Assembly (NCBI RefSeq): GCF_000148385.1
Contig: NC_014537.1
Span: 900,001 to 932,000 of the forward strand
Reading direction: 5' to 3'
Length of the DNA stretch: 32,000 nt
Source: Vulcanisaeta distributa DSM 14429
Lineage (GTDB): Archaea; Thermoproteota; Thermoprotei; Thermoproteales; Thermocladiaceae
Below are positions 1-32,000 of this stretch, in pieces (positions within the stretch are counted from its first letter, which is position 1; every line of letters starts with the position of its first letter). The translations under genes were made by a program, and so were the position numbers. The notes below the pieces were generated by a model, which worked only from the letters and a program-made list of their open reading frames with translations, was not told the origin of the DNA and ran no database searches.

Positions 1-78
1 CCTTCCTAGCCCACCTCCTGTTTCCATCTGGTATAACGCCAATGTGTATTGGCAATGCACCTTGCATTCTATTTGCAT
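1..78 (-). CDS. 5' end (26 codons) of an unidentified gene that runs off the left edge of the window
   Basis: The minus-strand ATG at 76-78 stays open to position 1 ([26 protein letters not shown]...). A TTTAAAA-type TATA-like element lies on the minus strand at ~99-105, about 24 nt upstream. The fragment is too short to assign a family, and it is absent from the ORF track because it is truncated. Confidence 0.3.
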
Positions 79-187
79 TCTTGAGGTATATTTCCCTCTT
101 TTAAAGTTATGCACTGCCTAATTTACGGTCTTAATTACTGAGTAACACATTTAATTTAAAGAGTTAAGTCCCGAGAATGATCGCATA

Positions 188-1351
188 ATGAGGGTATTAA
201 TACTCGGTATCGATGGGTATTTAGGCTGGGCCTTGGCATTAAGGCTCATCAGGAGAGGTCATGAGGTTATCGGCATCGATAATTTCTACACTAGAAAGGC
301 CGTAAATGAGGTTGGCTCCGACTCAGCATTACCCATACTCTCAATGCGGGATAGGATTAGGGCAGTTGAGGAGATCTTTGGTGCTAGGATTGAGTTTATC
401 GAGGGCGATGTCACGAATTATGACCTAGTAAGGAGGGTTATTGAGAGGTATAGACCTGACACAATTGTTCACTTCGCTGAACAGAGGTCGGCTCCGTATT
501 CAATGATTGATGTTGAGCATGCTAAGTACACGATAATCAATAACCTAACATCAACACTAAACGTGATATACGCCATTAGGGAGGTTAGGAGGGATATCCA
601 CATACTTAAGATGGGCACGCTGGGTGAGTACGGCTACCCAGCATTTAAGATACCGGAGGATGCCTTTATTGATGCCGTTATCCAGGGGGTTAGGGATAGG
701 ATTGTCGTGCCCAGGTGGGCTGGTTCCTGGTACCACTGGAGTAAGGTGTTTGATTCATACATGCTCCTATACGCGAATAAACTGTGGGGCTTGACAATAA
801 CTGATTTTCACCAGGGACCGGTTTATGGGACTAGGACCACGGACATAATCTCCGAGGAGTTATTCACTAGGTTTGATGTTGATGATGTGTGGGGCACTGT
901 GATAAATAGGTTCTGTGCTGAGGCTGTGGTTAACCATCCATTGACTATATACGGAAGCGGCCTACAGAAGAAGGGGTTCACGTCGCTTGAGGATACAATA
1001 ACGGCATTAGCAGCGTTGATAGAGAATCCGCCGGAGCCTGGTGAGTTTAGGACGGTACATCACTATAGGGAAATAAAGACTCTAAATGAGATGGCCGAGT
1101 TGGTTAGGAAGGCGGCCAAGCAGGTGCTTGGTTATGAACCAGAGATAGAGCATTTACCAAACCCAAGGGTTGAGCCGGAGGAGGACCTGCTCTATGAGCC
1201 TGAGAAGAAGGTGCTACCTAAGTTAGGTATTTACAGGCTTACTAGGGTTATGGAGGATGAGATCGTCACAATACTCAAGGACCTTAAGCCATACGCTGAC
1301 AGGATTAGGAAGATTGAGGCCTTGTTTAAGCCTAGGGTGAGGTGGAGATGA
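188..1351 (+). CDS. agl3: UDP-sulfoquinovose synthase-like NAD-dependent sugar epimerase/dehydratase (SQD1/Agl3 family)
   Basis: 387-aa ORF with a Rossmann N-terminus 'ILGIDGYLGWALALRL'. It has blocks I recognise from plant SQD1 / Sulfolobus Agl3: 'VHFAEQRSAPYSMID', 'NNLTSTLNVIYAIRE', 'KMGTLGEYG', 'WYHWSKVFDS'. A TATA-like TTTAAAG sits at ~155-161, about 30 nt upstream of the ATG. Confidence 0.75.
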   Translation: MRVLILGIDGYLGWALALRLIRRGHEVIGIDNFYTRKAVNEVGSDSALPILSMRDRIRAVEEIFGARIEFIEGDVTNYDLVRRVIERYRPDTIVHFAEQRSAPYSMIDVEHAKYTIINNLTSTLNVIYAIREVRRDIHILKMGTLGEYGYPAFKIPEDAFIDAVIQGVRDRIVVPRWAGSWYHWSKVFDSYMLLYANKLWGLTITDFHQGPVYGTRTTDIISEELFTRFDVDDVWGTVINRFCAEAVVNHPLTIYGSGLQKKGFTSLEDTITALAALIENPPEPGEFRTVHHYREIKTLNEMAELVRKAAKQVLGYEPEIEHLPNPRVEPEEDLLYEPEKKVLPKLGIYRLTRVMEDEIVTILKDLKPYADRIRKIEALFKPRVRWR

Positions 1352-1401
1352 TCATTGCTTAATCACCTAAATAAATTAATATTAGTTATTTTTGCCGTAG
1401 A

Positions 1402-3270
1402 TTGATGAGATTATTATTCATACATGCAGAGGATTTCTCATACCAGGTTAGGGATAAGGCTGTTGAAAACCCAGAACCACTAACGCCAGAGCTTGAGAAG
1501 GGCTCCGCAAGGAATGCGCTCGTGGTATTCATGAGCGTTGAGGAAAACGATACTGAGGACCCTAATTACGTGGATTACGTGGCCGACGAGATACTGGACG
1601 TACTTAATAAGGTTAAGGCATCACAAATAGTTCTCTACCCATACGCACACCTAAGTCCCAACCTAGCCAAGCCAGGTAAGGCATTGAGCGTATTGCTAGC
1701 GGTTTACAATAGGTTGAGGGAGAAGTCACCTGTCCCTGTGTCAAGGGCGCCCTTTGGTTATTACAAGGCATTTGACATTAAGTGCTATGGACATCCTCTA
1801 TCGGAATTAAGTAAATCCCTTAGCCCAAACATGGTTAGTGCCCAGGCAGTGCAGCAGCAAGTGGTTAGTAGGGACTACTACGTAATATTAACGCCGAGTG
1901 GTGAGGAGTACGATGCAACGAAGTACCCATTTAAGCCAGGCGAGGATGACCTAAAGGCATTGGTTGAGAAGGAGGTCTTGAAGAGGGAGCTTGAGGGTGG
2001 CAAGGAACCTAGGTATATTGATTACTGCCGTAAATTTGGCTTTGAATGGGAGCCCATGAGTGACGTGGGCCACATGAGGTATGGACCGGCAGCCACACTG
2101 ATGATGGAGCTCGTTGAGGATTATGCATGGAGGTTAGCCAATGAGCTTGGCATACCAGTGTTTAAGATCAGGGGTACTAACATGTTTAGGCGTGGTGAGA
2201 GGGCTATTGATGAGCATGCCAGGTTATTCAATGAGAGAATGTACACGATCGAGGGTGATAAGGACGAATTAATAATGAGATATGCCGCCTGCTTCCAGCA
2301 ATTTGCAATGATTAGGGATTGGGTGCTGAGTTATAGGGACATACCAATTGGAATGCTTGAGGTGGCTGATAGTTATAGGTATGAGCAACCCGGCGAGACA
2401 GTGCTATGCTTTAGGCTCAGGAGGTTCTATATGCCAGACCTCCACATATTCACGAGAGACCTTAAGAACGCCATGGAGGTCGCCCTAAAACTACACGAGG
2501 TGATATTCAGGGAAATTAGGAAGTTGGGTAGGGATTACGTGAGTCTGTATAACGTCACTAAGCAGTTCTACGATGAGCACAGGGACTACTTAATCGAGTT
2601 GGCTAAGCGTGAGGGTAAGCCAATTCTCGTTAGGGTAATGCCGGAGCAGAAGTACTACTGGGTTCTTAATGTGGAGTTTCACATAGTTGATGAGTTGAGA
2701 AGGCCGAGGGAGATAGCCACGTTCCAGTTCGATGTTGGTAATGCCCAGAGGTTCGGCATTAAGTATAGGGATGAGAATGGTGAGGTTAAGTACCCAGTAA
2801 TTATACATACAGCAATAATAGGTAGCGTTGAGAGGTACATATACGCACTTCTCGACACAGCAGCAATTGCGGAGTCCAGAGGTGAGGTTCCGAGATTACC
2901 AACATGGGTCTCGCCAGTACAGGTTAGGGTGATACCAATTAGTAAGGAGCACCTGGCCTTCGCGAATGACATTGCCTCGAAACTCGAGGATAGGATGATT
3001 AGGGTTGACATTGATGATAGGTTTGACGAGACGTTGGCTAAAAGGGTTAGGGACGCGGAGACCTTCTGGGTTCCCTACATCGTGGTGGTTGGTGATAGGG
3101 AGGTTAAGACCGGCAAGTTAAGCGTTAGGGTCAGGGGTACTCAAAAGCCCATTGATATGGGCGTTGATGAGCTTATTAGTAGGGTTGAGGAGGAGATTAA
3201 GGGTTACCCGAGGAGGCCGTTCACAATGCCCAAGTACCTAAGCATGAGACCTGCAAGCATAATAACTTAA
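1402..3270 (+). CDS. thrS: Threonyl-tRNA synthetase, full-length archaeal type (N-terminal DTD-like editing domain, class II catalytic core, anticodon-binding domain)
   Basis: 622-aa ORF. The N-terminus 'MRLLFIHAEDFSYQVRDKAVENPEP...LYPYAHLS...APFGYYKAFDIKCYGHPLSEL' matches the archaea-specific ThrRS editing domain as I remember it from Pyrococcus. The class II core and a C-terminal 'PVQVRVIPIS' anticodon-binding-type segment follow. The track start at 1402 is TTG; the adjacent ATG at 1405 is the more likely start. Confidence 0.93.
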   Translation: MMRLLFIHAEDFSYQVRDKAVENPEPLTPELEKGSARNALVVFMSVEENDTEDPNYVDYVADEILDVLNKVKASQIVLYPYAHLSPNLAKPGKALSVLLAVYNRLREKSPVPVSRAPFGYYKAFDIKCYGHPLSELSKSLSPNMVSAQAVQQQVVSRDYYVILTPSGEEYDATKYPFKPGEDDLKALVEKEVLKRELEGGKEPRYIDYCRKFGFEWEPMSDVGHMRYGPAATLMMELVEDYAWRLANELGIPVFKIRGTNMFRRGERAIDEHARLFNERMYTIEGDKDELIMRYAACFQQFAMIRDWVLSYRDIPIGMLEVADSYRYEQPGETVLCFRLRRFYMPDLHIFTRDLKNAMEVALKLHEVIFREIRKLGRDYVSLYNVTKQFYDEHRDYLIELAKREGKPILVRVMPEQKYYWVLNVEFHIVDELRRPREIATFQFDVGNAQRFGIKYRDENGEVKYPVIIHTAIIGSVERYIYALLDTAAIAESRGEVPRLPTWVSPVQVRVIPISKEHLAFANDIASKLEDRMIRVDIDDRFDETLAKRVRDAETFWVPYIVVVGDREVKTGKLSVRVRGTQKPIDMGVDELISRVEEEIKGYPRRPFTMPKYLSMRPASIIT

Positions 3271-3328
3271 TACTCAGTACTCTTCCCAATCATCACTCAT
3301 CAGGCAGCAGCCCTGTTCTTCACCGATT
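3270..3328 (-). ncRNA. C/D box sRNA (2'-O-methylation guide), double-guide architecture
   Basis: The minus strand reads GGUGAAGA(C, one mismatch; 3317-3323)-13 nt 'ACAGGGCUGCUGC'-CUGA(D'; 3300-3303)-UGA-GUGAUGA(C'; 3290-3296)-12 nt 'UUGGGAAGAGUA'-CUGA(D; 3274-3277). Box order and the 12-13 nt / 3 nt spacings are canonical for archaeal C/D sRNAs. It lies in the 3' region of the minus-strand gene 3389-4054 and abuts the thrS stop codon. Confidence 0.6.
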
Positions 3329-3388
3329 TTAATTATGAGAAAAGGGAAAAATTAAAATTTAATTTTGAAATAGAATTGCTATTAATCA

Positions 3389-4054
3389 TTAGCCTGATAC
3401 GCCGTACCAAGGAGCCCACTTAGACCAAATTAATGTGTGTTCAAATGTGGCACTTATGCCTATGAAGAATGCCAAGATGCCAGATAGTATTAACAGGATC
3501 ATGACGATGACGCCCACGTACCTACCAACATTACCCCTTGGCAGCATGGCGCCTGGGCTAATGAGCATGGCAAGCCCAAGCAATATGTACATGGCACTCG
3601 CAAATAAGGGCTCTGCGGTTAACCCATGCACCAAAATATCAACACCATAAACAATAACTGGTATGCTAAACAACACTATGGGTAATGCCAGGTACCTCAG
3701 GTCCGCGCCTATGTACATGGCTAAGCCAAGCATTAATGATACTAGGCCAAATATCGGCCATGCATCTGAAAAGATTATATTATATGGGCCTGGGAGTGGC
3801 CAAGTCATTGTAGCCCAAAGACCAGTGATCAGTGCGTAAATACCAACACTAATGAAGAATAGGCTTAAGCACCTATTCACATTAAAGCAAACAGTAACTT
3901 CCTGCGTCCTCTCCACAGTTTCAGCCCTAGCCCCATCAGTAGCTATCCTAGGTTTTCTAACAAAGTTCATGAAGACTCCATATGCAGCAGTTATTAGTGT
4001 TATTCCAAGTGTCATTAGCCAGATGTCCAGCGTATCCATAAAGAGACCGGCCAT
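3389..4054 (-). CDS. Integral membrane protein, about 6 hydrophobic helices, unknown function
   Basis: 221-aa ORF dominated by hydrophobic stretches of about 20 aa (e.g. 'IWLMTLGITLITAAYGVFMNF', 'VGVIVMILLILSGILAFFIGI'). A TATA-like palindrome lies about 26-42 nt upstream. No family recognised with confidence. Confidence 0.7.
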   Translation of the reverse strand: MAGLFMDTLDIWLMTLGITLITAAYGVFMNFVRKPRIATDGARAETVERTQEVTVCFNVNRCLSLFFISVGIYALITGLWATMTWPLPGPYNIIFSDAWPIFGLVSLMLGLAMYIGADLRYLALPIVLFSIPVIVYGVDILVHGLTAEPLFASAMYILLGLAMLISPGAMLPRGNVGRYVGVIVMILLILSGILAFFIGISATFEHTLIWSKWAPWYGVSG

Positions 4055-4079
4055 TACCTATCACCAAGTGCACTCATTT

Positions 4080-4096
4080 GTTTATAATTTATAAAC
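4080..4096. promoter_or_regulatory. Perfect 8+1+8 palindrome GTTTATAA-T-TTATAAAC; TATA-box-like element upstream of the minus-strand start at 4054
   Basis: Read directly from the sequence. It sits 26-42 nt upstream of the ATG at 4054 (minus strand), inside a 216-bp very A/T-rich divergent intergenic region (4055-4270). Confidence 0.4.
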
Positions 4097-4270
4097 TAGT
4101 GAATAAATGCATTTAATGCACTTATTTTATGATTAAAAAATTCATCATTTTATATTGTATTAAATAGTATATAAATAAATGTTTATGAACATAAAACTAT
4201 TCATATATATTCTTATTTATTCCTAACTTATGAAAAATTGATTTAAAATCCCAGGACCAAGTTACTCATA

Positions 4271-5464
4271 GTGGTTAGGTTTAGTGAATTACTACCTGAA
4301 TTCTGGAGGGAGTTTAGGTTTTGGCGTAATGTGAGTAATGAACTTAATGGTTCATCACCGCCTGGGAACTTCATTGGTTCTATGAATTATCCCTACATTA
4401 ATGTTGGTGCATTAATTAATGATGGTAGTATTGATGCGTCGATACTTGATAACCCAGAGGAGTGGTTTAGGCGTGGCTTTACCCAGTGGGATATTGTCAA
4501 GCTGAGGTCTAGAATAATACTTAGTAGGACGAAGACCTCGGTTAAGTCATTTAGTAATTCTATAATTGATAGGATTCAGGAGTTGAGTATTGGGCGTAAT
4601 CCGGTTAATGTTGAGGTTAGGTTGAGGAAGTTGGTGCTTAGGGCGTTGGCTGATGATTACCACGCACCACTTGGTAATATTGGTGAGTTGAGGGATTTGA
4701 GAATAACATCTAATGTCAGTGCTGAGGGCATAATTGAGAGGTTAGTGAATGATTATGATGTGGATGCCAGGACGGCGGTGATTGAGTTATACCGTGGCTC
4801 AATACCTATATCCCGCATACAACGCATCTTCGCGGTTGGGTTGTTGGGTGATAGGAGGTTTAGGAGGTTAGTTCCAACCAGGTGGTCCATAACGGCGGTC
4901 GACTCAATAATTGGTGAATATCTTAGGGACAGGGTTGTCGATTATAATGAGGTTGGGCAAGTCGAGGTTCATGAAATGGAGTACATGGGGAATAGGTACT
5001 TCGTAATACTCATACCTGGTCCGTGGAGGTATGAGCTTATTGAGCTGAAGATGCCAGGGTCAGTGTGGAATAGGGATAGTCATTCGCCTAGGGTGTACGT
5101 AGATTATGAGGGGGTTAGAGGCATGAAGGGGTATGCGGAGAGTACGGGTGGTGCGTTCTATGCAATTAGGCTTGGCGTACTGGAGTACCTTAATAGGATT
5201 GGTAGGCAAGCATCCGTGATAGCGGTTAGGGAAGTAACCCCAGAGTATAGGGTCCCGGTCGGTATTTGGCAGGCCCGTGAGGCTGTTAGGAATGGCATGG
5301 GGATTAATACGAAGAGGTTCTCGGATATCAACGAAGCGATTAATTACGTGAATTCCTCATTATCAACAGGGGATTTATGGCTTGTCCATAGCCACCTCAT
5401 TAGGGAGTTCAGGAGTGACCTGACTAGGTTCCTACTTAATGATCGAGAGAACCATACCTATTAG
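4271..5464 (+). CDS. Nre-family protein (archaeal DUF650/DUF651-type putative DNA repair protein), lacking an N-terminal zinc-ribbon
   Basis: 397-aa ORF with a GTG start. Segments 'SSPPGNFIGSMNYPYINVGAL' and 'LVPTRWSITAVDS' resemble the conserved Nre N- and C-terminal blocks as I remember them. An in-frame stop at 4244-4246 prevents any N-terminal extension. The C-terminal 'SDLTRFLL' is weakly PIP-box-like. Confidence 0.55.
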   Translation: MVRFSELLPEFWREFRFWRNVSNELNGSSPPGNFIGSMNYPYINVGALINDGSIDASILDNPEEWFRRGFTQWDIVKLRSRIILSRTKTSVKSFSNSIIDRIQELSIGRNPVNVEVRLRKLVLRALADDYHAPLGNIGELRDLRITSNVSAEGIIERLVNDYDVDARTAVIELYRGSIPISRIQRIFAVGLLGDRRFRRLVPTRWSITAVDSIIGEYLRDRVVDYNEVGQVEVHEMEYMGNRYFVILIPGPWRYELIELKMPGSVWNRDSHSPRVYVDYEGVRGMKGYAESTGGAFYAIRLGVLEYLNRIGRQASVIAVREVTPEYRVPVGIWQAREAVRNGMGINTKRFSDINEAINYVNSSLSTGDLWLVHSHLIREFRSDLTRFLLNDRENHTY

Positions 5465-6295
5465 CAGAAATACCGTCAGTACCGGCGAGCTTGCCTTAAA
5501 CATCTGCCAGAAAACCTCCCTGCTAGGCTTAATCATGGCCTTAACACTGTAATAACTGCTCCAGGCCGCTGTAATGAGTAGTATTATCAACCCAATGAGG
5601 TTCCTGAGGAATAGTATGTAGAGGAATAGCATGTATATGTTTGAGATTACGTTAAGTAATGCAACCATGATCATGGCCCTATCCTCGCTCATCTCCAGGG
5701 GTAGCATCTTGATGCAGGTCCTCGAGTAATCATCCTTAGCCCTAATAACTAAGCTCCAAATGTGTGCGGGTATCCACAAGTATATGGCCATAGATAATAA
5801 AATAGCCTCAAGATCTAGTGGTTTCGCCACAGTCCACCCAGTCAGTAACGCTGCATTACCAGCCACACCACCAATTAGTATGTTGCTCCAGCTCCTACAT
5901 TTTAGGAAAACCGTATAGACTATTGCGTATAAAAACCAGCCGAGCACCACGAAGATCGTGGGTATAGTGCCAAGCCATAGGTATGATAGGGCAAAGCCAA
6001 GGATTGATAAAACCAGGGACTCGATCAACGCATTACCTGGACTCACCCGACCAGCTGGTATCGGCCTATTCCTAGTCCTAATCATCTGTGCATCAATATC
6101 TCTCTCGTAGTACATATTAAATGCTGCGGAACCGCCAGTACTTAGAAGCCCAACGAGTGTTAGCTCAACTACGTAAGCTATGTTGACCCTCGGTGACGCG
6201 GCAAATACGTAACCAGCCACTGCGGCGAGTACGAGTAGCCAAATGACTCTCGGCTTCATTAATAGTACGTAGTCCTTAATTGCCACATTTGACAT
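5432..6295 (-). CDS. ctaB: Protoheme IX farnesyltransferase (heme O synthase), UbiA family
   Basis: 287-aa polytopic membrane ORF with the UbiA-type motif 'NMYYERDIDAQMIRTRNRPIPAGRVSP' and N-terminal 'LMKPRVIWLLVLAAVAGY', typical of CtaB/CyoE. Its 3' end overlaps the convergent Nre gene by 33 nt. Confidence 0.88.
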   Translation of the reverse strand: MSNVAIKDYVLLMKPRVIWLLVLAAVAGYVFAASPRVNIAYVVELTLVGLLSTGGSAAFNMYYERDIDAQMIRTRNRPIPAGRVSPGNALIESLVLSILGFALSYLWLGTIPTIFVVLGWFLYAIVYTVFLKCRSWSNILIGGVAGNAALLTGWTVAKPLDLEAILLSMAIYLWIPAHIWSLVIRAKDDYSRTCIKMLPLEMSEDRAMIMVALLNVISNIYMLFLYILFLRNLIGLIILLITAAWSSYYSVKAMIKPSREVFWQMFKASSPVLTVFLLIGMVLSIIK

Positions 6296-6437
6296 TGATT
6301 AATTATTGCATTAAAAACTTTATTTCAAAATCCACGTTAAGTAATTAGTGAATCCCTGTTCAATTAATTTAACATGAGTTATGCAACCCCTTATTTTATT
6401 TAATAACAATAAAGCCTAGGCAATACCCATTAATGAT

Positions 6438-8042
6438 GTGAAGGTTGGTGTTGTGATTAAGGCGCAGAGCCCCAGGGCATTCTGGTTTAGGGTATTTGAT
6501 AATGTTGAGGATAGGATAAACGTTGGTACATTCGTAACCCTGGACAATTATGAAAGTAGGGTCAATGGCCCAATACTTGCAAGGGTGACTAGGGTTATTA
6601 GGCATAATTACCTGGTGGATGATAGGGTCATCGCCCAGCTGGGAAGTGAGGACGTTATAAACACCTTCAGGGACTATGGGATAGACATTCAATATATTGC
6701 CCAATCAACGCTGGCCAGGGCATCAATCATCGGTTACAGAGTCGGTACACGATTCTCTAAACCGCTTAAGCCTCCAAAGCCCATGGACTTCGTATACCTA
6801 CCAACAGAGGGTGAATTGAGTAAGTTACTTAGGCTCGATAATGGTGGTGTTAGGCTTGTCATTGGTAGTGTTAGGTCACTATCAATACCTGCTGAGCTAG
6901 ACGCCAATAAGTTAGTGTCTCATCACTGTGCAATACTGGCTGCCACAGGTGGTGGTAAGTCCTGGCTCGCCGGTGTTATTGTTGAAGAATTAGTATTGAG
7001 GGCAGAAATACCGATAATAATCATTGATCCCCACGGCGAATACTCAGCAATGCAGGTTCCTAAATCCTCAGTTGATGATGCTAAGTATGTGGCTAGTCTA
7101 GTTAAGGTATACGTACCCGGCAAGGTCGATACCACGAGCTTAGATGATTACTTCAAGGCTCGGTTCAGTGTTAAGAGGAAGTATGTGAGGTTTGGCATCA
7201 ACCCAAGGTCATTATCACTGAGACTCATGGAGGGACTACTCGACCATTATTACGGACTTACTGACGCCCAGAGGAGGATTCTTGAGGAGGCCTGGCAATA
7301 CATGGGTATGGATAACGAATTAACGGGCCTAGACGAGTTCCTCAATGACCTGGAGAAGAGCGGTGGTAGGGTTGTTAAGGGCTATGGTAACGAGCTAGCC
7401 CTATCCACGTTATTGACTAAGGTTAAGATGCTCATTGAGAACAGGCCGTTTTTCATAACAAGGCCTGGTGAGTTTTACGGTAATGAACCGATAAGGCTCC
7501 TGGACATTAAGGATCTAATGGAGTATGGAATCCACGTACTGGATCTTAGCGGCTTAGACTTAGTAGATCAACAGGCACTTGTTGCACTGATACTAAATAA
7601 TATATTCAGGATATCCTCAATGAGGAGGGATAGGCTGGTCTTCATAGTTGTTGAGGAGGCTCATAATTATGCGCCATCGGTTGGTTCATCATTAAGTACG
7701 TCAGCACTAATAAAGATTGCCAGGGAAGGCCGTAAATTCGGTGTTGGGCTATGCATAATTAGCCAAAGACCGTCCAAGGTGCACCCAGACGTTTTGAGTC
7801 AATGCTTAACCCAGGTCTTTAAGAGGATAATAAACCCGGTCGATCTTAGGTATGTGAGGAATGTGGTTGAGTTCATATCTGATGAGGATTTATGGGAGGT
7901 GAGGGTTCTTAATGAGGATGATGCCTTAGTGACAGGGTTGGCTGTTCCAATGCCATTACCTGTTAAGGTTAGGGATAGATTGACGGAGCATGGGGGTGTG
8001 ACGCCAGCGCTTATACCGAGGGGTAATATCACTAGGGTGTAA
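6438..8042 (+). CDS. HerA-family (FtsK/HerA superfamily, DUF87-type) hexameric translocase ATPase paralogue
   Basis: 534-aa ORF with a GTG start. It has an N-terminal HAS-barrel-like segment ('VGVVIKAQSPRAFWFRVFDN...GTFVTLDN...ILARVTRV'), Walker A 'AILAATGGGKSW' and Walker B 'LVFIVVEEAHNYAP'. The later 'GRKFGVGLCIISQRPSKV' is typical of HerA/DUF87 ATPases. Confidence 0.85.
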   Translation: MKVGVVIKAQSPRAFWFRVFDNVEDRINVGTFVTLDNYESRVNGPILARVTRVIRHNYLVDDRVIAQLGSEDVINTFRDYGIDIQYIAQSTLARASIIGYRVGTRFSKPLKPPKPMDFVYLPTEGELSKLLRLDNGGVRLVIGSVRSLSIPAELDANKLVSHHCAILAATGGGKSWLAGVIVEELVLRAEIPIIIIDPHGEYSAMQVPKSSVDDAKYVASLVKVYVPGKVDTTSLDDYFKARFSVKRKYVRFGINPRSLSLRLMEGLLDHYYGLTDAQRRILEEAWQYMGMDNELTGLDEFLNDLEKSGGRVVKGYGNELALSTLLTKVKMLIENRPFFITRPGEFYGNEPIRLLDIKDLMEYGIHVLDLSGLDLVDQQALVALILNNIFRISSMRRDRLVFIVVEEAHNYAPSVGSSLSTSALIKIAREGRKFGVGLCIISQRPSKVHPDVLSQCLTQVFKRIINPVDLRYVRNVVEFISDEDLWEVRVLNEDDALVTGLAVPMPLPVKVRDRLTEHGGVTPALIPRGNITRV

Positions 8043-8108
8043 TTTAAGTATAATTTGAGTATAATAGGGTCAGGTAAAACTTTTATTGTACTCTCGTGAA
8101 CGATTACT

Positions 8109-9074
8109 GTGCGTATAATCCTTGGTACGCCGGTGAACTCGAGGCCTAAGCCTTGGCTTTACTTCCGCGTACCAGCCATAATGGTTAATGCCTTTGACAT
8201 TATGAGGAGCAGAATTAGTAAGGGAGGTCATGTTATAAAGAATGTGCTTCAGTACGATGGTGAGGTTTGGATGGATAGTGGTGGTTTTCAATTTCTAAGG
8301 TATGGCAAAATACCTGACATTGAGGATTTAGCCAGGGTTTATGATCAGTATTGGGATATCAGGTACTTCCTGAACCTTGACTACCCACCAAGCCCCACTG
8401 ACGATGAGCATAATTTAGAACTGAAATTAAGGGGATCACTCCATAATTACGAGTACTTGGCTAAGAAATTTGATAATGTCTTACCAGTAATTCATTACCA
8501 CTGGAGAACTAACATTATTACTAAGTACGTGATTAAGTACCTGGATTTTAACCCAGACTGCATCGCAATAGGTGGCTTAGTGCCTTACGTATTAATAAGT
8601 AGAGGTGTACCTAAGGATTCACGAAGATCGGCACTGAGGTTCTTACTAAATATCAAGCGAGAAACTAACACGTGCATTCACGTACTTGGTCTTGGATCCC
8701 CAGTAATAAATCCAATACTCAAGCTCATAAACATTGATAGCACAGACACAAGTACCTGGAGGGTTAAGGCAGCCTATGGAAAGGTTGTCATGCCAGGCGG
8801 TGGTGAAAGGCACGTCAGTGGTAGGGCCATAAACTTCGGAGGTAAGGAGGCCACGAGCGACGATTTAATGAGGTTGTACGCGTTCCTTAAGGCTACGGGC
8901 TTTCCCATGATTGATCAGTTTAATGAGATTGTAACGAGCTTTGAATATAGGGCTTTGGTCAACGCGTGGGTTGTTCTCAATAGCTTTAAAGTGGCGAGTG
9001 GTGGCGTGTTTAAAGCCATATATGATGAATTGGCAAGGGAGGTTACGGAACAGATTATTGAGGGTACACGTTAG
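8109..9074 (+). CDS. Stand-alone TGT-superfamily transglycosylase, DpdA-like (short form, no Zn motif, no PUA/C-terminal domains)
   Basis: 321-aa ORF with a GTG start (alternative ATG at 8181). It carries ordered TGT signatures: 'MDSGGFQF', 'LNLDYPPSP', 'IAIGGLVP', 'HVLGLGSP', 'IDSTDTSTW...AAYGKVV'. There is no CxCxxC...H motif, only two isolated Cys. A TATA-like 'TTTTATT' sits at 8081-8087, about 24 nt upstream. Confidence 0.7.
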   Translation: MRIILGTPVNSRPKPWLYFRVPAIMVNAFDIMRSRISKGGHVIKNVLQYDGEVWMDSGGFQFLRYGKIPDIEDLARVYDQYWDIRYFLNLDYPPSPTDDEHNLELKLRGSLHNYEYLAKKFDNVLPVIHYHWRTNIITKYVIKYLDFNPDCIAIGGLVPYVLISRGVPKDSRRSALRFLLNIKRETNTCIHVLGLGSPVINPILKLINIDSTDTSTWRVKAAYGKVVMPGGGERHVSGRAINFGGKEATSDDLMRLYAFLKATGFPMIDQFNEIVTSFEYRALVNAWVVLNSFKVASGGVFKAIYDELAREVTEQIIEGTR

Positions 9075-9115
9075 GGATTACATTTATTAATGCTTATCGT
9101 CCCTATGGAATTACC

Positions 9116-9463
9116 GTGAGAAAGGTTCAGAAGAATTGTTTAACGCTGGTTGTGGATGTGTGCAATGATACGTTAGATAGGTTTAAGGGGGTCATGAATG
9201 CGGCTATTAGGAGGGTCGGCTTTGGTGGTGCCCTGAGGGTTCTCGTTTATAAGTGCAGGGAGCTCGACTTCAATAAATATATTAGAGAATTAAATTCAGT
9301 GATAGCCAATAATTTCTCCGTATCAATATTCGTATATGAATTCGATGATTTAAATGCCATAGTTAATGAGTTAAATAAGAACATGCTTCATGGCTGTGAT
9401 AGTTATGGCGTATTATCAACCATAGATTTACCGGCAAGTATTAATTATGAGAAATTGAAATAG
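9116..9463 (+). CDS. Hypothetical 115-aa protein, third gene of the HerA/TGT-like string
   Basis: ORF with a GTG start, 41 bp after the TGT-like gene on the same strand. It has host-like codon usage (AGG, GAG) and alternating hydrophobic strand/helix patterns ('LTLVVDV', 'ALRVLVYK', 'SVSIFVYEF'). No family recognised. Confidence 0.45.
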   Translation: MRKVQKNCLTLVVDVCNDTLDRFKGVMNAAIRRVGFGGALRVLVYKCRELDFNKYIRELNSVIANNFSVSIFVYEFDDLNAIVNELNKNMLHGCDSYGVLSTIDLPASINYEKLK

Positions 9464-9569
9464 ATGGCTTGACTATATACGGTATACGTTGAATAGCCCT
9501 AAGCTATTGATATCACTCTATATTCTAATAAATTACTATGGGTACCCTAGTTTCATGTCGTATTCTTTC

Positions 9570-9626
9570 GGTCTCAGCTTAGCCCAGTACATCATGGTTC
9601 AGACCTTGCAAGCATCATCACTTAGT
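9570..9626 (-). ncRNA. C/D box sRNA (2'-O-methylation guide), double-guide architecture
   Basis: The minus strand reads GUGAUGA(C; 9615-9621)-12 nt 'UGCUUGCAAGGU'-CUGA(D'; 9599-9602)-ACC-AUGAUGU(C'; 9589-9595)-11 nt 'ACUGGGCUAAG'-CUGA(D; 9574-9577). It lies immediately 3' of the minus-strand gene 9632-10309, in otherwise non-coding DNA. Confidence 0.7.
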
Positions 9627-9631
9627 AATTA

Positions 9632-10309
9632 TCATTCAATCCAGTAATAATGGTCAATGGACCTATTAAGTACTGGGTCGTATAACTCGATCTCGAAATA
9701 ACCACTGGGCTTTATTTGACCTTTTATTGTCGGTATTGTGCCCGAAAAGACAACGACATTCTTTAAATCAGGCACCACCTCGCGTATTAAATCAACGAGT
9801 TTTTCCGGCGTTAGTAGGAACTTCATGGTACCCTCCTGATAAAGGGTCTTCTTATCATCCTCAAGAATCCAACTCCTCAGTACTAGGTCATCCCAATGAT
9901 CCTCAATCTCCTTAAGTGGCCAAGCTCTTCTGGCGACGATCTTCGGGTACATGTGCTTACCGGCAAGTAAACTGCACCTCTCGGCTTCCCTGTCTGTGTG
10001 GTCGCTGCCGACGGTTACGTAGATCTCATCCTCATTCTTAATTAGTAATACGTACTCAACCTCACCGCTGTGTAGGTCACTTACCTTCCTAATGTAGTTA
10101 CTTGTGGTTACTAGGTATGGCTGTAGTATGTATATTTCGGGTATGTTCTTAGGACCACTAATGCCTATCCTGCTCAGTTCCTCAACCTCCTTCTTAATGA
10201 TGTCGGTAGTCCTCCCAGACCAGACAAAGATCACTAAGTCGCTAACAGCGATTTCTATATCTCTCTCGTTACCGTTCTTGAACTCTATGGTTACATTAAG
10301 TCTATGCAT
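9632..10309 (-). CDS. Conserved hypothetical protein, probably DUF2848 family
   Basis: 225-aa ORF. 'LVIFVWSGRT', 'GSDHTDREAE', 'LRSWILE' and 'VFSGTIP' fit my recollection of DUF2848 proteins. The family call is from memory only. Confidence 0.6.
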   Translation of the reverse strand: MHRLNVTIEFKNGNERDIEIAVSDLVIFVWSGRTTDIIKKEVEELSRIGISGPKNIPEIYILQPYLVTTSNYIRKVSDLHSGEVEYVLLIKNEDEIYVTVGSDHTDREAERCSLLAGKHMYPKIVARRAWPLKEIEDHWDDLVLRSWILEDDKKTLYQEGTMKFLLTPEKLVDLIREVVPDLKNVVVFSGTIPTIKGQIKPSGYFEIELYDPVLNRSIDHYYWIE

Positions 10310-10414
10310 AGACGAACTCTGGTTTATAAAGCAATTACCTTATTAAATTTTTAGTTCCATATTCTGTCCGAGTGAACGGAAATACTAATAAAAACCTGAA
10401 GTATTACTGACAGG

Positions 10415-10873
10415 ATGATCTCTGAAATAGTCAGGGTGGGCCTTGTTTCGGAGATTAGGCTCTCAATACCAAATGCTGATGATGCCCTTGACTACCTAAG
10501 GCTAATGCTAAATAACTTAATAGGATTAATGGCTTCAATACCCCCAGCCTTAGCCCAAAGCGTTAAGCCTGAGATACCAATATTCGTAAAGTCCGCGGAT
10601 GGCGAGGCTGAAATATCAATACATTACTCACCCCTTATGCCGTTAATAAGGATTAGGACGTCTAAGGACTTGATAAATAAGGTAAGTGGTGTAAACTTCA
10701 TAGGTGTTGTGCTGGACTCAGGGGGAACTATATTGAAGATGTATAAGGGTAAGGATGAGATGAGTAGGGATAGGGAGAAGATACTCCTCGTCTTTAGGGT
10801 GTTTATGAACTCCGACGTTGAGCTACAGCCATTACCAAGTGTGCCCAGGGGGCAGGGCGGCGTCATTATTTAA
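10415..10873 (+). CDS. Hypothetical 152-aa protein
   Basis: ORF with host-like codon usage, upstream of the L37Ae string. The segment 'VSGVNFIGVVLDSGGTILKMY' is faintly Roadblock/LC7-like but misplaced for that fold. No family assigned. Confidence 0.55.
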   Translation: MISEIVRVGLVSEIRLSIPNADDALDYLRLMLNNLIGLMASIPPALAQSVKPEIPIFVKSADGEAEISIHYSPLMPLIRIRTSKDLINKVSGVNFIGVVLDSGGTILKMYKGKDEMSRDREKILLVFRVFMNSDVELQPLPSVPRGQGGVII

Positions 10874-10916
10874 TGATTTACAAATACCGTTAGTAGAAAT
10901 GCTTTTATTTGGTTAA

Positions 10917-11210
10917 ATGCTATGGTCCTTGATGCCATTTAGCCATACAAAGATTGTAGGGCCCACAGGTAGGTATGGCGCTAGGTATGGCATGGGCGTT
11001 AGGAGGAAGGTTTTACAGATCGAGGTTAAGCAGAGAAGTAAGCATAGGTGCCCAAGGTGTAAGTCATTGGTTAAAATGGAGAGGATAGCCTTTGGAATTT
11101 GGAGGTGCCCCAAGTGCGGTTACACCTTCGCCGGTGGTGCCTGGGTTCCGCAGACAATAATGGGTAAAACACTAGCAACGGAGGCTGCGGCAAAGCAAGG
11201 CACAAAGTGA
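10917..11210 (+). CDS. rpl37ae: 50S ribosomal protein L37Ae (eL43), zinc-ribbon
   Basis: 'GPTGRYGARYGMGVRRKV' plus the CxxC...CxxC ribbon 'CPRCKS...WRCPKCGYTFAGGAW'. The true start is probably the ATG at 10932 (MPFSHTKIVG...). Confidence 0.95.
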   Translation: MLWSLMPFSHTKIVGPTGRYGARYGMGVRRKVLQIEVKQRSKHRCPRCKSLVKMERIAFGIWRCPKCGYTFAGGAWVPQTIMGKTLATEAAAKQGTK

Positions 11211-11797
11211 GTAGTGCCATAATGGGCTTGATAGTACTGACTTCGTCAAGAGACGCAAGTATTAGAATGAGGCAGTTCCTCAATGAGTTGGAGTTGGTAA
11301 TACCCAATGCCGTTAAGGTTAATAGGGGTAAGTCATCAATCATTGAGATTGCGGGTAAGGCCCTTAGCCTTGGGGCCGACAGGATACTTTACATTGGTTC
11401 CAGGGGTGGAAATCCAGGCTTCATACGCTTCCTAAGGGTTAAGGAGGGGGTTATTGAGGTGATGCCATACTTAATAAGGATATTTGGCGTTAAATTACTA
11501 ATTGACATGCCTATTAATGTTAAGGGTAGGCAGAAGGCACGTAGTGGTGTTGTGGTATCCTTAGGTGAGTATGTGGAGGTTACGGATTTATTGAGTGAAC
11601 AGCTTGGATTACCAAGTATGAGGGTTTATGATTTTGAGAGTGTTAGGGGTATGTATGACGTTATTTTCCTAATTCATAGGGTTGAAAATGCCTATGAGGT
11701 GCAGATACTGAATGGTAGGGATTTGGGTCCTTATGGTCCATTTATGAAGATTAGTGATGTTATTTACGTTAAGCCTAGGGTGATTCGAATTGGGTGA
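11207..11797 (+). CDS. Brix/Imp4-domain ribosome biogenesis protein
   Basis: 'LIVLTSSRDASIRMRQFLNEL...VNRGKSS...GSRGGNPGFIRF' matches archaeal Brix-domain proteins, and it holds the conserved position after rpl37ae. It has a GTGA overlap with the L37Ae stop; an alternative ATG lies at 11222. Confidence 0.8.
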   Translation: MSSAIMGLIVLTSSRDASIRMRQFLNELELVIPNAVKVNRGKSSIIEIAGKALSLGADRILYIGSRGGNPGFIRFLRVKEGVIEVMPYLIRIFGVKLLIDMPINVKGRQKARSGVVVSLGEYVEVTDLLSEQLGLPSMRVYDFESVRGMYDVIFLIHRVENAYEVQILNGRDLGPYGPFMKISDVIYVKPRVIRIG

Positions 11798-12032
11798 CTG
11801 CGAATTTAAGGCTGTGTTTTCCCTGGAGGGTGTTGATAGGGAATTGATAGTTAAATCATTCAAGACTCTTGAGAAGGAGATGCGGTTTGGGAGGGGGTTT
11901 GTGAGCGTTGATGTGAGTGATAATGGTGTAGTGATAACTGTTTGTGCCAAGGACTTAACAAGTCTGAGAAGCCTGGTTAGTGGCGTTATGAAGTCGCTGT
12001 ACCTAATATTTAAGGTTGAGGAGCTTAGATAA
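11790..12032 (+). CDS. pcc1: KEOPS complex subunit Pcc1
   Basis: 80-aa ORF. The pattern 'FKAVFSLE...VKSFKTLEKE...VVITVCAKDLTSLRSLVSGVMKSLYLIFKV' matches Pcc1 (cf. '...IKATDSSALRGTVNSYLRW...'). It holds the conserved position between Brix and prefoldin beta. Confidence 0.7.
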   Translation: MGDCEFKAVFSLEGVDRELIVKSFKTLEKEMRFGRGFVSVDVSDNGVVITVCAKDLTSLRSLVSGVMKSLYLIFKVEELR

Positions 12033-12121
12033 TACCATATTTCCTCCATGTATATGCGTGATACTGCCTATAACCAACATGCGGATTAATATTTATTAAG
12101 GCTTAGTTCAATGGCGCTTTA

Positions 12122-12499
12122 ATGAGTTCATTACCACCATCATTACAGTCAGACCTGGAGAAACTCCAGGCACTGCAGGATCAGTTAAATAGTGTTAGGG
12201 TTAGGAAGCAGCAGTTCGAGAGTGAGCTTAAGGAAGTTGAGAGAGCTATTTCAGAGATTGAGAAGATACCTGCTGAAAGTAAGGTCTATAAGATCGTTGG
12301 TTCCTTCCTAGTCCTGGTAACTAAGGACCAAGCGCTTCAGGAACTTAAGGATAGGAAGGAGCTACTTGAACTTCACATAAAGACTTTATCAAGGCAGGAG
12401 AGTATGTTGATGAAGCAGATCGAGGACTTGAGAACACAGATAAATGAGGCATTGGCTAAGTTGCAGGGTGCTGGCGGAGTCGCTAAGGGTGGTGGTTAA
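12122..12499 (+). CDS. pfdB: Prefoldin beta subunit
   Basis: 125-aa coiled-coil/beta-hairpin/coiled-coil layout: 'LQALQDQLNSVRVRKQQFESELKEVERAISEI...VYKIVGSFLVLVTKDQALQELKDRKELLELHIKTL'. Confidence 0.9.
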   Translation: MSSLPPSLQSDLEKLQALQDQLNSVRVRKQQFESELKEVERAISEIEKIPAESKVYKIVGSFLVLVTKDQALQELKDRKELLELHIKTLSRQESMLMKQIEDLRTQINEALAKLQGAGGVAKGGG

Positions 12500-12504
12500 G
12501 AGTA

Positions 12505-12849
12505 ATGAGTAGCAGTAATGAGGTGCTTAATGAGATAGTTAATGTGGTTGCTGAGGAGGTTTACAAATACCTAATGCGTAAACTCCCTGAGAAGCTTCTT
12601 GAGGATATAGTTATTAATGTGGGATTTACGGACATGAATAATTATACCCTCGAGATTAGCATTGATGTAATGACGAATCCATTATTAAAGGGTCTTGATG
12701 ATATAATTAATGATGCTGTTGAGTTTGGGTTTAAAATAGCGGATTACTTAATGGATAAGTTCAGGAGGGGTGAATTGGTTGGCTTATCAACTGGAGAAAT
12801 TGAAAGAATTGCTGAGGAATACACAAAGAGTCTGCGTAATGACACATAG
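12505..12849 (+). CDS. Small conserved archaeal protein of unknown function (possibly DUF3194)
   Basis: 114-aa ORF directly after pfdB, a position I recall for DUF3194 in archaea. The family call is tentative. Confidence 0.55.
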   Translation: MSSSNEVLNEIVNVVAEEVYKYLMRKLPEKLLEDIVINVGFTDMNNYTLEISIDVMTNPLLKGLDDIINDAVEFGFKIADYLMDKFRRGELVGLSTGEIERIAEEYTKSLRNDT

Positions 12850-13768
12850 GCATGCAGACCTAGACGCATACGCATGTGGTGTGGCCACTAAGGAATTGAT
12901 TAATAAGCTTGGTCTCAATGCCGCCCTGGTAATCCCTGAGGGCCCTTCCTACGAGGTTAAAACGTTCATTACCAGACTTGGCATAAATTACCAGGGCCTA
13001 AATAATTGCGATGAAGCGGACTTAATATTCCTGGTCGATGTTAGTACGTATGCTCAGTTGAATGAGTTTAGAAACATAATTGGTGATAGGCCTGTGGTGG
13101 TTGTGGATCATCATGAGGTGCGTAATGTGGTTCCTACGGTATCCCTCGTGGACCCGAACGCCACAAGCTGTTCCGAGATTATAGCCCGGGTATTTAGGGA
13201 ATTTGAAATTGAACCTAGTACCGAGATCGCAACCCTCCTCATTGGTGGTGTACTGAGTGATAGTGGTAGGTTGAGTAGGGCTAGGCCTGAGACCTTTGAG
13301 GTGCTGGCGTGGCTGCTTAGGCTGGCTGGTAGGGATTATAGGGAGATAGTTAATGCGATGATTGAGGAGGTAACGTTTTCCGAGAGGATGGCTAAGGTTA
13401 AGGGCTTGCTTCGAATGAGGGCTTATAGGGCTGGTGATTATATAATCTGCCTAAGTAATGTAAATGCTTATGAATCATCACTCGCTGATACGCTGATTAA
13501 GTCGGGTTGTGACGTTGCATTGGTGGTTTCAGAGCATGATGGGGAAATGAGATTATTTGGCAGGGGTAGTAGGAGGATTGCTGAGAAGTTATCGCTTGCC
13601 GAGGTCTTTAATGATTTAGCTAAGTACTTTAATGGTGAGGGTGGCGGTCACGCAATGGCGGCTGCCCTGAGTATTAAGGCGAGGATCGACCCAACAACAG
13701 TATTAATAAAGGCTTTAAGTAGTGTTGAGCAAAGACTTGGTATTAAGGCATTAAGAATAACCGATTAA
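12770..13768 (+). CDS. DHH/DHHA1-family phosphoesterase (NrnA/RecJ-like)
   Basis: Motifs 'VMTHRHADLDAYACG' (DHH I), 'VVVVDHHE' (DHH) and 'GGGHAMAAA' (DHHA1). The GTG start at 12770 keeps the first beta-strand 'RVCVMTH' and overlaps the upstream ORF by 80 nt. An ATG at 12839 would truncate that strand. Confidence 0.85.
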   Translation: MNWLAYQLEKLKELLRNTQRVCVMTHRHADLDAYACGVATKELINKLGLNAALVIPEGPSYEVKTFITRLGINYQGLNNCDEADLIFLVDVSTYAQLNEFRNIIGDRPVVVVDHHEVRNVVPTVSLVDPNATSCSEIIARVFREFEIEPSTEIATLLIGGVLSDSGRLSRARPETFEVLAWLLRLAGRDYREIVNAMIEEVTFSERMAKVKGLLRMRAYRAGDYIICLSNVNAYESSLADTLIKSGCDVALVVSEHDGEMRLFGRGSRRIAEKLSLAEVFNDLAKYFNGEGGGHAMAAALSIKARIDPTTVLIKALSSVEQRLGIKALRITD

Positions 13769-13810
13769 GCGATGATTTTTAATAATTAGTAATACGATTA
13801 TTCTCAGGAA

Positions 13811-15157
13811 TCACCTTAATCTCAACTCCATAATAACTCTACCTATACCTATTGAGAATAATGATTCAGTAAGCCTATTAGTTACGTACTGCGTACTTAC
13901 ACCAGCGGTTGATCCATTAATGCCTATGGCAACAATTCCAGCACTTACATTACCTGAAGCTACCTGGCTATCCTCATAATTAAATACCTGTAATGTACAC
14001 CATGAAACCGCACTGACCTGTGATTGATACGTAGGTACTAGGTACTGTACTGGGGTTATGGGTATCACCGACCCATTAAAGAAGTCATATGCCTGCAAAT
14101 AGCCTCCAAACAGTAATGAGCCGTTAAGTAGGTATAGCCCCATTGGGTAGTTCTCGGTTTCATAAACAGGTATTGAATAACCACTCTGCGTTATGTAATT
14201 GACCTGAAGTAGGTAGTAGGTATTTGGTATGCAGGATGGATTTACTATAGTGCCGTTCGGCATCAGGAGTATTGGTGATATGTAAATCACGGGTCCAAAG
14301 GGTACTAGCCTCGGTCTTTGGTATATTGCGTATCCATAATTTGTGATTTCGCCGATGGTCATGTTAGGGCTAAGGGTTAAGTGAGTTATTAATGATGAAT
14401 TAACGTACTCGCTAAATGAATAACTAAGGACCTGAAGTACCTCCTGGAAGCCTGAACTAGGCCATGAGCTTGCGTTAATGCCTTGTCCAACCCACATTGT
14501 GAATACGCTTAGCCCAGGTAAGCTAACTTCATAATACTCACCAACGCCCTTCGTGGCTGGATTATAACCGTAGTAGTAATTCCATAGGTAATACGGCTCT
14601 CCATTAAGGGCGATTAAGTAACCACCGACGGTGCTTAGCCCACCTAACACTTGTGTGAGGCTTTCATTGCTTGTTTTGAATGCGAAAACTACGTACTCTT
14701 CACCATTTAAATCCTCGGTTATTAATACATACCAATTAGCATATACAGGCTGCGGATAAAGCAGGTACAATGGAACCTTTAATACCCACGTAATGCCACC
14801 CGTAGCATTAGTTATTGCCGTTGCATTAAGTAAAACCCACTGCTGCGCCGTGGTTTCTGAGGCATTGATTATGTACAATGTGAATTCCTTATCTGCCGTT
14901 GCCACCCAGACAGGCGTTACATTATCAATTAATGAGTCCTCATGATAGGTTAATGGGTATTCATTAACTATGCTACTTAAAAATTGTACCGTTGGTCTCG
15001 AGTCTGTCAAGTTCATTGTTATTACGTACTTCGCGTAGACTACGGGTGTGGGTGCCGGGCCATAAATTGTGTTTGCGTAAGTAATAGATGAGATTAATAT
15101 CAATATAATCGCTAGAGTTAGTGCATATGTTATCCATTTATTAGTCATCATATTCAT
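13811..15157 (-). CDS. Secreted or surface-anchored Tyr/Asn-rich glycoprotein, unknown family
   Basis: 448-aa ORF with an N-terminal signal/anchor 'MNMMTNKWITYALTLAIILILISSITYA'. I count about 14 N-x-S/T sequons (NLT, NVT, NAS, NAT x2, NES, NAS, NSS, NMT, NGT, NGS x3, NVS). It is very Tyr-rich and has no C-terminal TM helix. It is divergent from the ATPase gene across a 101-bp region. Confidence 0.75.
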   Translation of the reverse strand: MNMMTNKWITYALTLAIILILISSITYANTIYGPAPTPVVYAKYVITMNLTDSRPTVQFLSSIVNEYPLTYHEDSLIDNVTPVWVATADKEFTLYIINASETTAQQWVLLNATAITNATGGITWVLKVPLYLLYPQPVYANWYVLITEDLNGEEYVVFAFKTSNESLTQVLGGLSTVGGYLIALNGEPYYLWNYYYGYNPATKGVGEYYEVSLPGLSVFTMWVGQGINASSWPSSGFQEVLQVLSYSFSEYVNSSLITHLTLSPNMTIGEITNYGYAIYQRPRLVPFGPVIYISPILLMPNGTIVNPSCIPNTYYLLQVNYITQSGYSIPVYETENYPMGLYLLNGSLLFGGYLQAYDFFNGSVIPITPVQYLVPTYQSQVSAVSWCTLQVFNYEDSQVASGNVSAGIVAIGINGSTAGVSTQYVTNRLTESLFSIGIGRVIMELRLR

Positions 15158-15258
15158 TTAATGCTGTATTGCAATTATATATAAGTTTCTCACCGCTATG
15201 AGTTACTGAAATCATGAAGCAGAAAGTATTTTAGGGGGTTTATTCTTTAACAAATTGA
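15158..15258. promoter_or_regulatory. Divergent promoter region between the glycoprotein gene and the secretion ATPase gene
   Basis: A/T-rich 101-bp spacer. 'TTATATATAAG' (~15174-15184) lies about 20-25 nt from the minus-strand ATG at 15157. 'AAGTATTTTA' (~15224-15233) lies about 28 nt upstream of the ATG at 15259. Confidence 0.4.
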
Positions 15259-16794
15259 ATGAGCTTAGACTTTCAGTTAATAAAGCCTGTCGGTCAACTT
15301 AAGGAGCTGGAGAGATATCCATTATATGAACCATTTGCATACGCAACAATAGTCCAGGATGAAAAGACTGGGGATATCATGTATTACCTCGAGGAAATAA
15401 CGCTTGACCCAGTCGAGCAACAAGTGTATAAGGAATTGGTGAGGATTGTAATGCTCGAGCTACCACCACCCGAGGAATTGACGAAGATGGGTGATGTGAA
15501 GAATTACCTGCTCAATGAACTAAAGAAGATTGTTGGTAGATATAGAAGACTCTTTAGAAACGTGTCTCCATCGTCCTTCGCTAAATTCCTATACTACATG
15601 GAGAGGGACTTGCTTGGTTATGGCCCAATAGATGCCTTAATGAGGGATGAGAATATTGAGGATATATCATGTGACGGCGTTGGCAAGCCTGTCTACGTAT
15701 TTCATAGGAAGTATGAGTCCATACCAACAAACATTGTGCCAATGACCGACCAGGCTCTTGATGACTTAGTCGTTAAGTTAATACACATGTCTGGTAGGCA
15801 CGTATCGGTGGCAACGCCAATAGTTGATGCCCAATTACCTGATGGTTCAAGGATAGCCGTTACGTATAGGAGGGAGGTTTCACCAGGTGGTTCCACGTTC
15901 ACGATAAGGAAGTTCAGAAAGAATCCACTAACATTTACAGAATTAGTTAGATTTGGAAATATCAGCGCAGAAATCGCTGGTTACTTCTGGGTGATGCTTG
16001 ATAATGGTAGGTCATTCCTAGTGCTTGGCGTCACAGGCGCTGGTAAAACGAGCTTCCTCAATGCCATGGCCACATTCATTAGGCCCCACATGAAGATAAT
16101 AACCGTTGAGGAGGTCCCAGAGATAAACCTACCGCACAAGAATTGGGTTAGGCTTGTTACGAGGCAGAGCTATGGTGCTGAGAAGATAAATGAGATCACG
16201 CTATTTGACCTGGTTAAGGCAACGCTTAGGATGAGACCTGATTACTTAATCGTCGGTGAGATCAGAGGTGAGGAGGCCTACGTATTGTTCCAAGCCGTGA
16301 ACACAGGCCATAGTGGTATATCGACAATGCACGCAGAGTCCTTTGAGGCGGCTGTTAATAGGCTCATGAGCCCACCAATGAATATACCACCGGCTTACAT
16401 ACCTGCCATGAACATATTCGTCATGATTAAGAGGGTTAAGATTGGTGGTAGGTTGACGAGGAGGGTCACTGAGGTTGGTGAGGTCTATATGGATGGTGAC
16501 AAGATTAGGTTCAATACGGTATTTAGGTGGAATCCAAGGACCGATACGCATGATTCATACGTTGAAAAGAGTATTTTAGTTAGGCAAATTAGCGATATGA
16601 CTGGTAAGGACGTTGATGAGATCCTCAGGGAAATAGATACTAGGGCGAAGATAGTTAGTTGGATGGTGGAGAATGGAATATTTAATTTCGAGGATGTCTC
16701 AACGTATGTACAGACATACTATACAAACCCAGATAAGATACTCAACCAGGTCTTTGGAAAGGTGAGCGATGTTGAAAGTATTACTCAGGTTTAA
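15259..16794 (+). CDS. Type II/IV secretion-system superfamily ATPase (archaeal FlaI/ArlI-, TadA/VirB11-like)
   Basis: 511-aa ORF with Walker A 'GVTGAGKTS', Asp-box region 'IITVEEVPEINLP', Walker B 'RMRPDYLIVGEIRGEEA' and His box 'NTGHSGISTMHAES'. The N-terminal domain has 'IEDISCDG...VYVFHRKY', typical of FlaI/GspE-type N domains. Confidence 0.9.
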   Translation: MSLDFQLIKPVGQLKELERYPLYEPFAYATIVQDEKTGDIMYYLEEITLDPVEQQVYKELVRIVMLELPPPEELTKMGDVKNYLLNELKKIVGRYRRLFRNVSPSSFAKFLYYMERDLLGYGPIDALMRDENIEDISCDGVGKPVYVFHRKYESIPTNIVPMTDQALDDLVVKLIHMSGRHVSVATPIVDAQLPDGSRIAVTYRREVSPGGSTFTIRKFRKNPLTFTELVRFGNISAEIAGYFWVMLDNGRSFLVLGVTGAGKTSFLNAMATFIRPHMKIITVEEVPEINLPHKNWVRLVTRQSYGAEKINEITLFDLVKATLRMRPDYLIVGEIRGEEAYVLFQAVNTGHSGISTMHAESFEAAVNRLMSPPMNIPPAYIPAMNIFVMIKRVKIGGRLTRRVTEVGEVYMDGDKIRFNTVFRWNPRTDTHDSYVEKSILVRQISDMTGKDVDEILREIDTRAKIVSWMVENGIFNFEDVSTYVQTYYTNPDKILNQVFGKVSDVESITQV

Positions 16795-17137
16795 AGATTT
16801 AAATTCCCTGGTTAAGTATTTAAATGAAGAATTGAATAAATTACTAATAGCCAAGAAGATACTGGATGATGAAGCGAAGAGGGACTCCCTCGTGGATATA
16901 ATAGAGATAGGGAGTAATGGTAATATTAGCATGAGGAGAGATAGGATATCAGAAATAATGAAAGGGATTATGAATGAACTTAATAGTAGGATTGAACATA
17001 TTAATCAACTACTTGAGGAGATAAAGGAGGAATTCAATGATAGTAATTTCACGGGCATAGTATTATTGGAGTTCAATAATGGAATACCAAATAGAGTATT
17101 ACTATCACAACCACTAACCTTGGGTGACTTTTCATGA
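16769..17137 (+). CDS. Small cytoplasmic protein, member of a local paralogue family (family X)
   Basis: 122-aa ORF that overlaps the ATPase gene by 26 nt. It has the family N-terminus 'MLKVLLRFKDLNSLVKYLNEEL' and C-terminal hairpin motif 'GIVLLEFNNGIPNRVLL'. The start is supported by alignment with paralogue N-termini. Confidence 0.65.
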   Translation: MLKVLLRFKDLNSLVKYLNEELNKLLIAKKILDDEAKRDSLVDIIEIGSNGNISMRRDRISEIMKGIMNELNSRIEHINQLLEEIKEEFNDSNFTGIVLLEFNNGIPNRVLLSQPLTLGDFS

Positions 17138-18003
17138 TATTCATGATACCCATGATACCGATATTAATAATAGTGATAATGATTGGAATGATAATACTAG
17201 GCCTTATTAGGCCGCCTTTAACCGTTATTCTACCATTGCTTGGCATTTACATAATATTAATGCTAATACCTTACATATTACCTAATTTAGTAATTAATCA
17301 ATACCTTAGTATTAAATATATCATATTACCAATAATAGGTTTAGCAATGGGTTATGGAATATCAATATTAATGAGTAAATACATGAATATCGATGTACGT
17401 TCACTGTTTGGGTTAAGGCAGGACCAAAGAAGGAAGGTTAAGAAGGTGAGGACTCGGGGTAAGCAGAAAGTTGAGAAAAGGCCTGAGGTTAAGCCTGAGG
17501 ATTTAGATAGGTTCATTAATGAGTCAATTAATACATTGAAACTTGGTATATCAATTAATGAGGCATTAGGCAGTTGGGTTGAGTATTATGATGGCTGGAC
17601 GGATGCTATAATAAGTATTTCTAGGAGGTTTATAGATATTAGGGAAAGTGTTGAAGCCATTAATAAGGAGGCGTTATTTCTATCAAGGATTAGGCAGTAT
17701 GAAAATAAGGCCCTATCACTTGGCTTAACACTGAGGGAGGAGTCAGCCTTTAAGAAACAGAGGAGATCAAGGTCTAAGAGTGATGAGGATAGATTGGTAA
17801 TTTATGTTAGGCCTGAGGAATTGGCTGGTGAGTTAATGACCACCGCGCAATTAATGAGCGGTTACGTCGATGAATTTAATGGAATACTTGAGAAGTTAAT
17901 ACATGATAAGGGGATTTCTCAATATATGGTTAATTCGCAGATACTGGTTCTCTATGTTGATGGGATACCCAGGAAGTTCATAACAATTAATAAGGGCAGC
18001 TAG
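17134..18003 (+). CDS. Membrane-anchored family X member (3 N-terminal TM helices, basic linker, cytoplasmic domain)
   Basis: 289-aa ORF with an ATGA overlap to the upstream gene. It has Met/Ile-rich TM helices in residues ~3-82, then 'RQDQRRKVKKVRTRGKQKVEKR'. The C-terminus 'ILVLYVDGIPRKFITIN' shares the family motif. It does not resemble the FlaJ/TadC T2SSF layout. Confidence 0.75.
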   Translation: MIFMIPMIPILIIVIMIGMIILGLIRPPLTVILPLLGIYIILMLIPYILPNLVINQYLSIKYIILPIIGLAMGYGISILMSKYMNIDVRSLFGLRQDQRRKVKKVRTRGKQKVEKRPEVKPEDLDRFINESINTLKLGISINEALGSWVEYYDGWTDAIISISRRFIDIRESVEAINKEALFLSRIRQYENKALSLGLTLREESAFKKQRRSRSKSDEDRLVIYVRPEELAGELMTTAQLMSGYVDEFNGILEKLIHDKGISQYMVNSQILVLYVDGIPRKFITINKGS

Positions 18004-18407
18004 GCACCTTCCTCATTCTGTACGATGATCATTGCGGGTATTGAATCAACAAGTAGTGCAATTATTGGGCGATTCTTATCAATATTAAGTGCCTCTAATC
18101 TATCAATTACAGACTTTATAATCGCAGACCTCCTCTGTATGTAACCAGCTACATCATTAATCACATTACTCTTCGTATTAGTACCTGGCTTATAAACAAT
18201 CCTTAGAGAAAATACCTCTAAGGAGCCATCGACAAACCTAATGTTCTCCGAGATCTCGCTTGCCAATGCCGTATTATTCTCAGAACCAAGTATCTCATTC
18301 CAATTCTGCTTAAGCATGTACATGAACCTATACGAATTACCCAATTCGCCTTTCAATGTCTGAATTAATTCGTTCAATGATCTGAATCTCTTAATCTCAA
18401 TAATCAT
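18000..18407 (-). CDS. Small cytoplasmic protein, family X member
   Basis: 135-aa ORF with N-terminus 'MIIEIKRFRSLNELIQTLKGEL' and C-terminus 'IIALLVDSIPAMIIVQ'. It has a 4-nt overlap with the upstream gene, and its stop codon shares CTAG (18000-18003) with the convergent gene. Confidence 0.7.
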   Translation of the reverse strand: MIIEIKRFRSLNELIQTLKGELGNSYRFMYMLKQNWNEILGSENNTALASEISENIRFVDGSLEVFSLRIVYKPGTNTKSNVINDVAGYIQRRSAIIKSVIDRLEALNIDKNRPIIALLVDSIPAMIIVQNEEGA

Positions 18408-19051
18408 GAAGAACCACCAATAACTTCCTCAATCTTCTTAAATTGCTCCGGATAATTTATATCGCTTAATCTAACGGTTGTTTCGAAATTCCTTGAGTTA
18501 TTGTTAATTGCTGAGATTGCCTCATCAATCATAATCATTATCTTAGCCAATTCATCAGCTGTTAAACCAGAAATACCGCTTAAGATACTTGGTACCTCAG
18601 TTGATTCCCTAATATTAGGCAAGTGCAGTATTGATGTATCCGATACATCAGGTAATGAATAACCTACTACCACATCTATTGACGTATTATCTATTATAAT
18701 TACATACTCATCGCTCATGCCGAGCTTCTCTGTGAATTCCATAGCCTGCTTAATGGACATGAGTACATTTGTATAGTAATTAATTGCATCCTTAATCGCC
18801 TCCTTATAACCACTGGCCGTTAGTACGTATATTACCTCAATATCATCAGCCTTAGTCGTTACGTTCATACCGCCCTTAATGTATGTGGCTGAGGACCTAC
18901 TTCTTAATTCCCTGATTAGTTTATTCACGGACTCATTATCGGGATTGTAAGCATGTATTTCATTAATGACCTGCATTATTTCATTAAGTTTATTACCAAG
19001 ATCCAGAGCTATATCCCTTAATCTATCACTTCTTAGTACTATCAAGGTCAA
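18404..19051 (-). CDS. Family X member with a C-terminal extension of about 90 aa
   Basis: 215-aa ORF with N-terminus 'MTLIVLRSDRLRDIALDLGNKL' and an internal hairpin 'YVIIIDNTSIDVVVGY'. An extra helical tail follows ('LTADELAKIMIMIDEAISAINN...'). Confidence 0.7.
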   Translation of the reverse strand: MTLIVLRSDRLRDIALDLGNKLNEIMQVINEIHAYNPDNESVNKLIRELRSRSSATYIKGGMNVTTKADDIEVIYVLTASGYKEAIKDAINYYTNVLMSIKQAMEFTEKLGMSDEYVIIIDNTSIDVVVGYSLPDVSDTSILHLPNIRESTEVPSILSGISGLTADELAKIMIMIDEAISAINNNSRNFETTVRLSDINYPEQFKKIEEVIGGSS

Positions 19052-19415
19052 TCACCACCAGTGATGGTACATCACTAAAGTACCTAACCATGGCTTTAAA
19101 ACCATAATCCTTAAGCTTACTTAACCTAGCCTCGAGAGCCTCATAAATTGCGTATTCTAACTTAAGAAATTGAACAGCCTTTAAAAACAATTCCCTATAG
19201 GCCTCCTTTGATGGTTCTCTATATAGGATTATCGATATTGAGTTAGGTATATCAATAACAATTCTCTCACTTTTATCGGGTAAGTTGTTTTCACTGATTA
19301 TCTTCTTGTAAATTTCGTATAGGTTCTTCACATACTCAGAGACCCTTTTCTTATTCTCAAGAACTCTCCTATGTAATTCCTTCACATCAATGCTCATGTC
19401 AAGGTTTGCGCTCAT
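19026..19415 (-). CDS. Small cytoplasmic protein, divergent family X member
   Basis: 129-aa ORF with central 'RIVIDIPNSISIILY' and C-terminal 'AMVRYFSDVPSLVVIDL' hairpin motifs. It has a 4-nt overlap with the upstream gene and a 26-nt overlap with the downstream gene. Confidence 0.7.
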   Translation of the reverse strand: MSANLDMSIDVKELHRRVLENKKRVSEYVKNLYEIYKKIISENNLPDKSERIVIDIPNSISIILYREPSKEAYRELFLKAVQFLKLEYAIYEALEARLSKLKDYGFKAMVRYFSDVPSLVVIDLDSTKK

Positions 19416-19807
19416 GGCATTATCACCAGCCTCGTTTTCTTATTGGCATAATCTATCATAACCATTACGGATGCGTTTCTATCCTTAATTTCACTTAAGT
19501 ACTTACTCACCTTCTCAATCTGACCTATTACATAATTAATATTGTCATTTATCGCGTTCAATTTATTCAATAGCCATGTTGAGTGAGGCGCAATATGTAT
19601 GTTTAATGCATGTGGTATGGCCTGCACAGTTATTACTTGATGAGACGGCTGAAAACCAAGTTTCATGAGTTTCTCCTCCACGTCAGCATTTATTTTCAGT
19701 TTCTCCCTAATTACACCATAACGTTCCCTTAAGGTTGATAATTGTTCTTTGATTATATTCAATTTGTTTATTGCATCCTCAACCGTGCTAAATAATAGCA
19801 CTAACAT
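19412..19807 (-). CDS. Small cytoplasmic protein, family X member (first gene of the minus-strand operon)
   Basis: 131-aa ORF with N-terminus 'MLVLLFSTVEDAINKLNIIKEQL' and C-terminus 'SVMVMIDYANKKTRLVIM'. A TATA-like 'AATAAATATA' lies on the minus strand about 27 nt upstream of the ATG. Confidence 0.7.
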   Translation of the reverse strand: MLVLLFSTVEDAINKLNIIKEQLSTLRERYGVIREKLKINADVEEKLMKLGFQPSHQVITVQAIPHALNIHIAPHSTWLLNKLNAINDNINYVIGQIEKVSKYLSEIKDRNASVMVMIDYANKKTRLVIMP

Positions 19808-19882
19808 TCAGATTCTTATTAATTAGGCTATATTTATTCTTTACTTGTGAAAGTGATGGTATGCCCCTATTTAGAGACGGCA

Positions 19883-20113
19883 TTAAATCCTCTCCTCTCT
19901 AATCAACCTGGAGATCTCACTTATAGCCCTGTTTATATCCCTAATATCATTATGTATAGCCATTATTTCCGCCATAATCAATGAATTATCTAAACACTTA
20001 ATAAGCAGGTCAGCCCAACTCTTTGAATGATATATCTGCTTGAGTTTTTTCAGTTCTTTATATTGCTGCTCATCAACCTCAATCACGATTCTTTTCTTGC
20101 CATTCTTAGCCAT
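19883..20113 (-). CDS. Putative ribbon-helix-helix (CopG/Arc/MetJ-like) DNA-binding protein with a coiled-coil tail
   Basis: 76-aa ORF. 'KKRIVIEVDEQQYKELKKLKQIYHSKSWADLLIKCL' fits a strand-helix-helix RHH pattern. It lies directly upstream of, and is co-oriented with, the family X operon. A TATA-like 'CTTTAAAAT' lies about 30 nt upstream. Confidence 0.55.
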   Translation of the reverse strand: MAKNGKKRIVIEVDEQQYKELKKLKQIYHSKSWADLLIKCLDNSLIMAEIMAIHNDIRDINRAISEISRLIREERI

Positions 20114-20158
20114 GCAGCTAATGGACTATTAACTAATTTTAAAGTTAACCTTCTAGAA

Positions 20159-22558
20159 CTACTTGCTTCTTTTTTGCGATTTCGTAACACTAATCATAAA
20201 TTCTGGTATTTCGACATACTTTACATAGTATTGAATGAGGATTTTAATTACCTCTCTAAGCATTAGCATAAGTGTCGATTTCCTAACACCAAGGACCTTG
20301 GCCGCCTCCCTCCAAGGCCTTGCCTGCAGAACCTTGCAAATCAATGCCTCCTCATAGAATTGAGGTAAGGCAATGCTGTCAAGACCCCTCCTCAGGTAAT
20401 ATGTCTTGACAAGCTCAGTTATTGCATCAGCAGTGTTTTCATACGTCATTGGGCCCCATGAATAGGCAATTAAACGCCTAACCTGAGCCTCCGTGAGTCT
20501 AGGACTATACTCAGGATCGAGGGCTTGATCCCAATCAGTTAATAACATCCTAACAACGTCTGGCTCCATGTCATGGAATGGGCCTTGCAACGAATTAAGT
20601 AGTCTCAGCCTAAACTCCTTATTCGCATAAATGGCCGCATCCCTGGCCTTCTCACTTATCGGCTTAACAAGTAATACACTATACTCACCACTTATTGGAT
20701 TTCTCTCAGGGCTTATGTGGACCGGCATGTAACCACTCTTAATCCAGAAATTCAGTAACTTAGCATTAACGCCGAAACCAACACCAACCCAGTCAATACC
20801 CCTTTCCCTGGCCTCCTCCTCAATCCTCCTAAGCATCTCAGTACCAAGACCCCTGTCCTGAAGCTCTGGATGTGTCGCAATCCTAATGATCCTCCAACCC
20901 CTTAACTTGGCGAAGTCCGTAAGCCCCCAATACTTAATTAACCTATCCGGTATTATGTTCCCAGGCAATTTCAACCCCCTCACAACCATGTCAATTAAGT
21001 CATCACTTATGCCACCCTCCTCAGCCAACTCCACAGACACTACGATCTTCCCATTACTAAGCGTTAAGGCCCTTATGAAGTGGTGAGGCGCATCCATCAT
21101 CATGCCCAAGTCGTCGGGTTCATTCCTATAATGGGCCTGGACATAAATACCGAAGAATTGCCTAAGCCTATCCTCACTTGATAGGAAGAACTCCTTAAGA
21201 TTGGGTATTAGGTAATTGAATTCTCGCTTACTTATTAATTCATAATCCTCATCAGTTATTTTCGCAGGTTCGGCATCAAGTAACAAGGTGTCAAATAACC
21301 ATTGTTCCACCGGATCATTAGGCGCATACCTAATTGGTTCCTTAAGCTCGTACTCAATGACCTTCGTATTCTTATCCTCACGTAAATACTTAAGGAACCT
21401 AAGGCTAAAGCCCCTACCTGCACCCTCATAACCATGTATTGTCGATGCATATATAACCCTGTTAAACCTCTCGTGTATTCCATATAGTACGGGGAGCGGT
21501 ATCATCGCAGCCTCATCAACGACCACTATGTCCCTACCCTCCTCGCTAAGCATGTCGTAGGGCCTTACATAGTCTATGAAGATGGAAATACCAACCTTAA
21601 CCGAAACAACATCACCACCCCAATAACTCACGTCTACATCATAATTCAGCGCCTTAAGGCCCTTTATCACGAACTCCATCAGCGTTGAGACATTGCTCGG
21701 GTTCATCGCGGTTACGGCAAACCTAGCCCTACCCTTAGCCTTCCTAAGCCTATGGGCAAGAGCCGCCAATGCCAAGCCAATGATTGCAGACTTACCCCTG
21801 CCCCTATCCGCTATTAACACAACATTCACCTTCCTACCCCTTGGAGGTCTCTCCAGCAGTATTTCCATTGCCCTAAGGGCCTCGACCTGGTCCTGGGTCT
21901 TGGCCAGCTCATATATGGCCTTTGAAAACCTGATTCTCTCAGGCATTACTAACTCCCTTTGCTTCCACGGCTGAGAGTCGCCAATGACCGGTTCCTTTAT
22001 TATCTCGCCACTATCGACATTAATTATTAACGCCTTATCCATGCTCATTAACTTATTCCAAAACCTAATCTTCAGGAAATGCCTAACATCCTCAGGCCTA
22101 TATTGAGGGACTAACAGGCTTTGCTGGAACTTCGTTAGTTGTTTAATCCATTCATTCAGTGGTGGTACCATGAATATGTAGATACCGCCACCCCTAACAA
22201 TACCTCCCATCCTACCCACGTCATTCGGCTTTAAATCATTCATCAGGTCTAGGACTGCGAAGTCTACGGTAATGCCGAGGAGCTTATCCGTATCCTTATA
22301 AGGCCTATAGTCAATACTTGCGGCGATACCCTCAATGAATTCCTTAAACTTACCCATCCTCCTCTGTGCATCTGGGTACTCAGGTTGATACATGTATAGT
22401 CCGTGCGGCTCCTTAACAATTGATGAGAATATTCTGAGGGCGTCTGCCGCGTACTTAGCCAGCCTTTCTTCGTCAGTACCCACGAATACCACGAGCCTCC
22501 TATGATTTGAGGATACGCCCTCCTTAACCAGGCCCTGCAACAGCTCGGTCCAGCCCAT
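20159..22558 (-). CDS. tmcA: tRNA(Met) cytidine acetyltransferase TmcA (NAT10/Kre33 homologue: DUF1726, helicase and GNAT domains)
   Basis: 799-aa ORF with Walker A 'IADRGRGKSAIIGLALA' and a GNAT core 'RIATHPELQDRGLGTEMLRRIEEEA'. Overall size and order are typical of archaeal TmcA. Confidence 0.92.
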   Translation of the reverse strand: MGWTELLQGLVKEGVSSNHRRLVVFVGTDEERLAKYAADALRIFSSIVKEPHGLYMYQPEYPDAQRRMGKFKEFIEGIAASIDYRPYKDTDKLLGITVDFAVLDLMNDLKPNDVGRMGGIVRGGGIYIFMVPPLNEWIKQLTKFQQSLLVPQYRPEDVRHFLKIRFWNKLMSMDKALIINVDSGEIIKEPVIGDSQPWKQRELVMPERIRFSKAIYELAKTQDQVEALRAMEILLERPPRGRKVNVVLIADRGRGKSAIIGLALAALAHRLRKAKGRARFAVTAMNPSNVSTLMEFVIKGLKALNYDVDVSYWGGDVVSVKVGISIFIDYVRPYDMLSEEGRDIVVVDEAAMIPLPVLYGIHERFNRVIYASTIHGYEGAGRGFSLRFLKYLREDKNTKVIEYELKEPIRYAPNDPVEQWLFDTLLLDAEPAKITDEDYELISKREFNYLIPNLKEFFLSSEDRLRQFFGIYVQAHYRNEPDDLGMMMDAPHHFIRALTLSNGKIVVSVELAEEGGISDDLIDMVVRGLKLPGNIIPDRLIKYWGLTDFAKLRGWRIIRIATHPELQDRGLGTEMLRRIEEEARERGIDWVGVGFGVNAKLLNFWIKSGYMPVHISPERNPISGEYSVLLVKPISEKARDAAIYANKEFRLRLLNSLQGPFHDMEPDVVRMLLTDWDQALDPEYSPRLTEAQVRRLIAYSWGPMTYENTADAITELVKTYYLRRGLDSIALPQFYEEALICKVLQARPWREAAKVLGVRKSTLMLMLREVIKILIQYYVKYVEIPEFMISVTKSQKRSK

Positions 22559-22619
22559 ATCCTCAGTACAGCCTTATCAATGCGAATTAGGGCTTATAAA
22601 CATATGCAATGCAGTAACC

Positions 22620-22680
22620 ATTGGTGATTAGGCGCGTTGGTTCTGAGAAGTGATGAGTGACGGGCGAGAAGGATGAATCA
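22620..22680 (+). ncRNA. Weak candidate C/D box sRNA (three of four boxes)
   Basis: The plus strand reads GUGAUUA(C-like; 22624-22630)-12 nt-CUGA(22643-22646)-GAA-GUGAUGA(22650-22656). No CUGA follows at 12 nt; the nearest D-like element is AUGA at 22673-22676, a 16-nt spacer. Confidence 0.3.
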
Positions 22681-23235
22681 CCTCCTTGGAAATATCGACC
22701 TACAAGGCACTTGACCCTTCCTTATCATGCCCATGAATTCTACGTATGAATCATAGACATCCTTAATCCACGCATTGATACCCTTAAAGTACACGGGCTC
22801 CGTATTCAATAACTCAAGTAGCTCATCAGCACTCAGCTTATTTATGTAATAGCAGGGGTCCTTCAGCAATAGTACTCTGCGGTACTCCCTAGCCATAACC
22901 TCAGTCACAGGGGTCCCAGCGATATAATCCACATTCCTAATCAATGGCTCAACATCATCTAATGATATTTTATTCACAAACCCCCTACGTTCCCACTCAT
23001 CAACAACGGAGTAGAAATACCTAATGAGGTCATCTAAATATGGGCGTCCATTATTAAAGTACATAACGACTATTGGATGATTGAGCCACCCAATTTTGCC
23101 ATCTTTGAGTACATTGAGTTTCCTAAGTATTGCAAGTATAACCTGCTTAGTCTCAACTCTCTGCTTACCAAGCCTTAAATCATCAAGAAATCTGGCTGAC
23201 CTCTGGTGATCAATGTATGGCCTAAATACCTGCAT
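22678..23235 (-). CDS. Conserved protein, possibly pyrimidine-dimer DNA glycosylase-like (Pyr_excise-related) family
   Basis: 185-aa ORF. The N-terminus 'MQVFRPYIDHQRSARFLDDLRLGKQRVETKQVI' matches a widespread family ('MQTFLPY...LD..RLGKQRVE') that I recall being grouped with T4 endonuclease V-like proteins. The function call is tentative. Confidence 0.55.
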   Translation of the reverse strand: MQVFRPYIDHQRSARFLDDLRLGKQRVETKQVILAILRKLNVLKDGKIGWLNHPIVVMYFNNGRPYLDDLIRYFYSVVDEWERRGFVNKISLDDVEPLIRNVDYIAGTPVTEVMAREYRRVLLLKDPCYYINKLSADELLELLNTEPVYFKGINAWIKDVYDSYVEFMGMIRKGQVPCRSIFPRR

Positions 23236-23432
23236 TGGCGAATAATTACTTATGGGGCATCTTTATTTTTAGTCCTCAGGGTAATAATTAATGAAGGTAG
23301 TACTTAAAAATATGGTCTCTCCCTAAGGCACGTATGCTTATGAATAGCGCCGAATTACAAAGGTATTATTTAATACGATTATGTGAAAAGGATGGGATAA
23401 TTACAAAGATAATAGTAAATGGGTGAGGTGCC

Positions 23433-24923
23433 ATGAGCTTACCCGTACATAGTGACCCCATACTAATAACTTCGCTTGCACTACCCTTCATAGCCTCGAT
23501 AATAGCTGGAATAATAGGCAGGAGATACAGTAGGGCTGCCATGGTCCTCACGTCGGTTTCATTCATACCACTGTTCATATACGCATCCTACCTATTGGCA
23601 CTTGGTGCATTCTACCTGGTACCCCTTGGTAGTCCTTTACCAAGACCAATAGGTACAATGTACCTGATAAGTGACGGCCTAAGCAATGCCTTTGGACTGG
23701 CAATAGCGCTCGTTGGAATAACACTGGAGATTGCCTCCTACCCGTACATGAAGCATAGGTTCCACGTACTTGAGCTACCCGAGCAATTCGACGTGTATTA
23801 CCTACTCTTCACATTATGTGCTGCGAGTATGGAATTGCTAATATATGCATATAATCTATTGCTAATCTACATTGCCCTTGAGATTTCGTTGATAACGCCC
23901 GTAATATTGATTTATTACTACGGTTATGACACCCAGGGTAAAACAAGGCGTTGGATAGCCCTCCTGTACTTCGTATACGGAATGCTGGCAAGCACATTAT
24001 TCCTAATAGGCGCGGTAATGGTGGCTCTGGAGAACAATACCATGGACCTCGCCGCAGTGAAGAATATATCCCTCATAGCGTGGGCATTGATGTTCATTGG
24101 ACTATTAATAAAGCTACCAAGCTTTGGCCCACACGTGTGGATACCCTGGGTCCACGGTTCTCACCCAACCCCAGTGGCAGCCTTGATATCAGGCCTTGTT
24201 GGCCTAATGGCTTATGTGCTGGCCAGGCTATACTTAATCTCTCCATACTTCATTAATGAATTTAGGTTGCCAATACTCATATACGCAATAATTGGCGGCA
24301 TCATTATAAGCCTCGGTGTAATTAGGCATCAGTATCACTATAAGTGGTTGTTAGCGTACTCGACGGCGGCCAACTCCACATACCTATTAATAGGGCTGAC
24401 GCTGGGCTCATACGGAATACTTGGACTAACCATGCACTACATATCGCACCTATTCGGTAAGACTGTCCTATTCATGACCGCGGCCTCCATAATTGTTTAC
24501 TACGAGGAGTTTGACATAAGAAGAATGGGTGGCCTACAGACCTACATGCCGTCTGTCGGCGCGGCTGCCGTGCTCGGCTGGATGGCTCTCTCAGGAGTAC
24601 TGACCCTATCATTACTTGCCGAGTTTTACCTATTCCTTGGCCTCGTGAATGTCGTACTGCCATCATATGGGCTTTGGGTATTTATAGGCTTGGCCGTTGG
24701 GCTAGCCGTGGTATTCATATTAACGGGGTACTACGGCTTCTGGACACTAAAGCAGGTGTTTTATGGGCAGCCCAGGGGTAATTACCACAAGGTTAATGTT
24801 GACCCTAAGCTCGTGGTGCCATTATATATGCTTGGCCTAGCCGCAATAATACTTTTATTCCCACCGGCATCCACATACCTTGTGCACTCAATACTAATGG
24901 GTATTAGCACAATAATGGGGTGA
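23433..24923 (+). CDS. Complex I / Mrp antiporter-like subunit (NuoM/NuoN/MrpD type)
   Basis: 496-aa polytopic membrane ORF. 'LIKLPSFGPHVWIPWVHGSHPTPVAALISG' corresponds to the proton-pumping-subunit motif (cf. 'LPLHxWLPDAHxEAPTxGS'). I cannot separate M from N by eye. Confidence 0.82.
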   Translation: MSLPVHSDPILITSLALPFIASIIAGIIGRRYSRAAMVLTSVSFIPLFIYASYLLALGAFYLVPLGSPLPRPIGTMYLISDGLSNAFGLAIALVGITLEIASYPYMKHRFHVLELPEQFDVYYLLFTLCAASMELLIYAYNLLLIYIALEISLITPVILIYYYGYDTQGKTRRWIALLYFVYGMLASTLFLIGAVMVALENNTMDLAAVKNISLIAWALMFIGLLIKLPSFGPHVWIPWVHGSHPTPVAALISGLVGLMAYVLARLYLISPYFINEFRLPILIYAIIGGIIISLGVIRHQYHYKWLLAYSTAANSTYLLIGLTLGSYGILGLTMHYISHLFGKTVLFMTAASIIVYYEEFDIRRMGGLQTYMPSVGAAAVLGWMALSGVLTLSLLAEFYLFLGLVNVVLPSYGLWVFIGLAVGLAVVFILTGYYGFWTLKQVFYGQPRGNYHKVNVDPKLVVPLYMLGLAAIILLFPPASTYLVHSILMGISTIMG

Positions 24924-26926
24924 TGGGCATGCTCTCAAGCCTACTCGGTGAACTAATGGGATTAATGCTACTATCACCCATAGTACTCGCATCACCAATA
25001 GCCATCTACTGGTTATTCAATCAGGACCCAAGAAAGGCAAGACCACTGGCTTACCTGGCAGTTATTGGTCTCGGCATTTCCGCAATAACGGCCACGTACA
25101 TAGAGGTTGCATTCCCATGGGAAAACATAGCCTATAACATACCGTGGATGATCCTACCATCATCAAGCGGTAGCATCACTATATACGTGTCATTCATAGT
25201 GGATTTCCTCAGTCGAAACATGGGCCTACTAACGGCCTGGCTTGCCTTCATAATCGGGGCCTATAGCCTTGACTACCTAGCCAATGACTACAGGCTCGGT
25301 TGGTTCTGGTTTTTCTTCAACCTCTTCACGGCGTCCATGTTGCTCACAGTGTATGCGAATGATTTATTGTTCATGTTCATCGGTTGGGAGGGGCTTGGCT
25401 TCAGTTCGTGGGCATTGATAGGGCATTGGTATAAGGATGATGATGAGTTATCCTACGTTGGGAGGGTTGGTGATAAATTAGTACTCGATAAACCAGCCTG
25501 GACAACGCCATCGTACGCAGCCTATAGGGCAATAGCCACGATAAGATTTGGCGACATGCCAATGCTAGGCGCAATAGCCTCAATAGGCATACTGGGCGGC
25601 TCCCTAGTACTGACTCCAGTAAATGGAGTCCCAGCCATAAATTGGTCGAACGTAATCTCAACACTGGGTGTTGGTGGTACCATAGCCCTACTACTGGCGT
25701 TCATGCTCGGCCCTTACACCAAGAGTGCCCAGGTTCCATTTAATGATTGGTTGCTCACGGCAATGACAGGCCCCACATCAGTCTCAGCACTACTTCACTC
25801 GGCAACGATGGTCGCCGCAGGCGTTTACATATTCATGAGATTAACAGAGTCCCTCCACGCAGCTGGCGTCATTACTTACCCAGGCGTTGAGATTATGTAC
25901 CTAGTCACGGTATACATAGGACTCCTAACGGCCTTACTTGGTGCGTTGTTCGCAATGATGATTGATGAGAGGAAGGTCATCCTGGCGGGATCCACAATGT
26001 CCTCCTTAGGCTTCATGATGGGTGTGACTGCATTAACGCCATTCATACCCCAGGTGGTTCATGTGGGTGGGTATATTGTGCCGCTGGCGGTATTGGTTGC
26101 GTTCTCGTACTTAATAATCCACGCACTGTCAAAGGCAACGTTATTCCTAGTGAGCGGGCACCTGATCCATGTTACGCACACTAGGTTTAACATGGGTAAC
26201 CTAGAACTCAGTAAGAGGATGAAGCTTGCATTCTACGCCACGTTGGCGGCAGCCATATCCCTCGGCGGTGTACCACCGCTGGCTGGCTACTGGATACACG
26301 CAGCAATGGATGAGGTGGCTACGGAGACAATATCCGTGGTTGGATACGGCGCATACATACTAATGTTACTGGCAAGCCTGGCCTACGTGGCCTTCCTCGC
26401 CAGATTCACCTCCCTAAACTTCATTAAAGGTGAGGCGCCGCATGTCCATGAGGAGCATGGTAAATATCCATTAATGGTTGCTGCCTATACAATAACAGGT
26501 ACTGCGGCGTTGGCAGCCCTGGCAATACCCTTTGTATTAACGCCTCACATATTCGTTGAGGCAGGTATAGATCCCGTGGTTATTGCCATAGGCATTGTTT
26601 TGTGGGTCATATTCGTAATTGCGCTGATAAAGCCTAGGGTTGGTAATCTAGGGTTAATAACAAGGATCTTTGAGAGGAGGTATTACCTGCAGGCGTTCAT
26701 GGATGTGGTTTTGGCGGGCTTTGGATACATATTGACGGTAATCGCGTTCTACATATATAAGGGTATTGACATATTCTTTAACTTCATCATACCAGATGCC
26801 ACGATGGCACTGTCGAGGTACATAAGGACGATACAGAGAGGCTACTTAAGGACTTACCTTGAGATGATTCTGGTTACGCTGGCCGTGGCAGTACTGGTAA
26901 TATTAATAATAATTGCGTTACTTTAA
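24920..26926 (+). CDS. nuoL: Complex I antiporter-like subunit L (NuoL/MrpA type)
   Basis: 668-aa ORF with an ATGA-type 4-nt overlap. 'MFIGWEGLGFSSWALIGHWY' and 'TKSAQVPFNDWLLTAMTGPTSVSALLHSATMVAAGVYIFMRL' are NuoL hallmarks. A long C-terminal extension with extra helices is present. Confidence 0.88.
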   Translation: MMGMLSSLLGELMGLMLLSPIVLASPIAIYWLFNQDPRKARPLAYLAVIGLGISAITATYIEVAFPWENIAYNIPWMILPSSSGSITIYVSFIVDFLSRNMGLLTAWLAFIIGAYSLDYLANDYRLGWFWFFFNLFTASMLLTVYANDLLFMFIGWEGLGFSSWALIGHWYKDDDELSYVGRVGDKLVLDKPAWTTPSYAAYRAIATIRFGDMPMLGAIASIGILGGSLVLTPVNGVPAINWSNVISTLGVGGTIALLLAFMLGPYTKSAQVPFNDWLLTAMTGPTSVSALLHSATMVAAGVYIFMRLTESLHAAGVITYPGVEIMYLVTVYIGLLTALLGALFAMMIDERKVILAGSTMSSLGFMMGVTALTPFIPQVVHVGGYIVPLAVLVAFSYLIIHALSKATLFLVSGHLIHVTHTRFNMGNLELSKRMKLAFYATLAAAISLGGVPPLAGYWIHAAMDEVATETISVVGYGAYILMLLASLAYVAFLARFTSLNFIKGEAPHVHEEHGKYPLMVAAYTITGTAALAALAIPFVLTPHIFVEAGIDPVVIAIGIVLWVIFVIALIKPRVGNLGLITRIFERRYYLQAFMDVVLAGFGYILTVIAFYIYKGIDIFFNFIIPDATMALSRYIRTIQRGYLRTYLEMILVTLAVAVLVILIIIALL

Positions 26927-26946
26927 AGTTGAAAGAACTAAAACAA

Positions 26947-28113
26947 TTATTTCTTCATTACCTGCTTTAGATACTCATTCTTAACATGGAGTATTAACTT
27001 GGGTAGGTCAATACCCATTGGGCATACTTCTCTACAATTACCAGAGTGGGTGCAGAGCATTGCGGCGGGTCCTGCCTCCATTATGCCCCTAGTCACTGCC
27101 GTCCATGGAATACCCATAGGCCCTGTGTACGGTGGTTTGCCAAACCTTGGTCCCGCAGCCCAGTAGGTTGGGCAGTGCATGCTGCACCTGCCACACCTTA
27201 CGCAGAGTAATATTTCCCAAAGCACTGGATCCTTCGCGGCTTTTCTCCTCCCATTATCCACAAGGATCATGTAAAACTCCTTAGGCCCCTGGGCAGGTGA
27301 TACCCTGTACATCTCAACATCGGCAGTGCTACTCGGACCAGCGGTTAGGTTCACGTATGTTGGTGGGTAAAGCCCTGCATATGCCGCCTGTACCAGCGTC
27401 TCAATCATTGCGTGGTATAGCGTCGGTACGATCTTCTCAATGCCATCATAAACAATGTGCACTGGGGGTAATACACTGGTCATCCTTATATTGCCCTCAT
27501 TCTCAACGAGCAGAACTGCGCCCGTGTCCGCAGCAATCGCGTTTGCACCCGTAATACCCACATTTGCCTTAAGGAACTTCTCCCTGAGGAATTCCCTAGC
27601 CCTTTGCGCAATGGCGACTGGGTCTGGTGGAACGTCAATGCCAAGCCTCTCCTTCATTACCTGGGAGATCCTCTCCTTAGTCATGTGCAGTGCAGGTGCA
27701 AGTATGTGGCTTGGCTCTTCATTCGCTATTTGCACTAGGAACTCCCCAAGGTCCGTTTCCCAAACCTCATTACCTAGCTTCTCCAGGTAGGGTCTAAGCC
27801 CCGTTTCCGTGGCGACGTTATTCTTACTCATGACTATGACCTTACCATTACCCACGATCTTACCCACAATTTCCCTAGCCTCATCGGGAGTTTCGGCTAA
27901 GTAGAATTTGCCGCCTATCCTCTCGATGGACTTCCTCGTCAAATCTATGTAATAATCAAAGTTCCTAATTACCTCCTCCTTAGCCTTCCTAAGCTCCTTA
28001 GCCAGGTCCGGTAGGTATGTATGTCTTTTCAGAATCTCGAAAACAGCGGGTATATTTGATGCCTTAGCCCTACTTATCGCAACATCCCAATTCGGGGGTG
28101 CCAAGGACTCCAT
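26947..28113 (-). CDS. LutB-like LUD-domain iron-sulfur protein
   Basis: 388-aa ORF. 'VWETDLGEFLVQIANEEPSHILAPALH' matches LutB ('ETDLGEYI...PSHI'). Cys clusters 'CVRCGRCSMHCP' and 'CTHSGNCREVCP' are ferredoxin-type 4Fe-4S motifs. Confidence 0.8.
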   Translation of the reverse strand: MESLAPPNWDVAISRAKASNIPAVFEILKRHTYLPDLAKELRKAKEEVIRNFDYYIDLTRKSIERIGGKFYLAETPDEAREIVGKIVGNGKVIVMSKNNVATETGLRPYLEKLGNEVWETDLGEFLVQIANEEPSHILAPALHMTKERISQVMKERLGIDVPPDPVAIAQRAREFLREKFLKANVGITGANAIAADTGAVLLVENEGNIRMTSVLPPVHIVYDGIEKIVPTLYHAMIETLVQAAYAGLYPPTYVNLTAGPSSTADVEMYRVSPAQGPKEFYMILVDNGRRKAAKDPVLWEILLCVRCGRCSMHCPTYWAAGPRFGKPPYTGPMGIPWTAVTRGIMEAGPAAMLCTHSGNCREVCPMGIDLPKLILHVKNEYLKQVMKK

Positions 28114-28169
28114 ATAGGTAATTGTCTCATTACAACATATATTTAAATATGAAATCTAACAGCAATGCA

Positions 28170-29168
28170 TTATTCACCGTACTTTAAATGCCACAATCTC
28201 ATGACCTCATCCTCAATAAAACCATGAACCTCCTCCAGCACCCTACCGTTACTAATTAATTCAATACCTGGTTCACCATTCACGACCTCGCCAATCACTG
28301 AGTAATTAATACCTAGCTTCTCTAACCTATTCATTGCGACCTCCACTTGATTCCTTGGAACTGTGGCTATTAGCGTGCCTGAGCTTAAGGATTTAAGTGG
28401 GTCGATGCCCAATGCATTAAATATGAGCCTCGTTTCCGGCAGGATTGGTATCTTATCTATATTAATTCTTAACCGTACATTACTGGCCTCGGCAACTTCA
28501 AGTAAACCCTGAAGTAAGCCACCCTCCGTTGGGTCATGCATTGAGTTGGCAATGTCGGCAATCTCAAGTGCCTCTTTAACAACACTTATTTCCCTGAGAA
28601 ATGCCCTCGCCCTATTAATAATCTCCTTAGAGACCCCTTTACCCATTAATTCTTCCCCAAAATCATTAGCCAGTACTGCCGTTCCTTCTAAGGCCACGTA
28701 CTTAGTAATGAGGACTAAATCGCCTGGTTTAGCCCCTGAGGTTGTTACATAGCGATTGCCAATGCCTATGGCTGTGGTTGATGCAATAACCCTATCAATA
28801 CCAGGCGTATATTCCGTATGGCCACCCACCAATGAGCCTCCTAATTCAATGAGCGCCCTGTTCACATCGCTCATAATCACTCTAATACCATCTTCACCAA
28901 CGTTGCGTGGTAATAATAAGGTTAGTAAGAACCACCTTGGTTTTACACCCCTAACTGCAATATCATTAGCCACAATATTTATTGCGAACCAACCAACACC
29001 CTCAACAGCACCCGTTATTGGATCCGTATGCATCACTAAATACTTATCTCCAACTCTAACCACTGCCGCATCCTCACCAACCCTAGGTCCAATGATTATG
29101 TCAGGATCAGCAATACCTAGGTTCGTGAATACAACCCTCCTTAACGCCTCATTACTTAACTTAACCAT
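28170..29168 (-). CDS. AIR synthase-related protein (PurM/ThiL/HypE superfamily), not HypE proper
   Basis: 332-aa ORF. 'GEDAAVVRVGDKYLVMHTDPITG...IVANDIAVRGVKP' is the PurM-superfamily N-domain signature. It lacks the HypE C-terminal PRIC motif. Confidence 0.78.
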   Translation of the reverse strand: MVKLSNEALRRVVFTNLGIADPDIIIGPRVGEDAAVVRVGDKYLVMHTDPITGAVEGVGWFAINIVANDIAVRGVKPRWFLLTLLLPRNVGEDGIRVIMSDVNRALIELGGSLVGGHTEYTPGIDRVIASTTAIGIGNRYVTTSGAKPGDLVLITKYVALEGTAVLANDFGEELMGKGVSKEIINRARAFLREISVVKEALEIADIANSMHDPTEGGLLQGLLEVAEASNVRLRINIDKIPILPETRLIFNALGIDPLKSLSSGTLIATVPRNQVEVAMNRLEKLGINYSVIGEVVNGEPGIELISNGRVLEEVHGFIEDEVMRLWHLKYGE

Positions 29169-29229
29169 TAATTAGGGCTGTACTTTGGGTCATTTAAGGG
29201 TTCAGGCTGGGGAGGTAAGGTTAATATAG

Positions 29230-30489
29230 ATGATCAACGTATTGGTGAGTATGACAACGCCGCGTGAAATATACGAGAGATCCCTTGAGGCGCTGAAGGT
29301 AATTAAGGAGGCGCAGGCGAGAGGTCTTGTGCATAGGACACCATTAATAAGGTCTGAGACGTTAAGCAATATTGCTGGTGCAAATGTTTGGTTGAAGCTT
29401 GAGGCCCTTCAAAAAACTGGTTCGTTTAAGGTTAGGGGTGCGTACTTTGCAATTAATAATATCGTTAATAAACTCGGTGTCAAGCACGTGGTTACTGCAT
29501 CCGCGGGGAACCATGCACAGGGTGTTGCGTACTCAGCTAGTCTCGTTGGTATTAAGGCAACCGTGGTTATGCCACAGTATACCCCATGGATTAAGATAGC
29601 AAGGACCAAGAGGTATGGCGCCGACGTAATACTTCATGGTGAATCCTATAGTGAGGCTGAGGATTATGCCGTGAAGTTAGCGAAGGAGTTGGGGGCCTAT
29701 TATGTACATGCCTATAATGATCCAGACGTCATAGCCGGTCAGGGAACCATAGGCTTTGAGATTCTCGAGGACCTTAACAACGTTGACTACGTAATAGTGC
29801 CTGTGGGTGGTGGCGGTTTGATTTCGGGTATTGCATCCGTAATTAAGACCGTTAATCCCAGGGTTAAGGTAATTGGGGTCCAAAGTGAGGGTGCACCAGG
29901 CGCTTATCTAAGCCTTAAGAGTGGTAGGATAGTTACCATTGAGAAGGTCGACACGATTGCGGATGGCATTGCCGTTAAGAGGATTGGTGACTTAACCTTC
30001 AAATTAATGAGTGAGTTGCTTGATGATATTGTACTCGTCAATGACCTGGAGATTGCCAAGGCCATACTCACGATAGCCGAGAGTGTGAAGGTCATAGCCG
30101 AGGGCGCGGGCGCTGCTAGCGTCGCCGCCTTAATTAGTGATAAGGTTAAGGTTAGTGGTAATGTGGTTGCCATTGTTAGTGGTGGTAATATTGATATGAA
30201 TATGTTGTTCAGGGTGATTAGTAAGGCATTGGCCCTTGAGGGTAGGATTGTAAAGATAAGTGGCTTATTACCGGATAGGCCGGGCATGCTTGGCAGGGTT
30301 ACCTCAATACTGGGTGAGTTGGGGGTTAATATACTCGATGTTTTCCATGAGAGGTTTGACCCAACAATAACGCCTGGCTATGCCGAGGTATCATTCATCG
30401 TGGAATTACCACCTGAGGAGGACGCGGCGAAGAAGGTCATTAGCAGGCTTAGGGAGCTTGGCTTTAACTTCAGTATTGAGAAGCCGTAA
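29230..30489 (+). CDS. ilvA: Threonine ammonia-lyase (threonine dehydratase) with one C-terminal ACT-like domain
   Basis: 419-aa ORF with PLP-lysine motif 'TGSFKVRGA', 'ASAGNHAQGVA' and a glycine loop 'VPVGGGGLISG'. A C-terminal ACT-like segment 'ISGLLPDRPGMLGRVTSILGELGVNILDV' is present. An alternative start lies at 29251. Confidence 0.9.
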   Translation: MINVLVSMTTPREIYERSLEALKVIKEAQARGLVHRTPLIRSETLSNIAGANVWLKLEALQKTGSFKVRGAYFAINNIVNKLGVKHVVTASAGNHAQGVAYSASLVGIKATVVMPQYTPWIKIARTKRYGADVILHGESYSEAEDYAVKLAKELGAYYVHAYNDPDVIAGQGTIGFEILEDLNNVDYVIVPVGGGGLISGIASVIKTVNPRVKVIGVQSEGAPGAYLSLKSGRIVTIEKVDTIADGIAVKRIGDLTFKLMSELLDDIVLVNDLEIAKAILTIAESVKVIAEGAGAASVAALISDKVKVSGNVVAIVSGGNIDMNMLFRVISKALALEGRIVKISGLLPDRPGMLGRVTSILGELGVNILDVFHERFDPTITPGYAEVSFIVELPPEEDAAKKVISRLRELGFNFSIEKP

Positions 30490-30521
30490 TGCTTTAAAGT
30501 ACGTGGCTTTACTCCTTAGTA

Positions 30522-30905
30522 ATGCCGAGGACAACGGTATTCACTGAAAAGGCTCCTAAACCAATAGGCCCATACTCACAGGCTGTGAATGTCGGTAATT
30601 TCCTATTCGTCAGTGGTCAAATACCCATTGACCCATCCACAGGGCAGTTGGTTAAGGGTGGGATTAAGGAGCAGACTGAGAGGGTTCTTGAGAATATTAA
30701 GGCAATCCTTGAGGCCGCTGGTTATTCATTAAGTAATGTGGCTTGGGTATTCGTGGCGCTTAAGGACTTGAGCAAATTCTCGGAGTTTAATGAGGTTTAT
30801 TCGAGGTACTTTAGGGAGAATCCACCTGCACGCATTACTGTTGAGGTAAGCAACCTACCCGGTGGCGCCTTGGTGGAGATATCCGTTATTGCCGTTAAGG
30901 ATTAG
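30522..30905 (+). CDS. ridA: RidA/YjgF/UK114-family reactive enamine/imine deaminase
   Basis: 127-aa ORF. '[12 protein letters not shown]...[10 protein letters not shown]...[21 protein letters not shown]...[19 protein letters not shown]' is the classic RidA pattern. Confidence 0.92.
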
Positions 30906-30974
30906 GTGCACCTTAATTAAACAGTATAGTGTGCATTATTCTTATTAATGACCGAGTAATCAATTAACGCTGCC

Positions 30975-31718
30975 TTGATAAGCAATCCAATAATTAGATT
31001 TAATAGGGATTATGTAACAGTCTCTGAAATAGCCCAACAACTGTACTGCGAGTACAAGTTGCATTTATCAATAATTGAGGGCAGGATCCAAACGCCAGCC
31101 ATGGAGATGGGTATAATAATTCATGACGAGGTGTTTAAGGGACGGAGTGTTAATGAGGAGGAGTTCATGAATGCCGTTAGGAGTAATGAGCTTGTGGTTG
31201 CCACATTACCATTAATGATTAATATAAATGGGATTAACATAATTGGTATACCTGATGCCGTAGTATTTATGAAGGGTGTTGCCAAGGCAGTCATCGAGCT
31301 AAAGACAAGTAATAGGTGGTTGGATAGATTATTCGACAACGAGTATGTGCAGGCGCAATTATATGCGTACTTAATTAACAAGCTGGGCCTGGGCGCTGAT
31401 CCCTATGTCATGGTGGTAAAGGTGAAGCGTGATGTAAGTATTACGGAGAGGTTACGCCGGAGCATATTCTCCACAGCAATTAAGTACTTAACGAGTGCTG
31501 TGGAGTTACCTGCCAGGATTAGGTTTAGGGATTTCACGATATACATCAATGAGTTTGATAAATCAATAGAAGCGCATCTAAGGTGGGCTTTGGATTACTG
31601 GTTAATGCGTAGGGAGCCTAGGGCAATACCATCAGTTGGCAAGTGCGCAGTGTGTGAGTTTAATGATAAATGCCCATTCAGGGCCTACGGCCCCAACACC
31701 AATGTGGTAAATACGTAA
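30975..31718 (+). CDS. Cas4-like PD-(D/E)xK nuclease with a 4-Cys cluster (DUF83 family), solo
   Basis: 247-aa ORF with a TTG start. It has the N-terminal Cys 'QQLYCEYK', nuclease motifs 'IPDAVVF...AVIELKTS', 'QAQLYAYL' (QxxxY) and the C-terminal 'CAVCEFNDKC' (Cx2Cx5C). No cas genes or repeats are in the window. Confidence 0.75.
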   Translation: MISNPIIRFNRDYVTVSEIAQQLYCEYKLHLSIIEGRIQTPAMEMGIIIHDEVFKGRSVNEEEFMNAVRSNELVVATLPLMININGINIIGIPDAVVFMKGVAKAVIELKTSNRWLDRLFDNEYVQAQLYAYLINKLGLGADPYVMVVKVKRDVSITERLRRSIFSTAIKYLTSAVELPARIRFRDFTIYINEFDKSIEAHLRWALDYWLMRREPRAIPSVGKCAVCEFNDKCPFRAYGPNTNVVNT

Positions 31719-31728
31719 TTCATCACGC

Positions 31729-31962
31729 TCACTCCTCAACAACCTCATTGTACTTCTGGGCTCGTTTTAAGCTCATACGCCTTAGCATGGATAGTACCTG
31801 GTCAATGTACTTATTTACCTCATCCTCATTCAATCCTCTATCCTTAATTATCACCTCCATAACCTTAGCATAACTCTTATACTCCTCATTCAACCTCCTC
31901 CAGGGTATACCCTTCAATGACTGCATTAACCTCTCGTTAATTGGCAGCAATTTCTTAACCAT
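31729..31962 (-). CDS. Hypothetical 77-aa charged helical protein
   Basis: ORF convergent on the Cas4-like gene, with host-like codon usage (AGG/GAG rich). The overlapping plus-strand ORF 31670-31873 looks like a low-complexity shadow. No family recognised. Confidence 0.5.
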   Translation of the reverse strand: MVKKLLPINERLMQSLKGIPWRRLNEEYKSYAKVMEVIIKDRGLNEDEVNKYIDQVLSMLRRMSLKRAQKYNEVVEE

Positions 31963-32000
31963 TAAGAATGAAATTATTGGATAACCAACATAGCCCCTAT

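Follow-up and report, generated by a model that had tools for sequence, protein, structure and literature searches.

A HerA-family translocase and a stand-alone transglycosylase of the TGT superfamily are encoded side by side in the core genome of Vulcanisaeta distributa DSM 14429. The transglycosylase (the TGT-like protein) belongs to a distinct archaeal clade, which includes the 'DpdA' proteins of the viruses STSV1/2 and of the rudiviruses, and it falls into neither the canonical arcTGT type nor the bacterial DpdA family. Based on a predicted active transglycosylase and its pairing with HerA, we tentatively propose a HerA-assisted module for the exchange of guanine against 7-deazaguanine in DNA as our preferred reading of this locus.

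Locus structure and genomic setting

The window, by which we mean the whole stretch of 32,000 nucleotides that was analysed, contains the following features, with positions counted from its first letter:

6438..8042, + strand: HerA/DUF87 P-loop translocase paralogue, 534 aa (Pfam, NCBIfam and PADLOC profiles)
8043..8108, + strand: spacer of 66 bp containing a TATA-like box rich in A/T (read from the sequence)
8109..9074, + strand: stand-alone transglycosylase of the TGT superfamily, 321 aa, in the archaeal and archaeal-virus 'STSV-type DpdA' clade (fold, profiles and alignment)
9116..9463, + strand: orf115, a 115-aa protein found in Vulcanisaeta only (homologue search)

Coordinates, strand and the gaps of 66 and 41 bp between the three ORFs all agree with the initial annotation. 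A TATA-like cttttatt is located about 22-30 nt upstream of the GTG start of the TGT-like gene at 8109, and a separate promoter and a leaderless transcript are possible for this gene. As read from the sequence, such a box precedes each gene of the HerA/TGT-like pair. The two genes converge in Caldivirga and in a Vulcanisaeta MAG, so that an operon is not required; with these arrangements, and with a TATA-like box ahead of each gene, co-transcription of the pair cannot be taken for granted.

The Pfam scan of the window comprised 17 ORFs, with about 12 further ORFs of at least 120 aa outside the scan. Housekeeping genes were found throughout the scanned set (ThrRS, NreA, UbiA, DUF2848, TmcA, Mrp and others), the flanking ones are conserved across 8 Vulcanisaeta genomes, and the GC content is unremarkable and the composition normal. 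The window is core housekeeping genome and not a defence island. The label 'defence-type', which had been given to the module, was therefore dropped: the locus is syntenic core genome of normal composition, and no restriction or effector gene was found there among the scanned ORFs. The absence of NurA, Mre11, Rad50, queC, queD and queE, which had been claimed as well, holds among the 17 scanned ORFs. NreA, a DNA-repair protein, is encoded 1 kb upstream in Vulcanisaeta, and this linkage is limited to the genus.

The same observations bear on an anti-virus module of the Dpd-like or BRC-like type, in which self DNA would be marked by the TGT-like protein, with HerA capturing foreign DNA or translocating it to a nuclease. 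We regard this as improbable, given the conserved housekeeping flanks in 8 genomes with unremarkable GC content and the lack of a nuclease, PglZ, BrxC/DUF6079, STAND or DUF4007 among the scanned window ORFs. The sole GNAT domain among these belongs to the tRNA acetyltransferase TmcA, 11 kb off, and the TGT-like gene is without a PADLOC match. PADLOC HerA models do match the window HerA (best 1e-46), HerA/FtsK and TGT co-occur in published BRC systems (PMC12839542), and three other loci (L089, L091 and L090) carry NurA, a large P-loop/coiled-coil protein, or an SF2 helicase with a PLD nuclease in defence-like architectures. A neighbour-joining tree (without support values) groups the TGT-like orthologues by taxon, which is the opposite of the patchiness of islands.

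The third ORF, orf115, has 13 homologues with 66-100% identity, all of them in Vulcanisaeta; judged by these it is a real gene but an orphan, and the earlier description as a small orphan stands. It follows the TGT-like gene in the loci L002-L007, and at L009, which has no HerA, an ORF with 33% identity, a weak relative, occupies its position after the TGT-like gene. Accordingly, orf115 tracks the TGT-like gene and not HerA. A small alpha/beta domain was predicted by AF2 (pLDDT 75.6), for which the fold search gave no significant match (best E 0.025). No Pfam, NCBIfam or PHROG model matched orf115, and a PADLOC match to JetA was insignificant (E 0.022).

Fold and active site of the TGT-like protein

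The five segments by which the initial annotation recognised a TGT-superfamily enzyme ('MDSGGFQF', 'LNLDYP', 'IAIGGLVP', 'HVLGLGSP' and 'IDSTDTSTW..AAYGKV') are all present in the 321-aa translation. They coincide with the invariant columns of a 45-sequence family alignment, namely D56 S57 G58 G59 Q61, L90 D91, G155, H191 G194 and D213 W217 R218 K220. The AF2 model (pLDDT 93.8, pTM 0.92) has the TGT fold: Foldseek against the PDB gave arcTGT 1iq8 as best match (E 1.2e-12), followed by bacterial and eukaryotic TGTs, and TGT enzymes made up the whole of the best 50 matches (E 1e-12 to 3e-9, TMq 0.54-0.67). Superfamily identity was thereby confirmed by motifs and by fold.

In the profile-to-PDB alignment D56, D91 and D213 fall on D95, D130 and D249 of Ph-arcTGT (1iq8), and they align to the equivalent motifs of the DpdA structure 7ui4 as well. 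The three aspartates, invariant in all 45 sequences, thus align with the TGT catalytic residues, as had been suggested. From these alignments D56 is predicted to be the general acid/base, D91 the residue of base recognition and D213 the nucleophile.

A CxCxxC...H zinc site is absent. Only two cysteines occur in the TGT-like protein, neither of them conserved in the alignment, and no Cys or His cluster is found among its invariant columns. Apart from the core, Pfam revealed no domain in the 321 aa, and no PUA, C1 or C2 among them. The claim of a protein without zinc motif and without tRNA-binding domains is in agreement with these results.

Placement between arcTGT, DpdA and the viral clade

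NCBIfam TgtA (TIGR00432) scored 31.2 bits against a cutoff of 350, and together with the missing zinc site and C1/C2/PUA domains this led us to reject a canonical arcTGT; the protein is not of the housekeeping type, as had been proposed. Half of a split arcTGT was considered too, and orf115 as its partner showed no PUA-like match in Pfam or in the fold search. Thermoproteus tenax encodes a canonical tgtA (TTX_1934, ~507 aa, arCOG00989) and a short clade member (P0070), 42 kb apart, as well as a stand-alone PUA protein. Since the canonical 507-aa tgtA coexists with the clade member there, the clade represents an extra paralogue in T. tenax.

The bacterial DpdA family was rejected likewise. Neither the NCBIfam (NF041059) nor the PADLOC DpdA models matched the TGT-like protein at E 0.1, and in the profile search against the PDB arcTGT is the better match (E 1e-16), ahead of DpdA 7ui4 (E 0.0039, 19.8 bits). 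DpdB (a ParB-like ATPase) and DpdC (DUF328) were not found among the scanned window ORFs. Cap10 of CBASS type IV was excluded as well (9ntn, E 0.93), with no CD-NTase or QueC-like ORF in the scanned set.

The closest characterised relatives are viral. A tblastn search against a phage collection matched only Sulfolobus/Sulfolobales viruses, with 34% identity to STSV1/2 (E 2e-33). STSV2_15 aligns over its full length (residues 1-292) with 33% identity (E 3e-42), including the family-specific C-terminal motifs WRVKA, PGxGERxV and RxLVNAWV. PHROG 887 matches the TGT-like protein (E 8e-23, 82 bits), and the best viral match of a BFVD fold search is a rudivirus protein (6.7e-18). In the neighbour-joining tree, which has no support values, STSV2_15 is nested within the cellular family. 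The 'DpdA branch' of the initial annotation is supported with regard to the 'DpdA' of archaeal viruses, but not with regard to the bacterial family, of which no model matched. STSV2 DNA was reported to contain dCDG, with STSV2_15 as DpdA and STSV2_16 as ArcS2 (PMC10516641). This assignment of DpdA was made by inference, and the modification is low, at 0.04% of G (PMC10516641).

The HerA paralogue and the gene neighbourhoods

The product of 6438-8042 matches PF01935 (DUF87/HerA central domain) with E 1.7e-35 and 123.6 bits (cutoff 23.2), and its translation contains both Walker A AILAATGGGKSW and Walker B LVFIVVEEAHNY, which bears out the earlier identification as HerA. PF09378 (HAS barrel) gave no match in the window HerA; precomputed PF09378 assignments exist on orthologues at 45-65% identity. 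Its orthologues in Caldivirga, Thermocladium, Pyrobaculum and Thermoproteus are 45-51% identical. The protein remains far under the NCBIfam HerA equivalogs NF040819 and NF040937 (153.6 and 132.1 bits, cutoffs 970 and 800) and also far under the NCBIfam equivalog cutoff for anti-phage HerA. A canonical HerA of double-strand break repair was rejected on the basis of these scores and because no NurA, Mre11 or Rad50 is among the scanned ORFs.

Of 80 genome loci, 18 have a HerA gene within 200 bp of the TGT-like gene, and the other 62 have no HerA nearby; in comparison, 734 kb of farther flank contain 0 HerA-family ORFs. The adjacency, spread over four Thermoproteales sub-lineages and three orientations, is far from random, and the HerA genes involved come from independent subfamilies. 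In Pyrobaculum and Thermoproteus both orthologues are kept but unlinked, with HerA in unrelated contexts. Conservation of the pairing, which the initial annotation had made a condition of its reading, is real but clade-restricted. In Desulfurococcales MAGs NurA-HerA pairs adjoin the TGT-like gene, the HerA being only 23% identical to that of the window; in all, two lineages besides that of the window have such pairs beside TGT-like genes. One operon has the order NurA, HerA, a 1402-aa P-loop protein and the TGT-like gene; at another locus the genes for HerA and for a 1435-aa protein run convergently to the TGT-like gene, and a further one has, in series, genes for an SF2 helicase and a PLD nuclease and the TGT-like gene. 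L089 and L091 combine HerA with a P-loop/coiled-coil protein of ~1400 aa.

NurA-HerA pairs are known as end-resection machinery, and their presence next to family members fits a DNA-repair enzyme of the glycosylase type, which would remove or exchange damaged guanines with HerA (and with NurA in other lineages) without inserting a 7-deazaguanine. The position of NreA 1 kb upstream in Vulcanisaeta and the resemblance in structure between the TGT barrel and Endo IV, described in the DpdA paper (PMC10164549), point in the same direction. Nevertheless, such an enzyme appears very improbable to us, as the full triad of TGT transglycosylation and a preQ0-type GG(L/V)VP pocket are conserved, the recurring ArcS-C1 and QueF-like neighbours indicate 7-deazaguanine chemistry, and the NreA linkage is confined to Vulcanisaeta.

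These neighbours, stand-alone ArcS-C1 (DUF5591) and QueF-like genes, are the most informative partners of the clade, occur elsewhere than at the window locus, which has neither, and were missed in the initial annotation. ArcS-C1 adjoins the TGT-like gene in other clades, as in STSV2. In T. tenax a QueF-like gene shares 56 nt with the TGT-like gene, and in 4-5 Thermoproteus loci a gene of this kind comes after it; 11 loci of Pyrobaculum and Thermoproteus have Trm112 within ~3 kb. QueF-like is a family of proven tRNA archaeosine synthases.

With QueF-like and Trm112 neighbours in Thermoproteus and Pyrobaculum, a role in RNA fits equally well there. The TGT-like protein would then be a second transglycosylase of the archaeosine pathway, with tRNA or a different RNA as its substrate (modified at a second site, or together with a QueF-like or ArcS-C1 partner), and HerA would be an unrelated stand-alone paralogue kept by synteny. 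We consider this possible, if on the doubtful side. It agrees with arcTGT as nearest solved and curated relative, with a core locus inherited vertically like that of a housekeeping modification enzyme, and with the unrelated contexts of HerA in Pyrobaculum and Thermoproteus. T. tenax, however, already has both a canonical tgtA and a PUA protein of the stand-alone type, the family lacks the Zn subdomain and any known RNA-binding domain, and an RNA enzyme would hardly account for the HerA, NurA, helicase and PLD genes that are enriched around family members. Furthermore, QueF-like and ArcS homologues are also used in DNA-modification pathways of phages, and the host of the viral members reportedly has no G+ pathway, and the virus DNA contains dCDG (PMC10516641).

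A possible DNA base-exchange module

Our preferred reading, base exchange in DNA, is based on the TGT fold and active site in a protein that is not a canonical arcTGT, on its kinship to viral DpdA, on the recurring HerA, NurA, helicase and PLD neighbours and the adjacency of ArcS-C1 and QueF-like genes, and on the need of bacterial DpdA for a partner ATPase (PMC10164549). It is weakened by a sequence that resembles arcTGT more than it does the DpdA of 7ui4, by the 62 of 80 loci without HerA and the unlinked pair in Pyrobaculum and Thermoproteus, and by the inferential STSV2 assignment at 0.04% of G.

In this reading the TGT-like protein would be an active guanine/7-deazaguanine transglycosylase, and an extra paralogue next to the arcTGT that serves tRNA. 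The substrate of the exchange would most likely be DNA, and the inserted base probably preQ0 or one of its near precursors, for instance CDG, from the archaeosine pathway of the cell. D213 would attack C1' of the target (deoxy)guanosine while D56 would protonate the departing guanine; D91 and the GGLVP loop would hold the incoming 7-deazaguanine, and the reverse step would insert this base. HerA would be coupled to the enzyme physically or functionally, its hexamer handling DNA in an ATP-driven manner (translocation or local opening) and taking the role that the ParB-like DpdB has for bacterial DpdA; orf115 might have a part in this. Since the pair lies in the core genome without a restriction partner among the scanned ORFs, it would be a modification-only (epigenetic or self-marking) module and not a complete defence system. 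A virus-type guanine transglycosylase next to a HerA motor in the core genome hints at a modification of cellular DNA by the cell itself, without proving it.

More generally, hyperthermophilic archaea (Thermoproteales and relatives) might use a HerA-driven, virus-type DpdA of the core genome to insert preQ0, CDG or G+ in their own DNA, which we regard as conceivable though rather unlikely. If true, it would be the first 7-deazaguanine modification of DNA in cellular archaea and a new class of HerA-partner enzyme, and archaeal viruses would have taken the enzyme from their hosts, or hosts from viruses.

Comparison with known systems

HerA is known to work with NurA in archaeal end resection and as Sir2-HerA and DUF4297-HerA in defence. 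The locus resembles these systems in a HerA hexameric ATPase encoded beside a partner enzyme, but NurA, Sir2 and DUF4297 are lacking at the window locus.

The pairing of HerA with a TGT-like protein had been taken as undescribed. This has to be restricted, as BRC (BREX-related capture, NAR 2026) systems already encode HerA/FtsK and TGT together, with 7-deazaguanine marking of DNA proposed (PMC12839542). BRC consists of seven components (PglZ, DUF6079/BrxC-like, STAND, DUF4007, HerA, GNAT and TGT), with TGT in only a subset of loci (PMC12839542). A HerA/FtsK-family translocase beside a TGT-family protein is the common feature; the other five components were not found among the scanned window ORFs. 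L089 and L091 may be nearer to the BRC kind than the window locus.

Among solved structures and curated HMMs, arcTGT/TgtA (1iq8) is the best relative and shares the catalytic fold, the equivalents of D95/D130/D249 and a GGVVP-type pocket, whereas the TGT-like protein reaches 31 bits of the required 350 and has no zinc site, C1, C2 or PUA. With bacterial DpdA-DpdB (7ui4), in which DpdA requires the DpdB ATPase for preQ0 insertion into DNA (PMC10164549), it has in common a TGT fold without tRNA-binding domains, the three aspartates and a neighbouring ATPase. However, the similarity to 7ui4 is marginal (E 4e-3) without an NCBIfam or PADLOC DpdA match, the ATPase here is a hexameric translocase of the HerA/FtsK type instead of ParB-like, and DpdC and the restriction genes DpdD-K are missing among the scanned ORFs.

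The 'DpdA' of archaeal viruses (STSV2_15, STSV1 ORF18, the rudivirus 'queuine tRNA-ribosyltransferase' and PHROG 887) belongs to the same protein family, with 33-34% identity over the full length, a size of ~290-320 aa, the motifs WRVKA, PGxGERxV and RxLVNAWV in common, and likewise no Zn site or PUA. The Vulcanisaeta gene differs in being chromosomal, core and vertically inherited, and paired with HerA without DUF5591 or QueF-like. The stand-alone DUF5591 'ArcS2' that neighbours the STSV2 gene recurs at other cellular members, and enzymes of this kind presumably put 7-deazaguanine into DNA for archaeal viruses.

Gene trio and genomic setting

The three ORFs lie exactly where the initial annotation placed them, with the strand and sizes it described and with gaps of 66 bp between the HerA and TGT-like genes and 41 bp between the TGT-like gene and orf115.

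Genes of the trio in the window
6438-8042, + strand: HerA/DUF87 ATPase, 534 aa (Pfam PF01935, E 1.7e-35)
8109-9074, + strand: TGT-like transglycosylase, 321 aa (family alignment, fold and profile matches)
9116-9463, + strand: orf115, 115 aa (13 homologues, Vulcanisaeta only)

The assignment of the first ORF as HerA-type is borne out by the Pfam match and by the Walker A and Walker B motifs, both of which are present in the 534-aa translation. Its scores against the NCBIfam equivalogs for HerA in double-strand-break repair (154 and 132 bits, with cutoffs of 970 and 800) and against the anti-phage HerA equivalogs are far under the curated cutoffs, which makes it a paralogue. The orf115 sequence is 100% identical to a V. 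distributa protein and, as every one of its 13 homologues comes from Vulcanisaeta, is a real gene confined to this genus. As a conserved small partner of HerA orthologues it was ruled out, since it has no similarity to the small ORFs adjoining HerA in Pyrobaculum and Thermoproteus. A TATA-like A/T box is located 22-35 nt upstream of each gene's start and makes separate leaderless transcripts plausible. In four Vulcanisaeta JCM drafts (loci L001, L002, L003 and L008) the HerA orthologue is split into two to three ORFs at about 8300-9930, and the TGT-like match in L008 ends at residue 249. These breaks are probably frameshift errors of the draft assemblies; if real, they would mean that the HerA and TGT-like genes are dispensable in culture strains.

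The ORF scan of the window covered 17 ORFs; about 12 further ORFs of at least 120 aa lie outside it, some of which look by eye like L37Ae, prefoldin beta and a DHH protein. The scanned ORFs include an epimerase, ThrRS, NreA, heme O synthase (UbiA family), DUF2848, a T2SSE-family ATPase, TmcA, Mrp antiporter subunits, a LUD-domain protein and an AIR-synthase-related protein, and several have no match. The window has no tRNA genes and its GC content is even throughout. Eight Vulcanisaeta genomes share the order ThrRS-NreA-UbiA-HerA-TGT-like-orf115-DUF2848-orf152 in synteny. Among the 17 scanned ORFs neither a nuclease nor an effector gene was found. Such a setting is not that of a defence island; the proposal of a defence-type module loses ground here, and we give this explanation a smaller weight.

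Some neighbours deserve separate mention. An NreA-family gene (4271-5464, + strand) is located about 1 kb upstream of HerA, with the divergent heme O synthase gene in between. Its nearest NCBIfam model is 'DNA repair protein NreA' (279 bits, under the 700-bit cutoff), and this linkage is kept only within Vulcanisaeta. The same genus-wide but not wider synteny holds for the DUF2848 protein just downstream of the trio (9632-10309, - strand, E 1e-62) and for the 152-aa orf152 (10415-10873, + strand), which has no matches. TmcA, a tRNA/RNA cytidine acetyltransferase (20159-22558, - strand), is 11 kb away from the TGT-like gene. It occurs also in MAG L088, which is unrelated (2059-4161, - strand); there less than 1 kb separates it from the TGT-like gene, and a gene for a 256-aa radical SAM protein is present as well. 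The proximity of TmcA to TGT-like genes is probably a coincidence.

Fold, active site and affiliation of the TGT-like protein

The 321-aa protein has no Pfam match at E 0.1 and matches the NCBIfam arcTGT model (E 7.6e-8, 31 bits, cutoff 350) and, by phmmer, the P. horikoshii arcTGT 1iq8 only weakly. In an alignment of 45 family members the invariant columns are D56-S-G-G-x-Q61, L90-D91, G155, H191/G194 and D213-x-x-x-W217-R218-x-K220, and all TGT motifs quoted in the initial annotation fall on such columns. The AlphaFold model built from this alignment is confident (pLDDT 93.8, pTM 0.92), and among PDB folds it matches arcTGT best (E 1.2e-12); TGTs of bacteria and eukaryotes come next. In a profile search of PDB sequences, D56, D91 and D213 align with the arcTGT motifs of D95, D130 and D249, and also with the corresponding motifs of the solved bacterial DpdA 7ui4. 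A zinc motif is indeed absent: translation and alignment show two Cys, neither of them conserved.

The closest characterised relatives of the protein are viral. Its top library match is PHROG 887 'queuine tRNA-ribosyltransferase' (82 bits, E 8e-23), and a tblastn search of 50,697 phage and virus records matched Sulfolobus/Sulfolobales viruses only, with 34% identity and 91% coverage for STSV1, STSV2 and STSV4 (E 2e-33) and about 25% identity for rudiviruses. STSV2_15 aligns end to end with it, including the clade-specific C-terminal motifs, and in a neighbour-joining tree without support values it branches within the cellular family. In a viral structure library a rudivirus protein is the best match (E 6.7e-18), followed by phage proteins annotated as queuine tRNA-ribosyltransferase or tRNA guanine transglycosylase and by unnamed proteins of Vibrio phage nt-1 and Cellulophaga phage phiST. 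STSV2_15 has been named DpdA and the next gene, STSV2_16 (DUF5591 only), ArcS2; the DNA of STSV2 contains 149 dCDG per 1e6 nt (Hutinet et al. 2023, PMC10516641). We confirmed this gene order. Taken together, these matches place the window protein in the archaeal-virus DpdA clade, as one of its cellular members. The NCBIfam and PADLOC DpdA models give no match, which sets the protein outside the bacterial DpdA family. The DpdA branch suggested for it thus needs correction from the bacterial to the viral type, and the cellular STSV-type clade stands apart from arcTGT as well as from bacterial DpdA.

A first search returned 126 clusters at 90% identity, and an exhaustive profile search 653 representatives at E<=1e-10 and 2249 at E<=1e-3. 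Close members are found in Vulcanisaeta, Caldivirga, Pyrobaculum, Thermoproteus, Desulfurococcales, Pyrodictiaceae, Ignisphaera, Ignicoccus, Njordarchaeota and Bathyarchaeia. Distant members (340-400 aa) score higher with the arcTGT model than with the DpdA models, and none reaches either cutoff. In the Pyrobaculum MAG 21I_056.bin.4 three contigs (L023, L029, L030) carry one paralogue each, with 43-44% identity to the window protein; either a paralogue expansion or a mixed bin may account for this.

It had also been considered that the short protein could be the only arcTGT-like catalytic domain of its genome. For Thermoproteus this does not apply. The annotation table of the T. tenax genome paper lists a canonical tgtA, TTX_1934 (1,680,673-1,682,196, about 507 aa, arCOG00989), with a stand-alone PUA protein, TTX_1939, nearby. 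The short family member P0070 (1,724,088-1,725,065) is located 42 kb from this gene. Because both coexist, the short protein in Thermoproteus is an additional paralogue. By analogy within the family, that of V. distributa would likewise stand beside a tgtA; the 1.2 Mb of DNA comprising the window and the loci examined contained no canonical arcTGT, and TGT-like genes alone were matched there.

Conservation of the HerA linkage

We surveyed 80 reference-genome loci, taking flanks of up to 10 kb. In 18 of them the TGT-like gene has a HerA-family gene at a distance of no more than 200 bp, and in one more the distance is 2.5 kb. HMM search and tblastn detected no HerA-family ORF in the other 734 kb of the flanks. 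In the 18 loci the two genes are co-directional in two groups of Thermoproteaceae MAGs and in Vulcanisaeta (save one MAG with the TGT-like gene alone inverted), convergent in Caldivirga and divergent in a Desulfurococcales lineage, whose HerA has 23% identity to that of the window and is paired with NurA (Pfam 29.9 bits, cutoff 21). Given an internal background of zero, chance does not account for these HerA associations, of which at least three are independent. However, 62 of the 80 loci have no HerA nearby. P. neutrophilum and one Thermoproteus genome encode an orthologue of the window HerA (45-47% identity) amid unrelated housekeeping genes, and in both the TGT-like gene is found elsewhere. 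The adjacency expected in related genomes is thus recurrent, not universal.

In the Vulcanisaeta MAG with the inversion (L007; TGT-like 4573-5622, + strand; HerA 5590-7194, - strand; orf115 homologue 4129-4479, - strand), gene order is as in other Vulcanisaeta and the flipped TGT-like gene gives a convergent, Caldivirga-like layout. Either this one gene has truly been inverted or the assembly is at fault. Neighbours of 530-730 aa in loci without HerA were considered as divergent HerAs and ruled out, as the HerA HMM found no further family members. By eye they resemble radical SAM, ABC permease, glycosyltransferase, CBS-DHH, P-type ATPase, HD, FeoB and symporter proteins, with the radical SAM alone confirmed by Pfam.

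Other recurrent partners

Gene clusters around TGT-like genes in other genomes
T. tenax (L084, FN869859.1): TGT-like, 5001-5978; overlapping QueF-family gene, 5923-6255; Trm112, 7938-8357
Metagenomic contig (L089), 2968-12745: NurA, HerA, a 1402-aa protein and TGT-like in a closely spaced operon; also a 507-aa protein without matches
MAG (L091), 1687-8650: HerA, a 1435-aa protein and, convergent to both, TGT-like
Contig (L090), 195-7062: 1708-aa SF2 helicase, 206-aa PLD-family nuclease and TGT-like gene in a tightly co-directional series

In loci that lack HerA, other neighbours are telling. Directly 3' of the TGT-like gene in Thermoproteus is a QueF-family gene of 110 aa, which in T. tenax overlaps it by 56 nt and probably encodes a QueF-like archaeosine synthase. 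Clustering of crenarchaeal arcTGT and QueF-L has probably been described by Phillips and colleagues in 2012 and Mei and colleagues in 2017. A stand-alone DUF5591 (the ArcS C1 domain, with a PCxxxKPY motif) adjoins the TGT-like gene 3' or 5' in Njordarchaeota, other Thermoprotei and Bathyarchaeia, the same arrangement as in STSV2. In Pyrobaculum and Thermoproteus, Trm112 is no more than about 3 kb away. In one bathyarchaeial locus (L086, 3779-5942) a nucleoside 2-deoxyribosyltransferase and a HAD hydrolase adjoin the DUF5591/TGT-like pair, which hints at chemistry at the deoxynucleoside level. The QueF-like, DUF5591, Trm112 and deoxyribosyltransferase partners connect the family with 7-deazaguanine chemistry. 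Taken alone, they do not distinguish an RNA from a DNA target, because phage DNA-modification pathways use ArcS and QueF-like homologues too (PMC10516641).

Radical SAM proteins are constant upstream neighbours in two lineages. That of Ignisphaera (L069, L071, L074-L079) is divergent, about 593 aa long, has an HMPTM-type zinc ribbon and received no assignment to QueE or an archaeosine-related radical-SAM family. Pyrodictiaceae have a different one of 255 aa, which matches generic radical-SAM models only, with no archaeosine-related family among the matches listed, and so cannot be called QueE on this evidence.

An N-terminal P-loop domain is common to the 1402-aa and 1435-aa proteins (E 8e-13), whose long C-terminal regions are coiled-coil-like in appearance. 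For the 1402-aa protein we obtained no PADLOC match, insignificant PDB matches and sub-threshold Pfam P-loop matches (AAA_16, nSTAND; E about 0.01-0.02). Both loci may represent an undescribed HerA-anchored capture or defence system. The layout with helicase and PLD nuclease resembles Dpd restriction-modification.

Proposed function and comparison with known systems

Modification of DNA with 7-deazaguanine is established for bacteria (Dpd system), phages and archaeal viruses. The literature searched holds no report of it in cellular archaeal genomes; V. distributa is cultivable.

The 321-aa protein is most likely an active transglycosylase, with D213 as nucleophile and D56 as acid/base. D91 and the GGLVP loop would hold the base, and guanine would be exchanged for a preQ0-type 7-deazaguanine. 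DNA is suggested as the polymer by the viral members of the clade, together with the dCDG found in STSV2 DNA, by the lack of an RNA-binding module in the protein, by the separate canonical tgtA in T. tenax and by the recurrence of HerA, NurA, helicase and PLD genes as neighbours. HerA would then provide ATP-dependent DNA handling, as a counterpart of DpdB, the ParB-like ATPase partner of bacterial DpdA (PMC10164549). We tentatively favour this combined reading, a DNA guanine/7-deazaguanine exchange by the 321-aa protein assisted by HerA. A role directed at RNA, with an incidental HerA linkage, is in our view somewhat less likely. A repair glycosylase carries smaller weight.

The locus defines a counterpart of the archaeal-virus DpdA in cells, and a widespread one, from Thermoproteales, Desulfurococcales, Pyrodictiaceae and Ignisphaera to Njordarchaeota and Bathyarchaeia. 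Its recurrent partners, HerA with or without NurA, ArcS-C1 and QueF-like proteins, suggest a testable pathway in which base exchange on nucleic acids has an ATPase partner of a new type. The clade could help to explain how STSV2 gets 7-deazaguanine into its DNA, an open question in PMC10516641.

The observation underlying the initial annotation holds, and its reading is supported in part, with corrections concerning clade, linkage, island and prior art. As to the last, the literature searched describes neither a HerA-DpdA pair nor the cellular STSV-type clade with its partners. However, BREX-related capture (BRC) systems comprise seven components, PglZ, DUF6079, STAND, DUF4007, HerA/FtsK, GNAT and TGT, with HerA universal and TGT present in a subset (NAR 2026, PMC12839542). 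Since both are listed there, the co-occurrence of HerA and TGT is already known in silico, in a different architecture.

Follow-up and report, generated by a model that had tools for sequence, protein, structure and literature searches.

Type IV pilus loci of other Thermoprotei encode the platform protein TadC in cis, whereas a block of nine ORFs in Vulcanisaeta distributa DSM 14429 (13811-20113 of the window, i.e., the 32,000-nt stretch analyzed here) contains a secretion ATPase without TadC or pilins at the locus. With what, then, does this ATPase work, and what are the eight genes that surround it? Previous work has apparently already listed the ATPase, in subclade 4A, together with its two downstream genes; it associated the enzyme with two proteins, one cytoplasmic and one in the membrane, and proposed that pilins are supplied in trans (Makarova et al., 2016; PMC4858521). 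The tables of that study include arCOG13822 (0 TM) and arCOG13823 (3 TM), in two genomes each, which probably correspond to the 122-aa and 289-aa genes of the block, respectively. The term "undescribed," used for this system in a preliminary description of the locus, was thus too strong.

Organization and Conservation of the Block

All nine ORFs of the preliminary description were recovered, and the features of the locus are as follows:

13811..15157, minus strand: secreted glycoprotein of 448 aa, divergent from the ATPase gene (ORF)
15158..15258, no strand: divergent intergenic region of 101 nt between the glycoprotein and ATPase genes (sequence read)
15259..16794, plus strand: 511-aa GspE/FlaI-type secretion ATPase (Pfam T2SSE)
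16769..17137, plus strand: 122-aa cytoplasmic member of a small alpha/beta family, Vdis_0957 (profile-profile comparison)
17134..18003, plus strand: 289-aa membrane protein with three N-terminal TM helices and a C-terminal family domain (AF2 and profiles)
18000..18407, minus strand: 135-aa cytoplasmic family member (hhalign and AF2)
18404..19051, minus strand: 215-aa protein Vdis_0960, N-terminal family domain and C-terminal extension (profiles)
19026..19415, minus strand: 129-aa probable family member (profiles)
19412..19807, minus strand: 131-aa possible family member, least well supported; leads the minus-strand operon (profiles)
19788..19883, minus strand: 31-aa ORF bridging the 76-aa and 131-aa genes, probably not a gene (ORF listing)
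19883..20113, minus strand: 76-aa protein, RHH-like at the N-terminus, with a C-terminal helix (sub-threshold matches)

The ORF coordinates bear out the 4-nt and 26-nt overlaps described earlier. On the plus strand, the ATPase and 122-aa genes overlap by 26 nt and the 122-aa and 289-aa genes by 4 nt, and both overlaps are kept genus-wide in Vulcanisaeta; because they overlap the ATPase gene and each other in this way, the two downstream genes are very likely co-translated with it. The 289-aa and 135-aa genes converge with a 4-nt overlap, and the minus-strand genes are chained likewise (135/215, 4 nt; 215/129, 26 nt; 129/131, 4 nt). The whole block occupies one chromosomal position in nine Vulcanisaeta genomes (eight others plus the window), flanked by PfdB-DHH on one side and TmcA-pyrimidine dimer glycosylase on the other. 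This shared position, together with purifying selection (accessory genes, dN/dS 0.05-0.26; ATPase, 0.02-0.03), indicates that the block genes are real. The seven genes from the 122-aa through the 76-aa gene have a GC content of 0.33-0.37 versus 0.42-0.50 in the flanks.

An Intact ATPase and Its Relatives

Judged by its sequence, the ATPase (ADN50346; Vdis_0956 by numbering) is a conserved, intact GspE/FlaI-type enzyme. As first reported, it carries the three motifs of the secretion superfamily, with Walker A, Walker B and His box beginning at residues 257, 327 and 348, and it matches Pfam T2SSE at 1.5e-34. Against the NCBIfam FlaI model it scores 398 bits, under that model's 550-bit cut-off, and among solved structures it comes closest to A. 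fulgidus GspE (2OAP; 354 bits over the full length), followed by FlaI (4II7; 271 bits). The enzyme is 88-99% identical within Vulcanisaeta and 63-66% identical to those of Caldivirga, and within its clade it is not divergent. It apparently belongs to the Aap-like subclade 4A of Makarova et al. (2016), a placement made from the tree in the supplementary data of PMC4858521, matched via the GuaA/MATE/TBP gene context in Caldivirga. In that genus the ortholog (64% identity) has TBP/MATE on one side and GuaA on the other, and no block genes beside it; as it persists without any partner genes, working with partners in trans appears to be normal for this lineage.

Outside Vulcanisaeta and Caldivirga, the closest relatives of the ATPase are encoded in canonical type IV pilus loci that include T2SSF genes. 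Specifically, relatives at 40-48% identity have adjoining T2SSF genes (Pfam 1e-10 to 1e-19) and, in the loci that were read, class III pilin-like genes; in Bathyarchaeia, two T2SSF genes directly follow the ATPase, in the slot that the 122-aa and 289-aa genes fill in Vulcanisaeta. Pfam scans of the Vulcanisaeta locus and of the larger ORFs that flank it in the window found no T2SSF or archaeal pilin family, in agreement with the initial reading.

A Family of Small Alpha/Beta Proteins

None of the eight neighbors of the ATPase scores above threshold in Pfam, NCBIfam, PHROGs or PADLOC, as expected from the earlier statement that they could not be placed in any family; yet they are not eight unrelated proteins. 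Profile comparisons argue that six of them (the 122-, 135-, 129- and 131-aa proteins, the C-terminal half of the 289-aa protein and the N-terminal part of the 215-aa protein) are paralogs of one previously unnamed family of small cytoplasmic proteins, strongly for four and weakly for the 129- and 131-aa proteins. The HMM of each block family finds its best non-self matches in other block families, with colinear alignments, and two outgroup proteins connect them further: P0112 matches the HMMs of the 135-, 215-, 122- and 289-aa proteins, and P0104 (Thermocladium) those of the 135- and 122-aa proteins. At the sequence level the seven genes from the 122-aa through the 76-aa gene are confined to Vulcanisaeta, and the six-fold expansion of the family beside the ATPase is specific to this genus.

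In profile-profile comparison (hhalign) with the wider family, the probability declines stepwise across the paralogs. The 135-aa protein, the copy nearest to the family outside Vulcanisaeta, matches the wider family (A7) over its full length with a probability of 96.8% (E = 2.5e-10). The others, compared with the merged family profile, follow at 91.7% for the 122-aa protein (E = 8e-7, colinear over residues 6-111; single-copy P0104 matches its HMM at 3.4e-7), 84% for residues 214-283 of the 289-aa protein (E = 7.6e-6; 48% with A7 alone) and 69% for residues 12-129 of the 215-aa protein (E = 4.4e-5; P0112 matches its HMM at 2.1e-7). For the 129-aa protein the value is 42% (E = 2.6e-4, with an end-to-end colinear alignment); it was put into the merged profile search and recovered by it (P0099, P0103, P0122), and the best non-self match of its HMM is the 135-aa family (E = 0.003, 357-ORF database). 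The 131-aa protein reaches only 14.9% (E = 1.8e-3), and the top three non-self matches of its HMM are all to the 122-aa family (E = 0.005-0.04). The controls (76-aa protein, 448-aa protein and TadC) all remained below 1%, and the 76-aa protein was accordingly rejected as a family member.

The predicted structures are consistent with a shared fold. The AF2 model of the 135-aa protein (pLDDT 80) has the topology b1-a1-b2-b3-a2-b4-b5; Foldseek searches with it against PDB and viral structures (BFVD) gave nothing significant, the top match being prefoldin beta (1fxk_B; E = 0.39, probability 0.84, TM 0.41/0.50), and its gene is under purifying selection (dN/dS 0.05-0.17). In the 215-aa protein, the family domain (residues ~1-135) precedes a C-terminal extension of ~80 aa of no assigned family; its start codon, TTG, is uncertain, with 215- and 213-aa versions at NCBI. 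The 289-aa protein, with homologs in Vulcanisaeta only, has the three N-terminal TM helices noted earlier (7-25, 27-48 and 60-83), then a K/R-rich linker, in an AF2 secondary structure with a pLDDT of only 45; its C-terminal domain (residue ~145 to the end) shows the same beta-alpha...alpha-beta-beta pattern as the 135-aa protein, in a model that at this pLDDT is unreliable. The three helices would insert the protein in the membrane, with linker and family domain presumably in the cytoplasm. As a T2SSF protein it was rejected: it has no PF00482 match, and hhalign against T2SSF proteins of related loci gave <1%, with a positive control at 71%.

An exhaustive profile search recovered distant relatives of the family in Thermocladium and in Desulfurococcaceae-like archaea, as chromosomal, single-copy genes with products of ~140 aa. 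Of the 14 lineages that could be assessed, 8 have a T2SSE gene 92-3945 nt away (i.e., within 4 kb, versus a rough estimate of ~2-3% for a random gene), and the three such ATPases compared directly (L055, L066, L068) share 45-48% identity with that of Vulcanisaeta. TadC and a large surface protein are likewise encoded at these loci, as are class III pilins in those that were read. The arrangement of the two genes varies between lineages; in L068 and L073 the small gene immediately precedes the ATPase gene, in the same orientation. The other 6 lineages have no T2SSE within 5.8-8 kb, and there the family gene sits among housekeeping genes. In the Desulfurococcaceae-like contigs whose gene maps were read (L057/L058, L073, L077 and L082), a divergent TatD-like gene lies upstream of the family gene, with or without a pilus module. 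Thermocladium has one family member and no ATPase in the ~9 kb of contig read. Synteny of the block therefore holds across the nine Vulcanisaeta genomes, and outside the genus the block does not accompany the ATPase; the Caldivirga ATPase without family genes beside it and the unlinked Thermocladium copy imply that the ATPase does not require the family and that the two are not always linked.

A Pilus Motor with an Expanded Scaffold?

The preliminary description had offered two alternatives, an accessory or scaffold set for a motor with its platform elsewhere and a distinct ATPase-driven system. Because relatives of the ATPase occupy canonical pilus loci and the family recurs beside this ATPase clade, we favor the former. 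We give a probability of roughly 0.5 to a type IV pilus-like motor whose platform and pilins are encoded elsewhere and whose cytoplasmic scaffold, in part anchored in the membrane, is specific to the genus. A motor module related to Aap (subclade 4A) would have become separated from the genes for its TadC platform and pilins, and the genus Vulcanisaeta would have gained the six-fold expansion of a small accessory family beside it. The five soluble paralogs, each a predicted two-helix hairpin between beta strands and loosely like a prefoldin subunit in shape, may hetero-oligomerize with the membrane-inserted 289-aa protein into a tethered cytoplasmic scaffold, and we speculate that this scaffold binds the hexameric ATPase and docks, positions or regulates it. 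Such a role would resemble those of FlaX/FlaH in the crenarchaeal archaellum motor and of GspL or PilM-N-O in bacteria. Other loci would supply TadC as the polytopic platform, together with prepilins and prepilin peptidase, as Makarova et al. (2016) proposed. Several observations count against this scaffold reading: the lineages without a nearby T2SSE, the lone Caldivirga ATPase and Thermocladium copy, the GC3 gap between accessory genes (0.35-0.43) and ATPase gene (0.49), the weak paralogy of the 129-aa and 131-aa proteins, and the lack of a TadC or pilin partner in the locus or larger flanking ORFs of the window.

Chief among the competing explanations, though only half as probable to us, is that the family has its own role unrelated to pili, e.g., a coiled-coil chaperone-like or structural one, in which case the minus-strand operon would function independently of the ATPase and their adjacency would be historical. 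The housekeeping surroundings in 6 of 14 lineages, the recurrent TatD-like neighbor, the lone Thermocladium copy, the loose prefoldin-like resemblance and the distinct GC composition of the block all suit such a role, but proximity to T2SSE far above the random estimate, and in differing arrangements, does not, nor do the same-strand upstream genes of L068 and L073 or the overlaps of two Vulcanisaeta paralogs with the ATPase gene and each other. It is less likely still that the ATPase has been repurposed to act independently of TadC/FlaJ and drives something other than pilin extraction. Its new partner would then be a complex of the 289-aa protein and the five soluble paralogs, anchored in the membrane and possibly built as a hetero-oligomeric ring to match the hexamer. 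The same idea has been raised for the pilin-less subclade 4D (Makarova et al., 2016), and relatives have in cis the T2SSF and pilin genes that are missing here, the 122-aa and 289-aa genes fill the T2SSF slot of Bathyarchaeia, one paralog has TM helices, and there are six paralogs for a hexameric motor. However, the match of six to six is numerology, the enzyme is under very strong purifying selection and not divergent within its clade, the partnerless Caldivirga ortholog makes partners in trans normal for the lineage, and elsewhere the family coexists with TadC rather than replacing it.

That the seven low-GC genes are the remnant of a virus or plasmid integrated beside the ATPase seems very improbable. 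Their composition, small overlapping and in one case RHH-like genes, and confinement to the genus at the sequence level would fit, but PHROGs gave no significant match (best E = 0.003), IMG/VR, INPHARED and PLSDB hold no relatives, BFVD holds no structural match, and neither integrase nor repeats were seen. Moreover, the block lies at an identical position in all nine genomes with every gene under purifying selection, and its distant relatives are chromosomal and single-copy, which upholds the original view of a chromosomal, non-mobile block.

Flanking Genes and Putative Promoters

The 448-aa protein is, as originally described, secreted by an ordinary Sec-type signal (conserved ...TYA|N..YGPAPTP) with no K/R-G/A motif ahead of its hydrophobic stretch, and it has 14 NxS/T sequons. 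Its homologs, among 5.8 billion proteins, are found in Vulcanisaeta only (dN/dS 0.12-0.16), and no similarity was detected between it and the ~1100-aa surface proteins that related loci encode. It is possibly a surface protein or adhesin of the module and, in the scaffold reading, would be a co-regulated surface component. The intergenic region that it shares with the ATPase contains two A/T-rich TATA-like boxes that may act as promoters: TTATATATAA precedes the start of the 448-aa gene by ~20-26 nt, and TATTTTAG precedes the ATG of the ATPase gene by ~25-32 nt.

Putative promoter elements also precede the 131-aa gene (TATA-like TAAATATA, ~25-30 nt upstream) and the 76-aa gene (a TTTAAAA box, ~26-32 nt upstream). 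The 76-aa protein is conserved in all Vulcanisaeta (dN/dS 0.05-0.12); the earlier RHH-like label is suggestive only, with sub-threshold matches to a VapB antitoxin (E = 0.021) and RHH_3 (E = 0.13), and the protein is a possible regulator of the minus-strand operon. Between these two genes, the 31-aa ORF, probably the annotated ADN50353, is conserved in close relatives, not in distant species, and only where it overlaps the start of the 131-aa gene.

Organization and conservation of the locus

The nine open reading frames of the locus, chained by 4-nt and 26-nt overlaps, were recovered where the preliminary description had placed them, and exact protein matches identify the window as Vulcanisaeta distributa DSM 14429 and the locus proteins as ADN50345–ADN50354 (e.g., the 122-aa protein is Vdis_0957 and the 215-aa protein is Vdis_0960).

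13811–15157 (−), secreted glycoprotein of 448 aa, divergent from the ATPase gene
15259–16794 (+), secretion ATPase of 511 aa
16769–17137 (+), small protein of 122 aa
17134–18003 (+), membrane protein of 289 aa
18000–18407 (−), small protein of 135 aa
18404–19051 (−), protein of 215 aa
19026–19415 (−), small protein of 129 aa
19412–19807 (−), small protein of 131 aa
19883–20113 (−), RHH-like protein of 76 aa

These are genuine genes in a stable block. Eight other Vulcanisaeta genomes have all nine in identical order and with identical neighbors on either side, with pairwise dN/dS within the genus of 0.05–0.26 for the accessory genes and 0.02–0.03 for the ATPase. The ATPase changes far more slowly than the accessory proteins (88–99% vs. 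∼48–92% identity within Vulcanisaeta), and a search of 5.8 billion proteins returned homologs of the 135-, 289-, and 448-aa proteins from Vulcanisaeta only. The seven accessory genes at 16769–20113 are also AT-richer at all codon positions (GC 0.33–0.37, GC3 0.35–0.43) than the ATPase gene (GC 0.44, GC3 0.49) and the flanks (GC 0.42–0.50, GC3 0.43–0.55), a composition that may reflect fast evolution, low expression, or an old foreign origin. The starts of the ATPase, 76-aa, and 131-aa genes are preceded at ∼25–32 nt by TATA-like boxes, and the start of the 448-aa gene by one at ∼20–26 nt, which suggests four transcription units; a sigma-70 promoter and terminator scan was uninformative, the host being an archaeon. 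The 76-aa protein stays below threshold against RHH-type models in Pfam (RHH_3, E = 0.13; VapB antitoxin, E = 0.021), and its N-terminal KKRIVIEVDEQQY agrees by eye with the RHH strand. A 31-aa open reading frame bridging the 76- and 131-aa genes (19788–19883, −; probably annotated as ADN50353) was judged spurious, its conservation being limited to close relatives and, within them, to the stretch shared with the start of the 131-aa gene.

The larger flanking open reading frames that we scanned are of housekeeping type (DHH, TmcA, pyrimidine-dimer glycosylase, Mrp subunits, and a HerA-like ATPase). Neither these nor the locus encode a T2SSF protein or a pilin, and Pfam and NCBIfam scans of the window found no FlaJ, FlaH, or archaellin gene. 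The reported lack of platform protein and pilins thus holds across the locus and the 32-kb window, where ATPase, platform, and pilins do not stand together as in a canonical type IV pilus locus.

A probable subclade 4A secretion ATPase

By sequence, the 511-aa protein belongs over its full length to the GspE/FlaI-type secretion ATPases. It matches PF00437 (T2SSE) at 119.7 bits (Pfam cut-off 24.9; 1.5e-34), which places it in the GspE/FlaI/VirB11 superfamily, and the three motifs already recognized in it—Walker A, Walker B, and the His box—begin at residues 257, 327, and 348. The closest solved structures are Archaeoglobus fulgidus GspE (2OAP; 354 bits over residues 17–495) and Sulfolobus acidocaldarius FlaI (271 bits). 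Against the archaellum FlaI equivalog of NCBIfam (NF058587) the protein scores 398 bits, under the 550-bit cut-off, and so falls outside that family.

We took the placement of this ATPase from the published tree in the 2016 census of archaeal type IV pilus-like systems (Makarova et al., 2016; PMC4858521), matched through the gene context of its Caldivirga relative. In the portions of the census consulted, the tree pairs V. distributa GI 307595080 with Caldivirga GI 159041769 on a branch sister to a Sulfolobales and Thaumarchaeota group, and the text assigns the Vulcanisaeta and Caldivirga ATPases to subclade 4A (Aap-type). The neighbors given there for the Caldivirga gene (GuaA/MATE/TBP) agree with those at the Caldivirga locus L050, where an ortholog with 63–66% identity to the 511-aa protein stands alone between TBP/MATE and GuaA genes. 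The same portions table arCOG13822 (no TM helix) and arCOG13823 (three TM helices), each in two genomes, as 4A components, and we infer that these are the 122-aa and 289-aa genes. The Sulfolobus member of the clade was tentatively equated with AapE on the basis of GI-number arithmetic and the text of the papers.

More distant relatives of the ATPase (38–48% identity), from Bathyarchaeia, Methanomassiliicoccales, and Desulfurococcaceae-like archaea, lie in canonical loci: T2SSF genes adjoin them (PF00482, 1e-10 to 1e-19), and class III-type pilin genes are present in those loci whose gene content was read. A separate feature of the Bathyarchaeia locus L010 is a ∼400-aa protein with TackOD1 and zinc-ribbon domains (13253–14455), following two T2SSF genes; open reading frames alike in size and position occur in most other Bathyarchaeia loci, making this protein a candidate conserved cytoplasmic accessory of a different kind.

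The 289-aa membrane protein and the 448-aa glycoprotein

The three N-terminal TM helices described earlier in the 289-aa protein are borne out by an AF2 model used, at pLDDT 45, for secondary structure only: all three fall in residues 7–83, and the other ∼200 residues are soluble. The possibility raised at the same time, that 17134–18003 encodes a bona fide T2SSF/TadC platform, did not materialize, and we reject the T2SSF/TadC/FlaJ assignment. Specifically, the protein has no Pfam match at E ≤ 1, PF00482 included, and hhalign against T2SSF proteins of related loci gives 0.3–0.6% probability, vs. 71% in a control between two T2SSF families. Its layout also differs from the polytopic one of platforms (i.e., four to nine TM helices around cytoplasmic helical domains), and the TadC proteins of related loci have three to eight TM segments distributed along the chain. 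Since the linker after TM3 is rich in positive charge (12 K/R within about 26 residues, counted in the translation), the positive-inside rule predicts that the soluble domain is cytoplasmic, alongside the soluble proteins of the locus to which it is related (see below).

The 448-aa protein, described before as secreted with an ordinary Sec-like signal, is just that on inspection: its family begins with M(M)TNKW, a hydrophobic stretch, and TYA|N, the Sec-type signal carries a conserved TYA|N..YGPAPTP, and the protein has 14 N-glycosylation sequons. A class III signal (short charged N-terminus, K/R-G/A, hydrophobic helix) is absent by inspection, and the small proteins, whose translations have no hydrophobic N-terminus, have none either; true class III N-termini occur in related loci, e.g., MPRSKRAISPVIAEIIIV. 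Divergent from the ATPase gene, the 448-aa gene sits where related loci encode their surface protein; homology to those ∼1100-aa proteins was looked for and not detected.

One family of small alpha/beta proteins around the ATPase

Eight genes had been described as unplaceable in any family. This stands insofar as none of the eight non-ATPase proteins passes threshold in Pfam, NCBIfam, PHROGs, or PADLOC, but six of them belong together, four with good support and two probably. By eye, three features recur in the 122-, 135-, 131-, 129-, and 215-aa proteins and in the C-terminal half of the 289-aa protein, namely an N-terminal strand, an 'sLxELhxxL' helix start, and a C-terminal 'hhhhD-x-(I/V)-P-x-x-hhh' hairpin. 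Profile–profile comparison of shallow alignments (7–8 Vulcanisaeta orthologs per family) gave nothing significant (best probability 10.6%), and the paralogy became visible only once outgroup sequences were in hand. In a local database of 357 open reading frames, the best non-self matches of each family's HMM are other families of the block (E ∼0.003–0.05, colinear). A merged profile (A6) run against 1.84 billion representative proteins returned 27 matches, among them the Vulcanisaeta families, divergent copies of the 131–129–215–135 operon on short metagenomic contigs (L065, L070), a single 135-like protein of Thermocladium (P0104), and ten proteins of 137–155 aa (alignment A7), one from a MAG annotated as Desulfurococcaceae. 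At the level of sequence, two outgroup proteins bridge the paralogs: P0112 matches the HMMs of the 135- (4e-7), 215- (2e-7), 122- (4e-4), and 289-aa (6e-3) families, and P0104 those of the 135- (2e-17) and 122-aa (3e-7) families.

The A7 alignment matches the 135-aa family over its full length (profile–profile, 96.8% probability, E = 2.5e-10), and the two were merged. Membership was judged by a colinear match to this merged profile over β1-α1-β2β3-α2-β4β5 plus the C-terminal hhhhD-x-(I/V)-P hairpin. From the resulting probabilities, four of the six paralogs are well supported—the 122-aa and 135-aa proteins, the N-terminal domain of the 215-aa protein, and the C-terminal domain of the 289-aa protein—and the 129- and 131-aa proteins are probable members.

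Match of locus proteins to the merged A7 + 135 profile (protein; probability; reading)
122 aa; 91.7%; member
289 aa, C-terminal domain; 84%; member
215 aa, N-terminal domain; 69%; member
129 aa; 42%; probable, otherwise by reciprocal HMM matches and position
131 aa; 15%; probable, otherwise by reciprocal HMM matches and position
76-aa, 448-aa, and TadC controls; <1% each; control

An AF2 model of the 135-aa protein (21 sequences, pLDDT 80) predicts β1-α1-β2-β3-α2-β4-β5 with two helices of ∼30 residues, and the low-confidence model of the 289-aa protein has the same β/α pattern after its TM region. Foldseek comparison of the 135-aa model with the PDB and BFVD gave nothing significant; led by prefoldin beta (E = 0.39, probability 0.84, TM 0.41/0.50), the best matches also include a prefoldin filament and V-ATPase stalk subunits. 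The predicted fold and prefoldin (GimC) have in common a helix/beta-hairpin/helix core, to which the small family adds N-terminal and C-terminal strands. Membership in the prefoldin family was rejected: the best sequence matches (PF02996/PF01920 and TIGR00293 tested) are all sub-threshold at E = 0.001–0.16, and hhalign against the genome's own PfdB gives <2% probability. We therefore use 'prefoldin-like' only as a description of the modeled shape.

Linkage of the family to the ATPase in other archaea

Genomic contexts of the wider family came from exact-protein matches and one metagenome scan; with the small proteins clustered at 85% identity, 14 lineages were assessable. A T2SSE gene lies 92–3945 nt from the small gene in 8 of the 14, and in the other six none occurs within 5.8–8 kb. 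By rough estimate, a gene picked at random would have one of a few T2SSE genes at 4 kb or less in ∼2–3% of cases. The linkage thus far exceeds chance expectation, with the reservation that the lineages are not independent. As a rule the small gene is followed by a surface protein of ∼1040–1200 aa, the ATPase, and TadC, and some of the loci also have class III pilin genes; in certain lineages (L068, L073, L077) the small gene immediately precedes the ATPase gene in the same orientation. Three of the adjacent ATPases, compared directly (L055, L066, L068), are 54–60% identical to one another and 45–48% identical to the Vulcanisaeta enzyme.

The small family can also exist away from any ATPase, as with Thermocladium P0104, beside which about 9 kb of contig read contain none. 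The attachment of the block to the ATPase is kept throughout eight other Vulcanisaeta genomes but does not reach Caldivirga, whose ATPase has no family member beside it.

Several neighbors of these genes merit record. In Thermocladium (L063/L064, about 560–1760), P0104 follows a protein containing an HTH and precedes a 204-aa protein of no assigned function and a malic enzyme gene. In the Desulfurococcaceae-like contigs whose gene map was read (L057, L058, L073, L077, L082) the single-copy ∼140-aa gene adjoins a divergent TatD-like gene (PF01026) with or without a pilus ATPase/TadC module. Gain or loss of the module next to an anchor gene that stays in place could explain this. The surface proteins of ∼1040–1200 aa between small gene and ATPase (L055, L066, L074, L079, L082, L092) have an N-terminal signal and a C-terminal TM anchor, one with CarboxypepD_reg; possibly they correspond to the adhesin that a 2026 preprint discusses for subclade 4A.

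A proposed accessory set for an Aap-like motor

Given the assigned clade of its ATPase and the canonical loci of that enzyme's relatives, the locus is best read as a variant of a subclade 4A type IV pilus-like system and not as the candidate undescribed ATPase-driven envelope machine of the preliminary description. That description had offered an alternative, an accessory set for a FlaI-like motor whose platform and filament genes lie elsewhere, and this part of it we favor. In the most economical reading, with function taken from genomic context, the ATPase would be the motor of an Aap-related system with platform and pilins encoded elsewhere, as the consulted portions of the census already propose for this enzyme (PMC4858521); the ∼140-aa family would be a previously unrecognized cytoplasmic accessory of this ATPase clade that in Vulcanisaeta grew to six copies around the ATPase, one of them (289 aa) having gained three membrane-anchoring helices by fusion and two being in translational coupling with the ATPase gene. 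We put the probability of this four-part reading at roughly 0.5. The six paralogs may hetero-oligomerize into a membrane-tethered scaffold or regulator for the ATPase hexamer, by analogy comparable in function to FlaX/FlaH or GspL/PilM-N-O.

The linkage data bear most directly on whether the small family has an independent cellular role, its adjacency to the ATPase being historical. The six lineages with a family gene unlinked to T2SSE speak for this, and were the family unrelated to pili, the locus would be an ordinary genus-specific gene cluster beside a stand-alone ATPase; coupling to the ATPase gene and the association statistics weaken the case, which we consider rather unlikely. A platform-independent, repurposed machine would account for the missing TadC, but against it stand an ATPase that has not diverged and the co-occurrence of the family with TadC elsewhere, so that this too seems improbable. 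Its most specific form, in which the ATPase works without TadC/FlaJ and six prefoldin-like paralogs, one anchored by three TM helices, form a hetero-oligomeric cytoplasmic ring coupling the hexamer to the membrane, would, if true, amount to an ATPase-driven envelope machine of a kind not known before; we hold it to be decidedly improbable, and think it more likely that subclade 4A archaeal pili in general have the ∼140-aa family as a hitherto overlooked cytoplasmic component. Low GC and an RHH-like gene might recall the remnant of a mobile element, yet all other evidence is contrary, and PHROGs, PADLOC, IMG/VR, INPHARED, and PLSDB returned no match supporting a phage, defense, or plasmid origin, leaving that origin only the slightest chance.

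In the prevailing view, an ATPase, a TadC platform, pilins, and a peptidase suffice for an archaeal type IV pilus-like system, and to our knowledge almost nothing is known of their cytoplasmic accessories, the archaellum excepted. The family defined here has no Pfam or NCBIfam model, is genomically tied to one ATPase clade across distant Thermoprotei, and in one genus shows a six-fold expansion and a membrane-anchor fusion exactly where platform genes are missing. Aap-like pili lack a known motor scaffold or regulator, and the members of this family are concrete candidates for it; Vulcanisaeta offers a natural test case for such ATPases with platforms in trans, or without platforms. That the six neighbors are one family, that it extends to other Thermoprotei, and that it is linked to the same ATPase clade all appear to be new: the consulted portions of the 2016 census (PMC4858521) and of the 2026 preprint on archaeal TFF systems mention none of the three, and searches of the literature for the locus tags and arCOG numbers found nothing.

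Comparison with known systems

Subclade 4A systems of Crenarchaeota include, in the census portions consulted, the Sulfolobus Aap adhesion pilus, with AapE ATPase, AapF platform, AapA/B pilins, and AapX; apart from two Vulcanisaeta-specific arCOGs, the small family is not among the 4A components given there (PMC4858521). The Vulcanisaeta ATPase is assigned to the same clade, and related uncultured lineages have ATPase, TadC, and a large surface protein, with pilins where read. In contrast, the Vulcanisaeta locus lacks TadC/AapF, pilins, and AapX and has instead six paralogs of a predicted cytoplasmic family, one membrane-anchored.

In the crenarchaeal archaellum motor FlaI-FlaH-FlaX, a hexameric FlaI ATPase works with membrane-anchored FlaX, whose large cytoplasmic coiled-coil is the proposed motor scaffold. 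The likeness lies in a FlaI-type hexameric ATPase and a membrane-anchored protein with a large cytoplasmic part. However, the Vulcanisaeta locus has no FlaJ, archaellin, or FlaH, its ATPase is under the FlaI equivalog cut-off, and the 289-aa protein has three TM helices where FlaX has one; no sequence relation to FlaX or FlaH was found in Pfam and NCBIfam libraries that may hold no FlaX model.

The two-gene subclade 4D systems of Pyrobaculum and Thermoproteus pair an ATPase with a protein of four to five TM helices, have no pilins, and are suspected of a changed function in the census portions consulted (PMC4858521). Both they and the Vulcanisaeta locus join a Thermoproteales type IV pilus-type ATPase to a non-T2SSF membrane protein without pilins in cis, but the Vulcanisaeta ATPase is assigned to clade 4A, its locus has no TFIIB or RPB8 association, and its membrane protein carries a fused cytoplasmic family domain and stands beside five soluble paralogs. 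To bacterial systems the likeness is of proposed role only.

Bacterial GspL/GspM and PilM/PilN/PilO are small, partly bitopic proteins that tether and regulate a secretion ATPase at the membrane. No sequence match to them was found, nor a fold match among the best 50 Foldseek matches listed for the 135-aa model, and the bacterial ferredoxin-like domains are periplasmic, whereas the Vulcanisaeta family domains are predicted to be cytoplasmic.

Other features of the window

6438–9074 (+), HerA/DUF87 ATPase (534 aa, Pfam 1.7e-35) and, after it, a protein of 321 aa without a Pfam match; the pair may be of HerA–NurA type
30975–31718 (+), Cas4/Exo5-like PD-(D/E)XK nuclease, 247 aa
12505–12849 and 12770–13768, a 114-aa open reading frame and the DHH phosphoesterase open reading frame after it, which, as listed from GTG, overlap by 80 nt; the true DHH start is probably further downstream

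Follow-up and report, generated by a model that had tools for sequence, protein, structure and literature searches.

In the archaellum, ArlX (FlaX) and ArlC/D/E make up a cytoplasmic scaffold of the motor around the ArlI ATPase. PilN, PilO and GspM are each anchored by transmembrane segments and are periplasmic; in the PilM/PilN/PilO and GspL/GspM alignment subcomplexes of bacterial type IV pili and T2SS, PilN and PilO are small paralogues with coiled-coil and alpha-beta-beta elements, forming hetero-oligomers that link the machine to the cytoplasmic ATPase side. Among the Thermoproteales, the T4P-like loci of clades 4D and 4E encode uncharacterised membrane and cytoplasmic proteins that replace or adjoin TadC, and no pilins are present in the locus (Makarova et al. 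2016, PMC4858521). Genomes of this order harbour up to seven FlaI/TadA-type ATPases, several of which have no recognisable platform or pilin partners, and the role of such orphan ATPases was posed as a question in the same survey (Makarova et al. 2016, PMC4858521).

One orphan ATPase of this kind is encoded in the window analysed here, a stretch of 32,000 nucleotides from the hot-spring archaeon Vulcanisaeta distributa DSM 14429 (NC_014537.1:900001-932000). Six ORFs, designated A to F and corresponding to the annotated genes from Vdis_0957 onward, lie next to it (Table 1). An earlier sequence-only reading had singled them out as one family; all six are present where it had placed them, and the N-termini and hairpin strings that it quoted were matched. 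Two distinct, convergent transcription units can be discerned: ATPase-A-B on the plus strand and, on the opposite strand, a small ribbon-helix-helix (RHH) gene followed by F, E, D and C. The reading frames overlap by 26 nt (ATPase/A) or 4 nt (A/B, F/E and D/C), and the stops of the convergent genes B and C overlap by 4 nt.

Table 1. Features of the ATPase module (positions counted from the first nucleotide of the window)
Feature	Position	Strand	Remarks
Secretion ATPase, FlaI/TadA family (T2SSE), 511 aa	15259..16794	+	anchor gene of the module; Walker A/B and His box intact
A122 (Vdis_0957), soluble, 122 aa	16769..17137	+	start overlaps ATPase stop by 26 nt
B289, membrane protein	17134..18003	+	~3 transmembrane helices, K/R-rich linker, cytoplasmic region (predicted)
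C135, soluble, 135 aa	18000..18407	-	final gene of minus-strand operon
D215, soluble	18404..19051	-	~135 N-terminal residues plus ~80-residue extension
E129, soluble	19026..19415	-	[SG]-D-[VI]-P hairpin near C-terminus
F131, soluble	19412..19807	-	similar N-terminal strand-helix; C-terminal hairpin without Pro
RHH/CopG-like ORF, 76 aa	19883..20113	-	upstream of F, same strand; weak Pfam VAPB_antitox and RHH_3 matches

The module resembles ArlX and ArlC/D/E in that both are lineage-specific, helix-rich accessories encoded with a FlaI-type ATPase, with a presumed role of ring or scaffold at that ATPase; ArlX and B289 are each the membrane-anchored member with a cytoplasmic domain. The archaellum differs in lacking any sequence relation to the six proteins (best Pfam match FlaC_arch, E 0.39, for F), in its ArlB, ArlF, ArlG, ArlH and ArlJ genes, which are missing at this locus, and in its pure coiled coils, whereas the module has six proteins whose domain mixes alpha and beta elements. 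No archaellum genes were found in the window. The clade 4D/4E loci belong to the same archaeal order and have the same ATPase type, but their partner proteins are other arCOGs (PMC4858521). Beside the present ATPase, Makarova et al. (PMC4858521) noted just two genes; C to F and the paralogy are not described there.

The ATPase matches Pfam T2SSE (E 1.5e-34) and scores 398 bits against the NCBIfam FlaI model, short of its cutoff of 550. Identities amount to 89-99% among Vulcanisaeta and 63-66% in Caldivirga. The nearest relatives outside the Thermoproteales are found in Bathyarchaeota and Methanomassiliicoccales, at loci with pilins and two TadC genes, the layout described for subsystem 4A (Makarova 2016; Sivabalasarma & Albers 2026 preprint). 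The enzyme is of a type that fits the archaeal type IV filament ATPase clade 4A, where it would belong by our own assignment; platform (TadC) and pilin genes were not found at the locus. TadC genes come after the ATPase in 41 related loci, and in eight Vulcanisaeta loci the same position is taken by A and B. No TadC-like ORF was found within 10 kb of the ATPase in these eight loci or in three from Caldivirga. The notion that B289 is a diverged TadC was rejected, hhalign against two TadC families (40 related loci) giving a probability below 1% and Pfam T2SSF no match. The 448-aa secreted protein encoded upstream has no typical class III signal. In Caldivirga the orthologous ATPase is present without any of the six genes and hence has no strict need of their products.

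All six genes are kept in identical order in the eight Vulcanisaeta species loci, which represent every Vulcanisaeta locus fetched. Their dN/dS values of 0.05-0.26 denote purifying selection and thus real genes; the six evolve fast, and the ATPase next door has a dN/dS of 0.02. A distant uncultured metagenomic lineage, L055, contains the whole eight-gene module, and both flanks are different. Identities to this lineage are 79% for the ATPase and 27-46% for the six (28% for D215), and the 26-nt ATPase/A overlap is retained. The overlapping frames, together with the maintenance of the whole module in L055 amid different flanks, argue for a functional tie to the ATPase.

The distribution of the family is narrow. 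A homologue search returned 39 relatives of C135, exclusively from Vulcanisaeta, and a full HMMER search of 1.84e9 protein representatives matched A122 to only seven clusters; among these, P0120, a 1264-aa repeat protein, is taken to be spurious. A metagenome scan for more diverse homologues yielded Vulcanisaeta-like loci only. The k-mer-based homologue search reaches only ~55% identity, as gauged with prefoldin beta, so that 'Vulcanisaeta only' on the strength of that search alone is weak. The prefoldin beta gene proper was found at 12122-12499. Judged by the sequences retrieved, the family is restricted to Vulcanisaeta and a few, one or two, sister lineages, a confinement that limits the reach of the findings. 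A viral origin was rejected, as no relatives were found in IMG/VR and a Foldseek search of BFVD gave nothing at E<0.1.

The proposal that the six form one family stands reasonably well for A, the C-terminal domain of B, and C; it is weakly borne out for D and F, and for E no link was seen. The family profiles are shallow, with Neff of only 1.6-2.3. Collectively, hhalign scores among the six exceed those of the six against decoys (Mann-Whitney p=6e-4), E<0.01 being reached by 5 of 15 pairs as against 2 of 78 decoy pairs; scores and aligned lengths both lie above decoys (p about 1e-3; 48 versus 18 columns), with alignments in register. Profile similarity shows as a collective excess, and no single pair is conventionally significant. 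The best pair is A-C (probability 22%, E 9e-4), followed by A-B (20%, E 0.0011), aligned on the C-terminal hairpin; the B-C alignment spans 124 columns. C-D (E 0.0047; 57-114 versus 56-117) and A-F (E 0.0067) are colinear. By blastp, residues 1-118 of A are colinear with 159-273 of B, within the final ~130 residues of B (159-289; nt 17608-18000) that resemble A and C. With an HMM built from A, B, C and E, F was the top non-member (E 7e-5 in a small database; 0.016 in 5121 ORFs). Merged HMMs also match coiled-coil proteins at similar E-values, as well as prefoldin alpha, and shared helix composition may for this reason inflate the scores. E129 showed no link to the other five (best hhalign E 0.056; probability 0.4% against C).

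A rare C-terminal hairpin motif, h-h-h-D/N-G/S-I/V-P, recurs in A, in C and in the C-terminal domain of B. Of 1350 background ORFs, 6 have the pattern, every one an orthologue of a single gene; the chance of meeting it in at least three of six, calculated from these counts for a pattern defined post hoc, is ~2e-6. In its strict form the hairpin is seen in A, B and C; F has a hairpin devoid of the proline and E a variant that is kept in its orthologues. A leave-one-out hairpin HMM recovers B only, at ranks 1-4 of 5121 ORFs. The shared N-terminal motif was dropped as a family signature because the unrelated Nre C-terminus (5297-5437) and the ORF at 9116-9463 score equally well. A search for an internal alpha-beta-beta duplication detected none. 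Scans of the six proteins against Pfam, NCBIfam, PHROGs and PADLOC produced no match at threshold or close to it, and the A, C and E family profiles had no matches among PDB sequences. One E129 match, to DUF7198 (E 0.004), occurs in only one of eight orthologues and is accordingly attributed to chance.

AlphaFold2 (AF2) models were obtained for A122 (pLDDT 86, pTM 0.74; E3-8 H11-38 E41-47 E53-59 H60-89 E98-103 E106-112) and C135 (pLDDT 80, pTM 0.67; E3-8 H11-40 E52-60 E63-72 H79-106 E115-120 E123-129). The two have an identical β-α-β-β-α-β-β order and similar element lengths, with two helices of ~30 residues each: for both proteins modelled, AF2 reproduces the strand, long helix, hairpin, long helix and C-terminal hairpin deduced in the sequence-only reading. 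A home-made secondary-structure predictor reached a Q3 of only 0.45-0.70 against AF2 and was left out of the evidence for that reason. These observations bear on the view that the six are unrelated orphans, whose resemblance is that of any small alpha/beta protein carrying amphipathic helices when the host is an AT-rich hyperthermophile, and whose adjacency is incidental. The lack of a significant pairwise profile match, the N-terminal motif in unrelated proteins, the retrieval of B alone by the leave-one-out HMM and the coiled-coil matches of the merged HMMs would all suit this view; it is nevertheless unlikely given the seven-element order and element lengths common to A and C, the in-register alignments scoring above decoys, the rarity of the hairpin motif in the background and the retention of the module as a unit despite altered flanks. 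It seems that A, B (in its C-terminal domain) and C carry distant copies of a single small beta-alpha-beta-beta-alpha-beta-beta domain, which D and F probably have too and E possibly has; in D215 it may be held in the N-terminal ~135 residues. As distant paralogues, they would have been separate genes already before the lineages split.

Foldseek comparison of both models with 350,542 PDB chains returned nothing at E<0.1, all E-values being at least 0.48. The neighbours of A and C are weak ones from overlapping families, which include prefoldin, a V1 stalk subunit, phage SAM lyase, DXO and Y-family polymerases. In prefoldin alpha and beta, small paralogous subunits of a hetero-oligomer (an arrangement proposed here for the module), helix, beta-hairpin and helix form an antiparallel coiled coil, and the middle of the A and C models shows this order of elements, with long helices. 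Of the PDB neighbours, prefoldin alpha and beta chains superpose best on both models (TM-score 0.4-0.5, probability up to 0.69, E at least 0.48). The six could on this basis be diverged prefoldin-type subunits, assembled into a jellyfish-like hetero-oligomer with a holdase role towards the substrates of the ATPase. Sub-threshold matches for A and F (TIGR00293, E 0.08 and 0.018; Pfam Prefoldin_2, E 0.16) point in the same direction, as does a match of the merged HMM to Caldivirga prefoldin alpha over the helix-hairpin-helix (E 9e-4 in 5121 ORFs). Such an origin is improbable, however: no Foldseek E-value falls below the bound given above, hhalign of each family against a 54-sequence prefoldin-beta profile yields a probability of at most 5.5%, no better than decoys, and the N-terminal strand and C-terminal hairpin are extra to prefoldin. 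The real prefoldin beta gene sits at its own position in the window, and the module differs further in its membrane-anchored member and its ATPase gene context.

Homology to the ferredoxin-like domains of PilN/PilO/GspM, or to Roadblock/LC7, had also been suggested; it is not supported and very unlikely. The beta-alpha-beta-beta-alpha-beta order does correspond to a ferredoxin-like plait, and a few ferredoxin-like entries (6wxp, 2kl8, 1y0h) appear in the Foldseek results, but these de novo and natural matches superpose badly (TM-score 0.13-0.25, E>0.6) and the helices run to roughly double what is normal for that fold. No PilO, PilN, GspM, MglB, Roadblock or LC7 chain is among the top 50 of either model, and none of the six has a Pfam (E<=1) or NCBIfam match to the PilN/PilO/GspM families or a Pfam match to Roadblock/LC7. 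The AF2 order of A and C, with a strand first and only two strands after helix 2, departs from the alpha-beta-beta-alpha-beta-beta-beta of Roadblock. The assembly proposed below would resemble PilN and PilO in joining small paralogues into hetero-oligomers on the ATPase side of the machine. The domains of PilN and PilO are periplasmic, however, whereas A and C to F are soluble, cytoplasmic and devoid of a transmembrane anchor, and B combines three transmembrane helices with a domain that its basic linker suggests to be cytoplasmic.

Hydropathy places ~3 transmembrane helices at residues 1-81 of B289 and a K/R-rich linker at 95-118; a hydrophobic segment is absent from A122, C135, D215, E129 and F131. 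The division into five cytoplasmic proteins and one that is membrane-bound with a basic post-transmembrane linker, as previously proposed, follows from the sequences, and the basic linker suggests that the region of B289 beyond it is cytoplasmic. From the gene context, the module is best read as a scaffold in the cytoplasm that is specific to the lineage, serves the ATPase and has B as its membrane anchor; the six proteins probably form a membrane-tethered partner complex. The fuller formulation, in which domain-sharing paralogues in a membrane-tethered assembly serve a FlaI/AapE-like ATPase of the type-IV-filament kind as its lineage-specific accessory module, is put forward tentatively, at slightly less than even chances. 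The domains would join into a hetero-oligomeric cytoplasmic assembly via exposed strands, hairpins and long helices, B would tether it to the membrane by three transmembrane helices, and the assembly would dock or regulate the hexameric ATPase, whose gene would be translationally coupled to A and B. A bolder and rather improbable extension is that a pseudo-sixfold ring or cage, a hetero-hexamer of the six paralogues with one of them anchored in the membrane, fits the hexameric ATPase and functionally replaces the polytopic TadC platform, the ATPase being rewired to a new adaptor in the membrane and possibly for a non-pilus task.

Only A and B might be partners of the ATPase, with RHH-F-E-D-C an independent operon that serves another cellular role. 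The separate convergent transcription units, the two genes alone noted by Makarova et al. and the poor linkage of D, E and F to A, B and C are in keeping with this division. It is doubtful all the same, as both units stay together in L055 though the flanks have changed, and A, encoded in the first operon, has its closest relative in C, encoded in the second. The module, conserved as a unit, offers a concrete candidate partner set for one orphan ATPase: one protein tethered to the membrane and as many as five soluble relatives. Binding of these proteins to the ATPase, if it occurs, would mean that the motors of type IV filaments can have a membrane link other than TadC, and a new small domain family would be added. 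The 76-aa RHH/CopG-like ORF may encode the regulator of F-E-D-C, an operon that the small protein would control; L055 has a 78-aa orthologue in the equivalent position.

Six orphan genes adjoin a FlaI/TadA-type ATPase in Vulcanisaeta distributa and are named here A122 to F131 after their lengths in amino acids. They are organized with it in a compact module, in which the ATPase, A and B are followed by the convergent genes C, D, E and F and an RHH-like ORF. The frames are tightly coupled: overlaps of 26 nt join the ATPase stop to the start of A and E to the start of D, overlaps of 4 nt occur at A/B, F/E and D/C, and the convergent B and C have 4 nt in common. C135 and A122 (Vdis_0957) are 100% matches to proteins of the V. 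distributa DSM 14429 genome, and the genes around the module are housekeeping ones: Nre, a HerA-like ATPase, DUF2848, prefoldin beta, a DHH phosphoesterase, TmcA and a pyrimidine-dimer glycosylase.

Features of the ATPase-associated module and of other ORFs discussed in the text
Feature	Position	Strand	Remarks
Nre C-terminus	5297-5437	+	
115-aa ORF	9116-9463	+	
448-aa protein	13811-15157	-	divergent from ATPase
FlaI/TadA-type ATPase, 511 aa	15259-16794		directly upstream of A; Pfam T2SSE E 1.5e-34
A122	16769-17137	+	
B289	17134-18003	+	
C135	18000-18407	-	
D215	18404-19051	-	
E129	19026-19415	-	
F131	19412-19807	-	
RHH-like ORF, 76 aa	19883-20113	-	75 nt upstream of F, same strand

All six genes are present, in identical order, in the loci of eight Vulcanisaeta species retrieved via the ATPase. 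Compared against four of these loci, their dN/dS is 0.05–0.26 versus 0.02 for the ATPase and their dN exceeds that of the ATPase five- to tenfold, which characterizes them as fast-evolving but selected coding genes. In three JCM drafts (L001, L017 and L029, about 11500-14600) several of the six are each broken into two ORFs; as unrelated neighbouring genes are affected too, these look like sequencing errors and are probably indels of this kind, not pseudogenes.

The module is narrowly distributed. Word-indexed searching, which a prefoldin beta control showed to extend only to ∼55% identity, located the A and C families in Vulcanisaeta only. When the A profile was run in full with HMMER against 1.84 billion representatives, seven clusters were returned. 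One of these (P0119, E 4.5e-14) is encoded on L055, a metagenomic contig of 36.6 kb. The whole module is present there: ATPase, A' and B', followed in convergent orientation by C', D', E' and F' with an RHH ORF. Its ATPase is 79% identical, the orthologues of the six correspond one-to-one at 27–46% identity and the flanks differ from Vulcanisaeta on both sides; the module is thus kept as a unit. A third lineage is represented by P0118, whose sole source is a 1.1-kb contig with A and the start of B. Caldivirga possesses an orthologous ATPase (63–66% identical) with none of the six adjoining, and scans of metagenomes and viral contigs added nothing new. A further A-profile match, P0120 (E 2e-7), is a 1264-aa cell-surface repeat protein of an unrelated organism, aligned via six repeated stretches ('YTVNYLEQDTNKVL...'), and most likely owes its score to chance, amplified by the repeats.

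The sequence-only reading had united the six in a single paralogue family. BLASTP among them gives weak matches (≤25 bits), several of which are colinear, such as A 1–118 with B 159–273 and A 3–112 with E 17–122. Comparison by hhalign of genus-level profiles revealed no significant pair among the six. When the L055 orthologues were added to the profiles, the leading pairs were A–C (probability 22%, E 9e-4, 108 columns, full length), A–B (20%, E 1.1e-3, at the C-terminal hairpins), C–D (7.5%, E 0.0047), A–F (5.7%, E 0.0067) and B–C (4.4%, E 0.0094, 124 columns); E129 showed no link to the other five (best E 0.056). A second implementation agrees (A–C 11.6%, E–C 0.4%), with Neff of only 1.6–2.3. 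Judged by these sequence comparisons, no pair can be called proven paralogues by the usual standard.

Collectively, the six score above decoys, a set of 13 other families from the same loci (Mann–Whitney p=6e-4). E is below 0.01 in five of the 15 pairs that the six can form and in 2 of the 78 among decoys (Fisher p=1e-3), and the alignments, which are in register, extend over 48 columns versus 18. Merged HMMs built without a given family repeatedly rank that family top among 5121 ORFs, with D+E+F retrieving C at E 0.005 and A+B+C+E retrieving F at E 0.016. They also match prefoldin alpha, long coiled-coil proteins and the Nre C-terminus, so part of the signal is generic. The best non-family match is repeatedly a Caldivirga sp. 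MU80 ORF (L050 1067-1546, +; E down to 9e-4, 5121 ORFs), whose sequence and location, with a ribosomal protein gene on one side and ftsY on the other, lead us to assign it as prefoldin alpha.

The N-terminal motif put forward as a family mark does not hold as such. The version in A, C and F is mimicked by the Nre C-terminus ('MGINTKRFSDINEAINYV') and inside the 115-aa ORF ('SIFVYEFDDLNAIVNELN'), and is therefore a generic strand plus helix cap. The families of A, B, C and E each retain the C-terminal hairpin (hydrophobic strand, D/N, G/S, I/V, P, hydrophobic strand); a regular expression for it, defined post hoc, matches A, B and C against a background of 6 in 1350 ORFs, all TmcA orthologues.

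Predicted structures of A122 (12 sequences in the alignment, pLDDT 86, pTM 0.74; E3-8, H11-38, E41-47, E53-59, H60-89, E98-103, E106-112) and C135 (22 sequences, pLDDT 80, pTM 0.67; E3-8, H11-40, E52-60, E63-72, H79-106, E115-120, E123-129) are isostructural, with identical element order and sizes, and this order is the one previously read by eye from the translations. With either model, Foldseek against 350,542 PDB chains yielded nothing at E<0.1. Common to the two lists are prefoldin alpha and beta (1fxk, 2zdi, 6nr8; TM 0.4–0.5, probability up to 0.69), the V1-ATPase stalk subunit, phage SAM lyase, DXO and Y-family polymerases, an overlap that we read as an indirect sign of resemblance between the models. 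A profile comparison with the prefoldin-beta alignment was no better than decoys, and 'prefoldin-like' therefore describes shape only. The proposed homology to PilN/PilO/GspM or Roadblock proteins finds no backing: PilO, PilN, GspM, MglB and LC7 chains are missing from the top 50 of either model, and ferredoxin-like entries superpose poorly (TM 0.13–0.25). A BFVD search returned no significant match, and internal duplication was not detectable. The one-family observation is confirmed in part: the six are a real conserved set in which A, B and C credibly share a domain, with D and F as possible members and E as an uncertain one.

Pilins precede the ATPase, and one or two genes for the platform protein TadC lie directly downstream, in 41 related loci, among them ones from Bathyarchaeota and Methanomassiliicoccales. 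The eight Vulcanisaeta loci have A plus B at the TadC position and no TadC within 10 kb; TadC is likewise absent within 10 kb of the ATPase in three Caldivirga loci. B289 itself bears no similarity to TadC. Roughly three TM helices are followed in it by a linker in which 13 of 26 residues are K or R and by a cytoplasmic region with the A-like domain at its end. The account by Makarova et al. 2016 (PMC4858521) of genes beside such ATPases fits A and B and mentions neither the four convergent genes nor their relationship, on both of which a 2026 preprint on archaeal TFF systems (Sivabalasarma & Albers) is also silent.

The best reading, held tentatively and at a little under an even chance, is a hetero-oligomeric cytoplasmic scaffold that would be tethered by B and would dock or regulate the ATPase. 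Oligomerization, contact with the ATPase and the inclusion of D, E and F are presumed in this proposal; the general idea of a cytoplasmic assembly near the membrane beside the ATPase, already advanced from the translations, is still the likeliest explanation. Such a scaffold would be functionally comparable, not homologous, to ArlX/ArlCDE of the archaellum and PilM/N/O of bacterial pili, and the six would count as lineage-specific accessories of type-IV-filament ATPases in archaea.

The module is richer in AT than its surroundings, with 35–37% GC at 17001-20000 versus 41–47% in the flanks; L055 displays a weaker trend (44.7% versus 47.4%). Fast evolution or a K/N/I-rich composition may be the cause. 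The 448-aa protein has a hydrophobic N-terminal segment, unlike a class III (pilin) signal, and many N-x-S/T sequons; it is without a family match, is kept in Vulcanisaeta and does not adjoin the module in L055. The RHH-like ORF has a 78-aa orthologue at the equivalent position in L055 (13119-13355) and may regulate the F-E-D-C operon.
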